Notes under the pieces: model-generated
Database searches by the model: none
The model's input: the letters and a program-made list of their open reading frames with translations, nothing else
What the model was told of the DNA's origin: nothing
Shown here: positions 1 through 64,000 of the stretch, in pieces
How positions within the stretch are numbered: the first letter of the stretch is position 1
Layout of the letters: each line of letters begins with the position of its first letter
Translations under genes and position numbers: made by a program
NCBI GenBank assembly: GCA_963665115.1
Contig: OY762007.1
Span: 4,288,001-4,352,000 of the forward strand
Source: an uncultured Rivularia sp.
Lineage (GTDB): Bacteria > Cyanobacteriota > Cyanobacteriia > Cyanobacteriales > Nostocaceae
Reading direction: 5' to 3'
DNA length: 64,000 nt

Positions 1-1
1 A

Positions 2-460
2 AAAACTATTAACTTAAGTATAATTATTTATAACTTAATACAATTATATAAACCTCAAGCACAAGCTAAAAAAATCGATTTAAAAGCAGAAATTAAGAAC
101 CATTTATTATTGCCTGGAGATGCAAAACAACTGAGTCGAGCATTGGGTAATCTTATTCAAAATGCGATTTATTATACTCACAAAGGTGGAACAGTTGAAG
201 TAAAAGCAAATCGTGTAGATTCTTACTATCAGGTAACGGTAGAAGATACAGGTGTAGGTATTGCAACAGAAAATTTACAGCGAATTTTTGAGCGGTTTTG
301 GCGTTCCGATCAAGCTCGTTCTTATGAATCGGGTTGTTCTGGTTTGGGTTTAGCAATTTCTCAAGCAATTATCCAAAATCATTCAGGTTCAATTACTGTT
401 ACCAGTGAGTTAGGGGTAGGTAGTTGTTTTACTGTCACTTTACCCACTTACCTTGAATAA
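2..460 (+). CDS. Sensor histidine kinase, C-terminal HATPase_c domain (5'-truncated by window edge)
   Basis: Frame open from base 2; N box (NLIQNAIYY), G1 (DTGVGI), F (IFERFWR), G2 (GLGLAI). Confidence 0.9.
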   Translation, partial: KTINLSIIIYNLIQLYKPQAQAKKIDLKAEIKNHLLLPGDAKQLSRALGNLIQNAIYYTHKGGTVEVKANRVDSYYQVTVEDTGVGIATENLQRIFERFWRSDQARSYESGCSGLGLAISQAIIQNHSGSITVTSELGVGSCFTVTLPTYLE

Positions 461-577
461 ATTTCACTTAATTTAATATTGTTTGCGATGTTGATTAATT
501 TTAAGAAGATAAAATTATTCATCTGAATAATATCAAACTCTCTTTATTATAAATATTTTCATTCACCATACACAATT

Positions 578-1282
578 ATGAAAAATCATCTCCAAGAATT
601 AAAAAATTTCTGGTTTTCTCGCGTACATCGTCGTATAGCTCCTCTAATTGCTACTATTGAAGTTACTGGTTTAGTTATATGTTTATTAATTATTTACCTT
701 TTAGCAAAGCTCTCAGAAGAAGTTTGGGAAAAAGAAGCCTTTGCTTTTGATAAAACTATTTTGCTGTGGATACATCAGTTTGCGAATCCCACATGGGATA
801 ATATCATGCTTAATATTACAAAAATTGGTAATCCTACGACGGTAGTGACAATTACTATCATCACTTTCGGCATACTTTGGTGGAAACGGTATCGAAAAGA
901 AGCAACAATTTTTGGTATTCACGCCCTCGGAGGTGCAATTCTTAGTTATGGTTTGAAACTGTCTTTCAGCAAACCGCGTCCGCAACTTTGGCAGCAACTA
1001 ATTACAGAAACAAGCTATAGTTATCCTAGCGGTCATGCGTTGGGTTCGATGGTGCTTTATGGTTTTATAGCTTATTTGCTAGCATCCCATTATCCAAAAC
1101 AGAGCAAAATCATTTATACTTTCGCGGTTATATTAATTGGTGCTATCGGTTTAAGTCGGCTGTACTTGGGGGTACATTGGCCAACAGATGTGATTGCTGG
1201 TTATGGAGTTGGTTATCTGTGGTTGATGTTTTCTATTACTATGCTTAAATTACAAAAATCACGATACGTTAGAGGCGTATAA
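578..1282 (+). CDS. PAP2-family membrane phosphatase
   Basis: KxxxxxxRP, PSGH and SRLYLGVHWPTDV motifs; TM helices. Confidence 0.9.
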   Translation: MKNHLQELKNFWFSRVHRRIAPLIATIEVTGLVICLLIIYLLAKLSEEVWEKEAFAFDKTILLWIHQFANPTWDNIMLNITKIGNPTTVVTITIITFGILWWKRYRKEATIFGIHALGGAILSYGLKLSFSKPRPQLWQQLITETSYSYPSGHALGSMVLYGFIAYLLASHYPKQSKIIYTFAVILIGAIGLSRLYLGVHWPTDVIAGYGVGYLWLMFSITMLKLQKSRYVRGV

Positions 1283-1326
1283 TAATTTTATTAATCTATT
1301 AATCGCCCACTGAGTGTGAAAACTGT

Positions 1327-1334
1327 GCGATCGC
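1327..1334. repeat. HIP1 octamer (representative of more than 20 copies)
   Basis: GCGATCGC recurs across the window, typical of cyanobacteria. Confidence 0.85.
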
Positions 1335-1416
1335 ACATTGATTGTGCCGACCTAAAACTATTAGATCGGCTCTCCACTCTTAAGCAACATGGCAAATAAT
1401 TTTCTGTAAATCGCTA

Positions 1417-2184
1417 TCAATGTTGTCTATCAATTGGTTGAGAAGCTGGTTTCTTGTGCTTAAAGCTGAAGTAAATAACCAAACTCAGGATTATACAAAG
1501 AAAAAGTATACTGGTTCCAGTTGTACCTAAACCATAGCCACCATTTTTAGCAGGTTGAGATAGTAAATCACCGATAGATGCTCCCAGGGGACGAGTCAAG
1601 ATGTAAGCTAACCAAAATGCCAATACTCCATTCATTCCGAAGTAATAATAACAGCCCGTTATAATTGCAATTAAAGCACCAAATATTAATGCTGATTGTG
1701 CATAACCAAGTTTCAAAGCTTCTGCTAATAAATCTCCAGTTGCAGTACCTAAAGCAAACGTAAATAAAATAGCCATCCAGTAGAAAAATTCTCTTTCATT
1801 TGTGTTAATGGAGTGCATAGCTAATGTCTTTTCTTTGGAATACCAAAGCCCAAAAACTACCAGCAAGACAACAGTAAAAGCTATAGTTGTTGTGACTAAA
1901 CTAACGCCAAGATTGTCTACCAGACTATCAGTAATCAACGTGCCAGTGATACTCATAAAAACTACTACAATCCAGTAACTTGCTGGAACATACTTTTTAA
2001 GCCTAAACTGATTCAAAAGCGCAATCAGTAATACCCCGCTCATAAGATAAGATGTTAGGGTCAAACCAAGGTTTAGAGTTACTGACAGAAAATCTGCCGC
2101 AGTTTCACCTACCGTTGTTGCTAGAATCTTGATAATCCAGAAATAAATTGTTACTTCTGGAACTCTGCTTAATACTTTTGTCAT
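1417..2184 (-). CDS. COG4705/DUF347-repeat membrane protein
   Basis: FWIIKILATTVGETAAD, LGTATGDL, ILTRPLGASIGD repeats; ATG at 2184 preferred to upstream TTG. Confidence 0.8.
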   Translation of the reverse strand: MTKVLSRVPEVTIYFWIIKILATTVGETAADFLSVTLNLGLTLTSYLMSGVLLIALLNQFRLKKYVPASYWIVVVFMSITGTLITDSLVDNLGVSLVTTTIAFTVVLLVVFGLWYSKEKTLAMHSINTNEREFFYWMAILFTFALGTATGDLLAEALKLGYAQSALIFGALIAIITGCYYYFGMNGVLAFWLAYILTRPLGASIGDLLSQPAKNGGYGLGTTGTSILFLCIILSLVIYFSFKHKKPASQPIDRQH

Positions 2185-2274
2185 GATGTTTTTCCTACTT
2201 GATTTTTTGAAAGTAATATTATGAGGGTTCAAAAACTTCGATCTACATATGACAGTTGAGGAGCGGAATGTGGG

Positions 2275-2658
2275 TTATAGTTTATGAACAAATATTGGAT
2301 CTAGAAGCGTATAATCATTAATATTAGTCCAATATTGAATCGCTACAATCGCAGTACCGAAATTAGCTTCAAGCAAGGCTCTATTGAAATCTGCTTTTTT
2401 CTCCGCTAATTGATTTGCTAAGGTGAAAGGATCGAGTAAATTTTTGAACATTATTTCTTCAGTGCCAAAGTATTGAACCAGTATATGCGGGTCACTACCT
2501 ACTATTAACACCGTATCTAATGGTGTAATCAAACTAAATTCAGAAAAGCTATCAACTTCGAGTTTTACAAAAGCTGGTAAGTTATGTTGAGCGTAATAAG
2601 AAATCATCAGCTCAACCTCTTTGTAGATACGTGATATTAAGATGTCAGAGATTTTCAC
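2275..2658 (-). CDS. Hypothetical protein
   Basis: 127-aa ORF between co-oriented genes; no motif recognised. Confidence 0.45.
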   Translation of the reverse strand: MKISDILISRIYKEVELMISYYAQHNLPAFVKLEVDSFSEFSLITPLDTVLIVGSDPHILVQYFGTEEIMFKNLLDPFTLANQLAEKKADFNRALLEANFGTAIVAIQYWTNINDYTLLDPIFVHKL

Positions 2659-2702
2659 CGTTAGTTAAAACAGAGAGGGATATAAAAGCAAGAATTAAGA
2701 AA

Positions 2703-2743
2703 GGGTTTTGAGAACAAGAAATAAATTACTTACCTCAAAACCC
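2703..2743 (-). terminator. Intrinsic terminator after PepSY gene
   Basis: GGGTTTTGAG...CTCAAAACCC stem followed by T-rich tract on minus strand. Confidence 0.6.
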
Positions 2744-2791
2744 GTTAATTGGTGTGAGTGAGAAAAATTATCTGTGACGAATACTTACAGA

Positions 2792-3364
2792 CTATTGCTT
2801 TTCATTTTCATTATCAGTATCGGGGACTTGAATACTGCTGCGGGGACGATTGGCTTCTGTAGCTTCGTCGTCTTCTTGATTTTCGTCTTCTGTATAGAGA
2901 ACTTTACCGTTACCCGCATCAACAATTACTTCTTTTTTGCCAATCTCCACGTCATACACGAGATTACCATCTTCGTTTTCTAATTCCACCTTTGTGGCTT
3001 TTCCTCCTATCTCTGCTTCTGCTGCTGAAGCAGCTTGTTCGGGAGTAATTTTTGCTAAAGATTGATATTTTGCAGCTTCTTGTTTTTCTTCTGCATCATC
3101 ATTTGTTTCACCATCACCATCGCTTGCTTGAGCTATTTTGATGGTTTTACTATTATTGTTTACTGCTACGGTTTGACCAAGTTGATTATTTTCAGGTGCT
3201 TCAGTAGCATCATTTGCTTCACCATCACCGTCGCTAGTTTGATATTGAGACACACCTGGTAACTGCGACTCGGTTTGTTTTGCAGACACGTTGCGAGTGA
3301 ATCCAGCAAAACCTAAAGTACCTACTAAAGCTGCTGCTAAAGCGATTCTTGTTGTTCTATTCAT
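2792..3364 (-). CDS. Secreted PepSY-domain protein with acidic repeats
   Basis: Signal peptide; two SDGDGE(A/T)ND repeats; AKITPEQA...VELENEDGNLVYDVEI...VDAGNGKVL. Confidence 0.85.
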   Translation of the reverse strand: MNRTTRIALAAALVGTLGFAGFTRNVSAKQTESQLPGVSQYQTSDGDGEANDATEAPENNQLGQTVAVNNNSKTIKIAQASDGDGETNDDAEEKQEAAKYQSLAKITPEQAASAAEAEIGGKATKVELENEDGNLVYDVEIGKKEVIVDAGNGKVLYTEDENQEDDEATEANRPRSSIQVPDTDNENEKQ

Positions 3365-3413
3365 GATGTGATTTCTTGTTCTTGGTTTGTTATTTACACT
3401 GTAGATATAAATA

Positions 3414-3432
3414 GTTAAGAAGTTGAGAAGAA
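3414..3432 (-). promoter_or_regulatory. OmpR-type 11-bp-period direct repeat upstream of PepSY gene
   Basis: Minus strand TTCTTCTCAACTTCTTAAC; similar copy on the divergent promoter. Confidence 0.5.
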
Positions 3433-3578
3433 TTTGATCGAATATATTAGAAGTATTGAAACTAGAAATAAAATTTAACCTTAAAAGCTAGTTTATACAG
3501 CTAATATTTTAATTTCTAAATGTTTGAAGACTGTGTTTGAATAATTACGATAAATATTAAGGTTTTATTCCCTGCTGT

Positions 3579-3605
3579 TTCTTGCCAACTTCTTGACATT
3601 TTCTC
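3579..3605 (+). promoter_or_regulatory. OmpR-type 11-bp-period direct repeat upstream of second COG4705 gene
   Basis: TTCTTGCCAACTTCTTGACATTTTCTC: TTCT at 3579, 3590, 3601. Confidence 0.5.
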
Positions 3606-3663
3606 TCTACTATAAAGCCGAAAGCTCAGATTATATATCGCCCCATAGCAAGCAGGAGCAGAA

Positions 3664-4410
3664 ATGAACAAAGTTGCACAAGTGACAATTTTCTTCTGGA
3701 TTATGAAGATCATCGCCACGACACTCGGTGAGACGGCAGGTGACTTCATCTCAATGTCTCTCGGACTGGGTTATTACGTAGGCTTTGCCGTAACGGTTGC
3801 CATCCTCGCCATTCTCCTGTTTTTTCAAATTCAATCCGATAGATATCGTCCAGCCCTTTATTGGGCGGCTATCATCGCCACGACTACAGCCGGAACTGAA
3901 GTTTCAGACTTGATGGATCGTTCTCTAGGGCTAGGCTACGCAGTGGGTTCGCTGATTTTAGTAGCCTGTCTCCTCAGCGTTCTTGCTATCTGGTATTACC
4001 GCGATCGCGATCTAAGTGTTTATCCGATTGTGAGGAAAGACGCAGAAACTACCTATTGGTTGGCTATCGTGTTTTCCAACAGTTTAGGAACGGCTTTTGG
4101 TGATTTTCTGACAAGCAACTTGGGACTGAGCTATATCCAAGGTGCATTCGTGACAGCCAGCGTCATTGGTGTTGTAATTGCCCTTCACTATGTATCAAAG
4201 CTGAGCGATATCCTGTTATTCTGGCTCGCGTTTATATTTACACGACCTTTCGGAGCCACCTTTGGAGATTTTCTTACTAAACCAATCAAAAATGGCGGTT
4301 TATCGCTGCCGAGAGGCTATGCTTCTGCGATCGCCTTCATCCTGCTGGCAGTTGTATTATTCTTCTCGGTACGAAGGGAGAGAAAAAAAGTGCGTCACTC
4401 AACTGAGTGA
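3664..4410 (+). CDS. COG4705/DUF347-repeat membrane protein (paralog)
   Basis: FWIMKIIATTLGETAGD, LGTAFGDF, FTRPFGATFGD. Confidence 0.8.
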   Translation: MNKVAQVTIFFWIMKIIATTLGETAGDFISMSLGLGYYVGFAVTVAILAILLFFQIQSDRYRPALYWAAIIATTTAGTEVSDLMDRSLGLGYAVGSLILVACLLSVLAIWYYRDRDLSVYPIVRKDAETTYWLAIVFSNSLGTAFGDFLTSNLGLSYIQGAFVTASVIGVVIALHYVSKLSDILLFWLAFIFTRPFGATFGDFLTKPIKNGGLSLPRGYASAIAFILLAVVLFFSVRRERKKVRHSTE

Positions 4411-4600
4411 TACGTTTAAGCAGATAGACGACTCACTCCTTTAAAGGAACACCCTTCATCCTTGGAGGAGCAACAATTTTATTTCTTAGGAACACAGGAG
4501 ATTATTCTATTTGAGTATTCCAAATTTTGGGGAATCGTGGTAGGGAAGTCAAACTGGTAAATGCTCATCATTTGTTCATCCTCAGAAATAAAGAAATTAA

Positions 4601-5573
4601 ATGAAATTATTAAGTCAAAAAAGTGGTTCAAGGAATTGGAAGCAAAAGTTTCATTCCCACACTGGCGAAAGATTAAATTGGTTTCAAATAATTTTACGAC
4701 TTCAAAGTTCAAATTTAGCAAGCATCATTCCTTGGGTAGCATTTTCAACTGGATATAGTTTGATTATTGCCTTACTTGATTATGATGAAAAACATTTATC
4801 ATTGCCAAAAATAAGTGCTGGTGTTCCTAATATTATTTTGAGCTTCAATCTTGTTTTAAGCTTGCTGCTAGTTTTTCGGGTAAATGCAGCTTACGACCGA
4901 TATTGGGAAGGTCGAAAATTGTGGGGAGCTTTAGTTAATTCAGTTCGTAACTTGACTCGTGGGATTGCAGTAATAATTGAGGTTCGCTCAGAACAAGATC
5001 GACTAGAAAAACAAGAAATCTTGAGGCTGATAGTTGCTTTTACCGTAGCTATAAAGTTACATTTGCGTCGTCAACCAGCAGACAAGCAATTAATGGTACT
5101 GATGACTTCATCTCGATATGCAAAACTTCAAAATACTAATCACCTGCCATTAGAAGTTGCTCTTTGGATTGGAGAATACTTGCAGAAGCAGTATCGCCAA
5201 AATCTTATTGATGTATATCAACTAACTACCTTACAAAAACTAGTTGATGACTTGGTAGATATTTTGGGCGGCTGCGAGCGTATTTTAAAAACACCAACAC
5301 CTTTAGCGATTTCAATTTTACTCAAACAATTGTTGGTGCTTTATTTTCTAAGTCTACCTATTGAAATGGTTGATAGTTTAAAGTGGTGGACAGTTCCTGT
5401 AATTGCTGTTATTTCTATAGTTTTGTTTGGAATTGAGGATATCGGCTCTGAATTAGAAAATCCTTTTGGATGCGACCCCGAATAATTTACCTTTGCATCT
5501 AATTTGTGACGCGATATCTACCAACGTTGAAGAGTTAATTCAATCTCAAGAATCATTCCCAATCTCGTCGTGA
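4601..5573 (+). pseudogene. Bestrophin-family (YneE-like) channel, +1 frameshift near 3' end
   Basis: LLLVFRVNAAYDRYWEGRKLWG, CERILKTP, IGSELENPFG; removing one C at 5476-5479 gives DPNNLPLHLIC... to TGA 5571-5573. Confidence 0.8.
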
Positions 5574-5577
5574 GAAA

Positions 5578-5829
5578 TTGTCTGGGAAGTTTCGATTCCA
5601 AGAGCTATATTTTCAAGAACAAGTAGAAATAGATTCTCTATCTACAAGAGAAGAGAAAATAAACCGTCTTGCGGAATTGAATGTCCGAAAGCAAGTTAAA
5701 AACCTCTACCAAACATTAATTTTACGTAAGTGTATGCGAGAAGAGAATGCACCTTTCATTCATGGTTGGGTAATTAATGTTAAAACTGGCTTAATTAAAG
5801 ATATGCAGGTACAAACTTCAGAAGCGTAA
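5578..5829 (+). pseudogene. Beta-carbonic anhydrase C-terminal fragment
   Basis: RLAELNVRKQVKNL...IHGWVINVKTGLIK; Zn-binding N-terminal half absent. Confidence 0.65.
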
Positions 5830-6038
5830 AAATGCGATGAGTAGAAATAAATAATTATTTGTCTTCTGAAATACAAAATCTCTCAAGCATTCCTACTAGT
5901 TCAAGACGCTTAAGAGATTTTTTGCGAGTTAATAAAAAATCGAAAAATATGAACAAATAGTATCAGTTAACGGTAGTTTACCCTGTTATCATCCCAGATA
6001 AAACCAGAAACCTGAAGAGGGGTAAGTCAATATCAACT

Positions 6039-6419
6039 CTAGTAAACCATCGCTTGTTGATTGCGGAGAGCGCGTAGAGCATTAATGCAGTAGGGACAGT
6101 CGCAGGTAAAAAGTGCGATCGCCGCATTGCTTTCTTCTTCGGTAAAATCGAGCATCATTCCTTCAGCCTCGGATGGTTTTGCTGAAATCACTTCTGTGTC
6201 TGCTTCTAGACGACTAGCAACTAGGTTTTTTTGATTTTGCGATCGCGTACAGACAATACTTATACCGCCGTGTGGATGGCTGATACAGGAACGACCATCT
6301 GAAGTCTGAAATGCTCTTTGAGCAGCTTGTGCTGGGGAATTCACAACTCCTAATACGGACATCAAAGATGTAAAAATTATCTGACTAGAAAGCAGCGAAA
6401 GTATAAATTTCCTGTTCAT
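6039..6419 (-). CDS. Secreted hypothetical protein with C-terminal CxCxxC motif
   Basis: Signal peptide ending PAQA; FTEEESNAAIALFTCDCPYCINALR. Confidence 0.7.
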   Translation of the reverse strand: MNRKFILSLLSSQIIFTSLMSVLGVVNSPAQAAQRAFQTSDGRSCISHPHGGISIVCTRSQNQKNLVASRLEADTEVISAKPSEAEGMMLDFTEEESNAAIALFTCDCPYCINALRALRNQQAMVY

Positions 6420-6608
6420 GAAATTAATTTTATTTAGAACATTTACCTGACTGATAATGATATTTAATAACTTGTTAGAAGTCAATATTTTTATGTATCA
6501 AAGTATCTTATAAGTCAAAGCAATACTTAATATTATCAATCTATGTTTATAAAGTAGGATAAGTAAATTTTACTTACCCTCGATAATGATTCTAATTTTC
6601 ACTTTGAT

Positions 6609-7280
6609 TTATTTTTTAACTTGCTCAATTATAGCTTGAGTTTGTTGATAATTTTGGGTATCTCTCTGTTGACGAAAAAGACTTGCGGCTTTTTGTAAAT
6701 CCGCTACAGCGCTACGCTTATTTCCTAAAGCGTATTCTGCCAAACCCCGATTACCATAAGCTTCGGCTAAGTTTGGATTCAGTTTTAATGCTTTATTCAA
6801 GTCCGTAATAGCTTGTTTGTGATTTCCTTGTCTATAATTTGCGAGTCCTAAATTATAGTAAGCATCGACAAACTTTGGATCTATTTTTATCGTCTTCTCA
6901 AAGTCAGCCACAGCTGAGGGGGTATCTCCCAATGTTGCATAGACATTTCCTCGACTGTGATAAGCATCTGCATGGCTAGGATTAAGGCGTATTGCTTGAT
7001 TAAAATCTGTTATCGCTGCTTGATGATTGCCTAATTGGGATTTAGCAAGACCCCTCAGACAGAAACCTTCATAAAATTGAGGATTAGTTTGTACTACGTT
7101 ATCAAAATCTTTTATAGCTTCCTGGAAGTTACCTCGTTCGAGTTGTTGCATCCCCTGCTTAAATTGTTGCTGAAAATTAATTTGTTTTGTGCGCGGTGCT
7201 TGGGCATTGACTACAACAGGTATTCCGCTAAGTATACCTGTTAATCCGACAATGGCGAATCCTATGCGGATATAGTTCAT
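6609..7280 (-). CDS. Secreted TPR-repeat protein
   Basis: Signal peptide; several 34-aa TPR units (AYYNLG, AYGNRG, AIxDF). Confidence 0.9.
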   Translation of the reverse strand: MNYIRIGFAIVGLTGILSGIPVVVNAQAPRTKQINFQQQFKQGMQQLERGNFQEAIKDFDNVVQTNPQFYEGFCLRGLAKSQLGNHQAAITDFNQAIRLNPSHADAYHSRGNVYATLGDTPSAVADFEKTIKIDPKFVDAYYNLGLANYRQGNHKQAITDLNKALKLNPNLAEAYGNRGLAEYALGNKRSAVADLQKAASLFRQQRDTQNYQQTQAIIEQVKK

Positions 7281-7502
7281 GTTACCTGCTCCATTTTCTT
7301 GCTCTATATTCCATTGTAAGGCGGCAATAAAGTAACAGGTATACCAATAAAAAGTAATATTAAATTTAAGTATTTTAACTTAAAAATTCAAATTCAATTA
7401 TTTTTATTTTCTCTAATAGATGAAAAACATTATTTAAAAAATTCTTAATTTATCTTTTTTCAATCAGATTGCTAATAAAAAAATGCTGATTAATTAATAG
7501 CT

Positions 7503-7964
7503 TTATGAAACTTGCCTCCTAACAAACCAAACAATTATCAAAGGTAAAATTATCCATTGAAGTATCGGCGTTAAACCCGTACCTAATACCGGAAGCCTCG
7601 GCATGATATTGGCGTATTCCCATCTGTTGAGAACTCCAGTAGCTAGCACTTCAAAAATAATTGTAATTACAAGACTTACTAAAATAAAAATACTTAACTG
7701 CCACCATTTCGATTGACGAAACCAGTAACGGGATTTAGAAAAAAATGCAACAGTCCAAAATCCTGTTAGTGCAATTAAAACATCACCAAAAGTAGCTAAA
7801 GTACAGTTTCTCGTTCTTTCCCAGCAAGATAAATCGGAAAGTTCAAAAAATGGCATTTGCTGAACTTCCCAAAGAAAATTTAGCAGAAACGCGAAAATAG
7901 CAATATTTAATTCGGGTAAATTTAACCAACCCCGGTTACGGGTAAGATTTTGATGATTTGACAT
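7503..7964 (-). CDS. Membrane protein in multicopper oxidase operon
   Basis: About four TM segments; 4 nt downstream of the MCO stop. Confidence 0.7.
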   Translation of the reverse strand: MSNHQNLTRNRGWLNLPELNIAIFAFLLNFLWEVQQMPFFELSDLSCWERTRNCTLATFGDVLIALTGFWTVAFFSKSRYWFRQSKWWQLSIFILVSLVITIIFEVLATGVLNRWEYANIMPRLPVLGTGLTPILQWIILPLIIVWFVRRQVS

Positions 7965-7968
7965 ACAA

Positions 7969-9462
7969 CTAGTTTACAATTTCTAAATTCCCCATCATCC
8001 CTAAATCTTCATGGTCAAGAATATGACAGTGATAAACTGTTTTACCTGCATAATCGCGGAAAGGAATCCGAATCCGAACGGTTTCCCCTTGAGGCACCAA
8101 AACTGTATCTCTCCAAGCATGATAAGGTTCTGGCTTACCGTTACGGCTAATAACTTGAAAGTGATTAACGTGGAGATGAAAGGGATGATCCATCGTCCCT
8201 GTATTCACAATTTCCCAATCTTCCACTGTATTTAACTTAACTTGCGTATCAATGCGATCGCGCTCGTAAGATTTACCGTTAATCAGAAAAGCCATACCAA
8301 CACTCCTGAGCATACCGTGATTTAATTTAAAGCTACGTACTTGTTGGGGTTCTCTTAAAGCTGGTACTGATAAAAGTTTAGTTGGTAAAGGAATTGTTTC
8401 AACAGCAGAATCGTAGTTAACAGTTGCTAATACTGCTGATGTGTTGTTTTTATCGTTATTACTTCCACCCATCATACCTCTACCGCCCATCATGCCACCA
8501 CCACCCATCATTCCCATTGAACCGCGATTGTAAGGCAAATTGAGCAAGCGATATTGTCCGGGTTCTTTATCTCCTTTTATCAATACTTCTACTCTTTGCC
8601 CTGGAGTTAATAATAAATCGTTCGTTTCTACAGGTTCGGCTAATGCACCTCCATCGGTAGCAATTAGATAAAAAGGATGATTTTCTAAAGAAAGTTTATA
8701 AAAGCGGGAAGGAGAAGCATTGACAATTCGCCAATGTAATAAGCCATTTGCGGGAATTGAAAAACTGGGGTTGGTTTTACCGTTAACTGCAATTAAATCA
8801 CCTTCTCTTCCTGACATCAGCGACATATGAGCCGAAGAATCAATCATTTTTCCTTCACCGTCGAGAGCAAAATCTTGTAATACTAAAAATTCTTCTTTGG
8901 CGGCTTTAATTTCCGGAATTTCATCGAAATCACCCCGCACTACAAATAAACCCGCCAAACCTCCAAACAATTGATCTGCAACTAAACCGTGACGATGGGG
9001 ATGATACCAGAAAGTACCAGCAGGATGATTTTGAGGAATAGTAAATTCGTAATTAAAAGTTTCTCCAGGTTTAATGTTGAGAAAAACATTATCGGCATTT
9101 CCCGTAGGTGGAATATGCAGTCCGTGCTGATGTAAATTTGTTGGATTTGAAAGGTTATTAGTAAAACGAATCCGAACTTTATCCCCTGGATTAGCTTCCA
9201 AACGCGGCGCGGGAACTTGTCCGTTGTAAGCTAATAGATATGCCTGTTTATCTCCCAATTTTACGGGACGATAACTAGCTTCTAAATCGACGGATAACAA
9301 ACCATTACTACTTTTGTGCAATTTGGGTAAATCAACTGCCTCTTTTAGCGAAACTTTTTGTGATGGTTGAGAAGAATTACCTCTCACGCAACTGGTAACA
9401 ATAGCACCACCCGCACCAGCACCAGCTAGAGCAAGAAACTGACGACGATTAATTTTTTTCAT
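7969..9462 (-). CDS. Multicopper oxidase (CueO/SufI-like), Tat-exported, possible lipoprotein
   Basis: NRRQFL Tat motif; HxH, WYHPH, HPFHLH, HCHILDHEDLGMM; Met/Gly loop. Confidence 0.92.
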   Translation of the reverse strand: MKKINRRQFLALAGAGAGGAIVTSCVRGNSSQPSQKVSLKEAVDLPKLHKSSNGLLSVDLEASYRPVKLGDKQAYLLAYNGQVPAPRLEANPGDKVRIRFTNNLSNPTNLHQHGLHIPPTGNADNVFLNIKPGETFNYEFTIPQNHPAGTFWYHPHRHGLVADQLFGGLAGLFVVRGDFDEIPEIKAAKEEFLVLQDFALDGEGKMIDSSAHMSLMSGREGDLIAVNGKTNPSFSIPANGLLHWRIVNASPSRFYKLSLENHPFYLIATDGGALAEPVETNDLLLTPGQRVEVLIKGDKEPGQYRLLNLPYNRGSMGMMGGGGMMGGRGMMGGSNNDKNNTSAVLATVNYDSAVETIPLPTKLLSVPALREPQQVRSFKLNHGMLRSVGMAFLINGKSYERDRIDTQVKLNTVEDWEIVNTGTMDHPFHLHVNHFQVISRNGKPEPYHAWRDTVLVPQGETVRIRIPFRDYAGKTVYHCHILDHEDLGMMGNLEIVN

Positions 9463-9535
9463 ACTTTCTAATTACTCTTGAATTTAACTCCTCATACCAT
9501 TTGATTAAATTCTCAATGCTAATCGTGCGGATATG

Positions 9536-9561
9536 GAGACGTAGCAGTGCTACGTCTCTAC
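9536..9561. repeat. Cyanobacterial REP-like (GTAG-type) palindrome
   Basis: GAGACGTAGCA-G-TGCTACGTCTC-TAC; sister copy at 33033. Confidence 0.7.
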
Positions 9562-9575
9562 AACTCCTAACTTTC

Positions 9576-10133
9576 TTAGTAAGTTTGATATTCTTTGAAA
9601 ATCTTGATTTCGCCATCTTTATTGAAAGATGCGATCGCAAATGGTTGTTTCTTTGCTGCTTCCATTCCTGGAGTACCTAATGGCATTGCGGGTACTGCTA
9701 ATCCTGCTTGCTTTGGTTTAGAAGCGACAAAACGTTTAATATCATCAGCAGGAATATGTCCTTCCATCACATAACCATCAATAACTGAGGTATGACAAGA
9801 TGCTAAGTTTTGAGGTACGTTATATTTCTGCTTGATTGCTTCCATATCATCGGTTTTAATGTCTGTAATTTTAAAACCGTGCTTCTCCATGTGTTTCACC
9901 CATTCACCACAACAGCCACAGTTCGGACTGCGATAAACGGTAACTTCTTTGACTCCGGAATAAGAGGGTTCTGTTTCCTTATCCCATACGCTAGTCATAG
10001 CCATAGCTTGAGAATTGCTACCAACGGTTTGAGTATTATTTCCCATCCCACCAAACCAGAATGTCCCTGCTACTCCTGCAACAGCAACACCCGCGATTAA
10101 AGAAACCAACAATTTAGAATTAGATTTAAACAT
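9576..10133 (-). CDS. DUF411/CopG-like periplasmic metal-binding protein
   Basis: CGCC, SCHT, EGHIP, GLAVPAMPLGTPGME. Confidence 0.88.
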   Translation of the reverse strand: MFKSNSKLLVSLIAGVAVAGVAGTFWFGGMGNNTQTVGSNSQAMAMTSVWDKETEPSYSGVKEVTVYRSPNCGCCGEWVKHMEKHGFKITDIKTDDMEAIKQKYNVPQNLASCHTSVIDGYVMEGHIPADDIKRFVASKPKQAGLAVPAMPLGTPGMEAAKKQPFAIASFNKDGEIKIFKEYQTY

Positions 10134-10181
10134 TAATAAAACCTCACAATAATTTTTTTCTTAAGATTAAAACTTGACTTA

Positions 10182-10213
10182 ATTTTAAACTCTCTAGTTA
10201 GCTAGAGAGTCAA
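10182..10213 (-). promoter_or_regulatory. MerR-type promoter/operator (20-bp spacer)
   Basis: TTGACT-CTCTAGCTAACTAGAGAGTT-TAAAAT with ACTCTCTAG-N4-CTAGAGAGT dyad. Confidence 0.8.
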
Positions 10214-10324
10214 TCTTTACCAATAAAATCAAATAACAGACGTTCCATATTGTTTCTTCGTTTGAAATTCAATTAATCTTTCAAAACTACAAATGGCAGC
10301 AGGTGTTTTTATGCTCCATTTATA

Positions 10325-10358
10325 AGTATTGCATTTCAAAATGAAATCAAGATGAAAT
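10325..10358 (-). promoter_or_regulatory. CopR-like box plus -10
   Basis: ATTTCATCTTGATTTCAT-N10-AATACT. Confidence 0.75.
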
Positions 10359-10443
10359 TACAACCCCTTCTCTATCCGTGGTAGCAACAAAAAGGCAATA
10401 GTATCTCTGTATAATTCCATCATGAGCATAAATTGGAGATTCC

Positions 10444-10683
10444 ATGCCACAGATTCCTCGCGATAAAAGTCTTGATAGTACGCTCGCACTGCTGTCGGAT
10501 GGCTACAACTTCATCTCAAAATGCTGCAAATGGATTACAATCGCAATTATGAAGGAGGCGCTAAAGTTGCTGAGTGCAATGCGCTATGATGTGCCAGAAC
10601 AGGATTTGCAGATTAACCTCTCAACAATGCCAGCTATCCCGAAAAGTCAGTTTTTGATTAATAATGTCAGGCAAATTGATTAA
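10444..10683 (+). pseudogene. CYP152-like cytochrome P450 collapsed by internal deletion
   Basis: N-terminus MPQIPRDKSLDSTLALLSDGYNFISK fused in frame to C-terminus WITIAIMK...YDVPEQDL...MPAIPKS. Confidence 0.7.
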
Positions 10684-10716
10684 ACAATTGTTTATGTAAA
10701 TAAATGTTGCTAGTAC

Positions 10717-10748
10717 TTGACTCTATACCTAACTAGAGAATTTAACAT
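10717..10748 (+). promoter_or_regulatory. MerR-type promoter/operator (20-bp spacer)
   Basis: TTGACT-CTATACCTAACTAGAGAATT-TAACAT. Confidence 0.7.
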
Positions 10749-10857
10749 TATTCTAGTTATACAAAATTTGTCAATGACGGCAAGTTTATTTAAGCAGCGT
10801 TTTTGAACATAACGAAGCAATAAAAAATATTTTGTACGATTTATATCTATCCATACT

Positions 10858-11121
10858 ATGAATCACCCAGAAACCAGAATTCCCGCAGAATTGGCACCAG
10901 AAGTCTTTGAGAAGGCATCTCGTCTCTATGCCCAACATCAATATGAGACTTATTCGTTGTCAGAATTGATAGAAGCTGGAACAGAGGCAAAAATCCCCCC
11001 AGAGTTTATCCATAAAGCTGTAGAGCAAATTCAAGCCCAGCAAATTCAGGCTCACCAACGCTCAGAAAACCTCAAAGATGCTGCTATTGCTAGTGTAATT
11101 GCCGTAACTTTATTTGGATGA
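10858..11121 (+). CDS. Hypothetical protein (possibly prematurely stopped; frame continues to 11199)
   Basis: EVFEKASRLYAQ...YSLSELIEAGTEAKIPPEFI then TM helix ending at TGA. Confidence 0.55.
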   Translation: MNHPETRIPAELAPEVFEKASRLYAQHQYETYSLSELIEAGTEAKIPPEFIHKAVEQIQAQQIQAHQRSENLKDAAIASVIAVTLFG

Positions 11122-11371
11122 ATGGCTTTCGGAAGTCCGTGTCATGCCACGACAAGCGAGGTAAATCAAGTTCCGAGCCAAACTACTCAACTCAAATAGT
11201 TTGAGAAAAAAACTACATTCGCAACCAATTTTCAAAAAAGCCAAGATGTTTTGGATTAGGCTGTTGACAAGAGGATTTAAGGCGTTGCTGAATTTAACTA
11301 TGAATTTAGATGTAGAGAGAGAGGCGTTCTAACCATTTAATCGAGCGTGCATTCAACAGCTTTATTTGGGG

Positions 11372-11501
11372 GATTGCTTCTGCTCAAACAGTTTGACAAG
11401 AGCGATCGCCCCAACAATCTTAAGGAAGCTAATGCGGTTTGCTTTCTTCGAGTTAGCTGCTGGATTATTGAATGATAATGTTGCTGTAGTTGATTGATGA
11501 G
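11372..11501 (-). pseudogene. coaR: Remnant of cobalt-sensing MerR regulator CoaR
   Basis: Minus strand LINQLQQHYHSIIQQLTRRKQTALASLRLLG/(shift)RDRSCQTV*AEAI resembles the CoaR coiled-coil; divergent from coaT. Confidence 0.65.
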
Positions 11502-11517
11502 CGTAACTGGCGATCTA

Positions 11518-11554
11518 TTTTCTTGACTTTAAGATCAATGTCAAGGTTTATGTT
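11518..11554 (+). promoter_or_regulatory. CoaR-type operator/promoter
   Basis: TTTTCTTGACTTT-N6-AATGTCAAGGTTT hyphenated dyad; TTGACT-20 bp-TATGTT. Confidence 0.75.
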
Positions 11555-11588
11555 AATGTTGATCGAGTCATCATATTTTCGTGCGTTA

Positions 11589-13520
11589 ATGGCTCAAAGA
11601 CATTTATCTAATTTATCGAACTTCTCTCTCAACCGAATAAAGGAATATTCAGACGCTTTAGCCGCTGTTGCCTGTGCAATTCTCATTGTCTTGGGTTGGT
11701 TATTTCTTCATTTAGGTTGGATTAGTATTGCTTTGTTAATTTTTCCAGCGGCTTACGTCATTGGTGGTTACGAAAGCACCAAAGAAGGGTTGACGACTTT
11801 ATTTAAGGAAAAAGAGTTAGATGTAGATTTACTAATGATTGTTGCTGCTTTGGGAGCAGCTATTTTAGGTTTATGGCAACGTGATTATTATTTGATTGTC
11901 GATGGAGGAATGCTGATTCTGATTTTTGCTGTCAGTGGTGCTTTAGAAAGCATAGCCATGCAGCGCACCGAGCGAAATATTCGTTCTCTGATGGCAACTG
12001 CACCGAATACAGCTATAGTCATCCAAGATGAACAAGAAATTGAAATTGAAATTGCTAAATTGCAGCTAGGAGATTTAGTACTAGTCAAGCCAGGAGAACT
12101 GATTCCTGTTGATGGGGTGATTTTAGATGGTTGGACGAGTGTTAACCAAGCATCAATTACTGGAGAGTCGATTCCTGTAGATAAAAATGTTGGAGATGAA
12201 GTCTTTGCTGGTACGCTCAACGGCAATGGAGCTTTGAAACTAAAAGTAGATCGATCGCCAGAAAACAATCTCATTCAACGAGTAATTCGGTTAGTAGAAA
12301 AAGCACAAACTGAAGCACCTCCATCCCAGCAGTTTATCGAAGGATTCGAGCGCAGCTATGCACGAATTATCGTGTTGGTGGGATTATTGTTAGCAATTTT
12401 ACCGCCATTTTTATTCGGTTGGGACTGGGAAACCACAATTTATCGAGCATTAATATTTTTAGTTGTAGCTTCTCCCTGCGCGTTAATGGCTGCAATTATG
12501 CCGACTCTACTATCAGGAATTGCTCGTGGTGCTAGGGCAGGAATTTTATTTAAGAATGGATCGCAGATAGAGAAAATCGGGAAAATAAAGGCGATCGCTT
12601 TTGATAAAACTGGTACTTTGACTACCGGAAAACTAGAGGTGGCAAAGATTGTTCCAGTAGTAGGGCAATCTGGCGATCGGGTTTTGGAGGTAGCTGCTGC
12701 CTTAGAATCGCGTTCGGAACATCCTATCGGTGAAGCAATTACCCAAGCTGCTTTACAGAAAAACCGAACATTGCAAAATGCTAGTCAAGTACAAGCAAAA
12801 ACGGGTTTGGGAATTGTTGGTGAAGTCGCAGGAAAAACAGTTATGGTAGGAAAAACTGCTTTTATTCGTCAAGAAATCCCCGATTTGAACCCCGAATTTA
12901 TTCAAGTAAATAATCGCCTAGAAAAACAAGGTAAAACTGTTGTCTGGGTGGTTGAATCTGCAAAAGTTATAGGCTTGATAGCTGTTGCTGACACTATTCG
13001 ATCGGAAGCAGCCGCTTCAATCAAGGAATTAAAAAAATTGGGTATCGAACAAATAGTTTTACTTACGGGAGACAATCAAGTTACAGCAAATAGTGTTGCT
13101 AAATCCCTGGGGATAGAAATAGTTTATGCCGAACTTCTGCCAGAAGATAAATTGACAGTTATTCGACAGCTACAGCAAAAATATAAGAATGTGGCAATGG
13201 TGGGAGATGGGATTAACGATGCTCCTGCACTTGCTATGGCAACAGTAGGTATAGCTATGGGTGGTGCTGGAAATGATGTCGCCTTAGAAACTGCCGATGT
13301 GATTTTGATGAGCGATCGCCTAGAAAAATTACATACGGCAATTAGCCTCGGTCGTCGTGCCAATCGTATTATCAAACAAAATATTACTTTTGCGCTTTCA
13401 TTTATTTTCCTATTACTTATAGCCAACTTTACAGGTAATATTAATATGCCTTTGGGGGTAATCGGACATGAAGGTTCTACAGTTTTGGTAATTTTAAGCG
13501 GTCTACGCTTGTTGCTGTAA
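11589..13520 (+). CDS. coaT: P1B-4 (Co/Zn) heavy-metal P-type ATPase, CoaT-like
   Basis: SPC, DKTGT, HP, GDGIND, HEGST; no N-terminal metal-binding domain; ATG 11589 lies downstream of the promoter. Confidence 0.8.
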   Translation: MAQRHLSNLSNFSLNRIKEYSDALAAVACAILIVLGWLFLHLGWISIALLIFPAAYVIGGYESTKEGLTTLFKEKELDVDLLMIVAALGAAILGLWQRDYYLIVDGGMLILIFAVSGALESIAMQRTERNIRSLMATAPNTAIVIQDEQEIEIEIAKLQLGDLVLVKPGELIPVDGVILDGWTSVNQASITGESIPVDKNVGDEVFAGTLNGNGALKLKVDRSPENNLIQRVIRLVEKAQTEAPPSQQFIEGFERSYARIIVLVGLLLAILPPFLFGWDWETTIYRALIFLVVASPCALMAAIMPTLLSGIARGARAGILFKNGSQIEKIGKIKAIAFDKTGTLTTGKLEVAKIVPVVGQSGDRVLEVAAALESRSEHPIGEAITQAALQKNRTLQNASQVQAKTGLGIVGEVAGKTVMVGKTAFIRQEIPDLNPEFIQVNNRLEKQGKTVVWVVESAKVIGLIAVADTIRSEAAASIKELKKLGIEQIVLLTGDNQVTANSVAKSLGIEIVYAELLPEDKLTVIRQLQQKYKNVAMVGDGINDAPALAMATVGIAMGGAGNDVALETADVILMSDRLEKLHTAISLGRRANRIIKQNITFALSFIFLLLIANFTGNINMPLGVIGHEGSTVLVILSGLRLLL

Positions 13521-13696
13521 GATATTAAAAAAGAATGCAAATATCTTATATTTATTGCAAAGCTTTTCAGTAATTACCTAATACTTCAAAAATGAAAGAT
13601 AAGTGAATAGAAAATGAAAAAACTATGATAATGCAAGTCATTTATGATCGGTTATACTAAGCAATCATATAGTTTATCTTTTACTTAACAAAATTT

Positions 13697-14248
13697 GTGG
13701 CAATCATTTTAATCGGATTAGGGTTAGCTGCCGATGCTTGTGCAGTTTCTCTTAGTAGTGGAATGATAATTAAACATATAAAACTTAGTAAAGCTTTAAA
13801 AATTGCTTTATCTTTTGGTATTTCTCAAGGCTTAATGCTTTTAATAGGCTTGTTAATTGGACTTAGTTTTAGAGAGTTGCTATCAAGAGTAGACCATTGG
13901 ATTGCTTTTGGCTTATTGAGTTTTCTTGGTGGCAAATTAATTTATGAATCCATGCACGTAGACACCAATCGTAAACCCTTTAATCCGCTAGAGTTTTACA
14001 CTCTTTTAGGATTGTCAATAGCTACTAGTATTGACGCATTAGCAGTAGGCATTAGCTTATCAGCGTTACAAATTCAGATTATTTCGGCAGCTATTTTAGT
14101 TGGCTTAATTACATTTAGTATATGTCTTATTTCTGTTTATGTTGGTCACAGTTTTGGCGATTTATTTAAAAATAGAATTGAAGTAATTGGTGGTTTAATC
14201 TTAATTTTTCTAGGTAGCAAGATTTTATTTGAGCATTTAAGTCAATAA
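13697..14248 (+). CDS. mntP: Manganese efflux pump MntP
   Basis: LAADA..VS, DHWIAFGLL, ATSIDALAVG. Confidence 0.88.
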   Translation: MAIILIGLGLAADACAVSLSSGMIIKHIKLSKALKIALSFGISQGLMLLIGLLIGLSFRELLSRVDHWIAFGLLSFLGGKLIYESMHVDTNRKPFNPLEFYTLLGLSIATSIDALAVGISLSALQIQIISAAILVGLITFSICLISVYVGHSFGDLFKNRIEVIGGLILIFLGSKILFEHLSQ

Positions 14249-14444
14249 ATTGTGTTTTTTATTCCTCAATTCAAAACCTGTTTTTTAGATGTCTACTCAA
14301 CAAATATTCAGTTGTCACTAGCACAACTAAACTTTTGATTCGTCATATAGCAATCCTAAATGATTTATAAGAAGTTTAAACACAATCTGGCGAATATAAT
14401 TTAACATTAAAAGCTCTAATGTTGTCTACGTATTTTCTCATGTC

Positions 14445-15080
14445 TCAGTTCGGATTGCTATATCGTAAAGCTGTAACAACCATCAGTCCCCAAATAAACC
14501 TAAAACGAACTTTAGCTGCACGGTGAATTTTGAAATCAGCAGATATCAATAACTGATGCAATTGTGCTTGGGTATAACATTGTTGATGAGCGGAATCGAA
14601 AATTTGTAAAACCCAGTCGCAAATTCTACAGATAAGATAATCTTTACTCCAGTCAAGAATCACTACCTTACCATTGGGTTTAAGCACTCGTTTAATTTCT
14701 GCTAATGCGACTTGAGGAAGATCAAAATAATGAAAAGCATTTGCACAAACAACTACATCAAAAGTATGACTGGCAAATGGTAGTGAATTAGCTGAGGTTT
14801 GATGAAATTCAACGTTAGAATAAACCCGATATTTTTTCCTGGCTATATCCAACATCTTTTCTGATATATCAACACCAGTAATTCTCTGCGTAGGATTTTT
14901 ACCAAGCAAAAGCCGCTCAAATTCACCAGTACCACAAGCAACATCTAAGATTGTAGATTGTGAGTCTATTTGCTCCCAGTTATAGAGGAAGGTAAGAGTA
15001 TTATTGATATATTTGCGCCAACGTAAATCGTAAATATCCGCAAGTTGCTCGTACTGAGCGCGAACCTTTATTTCACTCAT
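14445..15080 (-). CDS. Class I SAM-dependent methyltransferase
   Basis: ILDVACGTG, GVDISEKML, RVLKPNG; abuts ATPase stop. Confidence 0.85.
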   Translation of the reverse strand: MSEIKVRAQYEQLADIYDLRWRKYINNTLTFLYNWEQIDSQSTILDVACGTGEFERLLLGKNPTQRITGVDISEKMLDIARKKYRVYSNVEFHQTSANSLPFASHTFDVVVCANAFHYFDLPQVALAEIKRVLKPNGKVVILDWSKDYLICRICDWVLQIFDSAHQQCYTQAQLHQLLISADFKIHRAAKVRFRFIWGLMVVTALRYSNPN

Positions 15081-17009
15081 TTAATTAACTCTCAAAACCC
15101 TACCTGCATTCAAAATAGCCAACAACGCTACACCGACATCTGCAAATACTGCTTCCCATAAGGTTGCAACACCAAATATTCCCAAGACAATAAATAAACC
15201 CTTAACTCCCATAGCCAGAATAATATTCTGCCAGACAATTTTATGGGTTTTTTTACCAACTTGAATTGCTTCAGCTATCTTAGAAGGAGCATCCGTCATC
15301 AGCACCACATCCGCTGTCTCAATTGCTGCATCCGAACCCAACGCTCCCATAGCCATACCCACGTCAGCCCTAGCAATTACAGGTGCGTCGTTAATTCCAT
15401 CACCGACAAACACAACTTTCTTGTTTTTAGCAGCTTTACCTAAATATCTTTCAATTGCCTCTACTTTATCTTCAGGCAGTAACTCTGCTTCAAAATCATC
15501 TAAATTTAACTGCTGTGCAATACTTTGAGCAACAGCTTGATTATCTCCAGTAAGCATGACAATCTGCTCAACACCAACGCTTCTCAACTTCCGAATCGCT
15601 TCAACTGCATCGTCTTTAAGTTCATCAGCAATAATAATTCTTCCTGCATAAACCCCGTCTACTGCCAAATGAACCACTGTTCCCTCCACCGAGCATACAT
15701 CATGTTCGATATTCTCTCGATGCAGCAAACGGTCGTTACCTGCGATCGCGATTTGATTCCCTACTCTGGCTTGAATACCATGTCCAGGAATTTCCTGATA
15801 ATCTTCTACATCAAAAGTATCAACAGATTCACCGTATGCTGTTAAAATTGATTTTGCTACTGGATGGTTCGATTGAGATTCTATTTTTGCTGCTAATTGT
15901 AATAATTCTGCTTCACTAAAGCCGTTTTTAGTAACTATTTGAGTAACCTTAAAAACCCCTTGCGTCAAAGTTCCGGTTTTATCAAACACAACGGTTTCAA
16001 CTTCTGTCAGGGTATCGAGAAACGTCGAACCTTTAACTAAAATACCTCTTTTTGCGGCACCTCCAACACCGCCGAAATAGCCTAAAGGAATGCTAATTAC
16101 TAAGCCGCAAGGACAAGAAATTACTAATAAAACTAAAGCACGATAAACCCATTGTTCTGATGTTTCACCCGGTATAATTAATGGCGGAAGTATTGCCACT
16201 GCTAAGGATAAGAAAACGACAACAGGAGTGTAATACCGAGCAAAACGGGTAATAAATTTCTCTGTAGCGGCTTTTTTACTGCTAGCGTTTTCTACTAAAT
16301 GAAGAATTTTGGCAATCGAAGACTCTTCAAATAACTTGGTAACTCGAACGGTTAAAACGCCCGATTTATTTATCATTCCCGCTAAAACAGTTTCTCCAGG
16401 TTTTACTGTTCGCGGTACCGATTCTCCCGTTAATGCCGAAGTATCTACTTGAGAAGCACCCTCATTAATTTCACCGTCTAAAGGGATTTTCTCACCCGGC
16501 TTGACGATAATTACATCCCCAACTTGCACGCTCTCGGGGGAAACCTGTTTTATTTCACCATTAACCTTGAGATTAGCTGAATTTGGACGTACTTCTAACA
16601 AAGATTTTATCGACCTACGAGAGCGACTTACTGAAAAATCCTGAAATAATTCCCCAACTTGGAAAAACAGCATCACCGCTACAGCTTCAGGAATTTCGTG
16701 AATGGCGATCGCACCTAATGTGGCTATTGTCATCAGGAAGTTTTCATCAAATATTTTACCTCGCAAAATATTACGTCCGGCTGTAGTCAAAACGCTCCAA
16801 CCGCTGATGAGATAAGCAGGGACAAAAACCAAATATTCACCTAGAGAAAAAGGAGTGTTGTGCAAAGGTTCATAGAAAATCAAACCCATGACAAACAAAA
16901 TTATCGACACCCCAACAGGTATAGCTTCACGCTTCAAGCTGAATTCTCCACCATGACTATGCCCGTGGTCATTTCCACAACAACCAGAATCCGTTGACTG
17001 TGATACCAT
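15081..17009 (-). CDS. cadA: P1B-2 Zn/Cd/Pb P-type ATPase (CadA/ZiaA-like)
   Basis: N-terminal CC/His tract, [25 protein letters not shown]. Confidence 0.88.
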   Translation of the reverse strand: MVSQSTDSGCCGNDHGHSHGGEFSLKREAIPVGVSIILFVMGLIFYEPLHNTPFSLGEYLVFVPAYLISGWSVLTTAGRNILRGKIFDENFLMTIATLGAIAIHEIPEAVAVMLFFQVGELFQDFSVSRSRRSIKSLLEVRPNSANLKVNGEIKQVSPESVQVGDVIIVKPGEKIPLDGEINEGASQVDTSALTGESVPRTVKPGETVLAGMINKSGVLTVRVTKLFEESSIAKILHLVENASSKKAATEKFITRFARYYTPVVVFLSLAVAILPPLIIPGETSEQWVYRALVLLVISCPCGLVISIPLGYFGGVGGAAKRGILVKGSTFLDTLTEVETVVFDKTGTLTQGVFKVTQIVTKNGFSEAELLQLAAKIESQSNHPVAKSILTAYGESVDTFDVEDYQEIPGHGIQARVGNQIAIAGNDRLLHRENIEHDVCSVEGTVVHLAVDGVYAGRIIIADELKDDAVEAIRKLRSVGVEQIVMLTGDNQAVAQSIAQQLNLDDFEAELLPEDKVEAIERYLGKAAKNKKVVFVGDGINDAPVIARADVGMAMGALGSDAAIETADVVLMTDAPSKIAEAIQVGKKTHKIVWQNIILAMGVKGLFIVLGIFGVATLWEAVFADVGVALLAILNAGRVLRVN

Positions 17010-17041
17010 TATTTACCGCTCCGATATATGAACGTTTTTAC

Positions 17042-17061
17042 ATCTGAATAGTTGTTCATAT
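17042..17061. promoter_or_regulatory. SmtB/ZiaR-type operator
   Basis: ATCTGAATAGTTGTTCATAT dyad upstream of ATPase. Confidence 0.7.
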
Positions 17062-17109
17062 ATTATCAAAGGTTAGGCTATTTATACAAGGTTTAATGAT
17101 TAATTTTAA

Positions 17110-17505
17110 TTAAACTTCTGGTTCATCAATGTGTTTCGCAACTTCGCGGTAGATATTTGTGACATGGCTATCTTTCAAACTGTAATAGACGTTGCGTCCT
17201 TCGCGGCGGTATTTAACTAAACGCATAGTACGCAGGATTCGCAGTTGGTGAGAGACAGCGGATTCACTCATCTTGACAGATGCGGCTAAATCGCAAACGC
17301 ACAACTCTTGTTTTGCTAAAGCCGAAAGCAAACGCAAACGATGTGGATCTGCGAGGGTTCCGAAGAAATCAGCCATCTGCTGTGCTTTTTCTGTGGGTAT
17401 AATTTCTGGCTGTACCTCGCGGACATTATCTAGATGAATTTCACTCGAATCACAACTGGGTGAATCAAGATTTGATAGTTGCTCTTTTGGTTTTGATTTA
17501 GTCAT
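17110..17505 (-). CDS. ArsR/SmtB-family Zn/Cd repressor (SmtB/ZiaR-like)
   Basis: ELCVCDLA, SESAVSHQLR, alpha5 D-x-H...H-x-x-E. Confidence 0.88.
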   Translation of the reverse strand: MTKSKPKEQLSNLDSPSCDSSEIHLDNVREVQPEIIPTEKAQQMADFFGTLADPHRLRLLSALAKQELCVCDLAASVKMSESAVSHQLRILRTMRLVKYRREGRNVYYSLKDSHVTNIYREVAKHIDEPEV

Positions 17506-17603
17506 GGGAGTTGCATCTACAACAGACAGAGCCTATTTCTTCGCTGTTTTGGAAGACAACTTTAAGAAGAAATAGTGATACTGATTATCATTGTAGCCAA
17601 GTT

Positions 17604-17617
17604 TGAACAATTGTTCA
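17604..17617. promoter_or_regulatory. SmtB-type autoregulatory operator
   Basis: Perfect palindrome TGAACAATTGTTCA upstream of repressor. Confidence 0.6.
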
Positions 17618-17727
17618 TTTGTCTGAGTTAGCAGCAACTACATCAATTAATAAAAATTAAATTAAAGCGAGGTAGGATTTCAGTCAAAGTCCCTCGCTTG
17701 TAAATGGAATCGTAAAAAAACTAAGAT

Positions 17728-19017
17728 TCAGGAGCTAATTCCTAACAACTTTCCCTCAAAAGCTTGACCTTTGAGCATTCTATTCCAGTAGATATAGGGA
17801 AAGCCATATTTTTTTAGCAGCCACATAATATATCGTTCCTTAGTTGGATCTATTGGAAATGTGGGGCAAAGCTCGTTGTCATAACCAAATTCGGCAAGTA
17901 CGACTTTGCCGTATCCCGTAGTTATTGGACAGCAAGTATAGCCAAAGTATTCTTGAGCGAGATTTTTTGAGTTCATTAAAGCCAGCAAGTTATGAACAAC
18001 AACTGGCGCTTGTTTTCTTACAGCAGCAGCAGTTTTTGATGTCGGGAGACTCGCCGCGTCACCCAAGCTAAAAACGTTGGGGTAAATATTGTGCTGTAGC
18101 GTGTATTTGTTTACATCAACCCAGCCTTGTGTGGCTCCGTCAAATACGGCTAATTTGCTTTGTTTGATAAAGTCAGGTGCGCTCATGGGTGGCGTAACGT
18201 GAAGTAAGTCGTATTGGATAGCTATCTCAGAAACACCTGAGCCTGTTGATACATCAAAAATCGCTGTTTTGGTATCAGCTTGAATTTCTTTGAGATTGTG
18301 TTTATATGCCACATCTATCTGTTTGCGCTCTACTACACAAAGCAGTGTTTGTGCGAATTCTTTTACAGGAAAAATTGCTCCTTTCGCCGTACAAAACATG
18401 ACTTTTGACTGATTGCGAACTCCTTGTTTTCTAAAGGCATCATCAGCCAAATACATAATCTTTAATGGTGCCCCTCCACATTTAACCGGAGTGCTAGGGT
18501 AGGTGAATATAGCGTTACCGCCTTTGAAATTTTTAATAGCTTCCCAAGTATAAGGCGCGTATTCGTAAGCATAATTACTGCAAACGCCATTTTGCCCAAT
18601 TGCTTCTTTAAGACCTTTAATTAAATGCCAGTCAATTTGAATACCCGGAGCTAAAATCAGATATTCATAGCAAATACGTTTTCCCTCTTTAGTAATAACT
18701 GTATTGTTGTCTGGGTCTAAATGAGCTACAGAGTATTTAAGCCAAGTAGCACCATCAGGGATGTAGTCTTTTTCGTCTTTAACTGTATCCTCAGCTTTGT
18801 AAACGCCACCACCAACTAGTGTCCAAGCGGGTTGGTAGTAATGTTTCTCTCTGGGTTCAATAATGGCAATATCAAGCTGCTTGTTTGTTTTCAGTAGTTG
18901 TGCGGCGACTGTAATACCTGCGGCTCCACCTCCGACAACTACAACTTGGTGCTGTACCCTAGCTGTATCAGTTGAAATAGCTGATTCGCTATCTACGGGC
19001 TTAACTTGTGTAGACAT
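17728..19017 (-). CDS. sqr: Sulfide:quinone oxidoreductase-like FAD oxidoreductase
   Basis: GGGAAG, YQPAWTLVGGG, KCGGAP, GYTCCP, LAEFGY; likely start MSTQVK. Confidence 0.82.
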   Translation of the reverse strand: MSTQVKPVDSESAISTDTARVQHQVVVVGGGAAGITVAAQLLKTNKQLDIAIIEPREKHYYQPAWTLVGGGVYKAEDTVKDEKDYIPDGATWLKYSVAHLDPDNNTVITKEGKRICYEYLILAPGIQIDWHLIKGLKEAIGQNGVCSNYAYEYAPYTWEAIKNFKGGNAIFTYPSTPVKCGGAPLKIMYLADDAFRKQGVRNQSKVMFCTAKGAIFPVKEFAQTLLCVVERKQIDVAYKHNLKEIQADTKTAIFDVSTGSGVSEIAIQYDLLHVTPPMSAPDFIKQSKLAVFDGATQGWVDVNKYTLQHNIYPNVFSLGDAASLPTSKTAAAVRKQAPVVVHNLLALMNSKNLAQEYFGYTCCPITTGYGKVVLAEFGYDNELCPTFPIDPTKERYIMWLLKKYGFPYIYWNRMLKGQAFEGKLLGISS

Positions 19018-19066
19018 GATACTTTTCTCACCCTTGAAGCTATAAATGAAATATTGAGCCGAACAT

Positions 19067-19831
19067 TTAACTAGAGGAAGCGAGGTTTCCACAACGCCGG
19101 TTAGCGGGAACAGCTTCCATAATCTTTTCAGGCTGCGGTAAATCTAGATTGTCCATCAACTCAATAAAACCTGCACGGTCACGTAGACAGGAAATGTCTT
19201 CCGTAGCAGGCTCAGGAGATTCATCTACAAATCGGGGGTTCCATCGCTTCTCTTCTCCAATTGTAGAAACTGTACGACCTTGATAATCATGAGCGGGATA
19301 CACTTGAGTGTTATCTGGTAAACTAAATAGCCGTTGTGTTACCGAATCATACAGAGTTCCCGCATCACCATCTTGAAAGTCTGTTCGTCCACAACCTCGA
19401 ATGAATAAAGCATCTCCGGTAAGAACCTTAAGCTGTTTTCGGGAAGTCTCATCGCTAACACCATGAACTAAGTAAGCCATATGGCTACCAGTGTGACCTG
19501 GTGTGGCGATCGCCTCGATAGAAATACTTCCTATATGCAGCATTTCTCCATCTCGAATAAATTGATTAGCGCAATCAGTCGGAGTCTTTTGTGGTAGCAC
19601 TCCCCGACAACCAGTCAACTCCCGCAGTTTTGCAGTTCCTGTAATGTGGTCTGCGTGGATATGGGTTTCCAGACAATATCGCAGTGTAAAGCCAAGTTCT
19701 TTGAGAAGATTGCGATCGCGTTCAACTTGTTCTAACACTGGATCGACCAGAACTGCTTCTTTTGTATTTGGGTCGGCAATTAAGTATGTATATGTACAGG
19801 ATTCGCGGTCAAACAATTGTCGAAAAAACAT
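19067..19831 (-). CDS. Persulfide dioxygenase (ETHE1-like MBL fold)
   Basis: FRQLFD..S.TYTYL, THIHADH, GCGRTDFQ, YPAHDY. Confidence 0.88.
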   Translation of the reverse strand: MFFRQLFDRESCTYTYLIADPNTKEAVLVDPVLEQVERDRNLLKELGFTLRYCLETHIHADHITGTAKLRELTGCRGVLPQKTPTDCANQFIRDGEMLHIGSISIEAIATPGHTGSHMAYLVHGVSDETSRKQLKVLTGDALFIRGCGRTDFQDGDAGTLYDSVTQRLFSLPDNTQVYPAHDYQGRTVSTIGEEKRWNPRFVDESPEPATEDISCLRDRAGFIELMDNLDLPQPEKIMEAVPANRRCGNLASSS

Positions 19832-19857
19832 CTTTCGCTCTCCTAATTAAAATTATT
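19770..19857. repeat. 88-bp perfect direct repeat, copy A
   Basis: Identical to 22008-22095. Confidence 0.9.
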
Positions 19858-20824
19858 TTCTTTGGATCTGCGCTTCATCTATCTTTGGATTCAAATCTTG
19901 GAATAGTGGTGTACTCAAATACCTCTCTCCAAAACTTGGTTGTACCATCACAATTAAATTTCCTTTGTTTTCTGGGCGTTGGGCTACGCGAATCGCAGCA
20001 CATAAAGCCGCTCCGCTAGATATACCGGATAGTAACCCTTCTTGTCTTACTAACAACCTGCCATAATGAATTGCTTCTTCATGAGTAATAGTGATTACTT
20101 CATCGATTAATTTTACATTTAAGACTTGAGGAATAAACCCCGCACCAATTCCTTGTATTTTATGCGAGCCAGGACTACCACCTGACAATATCTGACTGCT
20201 GGCTGGTTCAACAGCAATCGCTTGAAAGCCGGGTTTACGGGCTTTTATGACTTCTGCTATACCTGTAATTGTTCCGCCAGTTCCTACACCTGCGACAATT
20301 GCATCCACCTTTCCATCTGTATCCTGCCAGATTTCTTCGGCAGTTGTTTCCCTGTGTATTTTTGGGTTTGCTGGGTTACGAAACTGTTGCAGCATAAATG
20401 CATTAGCTGTTGTGTCTACTATTTGTTGCGCCTGTTGAATTGCTCCAGTCATCCCTTTTATTCCCGGTGTCAGTTCGAGTTTGGCTCCATAGGCTTTCAA
20501 CATTGCCTTTCTTTCCGCACTCATGGTTTCTGGCATGGTTAAAATTAATTCATATCCCCTCGCTGCTGCGACCATTGCTAAAGCAATACCAGTATTTCCA
20601 GATGTAGGTTCTACCAATACCGTTTTACCAGGAGAAATCAAACCTTCAGCTTCAGCAGCGTTAATCATACTCACACCAATACGGTCTTTGACTGATGCTG
20701 CTGGATTCATGCTTTCTAATTTCACGACAATATTCGCCACGCATCCTTCTGCTTGCGGAACGCGGTTTAGTTGCACTAAGGGAGTACGACCAATTAATTC
20801 TGTAATATTAGGAGCAATATGCAT
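19853..20824 (-). CDS. cysK: Cysteine synthase A
   Basis: [29 protein letters not shown]; start MHIAPNI. Confidence 0.93.
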
Positions 20825-20957
20825 TTTTCTTGTTACCTCCTCTACTTGCATGACTAAATGCTTACACGAGAATTGTGCGCTTATAGGATTTAGGACAAAC
20901 CAATCTTTGAAAGATACGCTAATTTTTATTCCTTTGATAGATGTGTTTAGCGTGTAT

Positions 20958-21488
20958 TTACCACCATCTCCTTCTGCCACCTCCCATCCAAGGTTTGCCT
21001 CCTTCTACAAAGCCACTAACCTCGCGGCTGTGTTCGCGAAGAACGGTTACTAAATTAGGATCGTCGGAAGTTTTCGTGACAACTATCCCTTTCGGAGTAA
21101 GTTCAAATTTGCGCTCGTAGCGATTGGCATTGCGAAACATAATCGGTAAAGTGCGGCTCATCATCGCAAACCGTCGTCCTTCATCTACTCTTCGGTGCAT
21201 ACTTTGAACGTGGGCTTGAATCAAAGCTGTAACTTGCGGAATATCCGACTCTGTGACAGTGCGAACTCCACCTGGGATTTCCTTAACGGTGCGGCGGATC
21301 AGGCTATGGTTAGCAAATAACTGATGAACAATTCCCATGTCTTGCCTATTGCCACCCATCATGTCACCATCCATCATGCATCCTTGGCAGGCAATTCTTG
21401 GAGTTGCTTGAGTAATTTGTCCTGCCGTGAAAGCCAGACTTAATGTCAGTAGGAATAAAATTATCCCAAGTCGTAATTGTCGATTCAT
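20958..21488 (-). CDS. Secreted Met/His-rich hypothetical protein
   Basis: Signal peptide, [28 protein letters not shown]. Confidence 0.7.
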
Positions 21489-21576
21489 CTTAAACTCCTT
21501 AATTTAAGAAGTTATTAATTGAACTATCACCATACTTAGTTATGGCATCATACATATTAATGGTTGATGAATTTAG

Positions 21577-21598
21577 TATATCAGCTATTAATGATATA
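21577..21598. promoter_or_regulatory. Putative ArsR-family operator in divergent promoter
   Basis: TATATCA-N8-TGATATA dyad. Confidence 0.5.
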
Positions 21599-21621
21599 GT
21601 GATATTGAAATATGTTAATTT

Positions 21622-21969
21622 ATGCAAACACCTACCTCGTCTCAAATAATTGCTCTAAAAGCCAAGCTTTTTAGGGGTTTTGCTGATTCTTCTCGTCTAT
21701 CTATTTTGAATGCTTTACGTAAAGGTTCTCTCAAGGTAGGTGAGATTGTTAAAGTGACTGGTCTGAGTCAGTCGAATGCTTCTAACCATTTAGCCTGTCT
21801 CAGAGATTGTGGTTTAGTAACCCGTTCCCAAAAAAGTAATTTCGTTTATTACCAACTTAGCGATGAACGGGTAGCTACGTTAATGAATTTGGCTGACGAA
21901 TTGTTGGCTGATGCGGCAAAGGGGGTTTATGAATGCACTCGCTATGAAGTTTCTGAAACACAGGAGTAG
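21622..21969 (+). CDS. ArsR/SmtB-family regulator, CmtR-like (alpha4 CxxxC)
   Basis: SNHLACLRDCGLV plus C-terminal Cys. Confidence 0.8.
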   Translation: MQTPTSSQIIALKAKLFRGFADSSRLSILNALRKGSLKVGEIVKVTGLSQSNASNHLACLRDCGLVTRSQKSNFVYYQLSDERVATLMNLADELLADAAKGVYECTRYEVSETQE

Positions 21970-21985
21970 GCTTTGGCTTTTTTTT

Positions 21986-22069
21986 CAAAACTACTTTTTG
22001 TGTATCCGGGTCGGCAATTAAGTATGTATATGTACAGGATTCGCGGTCAAACAATTGTCGAAAAAACAT
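21986..22069 (-). pseudogene. 5' fragment of a second persulfide dioxygenase
   Basis: MFFRQLFDRESCTYTYLIADPDTQKVVL, then homology is lost. Confidence 0.85.
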
Positions 22070-22095
22070 CTTTCGCTCTCCTAATTAAAATTATT
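22008..22095. repeat. 88-bp perfect direct repeat, copy B
   Basis: Identical to 19770-19857; includes the last codons of the sigma factor. Confidence 0.9.
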
Positions 22096-23079
22096 CAAAT
22101 AAATGCGTGAGTTCGTTCCATATCGTCGTAAAAAAGTAAAAGCTTGTCGCTGTAGCAGTAGCACTCTATCTTGAGCAATACCTGTTCGCTGACTAATTTG
22201 TTTTAGCGTAAGTTCTTCTTCCCCCGTTAAACCGAATCGCAAGGTCAATATTTCTTGCTGTTGAGGAGAAAGTTTAGATAATAAATTTTGAACAGTTTGC
22301 TTAAGGGATTCTTTTACAACATAGTCGAATGGAGAATAATTTTCTGAAACTAATAAATCTTGCAATTGCGTATTTTGTTCTGTTCCTACTTTTACATCTA
22401 AAGACATCGGTTTACAAGCTAATCTCAAGCATTCTCTGACTTGATTTGGTTTGAAACCCAGAGCCTCAGCAATTTCAATCACAGTTGGATTGCGACCAAG
22501 TTTCTGAGATAATTCTCGCTGAACTCGTTTAATTTTATTCAACTTCTCAGTAATGTGAATCGGTAAGCGAATTGTACGAGATTGTTGGGATATGGCTCGC
22601 GTAATTCCCTGACGAATCCACCAGTAAGCATAGGTTGAAAACTTGTATCCTAATGCTGGTTGAAATTTATCAACTGCTCGCTCCAATCCTAAAGTTCCTT
22701 CTTGAATTAAGTCGGGAAAATCCAAGTTGCGCTTTTGGTATTTTTTAGCAATTGTGACAACCAAACGTAGATTAGCCGCAATCATTTTTTGTTTGGCTTT
22801 TTGTCCCCGATCTATTTGTTCAAGTAGCTCCGAATCATTCAATTGAGCTTTATCTGACCATTCTTGTAAAGTTGGTTGACGCTGTAATTTTTCAGATAAT
22901 TCTTCTTTTAATGCTAACAAAGAAATTTTTTGCTGAACTTGTTTAGCTAGAAAAATTTCTTCTTCAGAAGTTAATAGCGGTATGCGGACAATATCTTGAA
23001 AATAACTACCGACAGCATCTTTTGAATATTTACGATTTTTGTTACTGTCATTATTTGGTTGGGAGTTATAGTTAGACAT
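22081..23079 (-). CDS. Group-2-like sigma-70 factor (paralog A)
   Basis: ANLRLVV, DLIQEG, KFSTYAYWWIRQGITR, RTIRLPIH. Confidence 0.9.
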   Translation of the reverse strand: MSNYNSQPNNDSNKNRKYSKDAVGSYFQDIVRIPLLTSEEEIFLAKQVQQKISLLALKEELSEKLQRQPTLQEWSDKAQLNDSELLEQIDRGQKAKQKMIAANLRLVVTIAKKYQKRNLDFPDLIQEGTLGLERAVDKFQPALGYKFSTYAYWWIRQGITRAISQQSRTIRLPIHITEKLNKIKRVQRELSQKLGRNPTVIEIAEALGFKPNQVRECLRLACKPMSLDVKVGTEQNTQLQDLLVSENYSPFDYVVKESLKQTVQNLLSKLSPQQQEILTLRFGLTGEEELTLKQISQRTGIAQDRVLLLQRQAFTFLRRYGTNSRIYLNNFN

Positions 23080-23235
23080 GGTTAGGTTAGTCTCAGAAGT
23101 AACGCACGCTGGTTAATTGGTGTGAATGTTAAATAAAAAATTGCTTAAATCTCAAGCATTAAAATAGAAAATACTTTCTGTGATAAACCCCTTAGTAACT
23201 TATTATTTTGGATAAATTTATAAAACTCAAAAATT

Positions 23236-23332
23236 AAAAGAAAAAGGTTGTACTCTTAACGTAGAGTAACGCGAAGTACAACCGAGTGGTGTGTGTGTGA
23301 AAGTTTTGAATAATATAGTTATTTATGTTTAC
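23236..23332 (-). ncRNA. Candidate Yfr1-like small RNA / attenuator (copy A)
   Basis: CopR-box promoter, ACTTTCACACACACACCAC tract, GGTTGTACT...AGTACAACC stem, U-tract; ends inferred. Confidence 0.55.
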
Positions 23333-23338
23333 TTAATT

Positions 23339-23372
23339 AGTGTGACATCTTGAAATGAAATTAGGATGAAAT
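23339..23372 (-). promoter_or_regulatory. CopR-like box plus -10
   Basis: ATTTCATCCTAATTTCAT-N10-CACACT. Confidence 0.75.
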
Positions 23373-23396
23373 TTCTCAACGCTGGGAGAATTATCT

Positions 23397-24779
23397 TCAG
23401 ATATTTGATGGGGGAATAACTTTCAAAGGTAGACGAATGCTAAAAATACTACCTTTACTCAATTGACTTTGTACCAGTATTTTTCCTCCATGTGCTTGAG
23501 CGATAACTTGTGCGATCGCCAATCCCAAACCCGAGCCACCACTGCGACGAGAGCGAGAAGTATTGACGCGATAGAAGCGGTCAAAAATTACTTGTTGTTC
23601 TTGAGGTGAAATGCCAATACCTGTATCAATTACTTCTATAACTGCATCGCCGTTGTTTTTTTTCAAAATAAGATTTATATTGCCACCAGCAGGAGTGTAT
23701 TGAATGGCATTGGCAATTAAATTAGAAAGTAGGCGTAACAGTTGGTCTTCATCTCCCATAACGTATAAGGGTTGATGAGATAAAATCGAGTATTCTAATC
23801 GCAAAGAAGATGCATTTGCTAAAGCTGAAAATTCTTCGATTAAATCCTCAATCAATATATTAAGAGAGCAAGGTTGCTTTGTAGGTATTAGAGTTTGCTG
23901 TTCCAATCGGGAAAGTAATAGCAAATCTTGTACTAATTCAGCCAAGCGAATATTTTGACGTTTTACCGATGTTAGAACATCTCGCGCTTGTTGTTCGGAC
24001 AGTTCAGAACTATCGAGTATAGTTTCTACCTTGGCATTAACTGCTGCTAGGGGAGTCCGCAATTCATGAGAGACATCAGAGGTAAACTGCTGCATTTGTT
24101 TGTAGGAGCGATTAATCGGTTGTATTGCCAAACCAGCTAGCCACCAACTCGAACCGCCAACTAATAGTATTGTAATTGGTAATCCAAATCCCAAAATCAA
24201 TTTAAAAGCCGCCAAACGATTATCTAGTTCTTTAAGACTGCGACCTACTTGTATGTAGCCCCAAAGTTGATTATTTTGGGTATGCAGTGGCAAAGATTTT
24301 TGACTGTAACGAATTCCTCTGGTGTCTTTGAGTGTTTGCCATCCTTTGGTTTGTACCTTCTGAGGTAATTCATTTGGAGGAAAGCCAGCCACAGCAATCA
24401 AATTTTTAGAATTATCAATAAAACGGACGTAATATATTTTATCTTGGTAAAAGGTACTAAAAATGCCGTGTTGAGAATGAACAAGTCGAATGTGGGTAGG
24501 AATTTTATTATTAATTGAACAATCGGAGTCAGGTAAGCATAGATTGGGTAAAACCACTTGAAAAATCGGCTCCAAGCGTTTGGGTTGCTGTAAAGTCGGT
24601 TCGATAACGCTGTGTAAAGTACCCGTGACAGCTTCTAATTCCCTATCAATGGAAAGCAGGTAAGCACGAATCATTACCTGGTAGATAGCGACACCGCACA
24701 GGCTCAAAAACAAACCCATAGCTACCCCATACCATGCCGCCAGTCGCCACCGAGTTTTATTAAATACTTTAATCTGCAT
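23397..24779 (-). CDS. Metal-sensing histidine kinase (CopS/RppB-like)
   Basis: Two TM helices, His-containing periplasmic loop, SHELRTPL, NLIANAIQY, GSGLGL. Confidence 0.88.
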   Translation of the reverse strand: MQIKVFNKTRWRLAAWYGVAMGLFLSLCGVAIYQVMIRAYLLSIDRELEAVTGTLHSVIEPTLQQPKRLEPIFQVVLPNLCLPDSDCSINNKIPTHIRLVHSQHGIFSTFYQDKIYYVRFIDNSKNLIAVAGFPPNELPQKVQTKGWQTLKDTRGIRYSQKSLPLHTQNNQLWGYIQVGRSLKELDNRLAAFKLILGFGLPITILLVGGSSWWLAGLAIQPINRSYKQMQQFTSDVSHELRTPLAAVNAKVETILDSSELSEQQARDVLTSVKRQNIRLAELVQDLLLLSRLEQQTLIPTKQPCSLNILIEDLIEEFSALANASSLRLEYSILSHQPLYVMGDEDQLLRLLSNLIANAIQYTPAGGNINLILKKNNGDAVIEVIDTGIGISPQEQQVIFDRFYRVNTSRSRRSGGSGLGLAIAQVIAQAHGGKILVQSQLSKGSIFSIRLPLKVIPPSNI

Positions 24780-25470
24780 TGGCAGGATTAAAGCGATAAC
24801 CCATACAGGGAATAGTTTCGATAAAAGTATCCCAACCATACTTAGATAATTTGCGTCGTAAAAGTCGCATTTGAGCCGCTACTACATTACTCACCCGTTC
24901 CGTATCAAATGTATAAAGATGATTCAAAATTTGGTCGCGGGTAACAATTACGTCAGGATGTTTCATCAAGTATTCTAATAAGTGAAACTCTTTTTTGGTT
25001 AAAGTAATTATTTTTGTTTCGCCATTAGCATACTGACAAGTAACTGCAAAATTACCGTAGTCTAAAGTTAGATTACCTACTTCCAAATGCTGGGACTGAA
25101 ATTGCGGTACGCGCCTTTGCAAAGCCCGCAACCGTGCTAATAATTCTTCCATTCCGAAAGGTTTTACCAAGTAATCATCCGCACCAGCATCCAAACCAGC
25201 AACTTTATCTTCCATGCTATCCCTAGCTGTTAATATCAGTACGGGTAATGGATTGTTCCGAAGCCGTAAATGCTTGCATAATTCCAAACCCGATAATCCC
25301 GGTAATAACCAGTCAAAGACTGCTAATGTATATTGATTTGAGTTATTTTGCAAGCAACTCCAAGCTTCATCCCCATCTAACACCCAGTCAACAATATATC
25401 TTTCTTTGCTCAATTTCTGCTGAATTGATGCACCCAAATCTGGTTCATCTTCTACCAGTAAAACTTTCAT
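24769..25470 (-). CDS. OmpR-family response regulator (CopR/RppA-like)
   Basis: LLVEDE, DWLLPG, GADDYLVKPF, SNVVAAQMRLLRRKL. Confidence 0.9.
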   Translation of the reverse strand: MKVLLVEDEPDLGASIQQKLSKERYIVDWVLDGDEAWSCLQNNSNQYTLAVFDWLLPGLSGLELCKHLRLRNNPLPVLILTARDSMEDKVAGLDAGADDYLVKPFGMEELLARLRALQRRVPQFQSQHLEVGNLTLDYGNFAVTCQYANGETKIITLTKKEFHLLEYLMKHPDVIVTRDQILNHLYTFDTERVSNVVAAQMRLLRRKLSKYGWDTFIETIPCMGYRFNPANAD

Positions 25471-25503
25471 AACTAGCGTTGCCTTTTTAAATCAGTCAAA
25501 CTA

Positions 25504-25986
25504 TTAACTAACGCGCAGTCGGGCTATACCTATGGGTACTGCTTGATTTGAATTAACAAAATTCGCAAATACTTTGTAGAGCATTTCACCTCTAGTAGCA
25601 CCTCGTTTTCTAACTTGATTCATTTCTATAGTAAGCTTAGTTCCCGGAGCAACGGGTTCGGAAAATGTTAATGTTGCTTTTTTCTTATCATCGATAGCAA
25701 TTTCAGCATTAATCTTTTCTCCCGATTGGTTAGAGATATCAATATTATCATCTAGTTTTATGTTCTCAGGGGCTTCAATAATAATTTTTGACACAGCATT
25801 ACTTCGTTCAGAAATTGCGATTTTGAAAGTGTGTCTAGGAGTACTCCAATAGCGAATGCGTTGAGGAAATTCTGAAAAACTAGTAATACGAGCAAAATTA
25901 CTAGCTGTTGTTGTCTGTGCGATGGCAGTACCAGTTGATACACCCAATGTAAGGATAGCGGCGGTAGTAAACAATAATTTTTTCAT
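25504..25986 (-). CDS. Secreted DUF2808-like protein
   Basis: Signal peptide; FSEPVAPGTKLTI; PIGIARL; paralog at 39136. Confidence 0.7.
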   Translation of the reverse strand: MKKLLFTTAAILTLGVSTGTAIAQTTTASNFARITSFSEFPQRIRYWSTPRHTFKIAISERSNAVSKIIIEAPENIKLDDNIDISNQSGEKINAEIAIDDKKKATLTFSEPVAPGTKLTIEMNQVRKRGATRGEMLYKVFANFVNSNQAVPIGIARLRVS

Positions 25987-26059
25987 TTCATTTTTTCTGT
26001 TACACAACAAGTTGATTCACTTCTACAATTGCATTAGTGAATCACGGGGTATACTTAAT

Positions 26060-26093
26060 AGTTTTACAAACTGAAATGAAAATTCGATGAAAT
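26060..26093 (-). promoter_or_regulatory. CopR-like box plus -10 (autoregulatory for the TCS operon)
   Basis: ATTTCATCGAATTTTCAT-N10-AAAACT. Confidence 0.75.
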
Positions 26094-26224
26094 TTTCATA
26101 CAGATAAGAAAGCAACACTATTTGATGAATTTATGACTCAATTTGTTTGGAGTTTTAGTATTTCACTTTTTCGCGTTGCTCCCTTACATTTTGATTCGCT
26201 TTAGTGAACTTACGAAGGAATAAT

Positions 26225-26695
26225 TTAGCCACTGTAAGTGTTAACCCTTGCTAAACCGAGCGGAATTTCTTCTTTAATTCCTACTTTTTTGGCTGATACA
26301 GAATAATGCCAAGTATTGGCATAACCTGGAGTCATAACTCCCTGCATTTGAATTGATAGTGAAGTTCCTGGGTTGACAGCTTCTGAAAATGTAATGGTGG
26401 CTTTTTTGCCATTAATAGAAACTGTGGCAGGAATTTTTTCACCTGATTTATTGTTCACTTCAATTCCTTCAGTAATTTTCACATCTTCTGGTGACTCAAT
26501 CATCAATTTAGAAACAGCTTTACCTTGAACGTGAACATCAAATTTATGGGTAGCATCATAAGCTTGAGCGTTGTCAGGTAGGGCTGCACTATTCCCTAAA
26601 TGAGTAATTTTTGCGTCACTTGGACTTTTGGCAAATACTGGAATTGTAGATGAAATAGCGAAGGTAAATGCAGCCGCATAGATGATTTTTTTCAC
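26225..26695 (-). CDS. Secreted DUF2808-like protein
   Basis: Signal peptide; FSEAVNPGTSLSI; PLGLARV. Confidence 0.7.
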   Translation of the reverse strand: MKKIIYAAAFTFAISSTIPVFAKSPSDAKITHLGNSAALPDNAQAYDATHKFDVHVQGKAVSKLMIESPEDVKITEGIEVNNKSGEKIPATVSINGKKATITFSEAVNPGTSLSIQMQGVMTPGYANTWHYSVSAKKVGIKEEIPLGLARVNTYSG

Positions 26696-26746
26696 TTGTA
26701 TTCTCCTAATCAGCTAATAATTATTTTGAATTGTCTCTATATATTT

Positions 26747-26780
26747 ATTGTGAAATATGTAAATGAAAATAAGATGAAAA
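26747..26780 (-). promoter_or_regulatory. CopR-like box plus -10
   Basis: TTTTCATCTTATTTTCAT-N10-CACAAT. Confidence 0.72.
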
Positions 26781-27138
26781 AATCATATATATTTCAAAAT
26801 TGATTGATTATCTTAAATTTTATTTAGATATTTTTTAACGCAAACAAATTAAGCAATAATAAAACTCACCTTTAATTTTTAATAGAAAAGGTGAGAAAAT
26901 GGTTGAATTATTGTTGATTGATAGTATTTATTATCTGCTATGCTAAAAACTAATATAAAATAGCGTAATCTTTACTGGATAAAATAGATAGCTTTTAATT
27001 TTGACTTTTAAGCCTTTGAGAGGATATTTGGAAAGTATTAAACAATTTAATTAACACGAGAAGGGTACTTAGTTTACGAAATAATCGTAAAATTTAGCCA
27101 ATTTAAAAAAATCACCCAAATTCCATTTGAACCCGATA

Positions 27139-27179
27139 TAAAGTTTGCCCAATAGGAGAGTATCCGTAGGCAAACTTTA
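27139..27179 (-). terminator. Hairpin after RND operon
   Basis: TAAAGTTTGCC...GGCAAACTTTA. Confidence 0.55.
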
Positions 27180-27215
27180 GGGTTTAGAAACTTTTAGAAC
27201 TGTTTAACCTATAAA

Positions 27216-27713
27216 TTATCTTTTAAAGCTAAAGCGACCGTTAACTTTTTCACCATCAACTTCGGAAAGAATAGCTACTTTGTATTCTCCTGCTGCTTTT
27301 TCTGGAAGTACAGCGTGGTAATGCTTTTCATCAGCTTCATATTCAAGGGGAATTGTTTTTTGTTCTCCACCAGGTAACTGAACTTGAGCCGTTACTTGAG
27401 CATTGCTAATTTTTTCGTGTTTTTCGCCTTTTTCTAGATAAAAATCCATATGGATTCCTTCATCATTTGGTGCTGCTACAAGTTCCAAATGATATTGGCC
27501 CGATTCTATAACTTGTCCACCATGAGAATGTTCGCCTTCTTTTTCACCGTCAGAATGGTCGTGACCGTCATTTTCTGAGTGACCTTTCTGTGCTACGGTT
27601 TCGGTTTTGCTAGCCGCTGAATCTTCTGAATTTGCAGTTTGATCACTACAAGCGCCTACAAAAATTAATCCTATACTACCTAAAATAATCGCACTTAGTT
27701 TTAGAGATTTCAT
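27216..27713 (-). CDS. His-rich lipoprotein, third gene of RND operon
   Basis: Lipobox VGAC; GHSENDGHDHSD...HSHGG. Confidence 0.8.
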   Translation of the reverse strand: MKSLKLSAIILGSIGLIFVGACSDQTANSEDSAASKTETVAQKGHSENDGHDHSDGEKEGEHSHGGQVIESGQYHLELVAAPNDEGIHMDFYLEKGEKHEKISNAQVTAQVQLPGGEQKTIPLEYEADEKHYHAVLPEKAAGEYKVAILSEVDGEKVNGRFSFKR

Positions 27714-27825
27714 TTTTTTGATTCCTTGATTTTTCAGAATATAATTTATTAACGCAAAGGAACGCTGAGGGGTTCGCAGAGAAGCGCTAAGAACTAATTT
27801 AAGTGTTAGTTTTTTAGTTTTTTAT

Positions 27826-30800
27826 TCATCTCCTCTTACTATTATTGAGAATAGTTAAATCTTGATTCGCAGTAATTTCTGAAGCGGTTTCCATCTGAAC
27901 TACGGCTGAGTTTTGTTTGGGTATTAAATACTTGCCGAATTTACTATACAAAGCCGGAAGCACCAACAAAGTTAAAGCTGTAGAAGTAAACAAACCACCC
28001 AATACAACTATCGCTAAAGGCTGCAAAATTTCTTTACCCGCACCAGTCCCGATTACCAGAGGAACCATACCTAATGCAGATGTTAAAGCTGTCATTAAAA
28101 TAGCAACAAGTCTTTCCATTGAACCTTGAGAAATGACTTCTCGTAAAGGCATTCCCATTGCAAACTTGCTGTTATAGTTTTCTACTAAAAGCAAACCGTT
28201 ACGAGTAGCTACGCCGAATAAAGTAATAAATCCCACCATTGATGCTACCGAAAGAATACCACCACCCAAAGCCACGGAAAAAACTCCACCAGCTAACGCT
28301 AAAGGTAGATTACTCATAATCATTAAAGTTGCTGGTATTGATTTGACTGCGAAGTACATCAAAACAGCGATGACAATCATTGATAAACCGCCAAATATCA
28401 GGAAATTTTGGGAGGCTCGTTGTTCGGATTCAAACTGACCGCCATACTGAATAAAATAACCAGATGGTACTTGCACTTGCTCTTTAACTTTGGCGCGAAT
28501 TTCATCCACAGCAGAACCTAAGTCTCTACCGGAAACGTTGGTAGAAACAACTATTAAGCGGGAAACGTTTTCTCGGTTAATGGTATTGGGACCAGTTCCG
28601 TAGTCAATTTTTGCTACTGCTGCTAAAGGTATTTTCTGTCCGTTGGGAGTATCGACAAGTAAATTGCGAATGGTGTCTAAGTTGTTTCGTGCTTGTGGTT
28701 TTAACCATACTAATAAGTCAAAAAGCTGCTGTTTCTCTAATACCTGAGATACTACCCGACCATTTAATGCAGTTTCGGTGATTGATGATAAATCCCCCAC
28801 GGAAAGACCGTAACGAGCTGCTGCATCGCGGTCAAATTGAATTTGCACCTGTTTTATGGGTACTTGCGGTTCTAACTGCAAATCTACTAAACCGGGAATA
28901 TCTTGCATTACTCCTTCCACTTCTTTCCCCAAAGCGCGTAACTCTTCGAGTTCCGGACCGAATATTTTCACGGCGATCGCACTTCTGACACCGGACAAAA
29001 TTTCATCCATGCGGTGGGAAATAAAACCTCCTATAACCCCTACTGAACCAGGTATTTTGGCGAATTCCTCTCTAACTTTTTCTACCGTTGCTTCCCTATC
29101 TTTCATTCCTTCATCGCTAATCTCAATATCGAGGTGCGATAAGTTGACGGGTGCTGCATCCGCATCTCCAGGAGCGCGTCCGGAACGCATTTGTACTGAT
29201 GTAATCCGGGGGGTCATCTTTGAGTGCTGCTTCAATTGCATTTCCAGCTTGGTTGGTAACTTCTAAGGATGTACCGGGATAAAGCAGCATGGAATTAACT
29301 AAAGTACGCTCCTGAAATTCCGGTAAAAATACTCGTCCCAAACTTGTAAAAATGACCATTGATGCCACAAAAGCCGCAACAGCAGTTAAAATCACCACGT
29401 TGCAACGTTTTATAGAAAAATTCAATAGGGGACGGTATAGCTTTTGCGACCAGCGAGTTAACCAGGTTTCATCATCCCGCAGTCTCTTTTTAGTTAACAG
29501 TATGGCGCACAACGCTGGAGATAAAGTCATTGCTACCAAGGTTGAAGATAAAATTGACACCAAATAAGCCCAACCCATCGGTGCAAAAATCCGACCTTCT
29601 ACCCCAGTTAAAGTAAAAATTGGCGCGAAAACTACGGCTATAATTACTGTCGAAAAAATAACGCTGGTTCGTACCTGCACTGAAGTGTCAAATACCACCT
29701 GGAAAGGATGTACGGGATTTTCTGCTTGCTGATTTTCCTGCAATCCCCGGTAGGCATTTTCCATATCAACAATAGAATCATCAACTACCGAACCGATAGC
29801 TACTACCAATCCTCCCAAAGTCATAGTATTAATACCTTGACCAAAGAAATTGAGAATCATCATCCCAATTAACACCGACAAAGGAATAGCGCTAAGAGTA
29901 ATAATTGCAGTGCGCCAATTCATCAAAAACATCAGCAAAATAATTGAAACAATTATCGTGCCATCCCTGAGAGAACTAGTAACATTTTTTATAGCATCAT
30001 CAATAAAATTTTGCTGGCGAAAAGTAACTGTATATTTAACATTGGCAGGTAAGCTAGGCTCAAGTTCTGCCATTGCCGCTTCTACAGCCCGACTTATCGT
30101 AGGAGTATCAGCTTGGGGTTGTTTGTTAACCATCACTACAACCGCAGGTTGGGTATTAAAACTACCATCACCCCGCTTTAATGCCGCACCAATTTGCACA
30201 TCGGCAATATCTCTTAATAATACAGGGGTACCATCACGAGCGGTAACAACTGACTTCTGCAAATCCTCAATTTCAGTAACTCTTCCGATACCGCGAATTA
30301 ATAATTCTTGGTCTGGGTCAATTAAAAATCCACCAGCCGCATTACTATTAGCTTTAGCAGCAGCTGTGGTGACATCTTCTAAAGAAACATTAAAAGCCTT
30401 TAGTTTAGCAGGGTCAACTAAAACTTGATATTGGCGGATATCTCCCCCATAAGTAATTAATTGAGAAACACCCGGAACAGCGAGCAGACGGTTTGTCACA
30501 ACTAAGTCAACAAATCGTCTTACCTCCATCATGTCAGTTGTCGTTTTCCCTTCTTCTGAATCGATAGTAAAAGCATAGGAAAGTACTGTTCCGATGGGGG
30601 AACTAATCGGAGAAATTTGTGGTGATTCAATATTATCTGGCAGTTTTTGCGACGCTTGCTGCAATCTCTCGGTGACTAACTGTCGAGCTTGATAAATATC
30701 TGTACCCCAATTAAAAATAACTTTGACAACAGAAATACCAACCCCAGAAGAAGAGCGCACGGTTTCTACACCAGGAGTACCATTGACAGCACTTTCAATC

Positions 30801-31003
30801 GGTAAACTAATTAAAGATTCTACTTCTTCGGGAGCTAATCCCGGTGCTTCGGTTTGAATTTCTACTTGGGGTGGAGCAAAGTTAGGAAAAACATCCAAAG
30901 GCATTTGAGTTAGGTTGTAAACTCCTAACATCATGACAATCATTGCTCCAATCACCACCAGCCACCGCTGTACAATCGACCATTTCAGAATGTTATCAAT
31001 CAT
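27826..31003 (-). pseudogene. CusA/CzcA-family heavy-metal RND permease split by +1 frameshift
   Basis: Two overlapping ORFs join as KDDPRITSVQMRSGRAPGD if one G of the G6 run at 29208-29213 is removed; VVDDSIVD, RLVAILMTALT. Confidence 0.88.
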
Positions 31004-31011
31004 GATGCAGT

Positions 31012-32736
31012 TTATGATTCGGAATTATTTTTTGAGGTGGATTCTAGCTGACCAATTTGAGTTGTTGGTTCGCGATGGTTATTTTCAATGTCATCAAAAT
31101 TTTGATGTTGAATATCTTCTTCTAATTCCGTTGATGTAACATATTCATTACCTAACCCTCCTGCGTAAGCTGCAACCATGTGGTTTTGGCTGCGACGACC
31201 AGACATGGTTCCTGCTGCAAAAGCACCACCAGCAACAATTGTTCCTCCCAAGGTAGCCATTAACCATAAAGGTAGGGGAAAATTATTAGTATTAGTTTCT
31301 TGCAATTGCGAACCTTCATCTTCCGAGTGGTCGTCTTCTTTTGTGCTACCACCCCGTAAAGATTGAGCGTAAAGTTGCGTAGCACGTTGGGTAACTACTG
31401 CATCACCTTCAAATAAACCACTGGTAACTTCGATTAAATTTCCAGAAGTTTGACCGAATTCAGGTTCAACAGATTGAAAAGCGTTACCGTTTTTGATATA
31501 AATTAATTTTTTACCATTGGCATCCACCATAGCAGAAGTAGGAATTGCCAAAACTGCGGCATTTGTCTTATCCGTAACCACTTCCAACTCAGCAAACATT
31601 CCTGGTTTTAATTGACCGTTAGCGTTATTAATTTCAGCTTGTACTGGTACTATTTGGGTTTCCCCTTCCACTACGGAACCAATGCGCTTAATTCTACCCC
31701 TAAAAATTTGATTGGGTACGCTAGAAACCTTTACATTCACTGGTTGACCAATTTGTACTTTACCCAAATCTTTTTCATAAATACTTGCTGTAGCAAAAAC
31801 CTCGCGGTCATTAACAATGGTCATCAACTGACTACCAGCTTCCTCAAAGGATTGACCGATGCTTACTTGTCTGTCAGCAACTTGACCGCTGATAGGAGCC
31901 GTCACCGTTATCAACCCCTTTTTGTTAGCAATAGCTCCTAGTTGAGCCAATCGAGTTTGATAAGTAGTATTACTAAGGTTAATTTGTTCTTTTGCTACCT
32001 TAACTGCTGCTTGAGCGCGTTGAACTTGATTTTCTGCTTCAATAACATTTCCGCGACGATTGGCTTTGGCTAGTTCCGCTTTGGCTTGTGCTAATTGAGT
32101 TTGAGACTCTAAAGCAGTGCGACGCGGTAAAGCGCCATTAACCGCCAATGACTTGTCTTTATTATATTTTTCTTGAGCAAATGCTACTTGACTTTGCGCT
32201 TGAGCTATTTCTGCTTTAGCGATATTTTGATAGCGATTGTAATTTTGTTGAGCCAACTTTAAATCCGCTAAAGCTTGTTGTAAATCGGCTTGACCTTGTG
32301 CTAATTTTTCCTGGGATTCAACCCGCAAATTTACGAAATCAGGGCTAGTTAACACAGCAACAGGTTGACCTTTTCTTACCCTTGCACCTGGTTCTACCAA
32401 CAACTCAGCTACCTTTGATCCAGGAATTGGGGTTGTTACCTGCGCTTTCTGACTGGGTAAAGTTTCAATTTTACCCGTCGTCTTAATACCAACGTCCAAA
32501 CGCTGACGTTTTACACTCTCAACTTTAATCCCCAACCGTTTCGCAGTTTGCTCATCTACTTTGACTTCTCCACTTGATTCGCTTCCACTTTGAAACGCAC
32601 CACTTCCATGGTCGTGACCAGCACCTGCTAACACAGATGTCGGAGTGTTGAGCAAAAGTAGACTCAGAGCTAAAGTAGAAACAAAATTAAGAACTGGTGC
32701 AGAACCTTGAAAACGGTTGGAAATTCGCATAAACAT
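31012..32736 (-). CDS. RND efflux periplasmic adaptor (CusB/CzcB-like)
   Basis: AGHDHG, coiled hairpin, APISG, LKPGMFAE. Confidence 0.88.
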   Translation of the reverse strand: MFMRISNRFQGSAPVLNFVSTLALSLLLLNTPTSVLAGAGHDHGSGAFQSGSESSGEVKVDEQTAKRLGIKVESVKRQRLDVGIKTTGKIETLPSQKAQVTTPIPGSKVAELLVEPGARVRKGQPVAVLTSPDFVNLRVESQEKLAQGQADLQQALADLKLAQQNYNRYQNIAKAEIAQAQSQVAFAQEKYNKDKSLAVNGALPRRTALESQTQLAQAKAELAKANRRGNVIEAENQVQRAQAAVKVAKEQINLSNTTYQTRLAQLGAIANKKGLITVTAPISGQVADRQVSIGQSFEEAGSQLMTIVNDREVFATASIYEKDLGKVQIGQPVNVKVSSVPNQIFRGRIKRIGSVVEGETQIVPVQAEINNANGQLKPGMFAELEVVTDKTNAAVLAIPTSAMVDANGKKLIYIKNGNAFQSVEPEFGQTSGNLIEVTSGLFEGDAVVTQRATQLYAQSLRGGSTKEDDHSEDEGSQLQETNTNNFPLPLWLMATLGGTIVAGGAFAAGTMSGRRSQNHMVAAYAGGLGNEYVTSTELEEDIQHQNFDDIENNHREPTTQIGQLESTSKNNSES

Positions 32737-32867
32737 TATCTTCCTCGTGTGAGCTTATCTCTGGAATATTGGCATTTTGAAAGAAGCAGTACTAGACTTC
32801 ATGCAATCTTTCTGCTGATTGAGATGCTCCTGTAAGTACAACGAGCCACTACTAACTTTCTTTTCCA

Positions 32868-32901
32868 ATTCTTTCACACCCAAATGAAAAATCGGTGAAA
32901 T
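32868..32901 (-). promoter_or_regulatory. CopR-like box plus -10
   Basis: ATTTCACCGATTTTTCAT-N10-AAGAAT. Confidence 0.68.
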
Positions 32902-33032
32902 TTTTAGATGATTTTCTTTTGAGCAAATATATTCAAATGTTTAAAATCCTTGTTTGACAATCAATACGGTGTCAATCTTGAGAGGATATACTTACTTGTA
33001 TAAATAGAACTGACTCCGTTCAAAAATAACAA

Positions 33033-33059
33033 AGAGACGTTGCACTGCAACGTCTCTAC
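33033..33059. repeat. Cyanobacterial REP-like palindrome
   Basis: AGAGACGTTGCA-C-TGCAACGTCTCT-AC. Confidence 0.7.
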
Positions 33060-33141
33060 AAAATTATTGGTTTCAAGATTAGCATTGAATGAAGATAGAC
33101 AATTTAACAACCACCTACTTCGTAAAATAAAGTCTGAGAAA

Positions 33142-33537
33142 CTAACTTAAAGTTTCAATTAACTTTATTACTCGTTGTTTAACTTCCTCACGGATACGAC
33201 GGAATATTTCAATATCTTTACCTTCGGGGTCATCGAGTTGCCAGTCTTCAAATATATCTCTTGTCACCCATTCTGGTGGTAAATTTACACCGCAACCACA
33301 TAAAGAAATCACGGCATCGTAATCTTCTGGATTAAAATCACTTAAAGGTTTGGATTTTTGATTACTGATATCAATGCCAATTTCTGACATAATTTCTATA
33401 GTTTTAGGGTCTACAAAACTCGATTCTAAACCCGAACTACTAACGCCTATTTTACCTTCTCCTAAAGTACGAGCAAATGCTTCTGCCATTTGAGAACGGC
33501 GAGAATTTTTCTTACAGACAAACATAACTTTTTTCAT
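33142..33537 (-). CDS. arsC: Arsenate reductase (cyanobacterial LMW-PTPase fold)
   Basis: CKKNSRRSQMAE, ISLCGCG, WQLDDPEG. Confidence 0.9.
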   Translation of the reverse strand: MKKVMFVCKKNSRRSQMAEAFARTLGEGKIGVSSSGLESSFVDPKTIEIMSEIGIDISNQKSKPLSDFNPEDYDAVISLCGCGVNLPPEWVTRDIFEDWQLDDPEGKDIEIFRRIREEVKQRVIKLIETLS

Positions 33538-33601
33538 GGTATTACCTATTATGAAATTAATGAACAGTTGAGTTGAAAAACTTTTAAGATAACCAAAGAC
33601 A

Positions 33602-34252
33602 TTAAAACTTAGGCAGACAATTATCTACACTGATACCTGCTTTGATTGCTTCTTGTTTGCGTTCGCTGTAGCGGTTCGTAAGATAATCTGCTTCGGAGCG
33701 CAACAGCAAAGTAAATTTATACAATTCTTCCATGACATCAATAATGCGATCGCGATAAGGCGAATCTTTCATGGTTCCGTCTTCGTTAAACTCTTGGTAA
33801 GCTTTGGCAACGGAAGATTGATTGGGAATGGTAAACATCCGCATCCAACGTCCTAAAAGGCGCATCGAATTTACGGCATTAAAAGACTGAGAACCACCGC
33901 TCACCTGCATTACAGCCAAAGTTCTACCTTGAGTTGGTCTAACTGCTCCTATACTTAAAGGAATCCAGTCAATTTGATTCTTGAGAATACCAGTAAGATT
34001 ACCGTGCATTTCTGGAGATGACCAAACTTGACCTTCTGACCATTGGCTTAATTCCCGTAGCTCTTGGACTTTGGCATGGGATTCAGGTACGCTTCCCCGA
34101 ATCGGTAATTCATGGGGATGAAAAAACTTTACTTCCGCACCAAATCCCTCAATGATTCGAGATGCTTCTTCTGCTGCAAGCCGACTGTAAGAACGCTCTC
34201 GTAAGGAGCCGTATAAAAATAATATCCTGGGCGGATGATTGAAATCGGTCAT
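33602..34252 (-). CDS. arsH: ArsH NADPH-dependent FMN reductase
   Basis: [27 protein letters not shown]. Confidence 0.93.
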
Positions 34253-34353
34253 AATTATTGAATTAACGGAAATCTACAGACGATTTGACTGCTGTTTTAA
34301 CCAAACTTGAGCAGCTATTTGAATGACTTTATATTTACTTAAGAGAACTATCG

Positions 34354-35514
34354 TCATTCATCCGTATCATTAAAGCTGGGCGCGGATCGCGTAGGGGTCG
34401 CCTTTTCCGGTTCCCGTGGAAACCAAGCTGCGGTACGCTTGCAAAATTCAACCAGCATCAACATTAGTGGTACTTCAATCAAAACCCCTACTACTGTTGC
34501 TAAGGCTGCACCGGAATTCAAGCCAAACAGCATCACCGCTGTAGCAATAGCGACTTCAAAGTGATTGCTAGCACCAATTAAAGCAGCGGGTGCGGCATCT
34601 TCGTAAGATAAATTTAGCTTCAGCGCTGCTACATATGCAATCAAGAAGATGAAATTGGTTTGGATAAAAAGCGGTACGGCAATTAATAAGATGTGTAGGG
34701 GATTTTCTACAATTAATTCGCCTTTAAATGCAAACAATAGTACCAAAGTTAATAGTAAAGCAGTGATGGAAATTGGAGTTAAATACTTTAAAAATCGTCT
34801 CTCAAACCATTCCCTACCTTTATGTTTCATAATCCAGTAACGGCTGAATATCCCAGCTATCAAGGGCAATCCCACGTAAATTAGTACCGACAACACGATT
34901 GTTTGCCAAGGAACAGTTAAATTATTAGCTGCTAACAACCATCTACCCAAGGGTGCGTATAAAAACAGCATTGCCAGGGAATTCACCGCTACCATCACCA
35001 AGGTATGTCCTTGGTTGCTGTAAGAAAGATATCCCCACATCAATACCATTGCCGTACAAGGGGCAATTCCTAACAAAATCGCACCAGCAATGTAAGAATT
35101 TGACAGCGCAACTTCGCTACCGCGAATTATTTCGCTTCCCTCAATCAAAGGACGAAATAACCATCCTAAGAAAAACTGAGCAAATGCCACCATCGTAAAT
35201 GGTTTAATCAACCAGTTAATCACCAAAGTAAGAATTACAGGTTTGGGAGCGCGGATAGCATGAACAGCTTGGCTGAAGTCAATTTTTACCATGATGGGAT
35301 ACATCATGAAAAATAAACACACCGCGATAGGAATAGATACCTGAAACACGCTCATAGCATCCAATGCCGTTGCTATCCCAGGAAATGTTCTTCCCAATGC
35401 AATCCCGGCAATAATGCAGAAAAACACCCAAACTGTAAGATATTTTTCAAAAAAGCTCAGATTGCTCCCAGCTTTAACTGGTGCTTTATTTGCTTGCGAA
35501 TTATTCGTACTCAT
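34354..35514 (-). CDS. acr3: ACR3-family arsenite efflux transporter (C-terminal tail probably frameshifted)
   Basis: [30 protein letters not shown]. Confidence 0.92.
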
Positions 35515-35545
35515 CTGTAAACCCCGAAATATCTATAGTTAAGTG

Positions 35546-36592
35546 TTAAAATTCGGCTCGTTTCCGCAATACTTCATCGATAGTTAAATCCAGACGGGCT
35601 TGTCCCTCAAATACCGTTCCTGCTTTACCTCTGGTAAAATGAAGCTTATCTAGGCTATAAGCATCTTCTGGTAAAGGTACATACCCCACAGAACTAACTG
35701 TTATGGGCGCTTTTTCAATATAGAAATTTACAAAGTCTCTCACCCCTGCTTTCTTTTGAGCAGACTTAATATTTACATAGATAAACAGAGGACGAGAAAG
35801 TGGTTGATATTCTGCTTTTTCAACCGTTTCTCTTGAAGGTAATACTGCTCCCTTACCGTTATCTATTCCTAAAGCTTTTAATTTATCTTGGTTTTGTTCG
35901 TAATACGCATAACCAAAATAACCTAAAGCATTGGAGTCTTTACTGACACCAGAAACTAGAACCTCATCGTCTTCGCTGGCTGTATAGTCACTACGACTAT
36001 CTCCAGATTCACCGACTACCGCTTTTGTAAAGTAGTCATAAGTACCCGATTTATCCCCAGCACCATATAAACTTAACGGCTTATCGGGAAAAGAAGCGCG
36101 TACCTGTTTCCAGTTGGTAATCTTTCCTTGGGCTGATGGCTCCCAAATTTTCTTTAATTCCGCTACCGTAATATCTTTTGCCCATGTATTTTGGGGATTC
36201 ACCGCTACAGTCAAAGCATCAAAAGCTATAGGTAGCTCGGTAAATATTACACCGTTGGCGGTACAGGTTTTCAATTCCTGCTTCAGAATCGGACGTGAAG
36301 CGTTACTGATATCTGTTTCTCCTTTGCAAAATCTTTCAAAGCCACCTGTAGTACCGGAAACGTCTACTTTGACTTCTGCTTGATTCTGTTGTTGAAATTC
36401 TTTAGTTACAGCCTGTGTAATTGGATATACCGTACTCGAACCATCAATTTTTATTGTGGTTTCAGAATTACTAACCTCAGATACTTTTCCCTGGGACACA
36501 GTAGTGCTAGGAGTGTTAGACGTGTTCGTACAGCTAGCCGTCAGAACTAATACCCCTAGCATCAGAGCCATTTTCGTTGCTGTTGCTTTCAT
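35546..36592 (-). CDS. pstS: PstS/SphX-family phosphate-binding lipoprotein
   Basis: Lipobox TASC; DGSSTVYP, SGTTGGF, YQPLSRPLFIY. Confidence 0.88.
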   Translation of the reverse strand: MKATATKMALMLGVLVLTASCTNTSNTPSTTVSQGKVSEVSNSETTIKIDGSSTVYPITQAVTKEFQQQNQAEVKVDVSGTTGGFERFCKGETDISNASRPILKQELKTCTANGVIFTELPIAFDALTVAVNPQNTWAKDITVAELKKIWEPSAQGKITNWKQVRASFPDKPLSLYGAGDKSGTYDYFTKAVVGESGDSRSDYTASEDDEVLVSGVSKDSNALGYFGYAYYEQNQDKLKALGIDNGKGAVLPSRETVEKAEYQPLSRPLFIYVNIKSAQKKAGVRDFVNFYIEKAPITVSSVGYVPLPEDAYSLDKLHFTRGKAGTVFEGQARLDLTIDEVLRKRAEF

Positions 36593-36632
36593 GGTACGTA
36601 CTTACATTGACTTCAAGGGAACATCTCTATCA

Positions 36633-36704
36633 TTTCAAAAAAAATTGATGTTTCAAGTAAACGATATCACAATACCGAAAAACATATCAAAAAAAATTGA
36701 TATG
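36633..36704 (-). promoter_or_regulatory. Two ArsR operator boxes upstream of pstS-acr3-arsH-arsC
   Basis: TCAA-A6-TTGAT boxes at about 36633-36649 and 36683-36704 (CATATCAA...TTGATATG). Confidence 0.75.
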
Positions 36705-36708
36705 AGTA

Positions 36709-37029
36709 TTAAGAATCTTTACAAGCAGGTGCGGGTAATACTTGGTTGATGAGCCGGTATTGTGCGAGGTAATCCTCTAAAACCTCAAACTGAGCCGAGT
36801 TGAGACTGTAATAAATCCAGCGTCCTTCCTGACGAGCATAAACTAATTTAGCTTCTTTAAGATTTTTGAGATGAAAAGATAGCTTAGATTGACTTACCTC
36901 TAAAATATCGCATAAGTCACAAACACACATTTCTTGTTTTTTGAGTAATTGCAAAACTTGAATCCGCAGTGGCTCAGACAGAGCATGAAAGCCAGCAATG
37001 ATGATATCGTTTGTATGAGTAACTTGCAT
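36709..37029 (-). CDS. arsR: Arsenic-responsive repressor ArsR
   Basis: EMCVCDL, SKLSFHLK, EGRWIYY. Confidence 0.88.
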   Translation of the reverse strand: MQVTHTNDIIIAGFHALSEPLRIQVLQLLKKQEMCVCDLCDILEVSQSKLSFHLKNLKEAKLVYARQEGRWIYYSLNSAQFEVLEDYLAQYRLINQVLPAPACKDS

Positions 37030-37140
37030 TGCTGTAAGTTGAAATTATTGGGCTGCCTTTCCATCTTAATTTACATTTGATGCGAAATTTTGTGCTGAAA
37101 CTATACTTTGTTCAAAGGTTGAGAGTTAATTAACCTTCTA

Positions 37141-37323
37141 AACGAGTACCCCAACACAGATGTGATTTTCTTTGCTATTACTGCCATAGTTTTTGCTAGC
37201 ATTGTTAACTCCAAGGGAACATATCTATCGTTGCATCAAAAAAACTTGATGCTTTAGTTAAGCTATACCACAATACCGAAAAAACAAGTCAAAAAAAATT
37301 TTTATATATATTAAGAATCTTTA
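37141..37323 (-). repeat. Diverged duplicate of arsR 3' end / ArsR-operator promoter / pstS start
   Basis: Parallels 36545-36721; exact ATCAAGTTTTTTTGATG at 37234-37250; MAVIAKKITSVLG relic at 37187. Confidence 0.7.
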
Positions 37324-37622
37324 TGATGATGAGAAATGAATGCTTATGCAGATGAATAGTATTGTTCCATAGCAACAAATGAAGCCAATTAAAGGCTGTA
37401 ATAATGCGTCGTGGCTTTCTTGATAAGTGTAGACTAATTCAGTTTTAGTTATAGATTTTTGGGAACTTGCTACAAAGACAATGCATTAGTCCGATAGAAG
37501 GTTGTAATAATATTCGGATCGTTTTTTTGCACATAGATGTAGGCAAGAGATTGATACAAAACCTGTCAGTCTCTTGCAGCATTTTTCCTGTGAGTTTAAT
37601 AGATGCTCTTTATGATAACTAA

Positions 37623-37712
37623 TTATGCGGACTTGATGTAACCCAAGATAGCACCGTAAATAACTTTGGAGGTAATATCGGCAACCGTATAAATAATTTG
37701 TCGCGTTACTGC
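37623..37712 (-). pseudogene. Helix G remnant of a microbial rhodopsin (NDQ/NTQ pump-like)
   Basis: AVTRQIIYTVADITSKVIYGAILGYI with the retinal-binding DxxxK motif. Confidence 0.7.
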
Positions 37713-37729
37713 TCACTTTTTTAGCTTGG

Positions 37730-38722
37730 CTAATTATTCAAAAAAATACGCGATTTCTTTCCATATCGTTGTAGAAAAGCCAGAGCTTGTCGCTGTAGCT
37801 GTAGCACTCTTTGACGAGAAATACCCATTCGCTGACTAACTTGATTTAATGTCAATTCTTGTCCATCTTCTAAACCATAACGCAAGGTTAATATTTCTTG
37901 CTGTTGAGGAGAAAGTTTGGATAACAAGTCTTTAATAGTTTGGTTGAGGGATTCTTTTAAAACGTAGTCTTCTGGAGAAAAACTATTGTCTTCTAACAAA
38001 TCTTTTAAATCTGTATTTTGTTCTTCTCCCACTCGTACATCTAAAGACATCGGTTTACGAGCCAAACTTAAGTAATCTCGAATTTGACTTGGTTTCACTT
38101 CCATTACCTCAGCAATTTCAGTCACAGATGGATTGCGACCAAGTTTTTGTGATAATTCTCGTTGAACTCGTTTGATTTTATTTAGTTTCTCCGTGATATG
38201 AATCGGTAAACGAATTGTGCGAGATTGCTGGGATATTGCTCGCGTAATTCCCTGACGAATCCACCAGTAAGCGTAAGTAGAAAACTTGTATCCCAACGCT
38301 GGTTGAAATTTATCAACTGCTCGCTCTAATCCTAAAGTTCCTTCTTGAATCAAGTCGAGAAAATCCAGATTACGTTTCTGGTATTTTTTAGCAATTGTGA
38401 CTACTAAACGCAGATTAGCCGCAATCATTTTTTGTTTAGCTCGTTGTCCCCGATCTATTTGTTCGAGTAGTTCTGTATCATTCAATTGAGCCTTGTCTGA
38501 CCATTCTTGAAGAGTTGGTTGACGCTGTAACTTCTTAGATAATTCTTCTTTAATCGCTAACAAAGACATCCGTTGCTGAACTTTTTTAGCCAAATTAATT
38601 TCTTCTTCGGAAGTTAACAGCGGTATGCAAATTATATCTTGAAAATAACTACCGACAGTATCTTTTGAAGATTTACAAGTTTTTTTACTGTCCTTATTTG
38701 GTTGAGAAATAGGGTTAGACAT
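37730..38722 (-). CDS. Group-2-like sigma-70 factor (paralog B)
   Basis: Same motifs as paralog A; ATG 38722 aligns with paralog A start. Confidence 0.9.
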   Translation of the reverse strand: MSNPISQPNKDSKKTCKSSKDTVGSYFQDIICIPLLTSEEEINLAKKVQQRMSLLAIKEELSKKLQRQPTLQEWSDKAQLNDTELLEQIDRGQRAKQKMIAANLRLVVTIAKKYQKRNLDFLDLIQEGTLGLERAVDKFQPALGYKFSTYAYWWIRQGITRAISQQSRTIRLPIHITEKLNKIKRVQRELSQKLGRNPSVTEIAEVMEVKPSQIRDYLSLARKPMSLDVRVGEEQNTDLKDLLEDNSFSPEDYVLKESLNQTIKDLLSKLSPQQQEILTLRYGLEDGQELTLNQVSQRMGISRQRVLQLQRQALAFLQRYGKKSRIFLNN

Positions 38723-38867
38723 AAGATAATTAGCTTCTACTGAACGCACGCTGGTTAATCTTGAAAAAAGTTTTGCTTAAGTATTAAGTTTGAAAATAAG
38801 AAGTATTTTTGATGATAAACCCTTTGTAATTTATTATGTTTGATAAATTTATATAAATCAAAGAATC

Positions 38868-38989
38868 AAAAGAAAGAGGTTGTACTTTGAAAGCAGAGTT
38901 TCGCTAAGTACAACCAAGTGGTGTGTGTGTGAGGAGTGATTTATTTGAAATCACAATGTAAACGTAAACAATATAAATATTCACGTTCA
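38868..38989 (-). ncRNA. Candidate Yfr1-like small RNA (copy B)
   Basis: GTGATTT-N5-AAATCAC stem, ACTCCTCACAC (38927-38937), terminator stem 38878-38915, U-tract; ends inferred. Confidence 0.62.
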
Positions 38990-38995
38990 CTTACT

Positions 38996-39029
38996 AGTAT
39001 GTTATCTAAAAATGAAATTAAGATGAAAT
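38996..39029 (-). promoter_or_regulatory. CopR-like box plus -10
   Basis: ATTTCATCTTAATTTCAT-N10-CATACT. Confidence 0.78.
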
Positions 39030-39059
39030 TTATCAAGGTTGGGAGAATTATTTAAAAAC

Positions 39060-39107
39060 TTAACTGGCGCTAAAATCTGGTTCGTCTTCTTCGAGTAAAA
39101 CTTTCAT
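39060..39107 (-). pseudogene. 15-codon relic of a second response regulator (TCS deleted)
   Basis: MKVLLEEDEPDFSAS* versus MKVLLVEDEPDLGAS at 25470. Confidence 0.8.
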
Positions 39108-39135
39108 AACTAGCGATCGCCTTTTTATGCAAGCC

Positions 39136-39618
39136 CTAACTAACACGCAGTCGGGCTATGCCTACAGGTACTGTTTGTTTTGAATCAACAAAATTAACAA
39201 ACACTTTGTACAGCATTTCGCCCCTGGTAGCACGTAATTTTCTAACTTTGTTCATCTCTATAGTAAGCTTTGTTCTAGGAGGAACGGGTTCGGAAAATGT
39301 TAATACTGCTTTCTTCTCATCGATAGCAACAGAGGCGTTAATCTTTTCTCCCGATTGATTAGAGACATCAATATTATCCCTTAGCACTATATTATTTGGG
39401 GCTTCAATAATAATTTTTGACACAGCATTACTTTGTTCAGAAATGGCAATTTTTAAGGTATGTCTAAGAATGCTCCAATGGCGAATACCTTTAGGAAATT
39501 CTGAAAAATTAGTAATACGAGCAAAATTGGTAGCTGCTGTTGTTGGTTGTGCTATAGCAGTACCAATTGATACGGCTAATGTGAAAGTAGCGGCAGTATA
39601 AAATAATATTTTTTTCAT
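39136..39618 (-). CDS. Secreted DUF2808-like protein (paralog of 25504)
   Basis: High identity to the 25504-25986 product. Confidence 0.75.
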   Translation of the reverse strand: MKKILFYTAATFTLAVSIGTAIAQPTTAATNFARITNFSEFPKGIRHWSILRHTLKIAISEQSNAVSKIIIEAPNNIVLRDNIDVSNQSGEKINASVAIDEKKAVLTFSEPVPPRTKLTIEMNKVRKLRATRGEMLYKVFVNFVDSKQTVPVGIARLRVS

Positions 39619-39733
39619 TCTGAGAGGGTTTTAAAAGTAATTTTTAGATTACATTAATACTATTTTTTCAAATATTTTCAGAGAGTAAAATGCTACAACA
39701 ATAGTAATAATGTAATCATTTAATATTCATCCA

Positions 39734-40039
39734 CTAACTTGAGATGTTAGATGTCTTAGACTTAGTATTACGTCGGCGTGTTTGAAACCACATAATAATT
39801 CCTGTAACGGCAAGCATCAGCAAACCAAAAGCATTTAAGAATGGATAAATCATTTCTAGATTAATACGACCAAATTTACCCCTATGCCATTCCAGAAGCC
39901 AGAGAAACTCCTCAGTTTTACCACTAATTACTGCTATGTGAAACAAAGAACCCGTAATCAAACTTAGTATTGCAGGCAACAACATGATTGGGGCAAACAA
40001 CGAGTGCAGTTGACGGATGCGAGCTTTATTTAATGCCAT
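39734..40039 (-). CDS. Small PepSY-TM-associated membrane protein
   Basis: IRQLH..AP...ITG, LEWHRG, YPFLNAFGLL. Confidence 0.7.
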   Translation of the reverse strand: MALNKARIRQLHSLFAPIMLLPAILSLITGSLFHIAVISGKTEEFLWLLEWHRGKFGRINLEMIYPFLNAFGLLMLAVTGIIMWFQTRRRNTKSKTSNISS

Positions 40040-40111
40040 AGTTAGCAGTTTTACTTCAATAATATATATTTAGACTTAAAAAAAATCGCATCAATAGAAA
40101 TCAAAAAGACT

Positions 40112-40507
40112 TCATTGATACATTCGTCGCTTAGTATAATAAAGTAAAAAAGTTCCTAATAAAAGTAGTGAAAAAACCATTTCTCCTGGCTGTGGAATCA
40201 GGCTTGAATTGTTTATTGTAGATGAATTTACTGAATTAATGCCTTTCTTTTCCGCGTGCATTTTCATTGGAGTAGAAGAAGGCTTTACAGATGTTTCCGG
40301 ATTTTTCATATTCAACATCCGGGATGAATTGGAAGATTCTGGCTGTGTTTTTGCCTCTGGGGTTACTATTACTTCTGTTTTTGGTTCGCTTGTTTTTTTG
40401 GCTCCGTGGAACTTTTTCTCATGTGCTTTGAGGGGTGAAGCTTGCACTAATGTAGTTGCAACTAGTGTTGAACCGATAAAAATAATTTGACGAATTTGTG
40501 ATTTCAT
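40112..40507 (-). CDS. Secreted protein with C-terminal membrane anchor
   Basis: Signal peptide ending LKAH, low-complexity linker, PGEMVFSLLLLG TM. Confidence 0.65.
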   Translation of the reverse strand: MKSQIRQIIFIGSTLVATTLVQASPLKAHEKKFHGAKKTSEPKTEVIVTPEAKTQPESSNSSRMLNMKNPETSVKPSSTPMKMHAEKKGINSVNSSTINNSSLIPQPGEMVFSLLLLGTFLLYYTKRRMYQ

Positions 40508-40551
40508 TTTTTTTAGGTAAGGGTGCTGAAGCGTTCATGCTTACATTCCTA

Positions 40552-40585
40552 AGTATGATGGATACTTATGAAATCAGGATGAAAT
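40552..40585 (-). promoter_or_regulatory. CopR-like box plus -10 (leftward)
   Basis: ATTTCATCCTGATTTCAT-N10-CATACT. Confidence 0.78.
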
Positions 40586-40652
40586 AATAAGCTCTTTTTT
40601 CAAAAAGTATGACAATTTATTTTAATTTAATAAAGAATATGACAACAAGAAT

Positions 40653-40686
40653 ATTTCATGCTGATTTCATAACTCCTTGTCAAAAT
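40653..40686 (+). promoter_or_regulatory. CopR-like box plus -10 (rightward, copAB)
   Basis: ATTTCATGCTGATTTCAT-N10-CAAAAT. Confidence 0.78.
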
Positions 40687-40977
40687 AGTAATCAGCAGAA
40701 ACACCGCTCAATTTTGTTTTTAAAGAAACTACCGAACTATGGTAAATCAACTAATTCAAAAAGTAACTATCGTATTATCTGCTGTAAACGCTATAATTTC
40801 TGCTACGCCGTTAATAGCGGATTTTTGTAGCACATCCCGGAATACCTAACGACTGATTATTTTTGAAGGGATAAGTACAGCTAGGTAAAGTTATCGCTCA
40901 AATAATTATACTATCTATCGAAATTTAGCAACGTCGTATTTAGCTATATCCAAACACGTTATTAACAGGTAATTATT

Positions 40978-42834
40978 GTGAATTATAAGACTAATGCACT
41001 TACCAGACGCAACTTTTTACGTTTCACAACCGGAATCGGCATAGCAGTAGGGCTAGATAGTCTTGTACCTGCATATGCCAGACAAGTAGTTGCGAATGAA
41101 ACCGGAAAAGGACGTAATTACCCCGATGTTATCGATCTAAAAGTTCAGGAAACAGCAGTTAAAATCGGAAACAAGCAAGCCAAAGCCCTAACAGTTAACG
41201 GCTCAGTTCCTGGTGCTTTAATCCGTCTGCGTGAAGGACAAAACGTCACCATTAATGTAACCAATGAACTTAAAAAAGATACTTCAATCCACTGGCATGG
41301 TATCCTTCTTCGCCCGAATATGGATGGTGTACCTGGAGTGAGTTTTGCAGGGATTAAACCGGGACAAACCTTCACTTATCGGTTTCCTGTGGCTCAAAAT
41401 GGCACGTACTGGTATCACAGTCACAGCGGATTACAAGAACAACGGGGTCATTATGGTGCGCTTATTATTGACCCGATTGAACCCGAACCTTTCGAGTATG
41501 ACCAAGATTATGTCGTTATGCTCTCCGATTGGACGTTTGATAATCCCCACGATATTCTCGCCAATCTCAAAAAAATGCCCGCTTACTACAATTATCAGCG
41601 ACGAACCATCGCCGACTTGTCCAAAGATTTGGCATGGAGACGTATGCGGATGGACCCAGCAGATATCGCTGATGTTACTGGGGCAACCTACACCTACTTA
41701 ATGAATGGTTTAGTCCCAGACTCAAACTGGACTGGACTTTTTCAAGCTGGTAATAAAGTACGACTTCGGTTTATTAATGGTTCGGCAATGACTTTCTTTG
41801 ATGTTCGCATACCTGGACTCAAAATGACCGTAGTGCAAGCAGACGGTCAAAATGTACAACCAGTAAGCGTCGATGAATTCCGTATTGGCGTTGCAGAAAC
41901 TTATGATGTGATTGTAGAACCTCAAGATGAGCAAGCCTACACGATTTTCGCAGAAACAATGGATCGTAGTGGTTATGCTCGCGGCACATTAGCAGTTCAT
42001 GAGGGACTTAGGGCACCCCTTCCCGAACGTCGCGAACGTCCTTTACGTACTATGGCAGACATGGGGATGGCTCACGATATGTCAGGCATGAATGGTGACT
42101 CCTCCATGAAAGATATGCCAGGAATGAATAATAATTCTTCCATGAACCACGATATGTCTGGTATGAATAGTAATTCCTCCATGAAAGATATGCCAGGAAT
42201 GAATGATAATTCTTCCATGAACCACGATATGTCAGGCATGAATGGTGATGATTCCTCCATGAAAGATATGCCCGGAATGAATCATGATATGTCCAAGAAT
42301 GATGCAGGAGTTCCCCACGGTCCTGACGATCATGGTTTAGGAAATGCAACAGTACCAATGATGGTAAAAAGTCGGTTGCATGAACCTGGTGTTGGTTTAG
42401 AAAATACAGGACATCGCGTTTTAGTTTATACCGATTTACGTAGTTTAAAACCCGGATATGACAAAAGAAAGCCAGAGCGAGAACTAGAACTACATCTTAC
42501 CGGAATTATGGAACGATATATGTGGTCATTTGATGGTAAGAAATATTCCGAAGACAAGGAAATCACTTTTTATAATGGGGAACGACTGCGCCTAATTTTT
42601 GTGAATGACACAATGATGGAACATCCAATTCATCTACACGGAATGTGGATGGAATTAGATAATGGTGCAGGAGAATATAAGCCCCGCAAACATACAATTA
42701 ATGTCAAACCTGCTGAAAGACTACCTGTAGAGATTAATGTAGATGCCCCCGGTAAATGGGCATTTCATTGTCATTTACTTTATCACATGAAAGTAGGGAT
42801 GTTCCGTACAGTAGCTGTTGTTAATCGGGGGTAA
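40978..42834 (+). CDS. copA: CopA-family copper-resistance multicopper oxidase
   Basis: TRRNFL Tat motif, HWHG, WYHSH, HPIHLHG, HCHLLYHM. Confidence 0.92.
   Translation: MNYKTNALTRRNFLRFTTGIGIAVGLDSLVPAYARQVVANETGKGRNYPDVIDLKVQETAVKIGNKQAKALTVNGSVPGALIRLREGQNVTINVTNELKKDTSIHWHGILLRPNMDGVPGVSFAGIKPGQTFTYRFPVAQNGTYWYHSHSGLQEQRGHYGALIIDPIEPEPFEYDQDYVVMLSDWTFDNPHDILANLKKMPAYYNYQRRTIADLSKDLAWRRMRMDPADIADVTGATYTYLMNGLVPDSNWTGLFQAGNKVRLRFINGSAMTFFDVRIPGLKMTVVQADGQNVQPVSVDEFRIGVAETYDVIVEPQDEQAYTIFAETMDRSGYARGTLAVHEGLRAPLPERRERPLRTMADMGMAHDMSGMNGDSSMKDMPGMNNNSSMNHDMSGMNSNSSMKDMPGMNDNSSMNHDMSGMNGDDSSMKDMPGMNHDMSKNDAGVPHGPDDHGLGNATVPMMVKSRLHEPGVGLENTGHRVLVYTDLRSLKPGYDKRKPERELELHLTGIMERYMWSFDGKKYSEDKEITFYNGERLRLIFVNDTMMEHPIHLHGMWMELDNGAGEYKPRKHTINVKPAERLPVEINVDAPGKWAFHCHLLYHMKVGMFRTVAVVNRG
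42073..42292 (+). repeat. 75-bp Met-rich tandem repeats in copA
   Basis: CACGATATGTC at 42073, 42148, 42223 (HDMSGMN..SSMKDMPGMN). Confidence 0.9.
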
Positions 42835-42839
42835 GCTAA

Positions 42840-44042
42840 GTGCAAATTCACAAAACAAATTACCGTTTTACTATTGCCGGATTGCTAGGTCTAATCGGCG
42901 TTTTGGTTTATGCTCCAGAAATACGGGCGGACGAACGGAAACAGTTAAAAACAGAATTCAACATTGAAACTATTGACTTTAATGAGGTAAATACTGACAG
43001 ATCGCAAAAGGAGAAGGAGACAAAATTTAGACAAAGCATTCTTACAGATGAATCCGTTATCCCTACTGTTGAAATTGCCAATCAAGAACAATTGCGATTC
43101 TCACAGAGCCAAAATAACGTTCCTCAAATTATCAACGAAAAAGAATGGCCCGAACCCTTAGATGATAGTCAAAAGTTAAAAACTGAACTTAATATCGAAA
43201 CTATTGACTTTAAGAAGGAAAATACTGGTAAACCGCAAGAGCAGAAGAAGACAAAATTTAGACAAAGCATTCTTACCGATGAATCTATTCTGCCTACTGT
43301 TGAAATTGCCAACCAAAAACAATGGCGATTATCACAGAAGCAAAATAACATTTCTCAAGTCACTAATGAAGAAGACTGGCCCGAACCTGTAGATGATAAT
43401 CAAATATTTTGGTTGCTATTAGTTGATCAATTAGAGTTTCGGGACAATGATGGGGAAGCTACCTTCAACTGGGATGCTCAAGGCTGGATTGGAGGTGACT
43501 ATAAACGACTTTGGATTAAAACTGAAGGAGATATTGGTTTAGAAACTGCTGATGGCGAAGCAGAGCTACAACTCCTTTATGGTAAATTAATCGCTCCTTT
43601 CTGGGATTTACAGGTTGGTTTACGCTATGACCAATTATATAGTTCTGACGGCGGACCGGGACGAGCTTTTGGTGTTATTGGCGTTCAAGGTTTAGCTCCT
43701 TACTTATTTGAAGTAGATGCTGCTCTTTTTGTCAGTCAAGATGGCGATGTTTCTGCACGACTTCAAGCTGAATACCAGTTACTTCTTTCTCAGCGGTTAA
43801 TCTTACAGCCCGAATTCGAGACGAATATTGCTATTCAACAAGTGGAAGATTTTGGTGTTGGTTCGGGGATCAACGATATTGAGTTGGGATTACGATTGCG
43901 TTACGAGATTAGTAGAAAATTTGCTCCCTATGTAGGAGCTTCTTGGACGCGCAAACTTGGCAATACTGCTGACTTAGCACGAGAAGAAGGGGAAAGTGTT
44001 GATAACTTCACTCTTTTAGGTGGTGTGCGACTGTTGTTCTAA
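42840..44042 (+). CDS. copB: CopB-family outer-membrane copper resistance protein
   Basis: WDAQGWIGGD, GLAPYLFE, LRLRYEISRKFAPYVG; follows copA. Confidence 0.88.
   Translation: MQIHKTNYRFTIAGLLGLIGVLVYAPEIRADERKQLKTEFNIETIDFNEVNTDRSQKEKETKFRQSILTDESVIPTVEIANQEQLRFSQSQNNVPQIINEKEWPEPLDDSQKLKTELNIETIDFKKENTGKPQEQKKTKFRQSILTDESILPTVEIANQKQWRLSQKQNNISQVTNEEDWPEPVDDNQIFWLLLVDQLEFRDNDGEATFNWDAQGWIGGDYKRLWIKTEGDIGLETADGEAELQLLYGKLIAPFWDLQVGLRYDQLYSSDGGPGRAFGVIGVQGLAPYLFEVDAALFVSQDGDVSARLQAEYQLLLSQRLILQPEFETNIAIQQVEDFGVGSGINDIELGLRLRYEISRKFAPYVGASWTRKLGNTADLAREEGESVDNFTLLGGVRLLF
42942..43403 (+). repeat. 231-bp (77-aa) tandem duplication in CopB N-terminus
   Basis: LKTE.NIETIDF...KFRQSILTDES..PTVEIANQ...WPEP.DD.Q occurs twice. 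Confidence 0.9.
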
Positions 44043-44067
44043 CTATTGAAAACAGGCTTTACATGAC

Positions 44068-44088
44068 TGGCACGGTTGTACCGTGCCA
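44068..44088 (+). terminator. Hairpin after copB
   Basis: TGGCACGG-TTGTA-CCGTGCCA. Confidence 0.55.
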
Positions 44089-44207
44089 TTAATGATCGGA
44101 TTATATTGCAAATGGGTCTAATCTCAGTAACGTAATAACAAACTTTAAATTTTGTCTCAACAGCCAGTCCAGAAGCTAGGGCTAGAACCATAAAGGAAAA
44201 CACAATT

Positions 44208-44655
44208 ATGAATAATATGGAAACCGAATACAAATCTGGAAGCTTATCCCTATTCGGTGCGATCGCTATGGGTACAGGAGTTATGATTGGTGCAGGCATT
44301 TTTGCACTAACAGGGCAAGTGGCAGAATTAGCAGGAGCCTTGTTCCCCTTAGCTTTCTTAGCTGCGGCAATCATTAGCGGATCTGACACGAATTGCATCA
44401 TTAGGAGCTATTTTCTACCTATTTACGGATATTGCTATACATTGGGGTGTCTTTCGCAACCTAAAAGAAGATATTAATGCCAATGGTGCTATCGTTTTTA
44501 CTGCTGCTGTTCTTGACATAATCGTTCTTGGCGCTATCCTCATTCTGAAAGGAACTTCTGACCCTATGCTGCTATTGATCGCAGGCTTAGGGTTGCTCCT
44601 GACCTTTTTGGGTGAGCGGTTCTTTCTTAAATATCATCAAATGGCTCAGGAATAA
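44208..44655 (+). pseudogene. APC-family amino acid permease collapsed by internal deletion
   Basis: N-terminus GTGVMIGAGIFALTG joined out of frame at about 44380 to C-terminus DLTRIASLGAIFYL...HWGV...ERFFLK. Confidence 0.75.
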
Positions 44656-44683
44656 CACTACATCTTGTCTATAGTTCTACCTG

Positions 44684-44723
44684 AGTATAAACTTTATATC
44701 TAAATATCTAACTATAAGGTCAA
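44684..44723 (-). promoter_or_regulatory. MerR-type promoter disrupted by 8-bp tandem duplication
   Basis: TTGACC-TTATAG(TTAGATAT)x2AAAGTT-TATACT; spacer 28 bp, 20 bp without the duplication. Confidence 0.55.
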
Positions 44724-44805
44724 GAAATAGAAAACAGATATTAGTATCATAACAATTAGTAACTGGCATAAATAATACAAAAAGTATTTTCAAAGAATTT
44801 AAAGA

Positions 44806-44839
44806 ATTTCATTCTAATTTCATTCATGAATGAAAAAAT
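44806..44839 (+). promoter_or_regulatory. CopR-like box plus -10
   Basis: ATTTCATTCTAATTTCAT-N10-AAAAAT. Confidence 0.7.
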
Positions 44840-44888
44840 GAAATTAGTGAAGAGAAAGTATTCCCAAGATACTTTTCACAAAAGTAAG

Positions 44889-44920
44889 TTGACTCTATAG
44901 TCAGCTAGAAATTTTAAACT
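44889..44920 (+). promoter_or_regulatory. MerR-type promoter/operator (20-bp spacer)
   Basis: TTGACT-CTATAGTCAGCTAGAAATTT-TAAACT. Confidence 0.7.
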
Positions 44921-44954
44921 GACCCCTAGATACTTCAAAAAAGGAACCAATAAA

Positions 44955-45326
44955 ATGAATTTACGTAATAAAACTCTTGCCCGTATAGCTTTTGCAGGTT
45001 TAGCGTTAATTGGATTGAGTGCAGCACCGTCCCAAGCTCAAACAACTGGGGGAAAACCAACAAACCAACAGCAAATGCATCAGAACCATCAAATGATGAA
45101 AAAGATGACTCCCGAACAAATGCGTCAACACCAACAACAAATGATGAAAAAGATGACTCCAGAACAAATGCAGCAAATGATGAAAAAGATGACTCCGGAA
45201 CAAATACGTCAGCATCACCAACAAATGATGGGAAATATGAAACAAATGAATCAGATGATGGAACAGATGAACCAACGCATGGGAGAAGGTGGTGAGATGA
45301 AAGGAAGCTCTAATCAACAAAAATAA
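44955..45326 (+). CDS. Secreted Met/Gln/His-rich repeat protein
   Basis: Signal peptide ending SQA; three QMMKKMTPEQ repeats. Confidence 0.8.
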   Translation: MNLRNKTLARIAFAGLALIGLSAAPSQAQTTGGKPTNQQQMHQNHQMMKKMTPEQMRQHQQQMMKKMTPEQMQQMMKKMTPEQIRQHHQQMMGNMKQMNQMMEQMNQRMGEGGEMKGSSNQQK

Positions 45327-45366
45327 TTGCAAATGAATCACAAAATGTAGAGAATGGGAAGTTTAT

Positions 45367-45849
45367 ATGGAAAATACAAAAAAAATTAACGACGATATCA
45401 CAGTAACCGGACAAGTAACACCAGAACAGTTACAGCAAGCAGCCAAGTCAGGTTTAAAGTCTGTATTAAATTTACGCGCACCTGACGAAAAAGGTTTTAT
45501 GAAAGATGAACAACAACAAGCTGAAGCAGCTGGTTTAAATTACACTAATATTCCTCTCAAAGTAGAAACAATCGATGATAAGCTTATCGACGAAATACTA
45601 GAACAAATAGACCAACTACCCAAACCCGCACTCATTCATTGTGCCAGTGGAATGCGAGCCGGAGCAATGGCATTGATGAATTTAGCCATAGATAAAGGAA
45701 TGACACCAAAAGAAGCTTTTGAAACTGCCGAGAAGCTAGGTTTTGATTGCAGTAGCTCACCCAAATTGAAACAAGTATTTGAGGAATACGTTGCCAAACA
45801 TTCACCACCTACTTATGGTGATTCTGACATTAAATGCATTCCGAAGTGA
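45367..45849 (+). CDS. DUF442/phosphatase-like sulfur-transferase domain protein
   Basis: VLNLRAPDE, PALIHCASGMRA. Confidence 0.8.
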   Translation: MENTKKINDDITVTGQVTPEQLQQAAKSGLKSVLNLRAPDEKGFMKDEQQQAEAAGLNYTNIPLKVETIDDKLIDEILEQIDQLPKPALIHCASGMRAGAMALMNLAIDKGMTPKEAFETAEKLGFDCSSSPKLKQVFEEYVAKHSPPTYGDSDIKCIPK

Positions 45850-46240
45850 AGAAATTTTAATTCAAACAAGGTATTCCTTTGGAGATAACATTAAAAATAA
45901 TCCAATGGAGTACCAATATTTTTTTCTGCATAAAAATGCGGAGCAAAAACAATGCTTAAACGCTTATCTAGTGGATGAAAAGAGTAACGGGATTTACGTA
46001 GGTTCTGGTAGAATACATATTTCTAATTAAATAGAAATTGCTTAGAATATATGTTCTTTACGTAGTGATTATGGGTCTTTATGACTATCAAAAATTTGAG
46101 TTTTACAATACAAATGAATGTCTTTTATTTGGGAAAAAATATCGTGCGATGTTTTAAATATTAATTTATTTGAACATAAACAACATCCCGAAGATGATGA
46201 AATCGCTGTATTCCCTATAAAACCGTAAGAGCATACAAAT

Positions 46241-46258
46241 ATGAAATCAGGATGAAAT
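46241..46258 (-). promoter_or_regulatory. CopR-like box without matching -10
   Basis: ATGAAATCAGGATGAAAT, identical to 40568-40585. Confidence 0.6.
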
Positions 46259-46369
46259 GGCTGTCTTCCTTCTGATATACATTTTATTTAACTCTAATGA
46301 TAGACGCAGAAGAAAGGAACAATTACCTATCAATAGGTAAGCGTCCATATTGAAACAGGAAATAAATTT

Positions 46370-46708
46370 ATGCTTTTAGTTCACGAAGAATACCAGTCTA
46401 GCTTTGATGTGGCAATGCGTTGTGTCGTGGAATGCGAACACTGTGCTGAAGCTTGCATGGGTATGTCAGAGATGGTGCAATGCGCTCGTAGCTGTCTAGA
46501 TTGTGCAGAAATCTGTCGTACTGCTGCAACGTACATGGTAAGAGGTTCGCGCTACATTTCTCACTTAGCCCGTGCTTGTGCAGAGATTTGTGAAGCCTGT
46601 GCCACTGAATGCGAAAAGCATGATGCAGAACACTGTAAAAAGTGTGCAAAAGCTTGTCGTGACAGTGTGGAAGAATATAAGAAAATTGCCGCTGTCGCAG
46701 CTCGATAA
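46370..46708 (+). CDS. Cys-rich four-helix-bundle copper storage protein (Csp3/DUF326-like)
   Basis: 15 Cys in CxxxCxxCxxxC arrays, no signal peptide. Confidence 0.85.
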   Translation: MLLVHEEYQSSFDVAMRCVVECEHCAEACMGMSEMVQCARSCLDCAEICRTAATYMVRGSRYISHLARACAEICEACATECEKHDAEHCKKCAKACRDSVEEYKKIAAVAAR

Positions 46709-46827
46709 ATTTGATTCAGTTTAACTGTAAGGCTTTTCAGTTATCAGTTACTAGTTAAATAAATAGTAACTGTTAGCTCTTCATTACTAACTGATAACTG
46801 ATTTAATTTAACAAGGAAAAATCTAAA

Positions 46828-47280
46828 ATGGAATCCAAGTCTAAAAACAATTCTTACATTAGCCTATTGATTGCACTGATAATTTCTTATGTCGTAATGC
46901 TAGTCCTGATGCTTTCACGAGTTAACGAGTTTGGTAATTTCTTTATCAGCCTCAACCAAGTGTATATGTCAGGACTCATGGTATCGACAATGCTGCTGAT
47001 CATGCTGTTCGCAATGGGTTCCATGTACAAGAACAAGAAATTAAACATTGCACTTCTCATCGGTGGAACAGCATCAATATTATTGTTCTGGACTCTTGTG
47101 CGAACCCAAGCAGCAGTAGGAAATCAACAATTTTTGCGCTCAATGATTCCACATCACGCTGCTGCTATTTTGGTATGTCAACAAGCATCGCTGACAGATG
47201 CGCGTATTCAGGAGCTATGCACGGAGATTGTCCAGACGCAGAAAGAGGAAATAAGAATCATGAAAGAACTTATGAAATAG
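46828..47280 (+). CDS. Membrane-anchored DUF305 protein
   Basis: FLRSMIPHH..AI..C, IVQTQKEEIRIM. Confidence 0.8.
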   Translation: MESKSKNNSYISLLIALIISYVVMLVLMLSRVNEFGNFFISLNQVYMSGLMVSTMLLIMLFAMGSMYKNKKLNIALLIGGTASILLFWTLVRTQAAVGNQQFLRSMIPHHAAAILVCQQASLTDARIQELCTEIVQTQKEEIRIMKELMK

Positions 47281-47386
47281 TCCGAATATTATTAAGTAAT
47301 TAAAATATTTCTCTTTGTTCTTTTTTTTAAGAAATTCAGTATATTCATTATTTTTGTAGTCATGTTCGAGGTAAAAATATAAGCTA

Positions 47387-49453
47387 ATGGCAAAGCAACA
47401 TCACTCAAGAAATAATCACGCAGTTCGAGAACGTGAAGAACGTCAGAATCATAGCGAACAAGCCGGACATCTCGAACATGGGGGACACGCAGGACACGGT
47501 AAACACGCCGGACACAGCCCGGAAATATTCAAGCGTCGCTTCTTTATTTGCTTAGTTCTTACCCTACCAATTCTCTATTTTTCTACTCAATTACAAACCT
47601 GGTTAAACTATCAAGCAATTACTTTTCCTGGTTCCGAATGGATTAACCCGATTTTAGGAATTATTATCTACTTTTATGGTGGTTGGGTATTTTTAAAAGG
47701 TGCTTGGAACGAACTGCATAGCAAAATCGGAATGATGACTCTGATTGCGCTAGCGATTACGGTAGCCTTTGTTTACAGTCTTGCGGTTTCTTTCGGTTTG
47801 CAGGGAAAGCCTTTCTACTGGGAATTGGCAACCTTAGTAGATATTATGCTGTTGGGACATTGGGTAGAAATGGCTTCGGTACAGGGTGCTAGCCGTGCGT
47901 TAGAAAATCTCGCTCAATTGGTACCTTCAACGGCGCATCGTTTAATAAATGGTAGAGTCGAAGATGTTCGGGTAAGCGAAATTCGAGCCGAAGATGTTAT
48001 CTTGATTCGTCCTGGGGAACAGGTTCCCAATGATGGAATTGTGATAGAGGGAAACACTAATATAAATGAATCTTTTTTAACAGGTGAATCTCGTCCAGTT
48101 TCTAAACATGAAGGTGATGAAGTAGTTGCTGGTTCTGTAAACGGTGAGGGTTCGGTAAAAGTCGAAGTTTCTCGTATCGGAGGAGACACCACAATCAGTC
48201 AGATTATGCGCTTGGTAGAAGAAGCACAAGGCTCTAGAAGTCGATATCAGGCTTTAGCGGATAAAACTGCTTATTGGTTAACTATAGTTGCAATTACTGT
48301 TGGTAGCATCACTTTCTTTGTCTGGTTGGGTTTGAGTGATTTGGTATTCGCGGTAAATCGCACGGTAACTGTGTTAGTAATTACCTGTCCTCACGCGCTT
48401 GGTTTAGCTATTCCTTTGGTAATTGCCAATTCTACAGCTTTAGCGGCAAAAAACGGAATTTTGGTCAGAAATCGCGATTCTCTCGAACGTGCGAAAGATA
48501 TTAAAAATATGGCGTTTGATAAAACTGGAACACTAACAGAAGGTAAATTTGGCGTGCAGAGAATGTATACAGAAGGTTTGGACGATAACGAAGCCCTTGC
48601 GATCGCAGCCGCTTTAGAAACTTCCTCGGAACATCCTTTAGCTAAAGCAGTTGTCCAAGCTGCCGAACGTCGCGAACTAGATTTACCTCAAATGACCAAT
48701 TTTAATACTGTAACTGGTCATGGTGTTGAAGGTAAAGTTAACGGTAAAAAGTATCGCATCGGACGACCTGAATGGGTGGAAGAAGACAATCTTACCTTTC
48801 CTTCGTCTTTACGTCAGGGACTGCAAATAGTCAATGAACGCGGAGAAAGTCCGGTAGTATTGATGACCGAGGAAAGCGCCGTAGCTGTGATTTCAATGGC
48901 AGACCAAGTAAGAGAACGAGCGCGAGAAACAGTTAATCAACTGCAAGCAAAAGGCATTCAAGTAGTAATGATTACTGGCGATGCAGAAGCTGTGGCTCGG
49001 ACGGTTGCTGAAGATTTGGGTATCGAACGCTACTATGCCCGCGTATTGCCTGAAGATAAGGTTAGCATTATCAAACAGTTAAAGCAGGAAGGTCCGACTG
49101 CTTTTGTAGGTGATGGAATTAACGATGCAGCAGCGTTATTAGAAGCTAATATTGGAATTGCCATTGGTGCGGGTACTAACGTTGCGATTGAGTCGGCTGA
49201 TTTGGTTTTGATTGAAGATGACCCTTTAGACGCTGTGAAAGCGCTGAATTTGGCACAGAAAACCTACAGCAAGATGATTCAAAACCTTTTTTGGGCAACA
49301 GGTTACAACGTAATTGCGATTCCTTTAGCAGCTGGTGTACTGTATGCTTGGGGATTTCTGCTTTCTCCGGCGATTGGTGCATTATTGATGAGTTTATCGA
49401 CGGTGATTGTAGCAATTAATGCTGTGATGTTGCGACGGGCAAAGTTGGCTTAA
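47387..49453 (+). CDS. P1B-3 copper P-type ATPase (His-rich N-terminus)
   Basis: His-rich N-terminus, CPH, DKTGT, GYN, MSLST. Confidence 0.9.
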   Translation: MAKQHHSRNNHAVREREERQNHSEQAGHLEHGGHAGHGKHAGHSPEIFKRRFFICLVLTLPILYFSTQLQTWLNYQAITFPGSEWINPILGIIIYFYGGWVFLKGAWNELHSKIGMMTLIALAITVAFVYSLAVSFGLQGKPFYWELATLVDIMLLGHWVEMASVQGASRALENLAQLVPSTAHRLINGRVEDVRVSEIRAEDVILIRPGEQVPNDGIVIEGNTNINESFLTGESRPVSKHEGDEVVAGSVNGEGSVKVEVSRIGGDTTISQIMRLVEEAQGSRSRYQALADKTAYWLTIVAITVGSITFFVWLGLSDLVFAVNRTVTVLVITCPHALGLAIPLVIANSTALAAKNGILVRNRDSLERAKDIKNMAFDKTGTLTEGKFGVQRMYTEGLDDNEALAIAAALETSSEHPLAKAVVQAAERRELDLPQMTNFNTVTGHGVEGKVNGKKYRIGRPEWVEEDNLTFPSSLRQGLQIVNERGESPVVLMTEESAVAVISMADQVRERARETVNQLQAKGIQVVMITGDAEAVARTVAEDLGIERYYARVLPEDKVSIIKQLKQEGPTAFVGDGINDAAALLEANIGIAIGAGTNVAIESADLVLIEDDPLDAVKALNLAQKTYSKMIQNLFWATGYNVIAIPLAAGVLYAWGFLLSPAIGALLMSLSTVIVAINAVMLRRAKLA

Positions 49454-49632
49454 GAAATTTTGGATTTTAGATTTAATTGCAACCAGCTACTTACCTCTGT
49501 TTAATTCTTTCCTCAGCGTCCACTTTGCGAGAAGCTGCATTTCCTGCATAAAAGCGTCTCTATGGTTTTATAATCGGTAATCTTAGGCATGAAAAGTGAT
49601 TTCAATCATTATTCTTGCTAAGGGGAATTGGG

Positions 49633-49971
49633 ATGAATGCCTATGATAATTTCAATCAACTGAGATTGAGCGAGACTGTTTCACCAAAAACTTCTTTAGT
49701 TGAAGCGCCAAAAAATGATAAAAATCCCAGTAATAACGATACGATAGCTGGCATGGGGTTTTTATTATTTTTAACTTTGATGATAGCTCTAATAAAGTGG
49801 TGCGATATTCGCAAGGCATCACAAGAAGATTTTTCTAAGATTCCTATTAATCATAAAACTCCTTGTTCAAAATGCCGCTACTTTAACAATAATTCCTATA
49901 TTAAGTGCGCGGTACAACCAGAAAAAGTGATGACCAAAGAAGCAAAGGATTGTCAGGATTATTGTCCTTAA
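49633..49971 (+). CDS. Single-TM protein with Cys cluster
   Basis: PCSKCRYF...KCAVQP...CQDY. Confidence 0.65.
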   Translation: MNAYDNFNQLRLSETVSPKTSLVEAPKNDKNPSNNDTIAGMGFLLFLTLMIALIKWCDIRKASQEDFSKIPINHKTPCSKCRYFNNNSYIKCAVQPEKVMTKEAKDCQDYCP

Positions 49972-49976
49972 AATAA

Positions 49977-50864
49977 ATGCTCATGATTTCTAAATCAAAT
50001 AAATCAAATCAAACGCTTCAGTTAAAAGATGGTCGTCAGATGGGATATGCCGAATTCGGCGACTTGAATGGAAAGCCCGTACTGTTTTTCCACGGTACAC
50101 CAGGGTCGAGACTGACTCGCTATCCTGACGAATCTATTGCAACTCTGTTAGGAGTTCGCATTATTAACATTGACCGTCCGGGATATGGTTTGTCGGACTT
50201 TGTGCCAGATAACACGTTAGTGAATTGGACTGAAGATATTATTGAACTTGCTGATGCTTTAAAGATAGAACAATTTGCAGTTACAGGTGTTTCTGGAGGT
50301 GGAGCATATGCTCTGGCTTGTACATCCGAAATCCCCGAACGGATAACACGGGCTGGGGTTATCAGCAGTATATCTCCTTTCGATGTCTCCCATGTCACTG
50401 AAGGAATGAACCTCATAAACAGAGTTTTATTTGGAGTAGGACAATATGCGCCGTTTCTCCTAAATCCTTTGTTAAGTCCAATTGTACGCACAGCACGTAA
50501 AGAACCGCAGAAGTTATTTGATTATGGGCTAACAAATTATTTTCCTATACCTGATAAAGAGGTTTTATTTCAACCTATGGTGCGAGAAATGTTTTTAGAA
50601 GACTTACCCCAAGCCTTTCTTCAAGGAGCTTGTGGATTTACGTTAGACATGAAAATCCTTGTTCAATCTTGGGGCTTTCAGCTAAATAATATTTCTCGTA
50701 AAGTATACCTTTGGCATGGCGAGAAAGATGAAAATGTTCCTCCAAATGCAGGACGATATCTTGCAAACATGATCCCTAACTGTGAAGCTCGTTTTTATCC
50801 CGATGAAGGTCATTTGCTGATATTTAACCATTGGCAAGAAATTCTTACCACTTTAGTTAGTTAG
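49977..50864 (+). CDS. Alpha/beta hydrolase
   Basis: HGTPGS, DRPGYGLS, GVSGG nucleophile elbow, EGH. Confidence 0.88.
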   Translation: MLMISKSNKSNQTLQLKDGRQMGYAEFGDLNGKPVLFFHGTPGSRLTRYPDESIATLLGVRIINIDRPGYGLSDFVPDNTLVNWTEDIIELADALKIEQFAVTGVSGGGAYALACTSEIPERITRAGVISSISPFDVSHVTEGMNLINRVLFGVGQYAPFLLNPLLSPIVRTARKEPQKLFDYGLTNYFPIPDKEVLFQPMVREMFLEDLPQAFLQGACGFTLDMKILVQSWGFQLNNISRKVYLWHGEKDENVPPNAGRYLANMIPNCEARFYPDEGHLLIFNHWQEILTTLVS

Positions 50865-50890
50865 CTTAGTGATTTTCTGTTCTATTACCC

Positions 50891-50922
50891 TTGACTCTCT
50901 AGCTTACTAGAGGGTTTAGCAT
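50891..50922 (+). promoter_or_regulatory. MerR-type promoter/operator (20-bp spacer)
   Basis: TTGACT-CTCTAGCTTACTAGAGGGTT-TAGCAT. Confidence 0.8.
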
Positions 50923-50968
50923 ATCATCAAAAGCAAATTGGTTGTTTTTAATTTCAAATTCAAAGACT

Positions 50969-51163
50969 ATGACTATTCAATTAAAAGTTCCAGATATCGC
51001 TTGTTCGGCTTGTGTAAATACTGTAACTAAAGCGATTAAGTCAGTTGATGCCAATGCCACTGTAGAAGCTGATACAAAAACAAAAATAGTTAATGTTCAA
51101 TCTCAACATTCAGTTGACAAAATTAAAGAAATTATAGCTGAAGCTGGCTACCCGGCTGCTTAA
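50969..51163 (+). CDS. copZ: CopZ/Atx1 copper chaperone
   Basis: HMA fold, ACSAC, AGY; start MTIQLKV. Confidence 0.85.
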   Translation: MTIQLKVPDIACSACVNTVTKAIKSVDANATVEADTKTKIVNVQSQHSVDKIKEIIAEAGYPAA

Positions 51164-51241
51164 TTTTTTGAAGTACCCGCCAAAATTTCATTTCATACAT
51201 ACAAAAAGCGAGAAAACTCGCTTTATTAACCCATTCCGATT

Positions 51242-53554
51242 ATGGATACTACTACCCTTAAACTGCGAGGTATGAGTTGTGCCTCCTGTGCAAACAGCAT
51301 CGAAGAAACTATTAATTCTGTTCCGGGAGTTAGCGAATGTAACGTTAACTTCGGTGCCGAACAAGCTACTGTAAAATATAATCCCCAAAAAACCGATATC
51401 AAAAAAATTCAGGATGCGGTAGATGCTGCTGGGTACAGTGCAACTCCCTTGCAAGAGCAAGAAATGATTACCGGGGAAGATGATGAGGATAAAGCCGCTC
51501 GTAAAGCCGAATCCCGCGATTTGATTCGCAAGCTAATTGTGGGGGGTGCAATAAGTATTATCCTTATCTTTGGTTCATTACCAATGATGACAGGGCTAGA
51601 ATTACCTTTTGTTCCTGCATGGTTACACAATGCTTGGTTGCAGCTAGCATTTACCGCACCCGTACAGTTTTGGTGTGGTTATGGGTTTTATACCGGGGCT
51701 TGGAAAGCTTTTAAACGCCACGGGGCAACAATGGATACCCTGATTGCTTTGGGTACTTCGGCGGCATTTTTCTATTCACTGTTTGCAACGATATTTCCCG
51801 ATTTCTTTCTCAATCAAGGGTTGATGCCGGAGGTATATTACGAAACTGCTGCTGTTGTAATTACCTTGATTCTGTTAGGACAATTGTTTGAGAATCGCGC
51901 TAAAGGACAAACTAGTGAAGCAATCCGCAAGTTGATTGGTTTGCAGGCTAGGGATGCTCGCGTGATTCGTAATGGAAGGGAAGTAGACGTTCCCATTCAA
52001 GAAGTTGAGCTTGATGACATAATCTTAGTACGTCCTGGTGAGAAAATACCCGTAGATGGAGAAGTCGTGCATGGTACTTCCACTATCGATGAAGCAATGG
52101 TGACGGGGGAAAGCTTACCCGTGAAAAAGCAGCCCGGTGATGAAGTTATCGGCGCGACGATTAATAAAACTGGTAGTTTTAAGTTTAAAGCGACAAGAGT
52201 AGGAAAAGATACTGTACTATCGCAAATTGTACAGTTAGTTAGACAAGCCCAAGGAAGTAAAGCTCCTATTCAAAGATTAGCAGACCAAGTGACGGGATGG
52301 TTTGTCCCGGTGGTAATTGCGATCGCCATTTCTACTTTTGTCATCTGGTTTGATTTTATGGGTAATATCAGCCTCGCTTTAATTACCACTGTTGGGGTTT
52401 TGATTATTGCTTGTCCCTGTGCTTTGGGTTTAGCAACTCCAACATCGGTAATGGTTGGTACGGGTAAAGGTGCTGAAAATGGTATTTTGATTAAAGGTGC
52501 GGAAAGTTTAGAACTCGCTCACAAAATTAAGACGATTGTTTTGGATAAAACCGGGACGTTAACGGAAGGAAAACCTACAGTTACCAATTTCGTGACGGTG
52601 CGCGGTACTGCAAATCAAAATGAGTTTAAACTTATTAAGTTAGCGGCTGCATTAGAGCGTAATTCAGAACATCCTTTGGCAGAAGCCGTAGTTAGATATG
52701 CTGAAAGTCAAGGTGTGGAATTACTAGACGCTAGTGATTTTGAAGCTGTTGCTGGAAGCGGCGTTCAAGGATATGTTGCAGATAACTTTGTGCAAATTGG
52801 GACTAAGCGCTGGCTATCGGAGATTGGGATTGATACCAACTTATTCGGGGAGCAAAAAGACGATTGGGAATCCCTTGGACAAACCGTAATTTGGATTGCT
52901 GTAGATGGGAAAGTTGAAGGTTTGATGGGAATTGCCGATACTCTCAAAGCTACCTCCACCGAAGCGGTAAGAGTAATGCGTAAGATGGGTTTGGAAGTAG
53001 TAATGTTGACCGGAGATAACCGTCCGACAGCTGAAGCGATTGCTGGTGAAGTTGGTATTGACCGCGTGTTTGCAGAAGTCAGACCAGACCAGAAAGCGGC
53101 TGTTGTCAAGTCTTTGCAGGCTGAAGGAATAAAGAAAAGAGGTACAAATAAAAGTTCTCAGAACGAAACAAAAGCATCCGTTGCCAAAATTGTCGCGATG
53201 GTGGGAGATGGTATAAATGATGCCCCAGCTTTAGCACAAGCCGATGTGGGAATGGCAATTGGTACCGGAACTGATGTGGCGATCGCAGCTAGTGACATAA
53301 CTTTAATTTCAGGCGATTTGCGATCGATCGTCACGGCTATAAAACTTTCGAGGGCTACTATCAATAATATTCGTCAGAATTTGTTCTTTGCATTTTTCTA
53401 TAATGTTTTAGGTATTCCCATCGCTGCGGGAATTTTGTTTCCCATATTTGGATGGTTGCTTAACCCCATTATTGCTGGTGGTGCGATGGCTTTTAGTTCG
53501 GTTTCGGTGGTGACTAATGCTTTACGATTGCGTAATTTTCAATTGAAAGGGTGA
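51242..53554 (+). CDS. P1B-1 Cu(I) P-type ATPase (PacS/CopA-like)
   Basis: [29 protein letters not shown]. Confidence 0.92.
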
Positions 53555-53568
53555 AAGTTAATTAATAA

Positions 53569-54093
53569 ATGTTAAACAAAAAAAAGATTTTAGCGAATCT
53601 TGCTGGGGTGGGATTTTTTCTATCAGTTGTTTCTGGAACAGCTTTGGCTCAAAAACCTGTATCCATGCCAGTTTCTGAACAAGAAAACGTGCAATTTCGA
53701 CGGATTGAACAACCTTTAGGGTTAAAAGCTGCCGTGACTGTAGGTGGTATTGGTTTGATTGGGCTGGAGTTATGGTGGTTTCTTTTTAGTAAATCTAAAA
53801 CCGTCCAAGCTAATAGAAATCAAGACATACAAGAAATAACCATTACTGTAGATGGCGGTTACGAACCAAATCAAGTTGTTGTAGAAGCGGGACAACTAGT
53901 ACGACTCAACTTTTTTCGTCGCGATGCTAGTAGCTGTTTAGAAAAAGTATTAGTTCCAGATTTTCATATTGCTCAGGATTTAACTCTTAATCAAGTGACG
54001 ACTGTAGAATTTACTCCCGAAAAACCGGGAGAATATACTTTTAGTTGTGGAATGAATATGTATCGAGGGAAGATTTTAGCCCAGTTGAATTGA
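53569..54093 (+). CDS. Membrane-anchored cupredoxin-domain protein
   Basis: VDGGYEP, SSCLE, FSCGMNMYRG. Confidence 0.82.
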   Translation: MLNKKKILANLAGVGFFLSVVSGTALAQKPVSMPVSEQENVQFRRIEQPLGLKAAVTVGGIGLIGLELWWFLFSKSKTVQANRNQDIQEITITVDGGYEPNQVVVEAGQLVRLNFFRRDASSCLEKVLVPDFHIAQDLTLNQVTTVEFTPEKPGEYTFSCGMNMYRGKILAQLN

Positions 54094-54236
54094 GTATAAA
54101 ATAAGATAGTTTAAATTAGCGAAATATTTATTCTAGGTTACACCTATTGAGATAACAAATGTTAACCAATTTCAAATATTAATGCTTATTATAAATTAAT
54201 ACATAGCAATTAAATGAAGGATTTACTAAAAAATAA

Positions 54237-54256
54237 ATGCCCCTTTTAAGGGGCAT
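54237..54256. terminator. Terminator between convergent genes at island boundary
   Basis: ATGCCCCTT-TT-AAGGGGCAT. Confidence 0.6.
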
Positions 54257-54277
54257 CTGACTTACTAATATTTACTA

Positions 54278-54541
54278 CTATTTCCCAGTAATTGAACGTA
54301 TTAATACGCTCATCACTTCTCCCCGATTTTTAGTTGGTAATAAAGGACTCCAATCACCTATATTTGCGTAACCAAGTTGATGTAAAACTTGAATTGTTCC
54401 CATTACTGCTTCACTAGAACCAATCAATGTATGTCTAATTTTCTCAGGTTCCGGAACTTGGGAAATTATTGGCTGAGAATTAGGGATAACTTTTTCTTGG
54501 TTGCTAGCATCAGGGATGAAGCTTCGATACATTGATATCAT
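54278..54541 (-). CDS. Cyanobacterial hypothetical protein
   Basis: LIGS...TI..LHQLGYA...WSP...GEVMSVL pattern. Confidence 0.6.
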   Translation of the reverse strand: MISMYRSFIPDASNQEKVIPNSQPIISQVPEPEKIRHTLIGSSEAVMGTIQVLHQLGYANIGDWSPLLPTKNRGEVMSVLIRSITGK

Positions 54542-54573
54542 TATTTCTTCCGCCTTATTTTAGAGAGTCAATT

Positions 54574-54843
54574 TCACATTTTTCTCCCCGTGAGGGGTCT
54601 TATTAACTGCCAGTATTCTGCTAATAAGGAATTTGTTGTTTTGAAATACAGACGAAAAGAACCATCTCCGTATCGCTTCAGGTCACGTTCATCAAACATT
54701 ATTTCTCGTCTTTGCAGCCATTGAGAAATACTTTCGTGATAATCAGCCAAGAACAACGCAGGAAAATAGATTCTCCCGGTTTTAATCCCAGTTTTTGGAT
54801 GAGTAAATACTTGAAATTGTGGTTCGCTCAAAACTTCTGCCAT
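54574..54843 (-). CDS. Hypothetical protein
   Basis: ORF in co-oriented backbone cluster. Confidence 0.6.
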   Translation of the reverse strand: MAEVLSEPQFQVFTHPKTGIKTGRIYFPALFLADYHESISQWLQRREIMFDERDLKRYGDGSFRLYFKTTNSLLAEYWQLIRPLTGRKM

Positions 54844-54934
54844 TATTATTACTAGAAATTAAAATTTTTTTAATTTTTTTTGAAAGCTTGTGATAAATAA
54901 ATTGATGTACCTTGACACAAGCTTTCGTGAAGGA

Positions 54935-55672
54935 CTAATTAGATATTGACTCGGAATATTTTACGAAATTCGATACTTTCCATTTCAAGCCATGAACTTT
55001 GTCGGCAATATTTGGTTTAGAGGAAGCACCGTCACATAATAAACAATTCTCACATTGAATTCTGTCATCTTCGGTGTGACGACAAAGAATTTCGTTTTCA
55101 GTTAAAGGTGCATCGGGAGGGATAATTCTAAAAGTTCTCCATCCTTGACTTTGAGCAATACGTGCTTCTGCCAAGCTTTGCACCGAAGCCATCAAATATT
55201 GTTGCCAGCGTAAATCACAGTCATTGCGAAACCACTGGTGTGTATAGCCCGTATATCTACCTGACGCACAAATAATTGGTTCCCACACATCAAACGGTAC
55301 TGCGGTTGGGTCGCCATAGGAACCAATTCTGATAGGATAACGATATCTTCTAAGTACTTCGATTTCGTTTTCGCTAAATTTTGGATAAGTACCCTCTTGA
55401 TATTTTCGGTGAATATTATTAACAGGTAAAAGATTAACGTAGCAACTACCTGTTTGACTCAATTTTAAACTGCAAAAGCCACAAATACCCTCATCCAAAC
55501 CTTTAGAAGCAGCAAAAGTAGGAACAAATTCTTGCTGTAAAATCCACGATTGTATCAGTCTTCCGGTCTTGCGATTTGAACTAGTAGAAACAAAGCCTGT
55601 TAAAATTAGAACTATAGGAGAACCGTCAATTAAAGATGCCCCTTCCCAAACAACGTAACTATTATTCAACAT
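54935..55672 (-). CDS. Cys-rich hypothetical protein (phage/plasmid type)
   Basis: CGFC...CYV, RIGSYGDP, GYTHQW, CENCLLC. Confidence 0.7.
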   Translation of the reverse strand: MLNNSYVVWEGASLIDGSPIVLILTGFVSTSSNRKTGRLIQSWILQQEFVPTFAASKGLDEGICGFCSLKLSQTGSCYVNLLPVNNIHRKYQEGTYPKFSENEIEVLRRYRYPIRIGSYGDPTAVPFDVWEPIICASGRYTGYTHQWFRNDCDLRWQQYLMASVQSLAEARIAQSQGWRTFRIIPPDAPLTENEILCRHTEDDRIQCENCLLCDGASSKPNIADKVHGLKWKVSNFVKYSESISN

Positions 55673-55811
55673 ATTAATAACAGAAAATGATTTTGATTTT
55701 TGTGAAGCGAAAAAATTTTGAATTGATGATGAAGCAGTAAATAATTGCTGACAGAAAAAAGGGGAATAAAATCTGCTTTATCCCCCTTTAATTTCGTTTA
55801 TAATGCCAGTA

Positions 55812-56189
55812 TTAATTCTCGGCTTTCATTTGAGGATTGACGCTTGCATTTACTCGTGCAGCATATTCTCGTCTCCGCTGCCAAGATAATTCGTTTAGAA
55901 CTACTAAATCTTCTTTCGTCTTGCCAAATTTACGATTAGCAAATTCAAGTAGTTGTTCTAGAGAATAGCGCTTTTCTTCTACTTTTCCAAAATCACTTGC
56001 GAAGCGTTCTTTAAATGCATCCCAATTGAAATCTTGGAAACTATTTTTAGCAAGAAGTCCGCATAAAGAACGTATGGAATAGTAGACTTTGGAGTAAAGT
56101 CTTTCTGAGTAATCGCTAACTGAATACTCGCCAAGAACAGAATCATCAATTGCTTGAAACTTAGGTGTAGAGGATTTACGTGCAGCCAT
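55812..56189 (-). CDS. Hypothetical protein
   Basis: 125-aa ORF followed by hairpin at about 55757-55789. Confidence 0.6.
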   Translation of the reverse strand: MAARKSSTPKFQAIDDSVLGEYSVSDYSERLYSKVYYSIRSLCGLLAKNSFQDFNWDAFKERFASDFGKVEEKRYSLEQLLEFANRKFGKTKEDLVVLNELSWQRRREYAARVNASVNPQMKAEN

Positions 56190-56619
56190 AAGACGGATAT
56201 TTAATTAACTTCATTTTCCTTTGAGCGTAAGCTCTCTTTATGTACTGGTATTTCAGTATTTGAGGATGTGATTTGTAATTTAACTTTGCCAAGATGACAA
56301 GGTGATGGTACAAAAAGTTAGTGGCAAAGTTATGGTGTAAAACTTATTTACGCCCCATTTATTTTCAAAAATTGGATCGTGACCTTTCTGGTCAAAGTCG
56401 AAGCAAGCTAAAATCACCGTTACCGCTTGTTTCAATTTTTATTGATGATAAATGCCGCAATAAATGTTTAAATTACGGCAATTTCAAAGTTCAAAAATCT
56501 AATTACGGTAAAGTCAAAGTAAAACAGGTTTTTTTTTTGAACACAGACATATACTTTGCCATTTATAAATTTGTGATGACTTATGCGGCAGAGTCAGATT
56601 ACAAATCATAGAAATCGAA

Positions 56620-56865
56620 TTACCACCAAGTTGAATCATGGTAATCAGCCATTAAATCCTTCATTTCACAGTTGTGCTGATAATCAACTTCTAACTGTTG
56701 CAAGTCTGTATCAGATACTAGATTTTTCAGTTCTTGCATCATTTCTCGAACATGATTTTCATCGCTAACACCTGAGTAGTAAATTTTGATAAATTTGTCT
56801 GCTTTCGTCATGAATTGTTCGAGGTTTGTGACGAATACTTGTTCTGAACCAATTGCCTGAATCAT
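56620..56865 (-). CDS. Hypothetical protein
   Basis: AGGAGA RBS upstream. Confidence 0.55.
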   Translation of the reverse strand: MIQAIGSEQVFVTNLEQFMTKADKFIKIYYSGVSDENHVREMMQELKNLVSDTDLQQLEVDYQHNCEMKDLMADYHDSTWW

Positions 56866-56900
56866 GATTTTCTCCTTGTAATAACAATTTTTGATGCGTG

Positions 56901-57263
56901 TTAGTATTCGTTTGGAAGCATGAGAACTTTTTCAACCAAATAAAGCTTGATATGGCTCAATGGAAAATCTGTATATTTAATTTCTTGCCGTAATACTTCT
57001 TGATTGGTATCCCACTCACATATCAAAATGCCGGAATTTTCTTGAACTCGTAAATGCCAAATTTGAAATTCTCTTAGTTTTGGATTTAAGAGTAAATTCT
57101 TTGTTTGATGTGAGGCAATTGCATCTAGGAGCCAATAACAATTTGCTTCTTGCGCTAGGTATTGTATACCCTCTGTATATTTCAAGCCGAGCCAGTGTTT
57201 GTAGAGAGTGGCTGAACCATAAAATTGGTTTAGCTCGCTGGCTATTTCTTGCGGAGTTTTCAT
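56901..57263 (-). CDS. DUF6876-like mobile-element protein
   Basis: YTEGIQYLA..CYWLLDAIAS, YTDFPL, LMLPNEY. Confidence 0.7.
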   Translation of the reverse strand: MKTPQEIASELNQFYGSATLYKHWLGLKYTEGIQYLAQEANCYWLLDAIASHQTKNLLLNPKLREFQIWHLRVQENSGILICEWDTNQEVLRQEIKYTDFPLSHIKLYLVEKVLMLPNEY

Positions 57264-57490
57264 TTTTTAATCCTTGATTTTACGGACTTCACCCTCCCCT
57301 CGGCGTGAGCCGTAAGACGAAAACTGCTGATAATAAATACCAGCAGTTAGAAAATTTTTATAGTTGTTTAGTGATAAGTAAAAAAGATTTTTTTCTAAAC
57401 AGTGACTTACGCTTCGTAACAATAGAATTTTCTTTAGGTAACTCGATTGCGACGCACCATCCCAATATCAGTTTTACCCATCTCACGTTA

Positions 57491-60274
57491 CTACACCTGA
57501 TAAACCTTTAATATTTCATCACCATAGTGATTAATCACCTTAACCGCAATCTTCCCAGGTTTACCGTTTTTATTTCGGGGTGAGTCAAAAGGACGGCTAA
57601 TAGCAGAATAAAGGTCTAACCATGCATCTTGATCAACTTCTGCTTTCAGAGTTTTCCTAAGCTTTTCATAGGGTTTATTTGCTCCAGTAAAATAAGCATG
57701 ACGTACAAAAAAACTTTCACCGTTGTAGTTGGTGTCGATGAACCAGCAAGCAATATCATTTATTGAACTGCTGCGGATTTCGCCAGTGGTGGGGTCGTAA
57801 ATATCTAAACCCTTTAGTTCTACGGTAATTTTGCCATCATCAAGATGTTGGACTTCAATATCTGGTTCTCCAAAAACCATGAACAAGTTACCCGAACCAG
57901 TTTTTTTAAGTACTTCATCACCTAGAAGTAAATCGGGATTCATTTTAGTAACTAATACTTGTAACTTACCGTAGCGTTTAGATTCTTCGGATACGCCAGG
58001 GTCAAATGCAAAACCACAGACAATCAGCAAATCATAGCTTATCCCTTGTACTGCTTCTTTGGCTGCTTCTTTGATTTGGTCGGAGCCAACTGTACCGTAT
58101 TCCGGACCAATAGAAACTGCAACTCGTTTTACCGTACCATCTTTTTCGGTATATTCTCCTTCTGCTTGTATCCATTCACTAGCATAAGGTTCAAGGGAAT
58201 CAAATTTCAGTCGTTCACCTTTCTTAGTATTTTGAACTCCTGCTTTCCTTAAGTTCTCAATAATCCTAAATTCAAACTGGTCAGATGCTTGCTGTGTGGC
58301 TTCTGCCTCTGAAGCTGGTTGTTCTGAGTTAGTAGAAAGGACACGGTGTGGTGATAAACTTTCTACAGTAAACGGACCTGTTACTCGTAACCGCTTTTTA
58401 TCTTCGTAGGGTTGGTCGTAAAGGATTTCACTATCCGAATTGAGAGCGATAGATTCATCAATTTTTTTCTGACGTTCTTGTCTTAGCTTCCACCACTGCT
58501 GTAATAGGTCTTTGGCTTCCTGCGACCATTTATTTTCTGGTTCTCTAGGTATTTCCCATTCTTCCCACTTTTTCTTGAGCAGTTTATTTAACTGGGTACG
58601 AGTAGGTTCTAGTTTTTGTTGATACTTTTCGTGAATCGTATCGATTTCTGGATTGTTGGCGATCGCCTTTAAGGTAATGTGAGGTACGCGCTTGTAAACA
58701 AAGCCTTTTTTTATATCGTTTTCAGTTTTAATATTAGTTGGTGGTAATTTTGTGGTAATTTCTATTTCTTTTTCGATACCTTCTGTGGAATCAGCAAGTA
58801 GGTAGTAGGGGAATTGGGCTGACATTAAACGAGTTCGGGCTAGCGCTAGAGCAACGCGGCTAGTGTCGATGGTAATCCAACGTCTTCCCCATTGTTCAGC
58901 GACGTAGGCTGTGGTGGCACTTCCCATAGTTGGATCTAGGACTAAATCGCCAGGGTCGGTAGTCATAAGAAGACAACGTTCTACAATCTTTCTTACGGAC
59001 TGTACTACATATACTTTTTCTTCTCCTGCTTTTACGTCATCCCATACGTTGTATAGTTCTATTGCTGGAAAATCATCAATAAATCTTTTATAGTTGATAG
59101 AATTTTTAGTAGTTTGTAAACGATTAGCAAAAGCGAGACGTTTCATTCCTTCTGCATTTGTTTTCCAGCATCGACTAGAACCTGGATGAAATTTGCGTCC
59201 TAAAAACGAAAAAGTAAAAGTTGTTGTTGTACTTGCTGAACCAGAATAAAGTCCACTTAATTTATATGGTCGCCAATTATTAGGAATTAAATTAGGATTA
59301 TTTTTTTCTTCTGCTGTCAGAGAGCGATTAAATATTTTATCAGGAGACTCTATTTGGTCAAATCGCATTCCTGTTCCTTTTCCAACACCAACTTCTCTGG
59401 GTTTATAAAGCTGACGGTATTTTAAGAAATCGATGTTCTTGGCGTACCAAATAATATATGTTGCTGCTGACTGAAGATAGCGTGAACCCAAACCTGCTGA
59501 ACTAATGCAAGTGATAATACTAGCATAATTCTCACTTCCAAAAATTTCATCCATTAAACATCTAATTAAATGAACATTTTCATCACCAATCTGCACAAAA
59601 ACGCTACCAGTTTCAGTCAATAATTCTCTCGCTACAATCAAGCGATCGCGCATATAACTTAGATAGGAATGTATTCCTAATTCCCAAGTATCCCGAAAAG
59701 CTTTTACTTGTTCTGGTTGTCGGGTTGCTTCTTCTGCTTTACCATCTTTTACATCTCGCTTAAGAGTAGATACCTGCCAGTTTGATCCAAATTTAATCCC
59801 ATAAGGGGGATCAATGTAGATAGTTTGCACCTTACCTTTTAACCCCTCCTTCTCAGCTAAAGAAGCCATTACCGACAATGAGTCACCTAGAATCATGCGG
59901 TTAGTCCAACTAACCCCTTCTTTATGTTGATAAAAATCAATTAATTTCTCAAATGCTAAACCATTAAAATCACCAAACAAACTTAATTGCTCTGCTTTCT
60001 CTTGTTTAGCCTGAGTACGAAAGTCTTCAATTAATGCTTGGGGATGAATCTTTTCTTGAATATAAATTGGAACTGCGGAAACTTCTAAATCTTCTTTATC
60101 CTGTTCGTCTTTCGTATTCCAAACTAACTGAGGGTCTAAAGATATATCGCGAGAGTATAGTAAATTTGTTGCCTTTTTCTCTTCCTCTGATAAAAAATCG
60201 CGCAGTTCTTCTGTGGGAATATTTGCTCTTTTCTCTTTATGCTTAACAGTATTAATTTGAGTTTTTTTAGACAT
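57491..60274 (-). CDS. mod: Type III R-M adenine methyltransferase (Mod)
   Basis: YIDPPYGI, VLDPTMGSATTA, IAVKVIN. Confidence 0.88.
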   Translation of the reverse strand: MSKKTQINTVKHKEKRANIPTEELRDFLSEEEKKATNLLYSRDISLDPQLVWNTKDEQDKEDLEVSAVPIYIQEKIHPQALIEDFRTQAKQEKAEQLSLFGDFNGLAFEKLIDFYQHKEGVSWTNRMILGDSLSVMASLAEKEGLKGKVQTIYIDPPYGIKFGSNWQVSTLKRDVKDGKAEEATRQPEQVKAFRDTWELGIHSYLSYMRDRLIVARELLTETGSVFVQIGDENVHLIRCLMDEIFGSENYASIITCISSAGLGSRYLQSAATYIIWYAKNIDFLKYRQLYKPREVGVGKGTGMRFDQIESPDKIFNRSLTAEEKNNPNLIPNNWRPYKLSGLYSGSASTTTTFTFSFLGRKFHPGSSRCWKTNAEGMKRLAFANRLQTTKNSINYKRFIDDFPAIELYNVWDDVKAGEEKVYVVQSVRKIVERCLLMTTDPGDLVLDPTMGSATTAYVAEQWGRRWITIDTSRVALALARTRLMSAQFPYYLLADSTEGIEKEIEITTKLPPTNIKTENDIKKGFVYKRVPHITLKAIANNPEIDTIHEKYQQKLEPTRTQLNKLLKKKWEEWEIPREPENKWSQEAKDLLQQWWKLRQERQKKIDESIALNSDSEILYDQPYEDKKRLRVTGPFTVESLSPHRVLSTNSEQPASEAEATQQASDQFEFRIIENLRKAGVQNTKKGERLKFDSLEPYASEWIQAEGEYTEKDGTVKRVAVSIGPEYGTVGSDQIKEAAKEAVQGISYDLLIVCGFAFDPGVSEESKRYGKLQVLVTKMNPDLLLGDEVLKKTGSGNLFMVFGEPDIEVQHLDDGKITVELKGLDIYDPTTGEIRSSSINDIACWFIDTNYNGESFFVRHAYFTGANKPYEKLRKTLKAEVDQDAWLDLYSAISRPFDSPRNKNGKPGKIAVKVINHYGDEILKVYQV

Positions 60275-60332
60275 GGTTAATTACTCTACTTATTAATAAA
60301 AAAATGGATAAAGAAGTTCTTAGTAATCAGCA

Positions 60333-63300
60333 TTAAGCCGCTTGAAGATTGCCGACAGTAGACTGTTTACTAATAAAAGTCCGAACCGTATTTTCTGCAT
60401 CCCAAGGGTCGGTAATTTCAATAAAATTCCACCGACCAAAACCACCGTGCTGATTAATTGCAGGTATCCAAAGATTACGAGTAGTTGCAACCTTAATTGC
60501 TTTGTCTGTTCTTGCTTCTCCAGATACTTCTACAATTAAATTCAACAAGTCACCTTGATCGTCATCAACTTTCACAATGAAATCAGGCATATAGTTCTTT
60601 TGTTGACCTTTCAAGGTATAGGGAATTAAGAAACCAACTCCTTGATTCTTGACATAACAAACTACTTCTTCCATGTCTTCTAATACCTGTGCCATCTTCT
60701 GTTCCCAACTATTAGTATCAGCAACAACATGAGAAATATGGCATTTATGAAGGTCGGTAATATAAGTTGGACGAGCGGTACTAAAGTCTACGTAACGAGT
60801 AGACCCCATCGGGTCATAAGGACGTAAAATCGGTTTTAAAGATTTTTCTTTTTCACCAGCAACTATAGCTTGATAAATACAATCTGAAGCATCATGGGCA
60901 AATTCATTTAACAGTAATAATTGGGAATATGTTCCAGATTTATAGGTAACGCATTCTTTTATCCATTGCTTAGCTATCTGTAATACTTGAGGGAATAACC
61001 AAACTTGTACCTCAGAATCATCAAGAGAATAATTTTCTAGCTTTTCCTGCTTTTGAGTACCGTCTTGACGAAAATATTTCTCTAAAGTTAATTTCGCTAA
61101 TAAAAAAGCGACTTCTTGTTCTCTGCGTGTTTTCAAGTCATCCAGAGTATGAATACTTGATTTACCAATAATTGGAGCATTTTCGGTTTTGGTAGGTAAA
61201 TTGTCTGTAGACAAAGAATATTTACAACCAGGTTTATTAAAATCTGGTGTCAGTTTTTGGCTCTTTATTTCGTAACGGTAGCCCAACAACCGAGGGAAAG
61301 TTATCTCATAATCAATTCGTTCTGGAAGTGCGCGGACGCGGGTAGGTAATGCTCCTCGTTTTGGTTGTTTATTAGAACCTGCACAAGGAATAAAGGCAAA
61401 GGGAACACCGTAGACTTCCGCATACTCTGGGGTAAAAGACTCAATTTCAATACTCTTACCATTGACGTTAATTTGATTAACGGTAGGAGTATAACTAATG
61501 CGTCTTAAACCTCTTCCTACAACTTGTTCGCATAAAAGCTGAGTACCAAATGCTCTCACCCCTAAAATGTGGGTAACTGTATTAGCATCCCAACCTTCGG
61601 TCAGCATCGAAACTGAAACAACACAACGAATATGTTCGCCTAATTTACCGGATTTACCAACAGTGTTTAACACCTCACGTAACAAGTCTTCATTGGTAAT
61701 TTTATCCGGGTCTTGACCTGGGTATCTTACCCGATAATCAGCTTTAAACTCTTCTATCTCCCGCGCAGCTAATTTCTTAAACTCATCACTCATAGCTTCC
61801 CCAGACTCTAACTGCTTGCTATCTACCAAAATCGTGTTAGGTTTAGCCGTCCAATTGCCATCTTTGACATTGTTAAATAAAGTTAATTGTCCAGGAGCTA
61901 AAACAGGTCTTTTATCTGGGTAAACTTTACCAGTATCCCAACCAGAGATATAGTCATAAACCATCTTGGAAACACTGGTATTGTTGCAAACTAAGATAAA
62001 CACCGGGGGTGTTAATCCCTTACTCTGTGCATCAGTATTTTCCAACCACTGATGATATTCCTTTTCGTAGTTACCATATAACGTCCTCAATGCTCCTTCT
62101 AATTCTTTAGGTAACTTAGGCTCTGGTGTAGATGGCTCGCTTTCTTTCTTACTTCTCCCCTTTTTGGGTAAATGGTCGCGAATCAAATTCCAAATATTGC
62201 GATAAGTAGGCAATTCACCCTTCATACTATCGTCGGAAACTGGTACGCGGGGAATTTTAACAATACCTGATTCAATAGCATCAATTAAAGAAAAATCAGA
62301 TACTACCCAAGGAAATAACGTTCCTTCCTTGTAACCAGAACCCTTCAAGAAAAATGGAGTCGCAGAAAGGTCATAAACTACCTTTACCCCCAACTTCTGT
62401 TGTATTGCTTCTAACCCAGAAATCCAGATTCTAGCTTCCTCTTCATTCTTCTTAGCTTCTTTTAAATCATCACCTTTATATTTTTCTTCATCACCACCAA
62501 CACGACGACGGTAACAGTGGTGTGCTTCATCATTAATGACAATAATATTTTTCTTTTTCCCCAGTCCCCGACATACCCTATTAACCATTTGGGATGGGGT
62601 TTCTGTAAATGGACTTTCCTTATCTTTAATTAAAATACTTTTAGTTAATTTACCAACATTAGTATGTTCTCTTAATTGAAAAGCATGATAGTTAGTGATA
62701 ATAATCTTGGCTTTCTCTAAATCTGGCAATAAATCAGCAGGAACTAAATCTAACTTCTTATAATAATTTTCTGGGTCATTAGGCTGAATTACACGCAGGC
62801 GATCGCGAATTGTAATCCCTGGTGCTACGACTAAAAAAGTATCGCTAAACTCTCGACGTTGCGGGTTAGCAATTTTATTCAGCGAATGCCAAGCAATCAG
62901 CATCGACATCAAAACTGTTTTACCAGTACCAGTTGCCATCTTCAACGCTTGACGAAATAGCAACGGGTTAGCATCATCTTTAAATTTGTTCAGATTATTT
63001 TCAATCCAGGTATCCCCAGACTTTCTTGCCACTTCAGCTATGTAAATAGCTGTTTCTAAAGCCTCAATCTGACAAAAGAATAACCGTCTTTCTCGCTCTG
63101 GATTTGTCCAATGCTCTAATAATCGCCGCGTTATTGGTGTGATATTTACTTCACTCCGATAACCACCACGTCGCCACAATGAAACGCGATCGCGAATGTC
63201 GTTAATAAATTTATTTTCCTCTATTTGGTCTTGCGTCCATGAACCAAAGTCAAGCTCTAGCTGCTTATCTTTTTTCTTAGGCTGGGCAATAGGAATAAAA

Positions 63301-63425
63301 TATTGGCTTTTACGCCTTTGTTCAATAATATCATTAGTAATACCATCATCACCAAAGCGAAAATGCCGTTGAGGTTCAGTAAATGGCGAATTAATAATTG
63401 GGTTTTCAATAATGACCTGTTCCAC
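60333..63425 (-). CDS. res: Type III restriction endonuclease/helicase (Res)
   Basis: MATGTGKT, DEAHH, SATP, LTEGWD, QVVGRGLR, YMPDF...EVSG; likely GTG start. Confidence 0.88.
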   Translation of the reverse strand: MEQVIIENPIINSPFTEPQRHFRFGDDGITNDIIEQRRKSQYFIPIAQPKKKDKQLELDFGSWTQDQIEENKFINDIRDRVSLWRRGGYRSEVNITPITRRLLEHWTNPERERRLFFCQIEALETAIYIAEVARKSGDTWIENNLNKFKDDANPLLFRQALKMATGTGKTVLMSMLIAWHSLNKIANPQRREFSDTFLVVAPGITIRDRLRVIQPNDPENYYKKLDLVPADLLPDLEKAKIIITNYHAFQLREHTNVGKLTKSILIKDKESPFTETPSQMVNRVCRGLGKKKNIIVINDEAHHCYRRRVGGDEEKYKGDDLKEAKKNEEEARIWISGLEAIQQKLGVKVVYDLSATPFFLKGSGYKEGTLFPWVVSDFSLIDAIESGIVKIPRVPVSDDSMKGELPTYRNIWNLIRDHLPKKGRSKKESEPSTPEPKLPKELEGALRTLYGNYEKEYHQWLENTDAQSKGLTPPVFILVCNNTSVSKMVYDYISGWDTGKVYPDKRPVLAPGQLTLFNNVKDGNWTAKPNTILVDSKQLESGEAMSDEFKKLAAREIEEFKADYRVRYPGQDPDKITNEDLLREVLNTVGKSGKLGEHIRCVVSVSMLTEGWDANTVTHILGVRAFGTQLLCEQVVGRGLRRISYTPTVNQINVNGKSIEIESFTPEYAEVYGVPFAFIPCAGSNKQPKRGALPTRVRALPERIDYEITFPRLLGYRYEIKSQKLTPDFNKPGCKYSLSTDNLPTKTENAPIIGKSSIHTLDDLKTRREQEVAFLLAKLTLEKYFRQDGTQKQEKLENYSLDDSEVQVWLFPQVLQIAKQWIKECVTYKSGTYSQLLLLNEFAHDASDCIYQAIVAGEKEKSLKPILRPYDPMGSTRYVDFSTARPTYITDLHKCHISHVVADTNSWEQKMAQVLEDMEEVVCYVKNQGVGFLIPYTLKGQQKNYMPDFIVKVDDDQGDLLNLIVEVSGEARTDKAIKVATTRNLWIPAINQHGGFGRWNFIEITDPWDAENTVRTFISKQSTVGNLQAA

Positions 63426-64000
63426 CGACCTATACCTTAAAAACAGCACATCAAAGCTGCGACTAATAGGTAAAATAAGGCGCAAAAATACGGCTAAATT
63501 TTATCAGTAATCGCAATATTATATCTGCGTAAGAAAAACTTACTTAGAGCTATATCTATCCAGTAACTTTTAAATATCCTTACCCAATTCGCAAATTTTT
63601 TTTTAAAATGAGCTTGATGGGTTTGGCTAGTCACATGGTATCAACTATAGTATCCGGAATTTTTTATACTGTCATGCTGTTGATTATACAGATAGAGGCT
63701 AAATTTATGAAATTATAGGTATTGCAGAAGATATTTTTGTAAAAAATTTATAAAGCAGTCTTATGTCAAGAATAATTTGCCAAAAAAGGCATTGCAAAAA
63801 ATCAGTATTTCTAAAGTTGTTCTTAAAAATTAAATCTAATAATAAATATATTAAATATACAGCTTTTGCACTCCGTAAGTTCCTCAGTATTCTTAAGTGC
63901 TATCCCCTAAAATTTAAAACAGTTTTAGTTTTAATTAAATTTAATCGTCGAAATCAAGATTTTGGAGTTGTGTAAATAATTTGTATTAGTACAGTTACAC

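Follow-up and report, generated by a model that had tools for sequence, protein, structure and literature searches.

The window, i.e. the whole stretch of 64,000 nucleotides that was analysed, contains a metal-resistance island in which a multicopper oxidase, CopB and ArsR were recognized by Pfam, while efflux pumps, P-type ATPases and an arsenic operon were read from ORF sequences. One heavy-metal RND efflux gene (27826-31003, minus strand) is apparently split into overlapping frames of 626 and 471 aa, its counterpart in genome G552 being a single 1058-aa ORF, and the right edge of the island (57491-63485, minus strand) carries a DNA methylase and restriction-helicase-like gene pair, also read from ORF sequences. 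Two sigma factor genes of the island are each preceded by a small intergenic element, referred to here as copy A and copy B, and their surroundings are organized as follows.

37730..38722, minus strand: accessory sigma factor of group 2, SigB-like, 330 aa when counted from the homolog-shared ATG
38743..38759, minus strand: 17-nt motif ATTAACCAGCGTGCGTT, about 20 nt 5' of the sigma ATG, also present at copy B (23101-23117, minus strand)
39060..39107, minus strand: stub of 15 codons left from a deleted rppA (a DNA contig joint has 2135 letters between)
39136..39618, minus strand: DUF2808 gene, upstream of copy A as in the paralogous cassette
22081..23079, minus strand: second sigma factor copy, 81% identical, behind copy B
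23236..23371, minus strand: paralogous short-form copy B, comprising box, -10 CACACT, ACTTTCACAC with CA tract, and terminator
23397..25470, minus strand: genes of the response regulator RppA and the histidine kinase RppB, immediately upstream of copy B (NCBIfam equivalog matches above cut-off)

Copy B is 73% identical to copy A and belongs to a cassette with the order DUF2808, rppA, rppB, element, sigma. Judging from the sequences, this cassette is duplicated and copy A has since lost its own two-component pair; because these genes are deleted, copy A would need a regulator in trans. The 17-nt motif ATTAACCAGCGTGCGTT has only two sites genome-wide and was exact in 13 of the 16 copies of the sigma clade (variant in three), a conservation that exceeds that of the seed described below. 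An inverted repeat, AAAATA-N5-TATTTT (window 38793-38809, minus strand), lies in the terminator-to-sigma interval and is kept in several copies; it is a possible operator or second promoter.

Copy A itself consists of the following parts.

39012..39028, minus strand: regulon box TTTCAT-N5-TTTCAT, a direct repeat, predicted from sequence to be an RppA/CopR-class response-regulator site
38996..39001, minus strand: -10 element CATACT, 10 bp past the box, with a predicted start at about 38991
38958..38990, minus strand: 5' hairpin 1, 13 bp (folding), absent from short-form copies
38936..38954, minus strand: hairpin 2, 7 bp, GTGATTT/AAATCAC, whose 3' arm includes undecamer bases 1-2
38916..38937, minus strand: Yfr1 undecamer (38927-38937) running into a CA tract to 38916, the predicted single-stranded seed
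38868..38915, minus strand: terminator-like stem GGTTGTACTT..AAGTACAACC (38878-38915) with U-rich tail (38868-38877), from folding and alignment

The undecamer ACTCCTCACAC together with the CA tract forms the seed of copy A and is preceded by the box, the -10 element and two hairpins. An earlier note on this DNA had already placed box, -10, short stem, undecamer with CA tract, strong stem and U-rich tail on the minus strand, all at positions which our analysis confirmed. Its layout of hairpins was right for the stems that it named and had overlooked a stronger 13-bp hairpin (38990-38958), so that there are three. Folding of the unit predicted three hairpins flanking an open stretch of 20 nt, at -35.4 kcal/mol (z -5.59), and 0 of 200 shuffles were equally stable. 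The undecamer is predicted to be accessible as a seed in copy A past its first 2 nt, with an unpaired probability of at least 0.95; since bases 1-2 sit inside hairpin 2, only UCCUCACAC is predicted to be free. The centroid coincided with the minimum-energy structure in a riboswitch check, and no riboswitch-like alternative or anti-terminator fold appeared in folding or in Yfr2 cofolding. A peptide reading was also rejected, any shared frame being broken by CA-unit and 26-33 nt indels in an alignment judged by eye.

The direct repeat TTCAT-N6-TTCAT is enriched in the window, with nine occurrences versus 0.26 expected. This regulon box also precedes other island genes and occurs on Nostocales metal plasmids, and CATACT follows at identical spacing behind two further boxes, one at window position 40584 and the other 12.1 kb beyond the left end of the window. 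The promoter had been called CopR-like. Its geometry is common to other island genes, and the TTCAT direct repeat is shared with the CopR regulon, but the published pattern is TTCAT-N4-5-TTCAT (PMC4182526) and N6 is one base over. In the available parts of the same source the regulon of Synechocystis CopRS is limited to copMRS and copBAC. The RppA beside copy B has its nearest source-named homolog in Rivularia sp. (88% identity) and is 73% and 68% identical to two RppA proteins of the Nostoc plasmid pCC7120beta. All7606 and All7584 of Nostoc PCC 7120 were termed putative CopR homologs of unknown role (PMC12282138, in part), and we infer from gene order that these locus tags designate the two pCC7120beta RppA genes; the All7584-83 and All7606-05 systems would then be the RppA relatives of the window regulator. 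By its sequence this regulator falls into the RppA/RppB class, for which 'CopR-like' is a fair label. It is presumed to bind the box, and the promoter is presumed to be metal-inducible.

Distribution of the element was evaluated with a covariance model built from five copies. It detected 13 strong copies (56-104 bits), which came from eight of the 26 other genomes of the genus, and no further match exceeded 26 bits; no strong match was obtained in 34 genomes of other genera, nor in 99 other-genus genomes of the family, a set that overlaps the 34. Among 401 genomes, the box plus CACACAC pattern was restricted to the element's own genome and the box plus ACTCCTC pattern was found in seven. Box and CA tract together were absent from 80 other group-2 sigma loci, drawn from the 5 of 64 parts of the collection that were scanned, and the plasmid sigB loci examined were without the element. 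A pattern scan of metagenomes gave 31 loci, among which two contigs were true copies and 29 loci were dropped for lack of the second stem arm; likewise, 98 matches of the element in other genomes were discarded as short matches, chiefly to the box. The unit is real and conserved, and among the genomes searched it is restricted to one genus rather than spread across Nostocales.

The sigma clade, at 79% identity or more, is confined to the same eight genomes that carry the element. Its 16 copies include 14 with the element directly upstream, one truncated where its contig ends and one (L265) without box and element, and in all copies with enough flank the box-driven element was only seen directly upstream of the accessory sigma gene. 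Two Calothrix plasmid sigB genes stand at most 85 nt behind a box with the element absent. These plasmid loci and L265 were counted for an element that may be separable from the sigma gene.

The 14 distinct box-to-tail sequences comprise eight long forms and six without the 5' hairpins. Box, CA tract and terminator are conserved among copies. The undecamer, which the earlier note took as the signature of Yfr1, is complete in only 4 of the 14: eight distinct copies read AC(T/C)T(T/C)CACAC at this position and the sequences of two diverged long forms are GCTCCTCCACAC and CGCTCTCACAC, the variable part being CCUC, which copy B lacks. The same note proposed to test whether orthologous loci conserve the CA tract; they do, YCACACA being present in 11/11 aligned copies with a full sigma gene. 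In the adjacent sigma gene, 32 of 70 four-fold sites were invariant, and 1 of 17 among those with a C/G majority. The CA tract appears to be kept better than synonymous sites and hence under selection, a contrast which is somewhat overstated because the repeat can realign. Six long forms had 91.8% of cells paired versus 38-47% in slid controls, and the terminator basal pairs were intact (10/10) in all six aligned long-form copies. Support from covariation is modest: three pairs showed two-sided changes, a count reached by 171 of 500 shuffles, and the terminator stem hardly varies.

Membership in Yfr1 was rejected. The Rfam Yfr1 model (RF01116, gathering cut-off 38 bits), by which the identity was to be checked, gave no match at the element at E values up to 10, and the native Yfr1 of this genome lies at another locus (C1:4580556, 62.5 bits). 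In both, the undecamer lies in a single-stranded stretch of 20 nt flanked by a 5' hairpin and a terminator, and pairing with Yfr2 is predicted; copy A presents ACUCCUCACAC in an unpaired stretch between two stems, within the criterion of 16-20 nt and with its first 2 nt paired. However, Yfr1 is defined as an RNA of 54-69 nt with two stem-loops (PMC2190773, in part), whereas the element is predicted to be about 120 nt long with three hairpins and other stems. Yfr1 is also constitutive, located at a guaB-trxA-type core locus and invariant in its undecamer, in contrast with an element that lies on an accessory island behind a regulon box. A plus-strand Yfr2 reading was dismissed as well, since the Cyano-1/Yfr2 model (RF01701), to which a CGGC-loop hairpin belongs, scored 24 bits against a cut-off of 41, on the complementary motif alone, and the plus strand of the element folds weakly.

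A closer likeness is found with Yfr10-like RNAs, which carry the Yfr1 motif and have been published as Prochlorococcus Yfr10, Yfr104, Synechocystis SyR5 and Nostoc TSS 2515196r and 3750139f (PMC6778093, in part). The statement that no such RNA had been described was therefore too strong, two of them being from Nostoc PCC 7120. Like the predicted RNA of the element, they are extra Yfr1-motif RNAs in a Yfr1-bearing cell, with poorly conserved structure and synteny. Yfr10 itself differs in bearing the motif in a loop atop a stem instead of between stems, and the available portions of PMC6778093 contain no description of these RNAs as island-borne, as sigma leaders or as controlled by metal two-component systems. 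In its sequence the element has the motif with a promoter and terminator of its own, and its putative RNA is predicted to pair with Yfr2 and to have part of the Yfr1 targets. If transcribed, it would be a Yfr10-like RNA.

Predicted mRNA partners were ranked by duplex energy plus a rough accessibility penalty, the leaders being taken from -35 to +12 at 6973 crudely called genes. The top 40 leaders of copy A included murC, porins, glmS, glmM, an LCP-family gene, omp85 and alr, and shared 21 genes with the top 40 of native Yfr1. Porins reached the top 1% in 8/14 cases for copy A and 7/14 for native Yfr1, compared with 0-3 for 12 base shuffles, and all eight homolog seeds tested ranked murC at 1-2, omp85 at 2-21 and alr at 9-49. 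Dinucleotide shuffles, which keep CA, were a more demanding control. On a set of 18 targets, four of which were chosen after inspecting ranked lists, copy A placed 12 in the top 1% versus 4-10 for 11 shuffles; copy B, with 6/18, was not above the control, since this lies within the range of its 11 shuffles (2-8). Pairing with porin and envelope leaders, as earlier suggested, is thus predicted, but CA-keeping shuffles score nearly as well, so the scan indicates that a free CA-rich tract fits these leaders and does not imply action on them. As full-length RNAs, both copies paired better than Yfr1 with murC and glmS, and native Yfr1 out-paired copy A on 4/4 porin leaders tested. In Nostoc, reporter assays have validated porins, murC, alanine racemase, Omp85 and conR as targets of Yfr1; in these assays Yfr1 requires its CCUC part, mutation of which cripples it (PMC6974561, in part), and CCUC is the part of the undecamer that varies among element copies. 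An island-borne porin gene was also observed downstream of sigB on Nostoc plasmids (L162:5418 on pCC7120beta), with a GTGTGAGG site in its leader that is likely a Yfr1 site.

The interpretation that we put first, and to which we give an even chance, is that copy A encodes a metal-regulon Yfr10-like small RNA, released as the terminated leader of the sigma gene. An RppA/RppB-class two-component system of the island would bind and activate the element promoter; most transcripts would end at the terminator, with a presumed efficiency sufficient to release a small RNA of about 120 nt, and read-through would supply the sigma gene at a lower level. The free CA-rich seed would pair, as that of Yfr1, with porin and cell-wall mRNAs at their ribosome-binding regions, with predicted repression of porins, murC, alr, omp85 and glmS and predicted binding of Yfr2. 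Such an RNA would, when induced, supplement the constitutive Yfr1 pool and could lower outer-membrane permeability in metal stress. Porin repression would be of benefit under metal because porin loss raises copper resistance in Anabaena, most porin mutants of which resist elevated copper (PMC9705863, in part). A like logic is known from CzcR/CopR and OprD of Pseudomonas aeruginosa, where a metal two-component system lowers a porin with involvement of an RNA chaperone; the genes are unrelated, repression is described as Hfq-dependent and at the level of transcription, and the available text of PMC5083921 names no sRNA.

Another explanation, possible although rather unlikely, is that the element acts in cis without any trans role. 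The terminator would cap sigma output as a leaky attenuator, and the CA tract would be a protein or RNA site tuning read-through or stability. The position directly upstream in 14 of 16 sigma-clade copies, with no copy found away from sigma, and a similar box-hairpin-U-tail leader ahead of rppAB on Nostocales plasmids both speak for such a leader. So does a single RNA contig that bridges the terminator toward sigma: it was obtained in one of three RNA runs (single mat sample), is 159 nt long (depth 2.9, 99% alike), covers 38776-38934, runs through the terminator and gives neither strand nor ends. This contig may be of DNA origin, and it neither demonstrates nor excludes a discrete RNA; for runs X5 and X6 no piece on the element was among the matches listed, which is not evidence of absence. 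However, there is no alternative anti-terminator fold, and the terminator was not disrupted when Yfr2 was cofolded with the element. A conserved Yfr1-like seed would also be unnecessary for a plain dampener.

It is improbable that the structure is an ordinary terminator of the upstream rppAB or DUF2808 gene with a CA microsatellite, the Yfr1 match being due to chance. The undecamer by itself is not rare enough to argue otherwise and is within chance expectation, with three sites in the 8.69 Mb genome versus 2.3 expected; one of the remaining two belongs to native Yfr1 and the other is complementary to an mRNA leader. Furthermore, the terminator of copy B lies about 115 nt past rppB, CA unit number varies between copies by slippage, and the copies share recent descent within one genus. 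However, in 14/14 distinct copies the box and -10 separate the terminator from the upstream gene, and the CA tract is kept better than synonymous sites. In two diverged copies from genome G556, the nearest upstream ORF (at least 70 aa in one, at least 100 aa in the other) is on the opposite strand; because it is divergent, the terminator most plausibly ends a box-driven RNA. A comparable terminator followed 9 of 400 random intergenic positions versus 3 of 21 intergenic CTCCTCACA sites. Two other places in the genome, C1:4963363(+) and C1:497664(+), have CTCCTCACA or a CA tract immediately 5' of a terminator and are candidates for further Yfr10-like RNAs or for 3' ends of upstream genes.

Yfr2 genes elsewhere in the genome include two above cut-off and one below. 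A tandem is located at C1:1331869 and C1:1332386 (+), and its first gene has a GU-repeat-extended 5' end, identical in 5/5 same-genus genomes checked. Yfr2a begins with GUGUGUGUGAGGAG, which is predicted to form 13 uninterrupted pairs with copy A for a gain of -25.5 kcal/mol, versus -23.9 for Yfr1; gains ranged from -18 to -26 for all 14 distinct copies, short forms pairing more weakly than Yfr1. Type-2 loops had poor Yfr2 pairing and modest porin ranks. Co-evolution of the element with Yfr2a is unsupported, given that the same Yfr2a 5' end was present in 3/3 checked genomes without the element. A main role as Yfr2 sponge, which would free native Yfr1 and leave direct mRNA pairing secondary, agrees with this strong pairing and with the published neutralization of Yfr1 and Yfr10 by Yfr2 (PMC6778093, in part), but it is hardly probable in view of the unchanged Yfr2a end, the weaker short forms and the fact that any seed-bearing RNA would unavoidably pair with Yfr2. 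The sponge and the cis dampener are not exclusive of a small RNA acting in trans.

Related box-driven units were found on Nostocales metal plasmids, where the leader of rppAB contains a long, U-tailed hairpin that bears ACTCCTC in the loop; of 12 aligned loci, 10 had this loop motif, among them pCC7120beta and one locus of the own genome, and further hairpins of this kind occur at L172-L180. The units located in the own genome and in the model strain are listed below.

L038:1378-1530 (G000 C1:4275245), minus strand: rppAB-leader hairpin, own genome
L161:19095-19250 (about 79,100-79,250), minus strand: rppAB-leader hairpin, pCC7120beta
L038:2385-2528 (G000 C1:4276251), minus strand: third box-driven unit, left of the window, with a small hairpin with GTTCCTCAT loop, an AU hairpin and a strong terminator

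The rppAB-leader hairpin, including that of Nostoc PCC 7120, is a candidate Yfr10-like RNA or attenuator; the pCC7120beta unit is absent from the four beta-plasmid rows of Table S3 of PMC4734099, a nitrogen-condition data set. The third unit had matches in 10 of 26 same-genus genomes. A more general proposal, which we put forward tentatively and consider doubtful, is that the mobile metal islands of Nostocales encode a set of small RNAs under regulator control. These would arise as the terminated leaders of sigma or two-component genes, join the Yfr1/Yfr2 network and shut porin and cell-wall synthesis under metal stress; copy A, the pre-rppAB hairpin and the C1:4276251 unit would be members of the set.

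Extra Yfr1-motif RNAs are already known, and what would be new is the control of such an RNA by a metal-island regulator, for which our searches found no precedent. These literature searches lay mostly outside subscription papers, the original CopR binding study included, and returned neither a cyanobacterial sRNA under a CopR/RppA box nor a described link from metal sensing to Yfr1 targets in cyanobacteria; the main-text passages of PMC12873609 available to us make no mention of an element-like structure. The predicted link from the metal-island regulator to Yfr1 targets comes with a seed conservation below that first claimed. Yfr1 is reported to be constitutive, and porin loss shields Anabaena from copper. 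If the interpretation is true, an inducible island-borne RNA with a Yfr1 seed would join metal sensing to Yfr1 targets, and accessory DNA would tap a core RNA network, an idea which the pCC7120beta candidate makes testable in a model strain.
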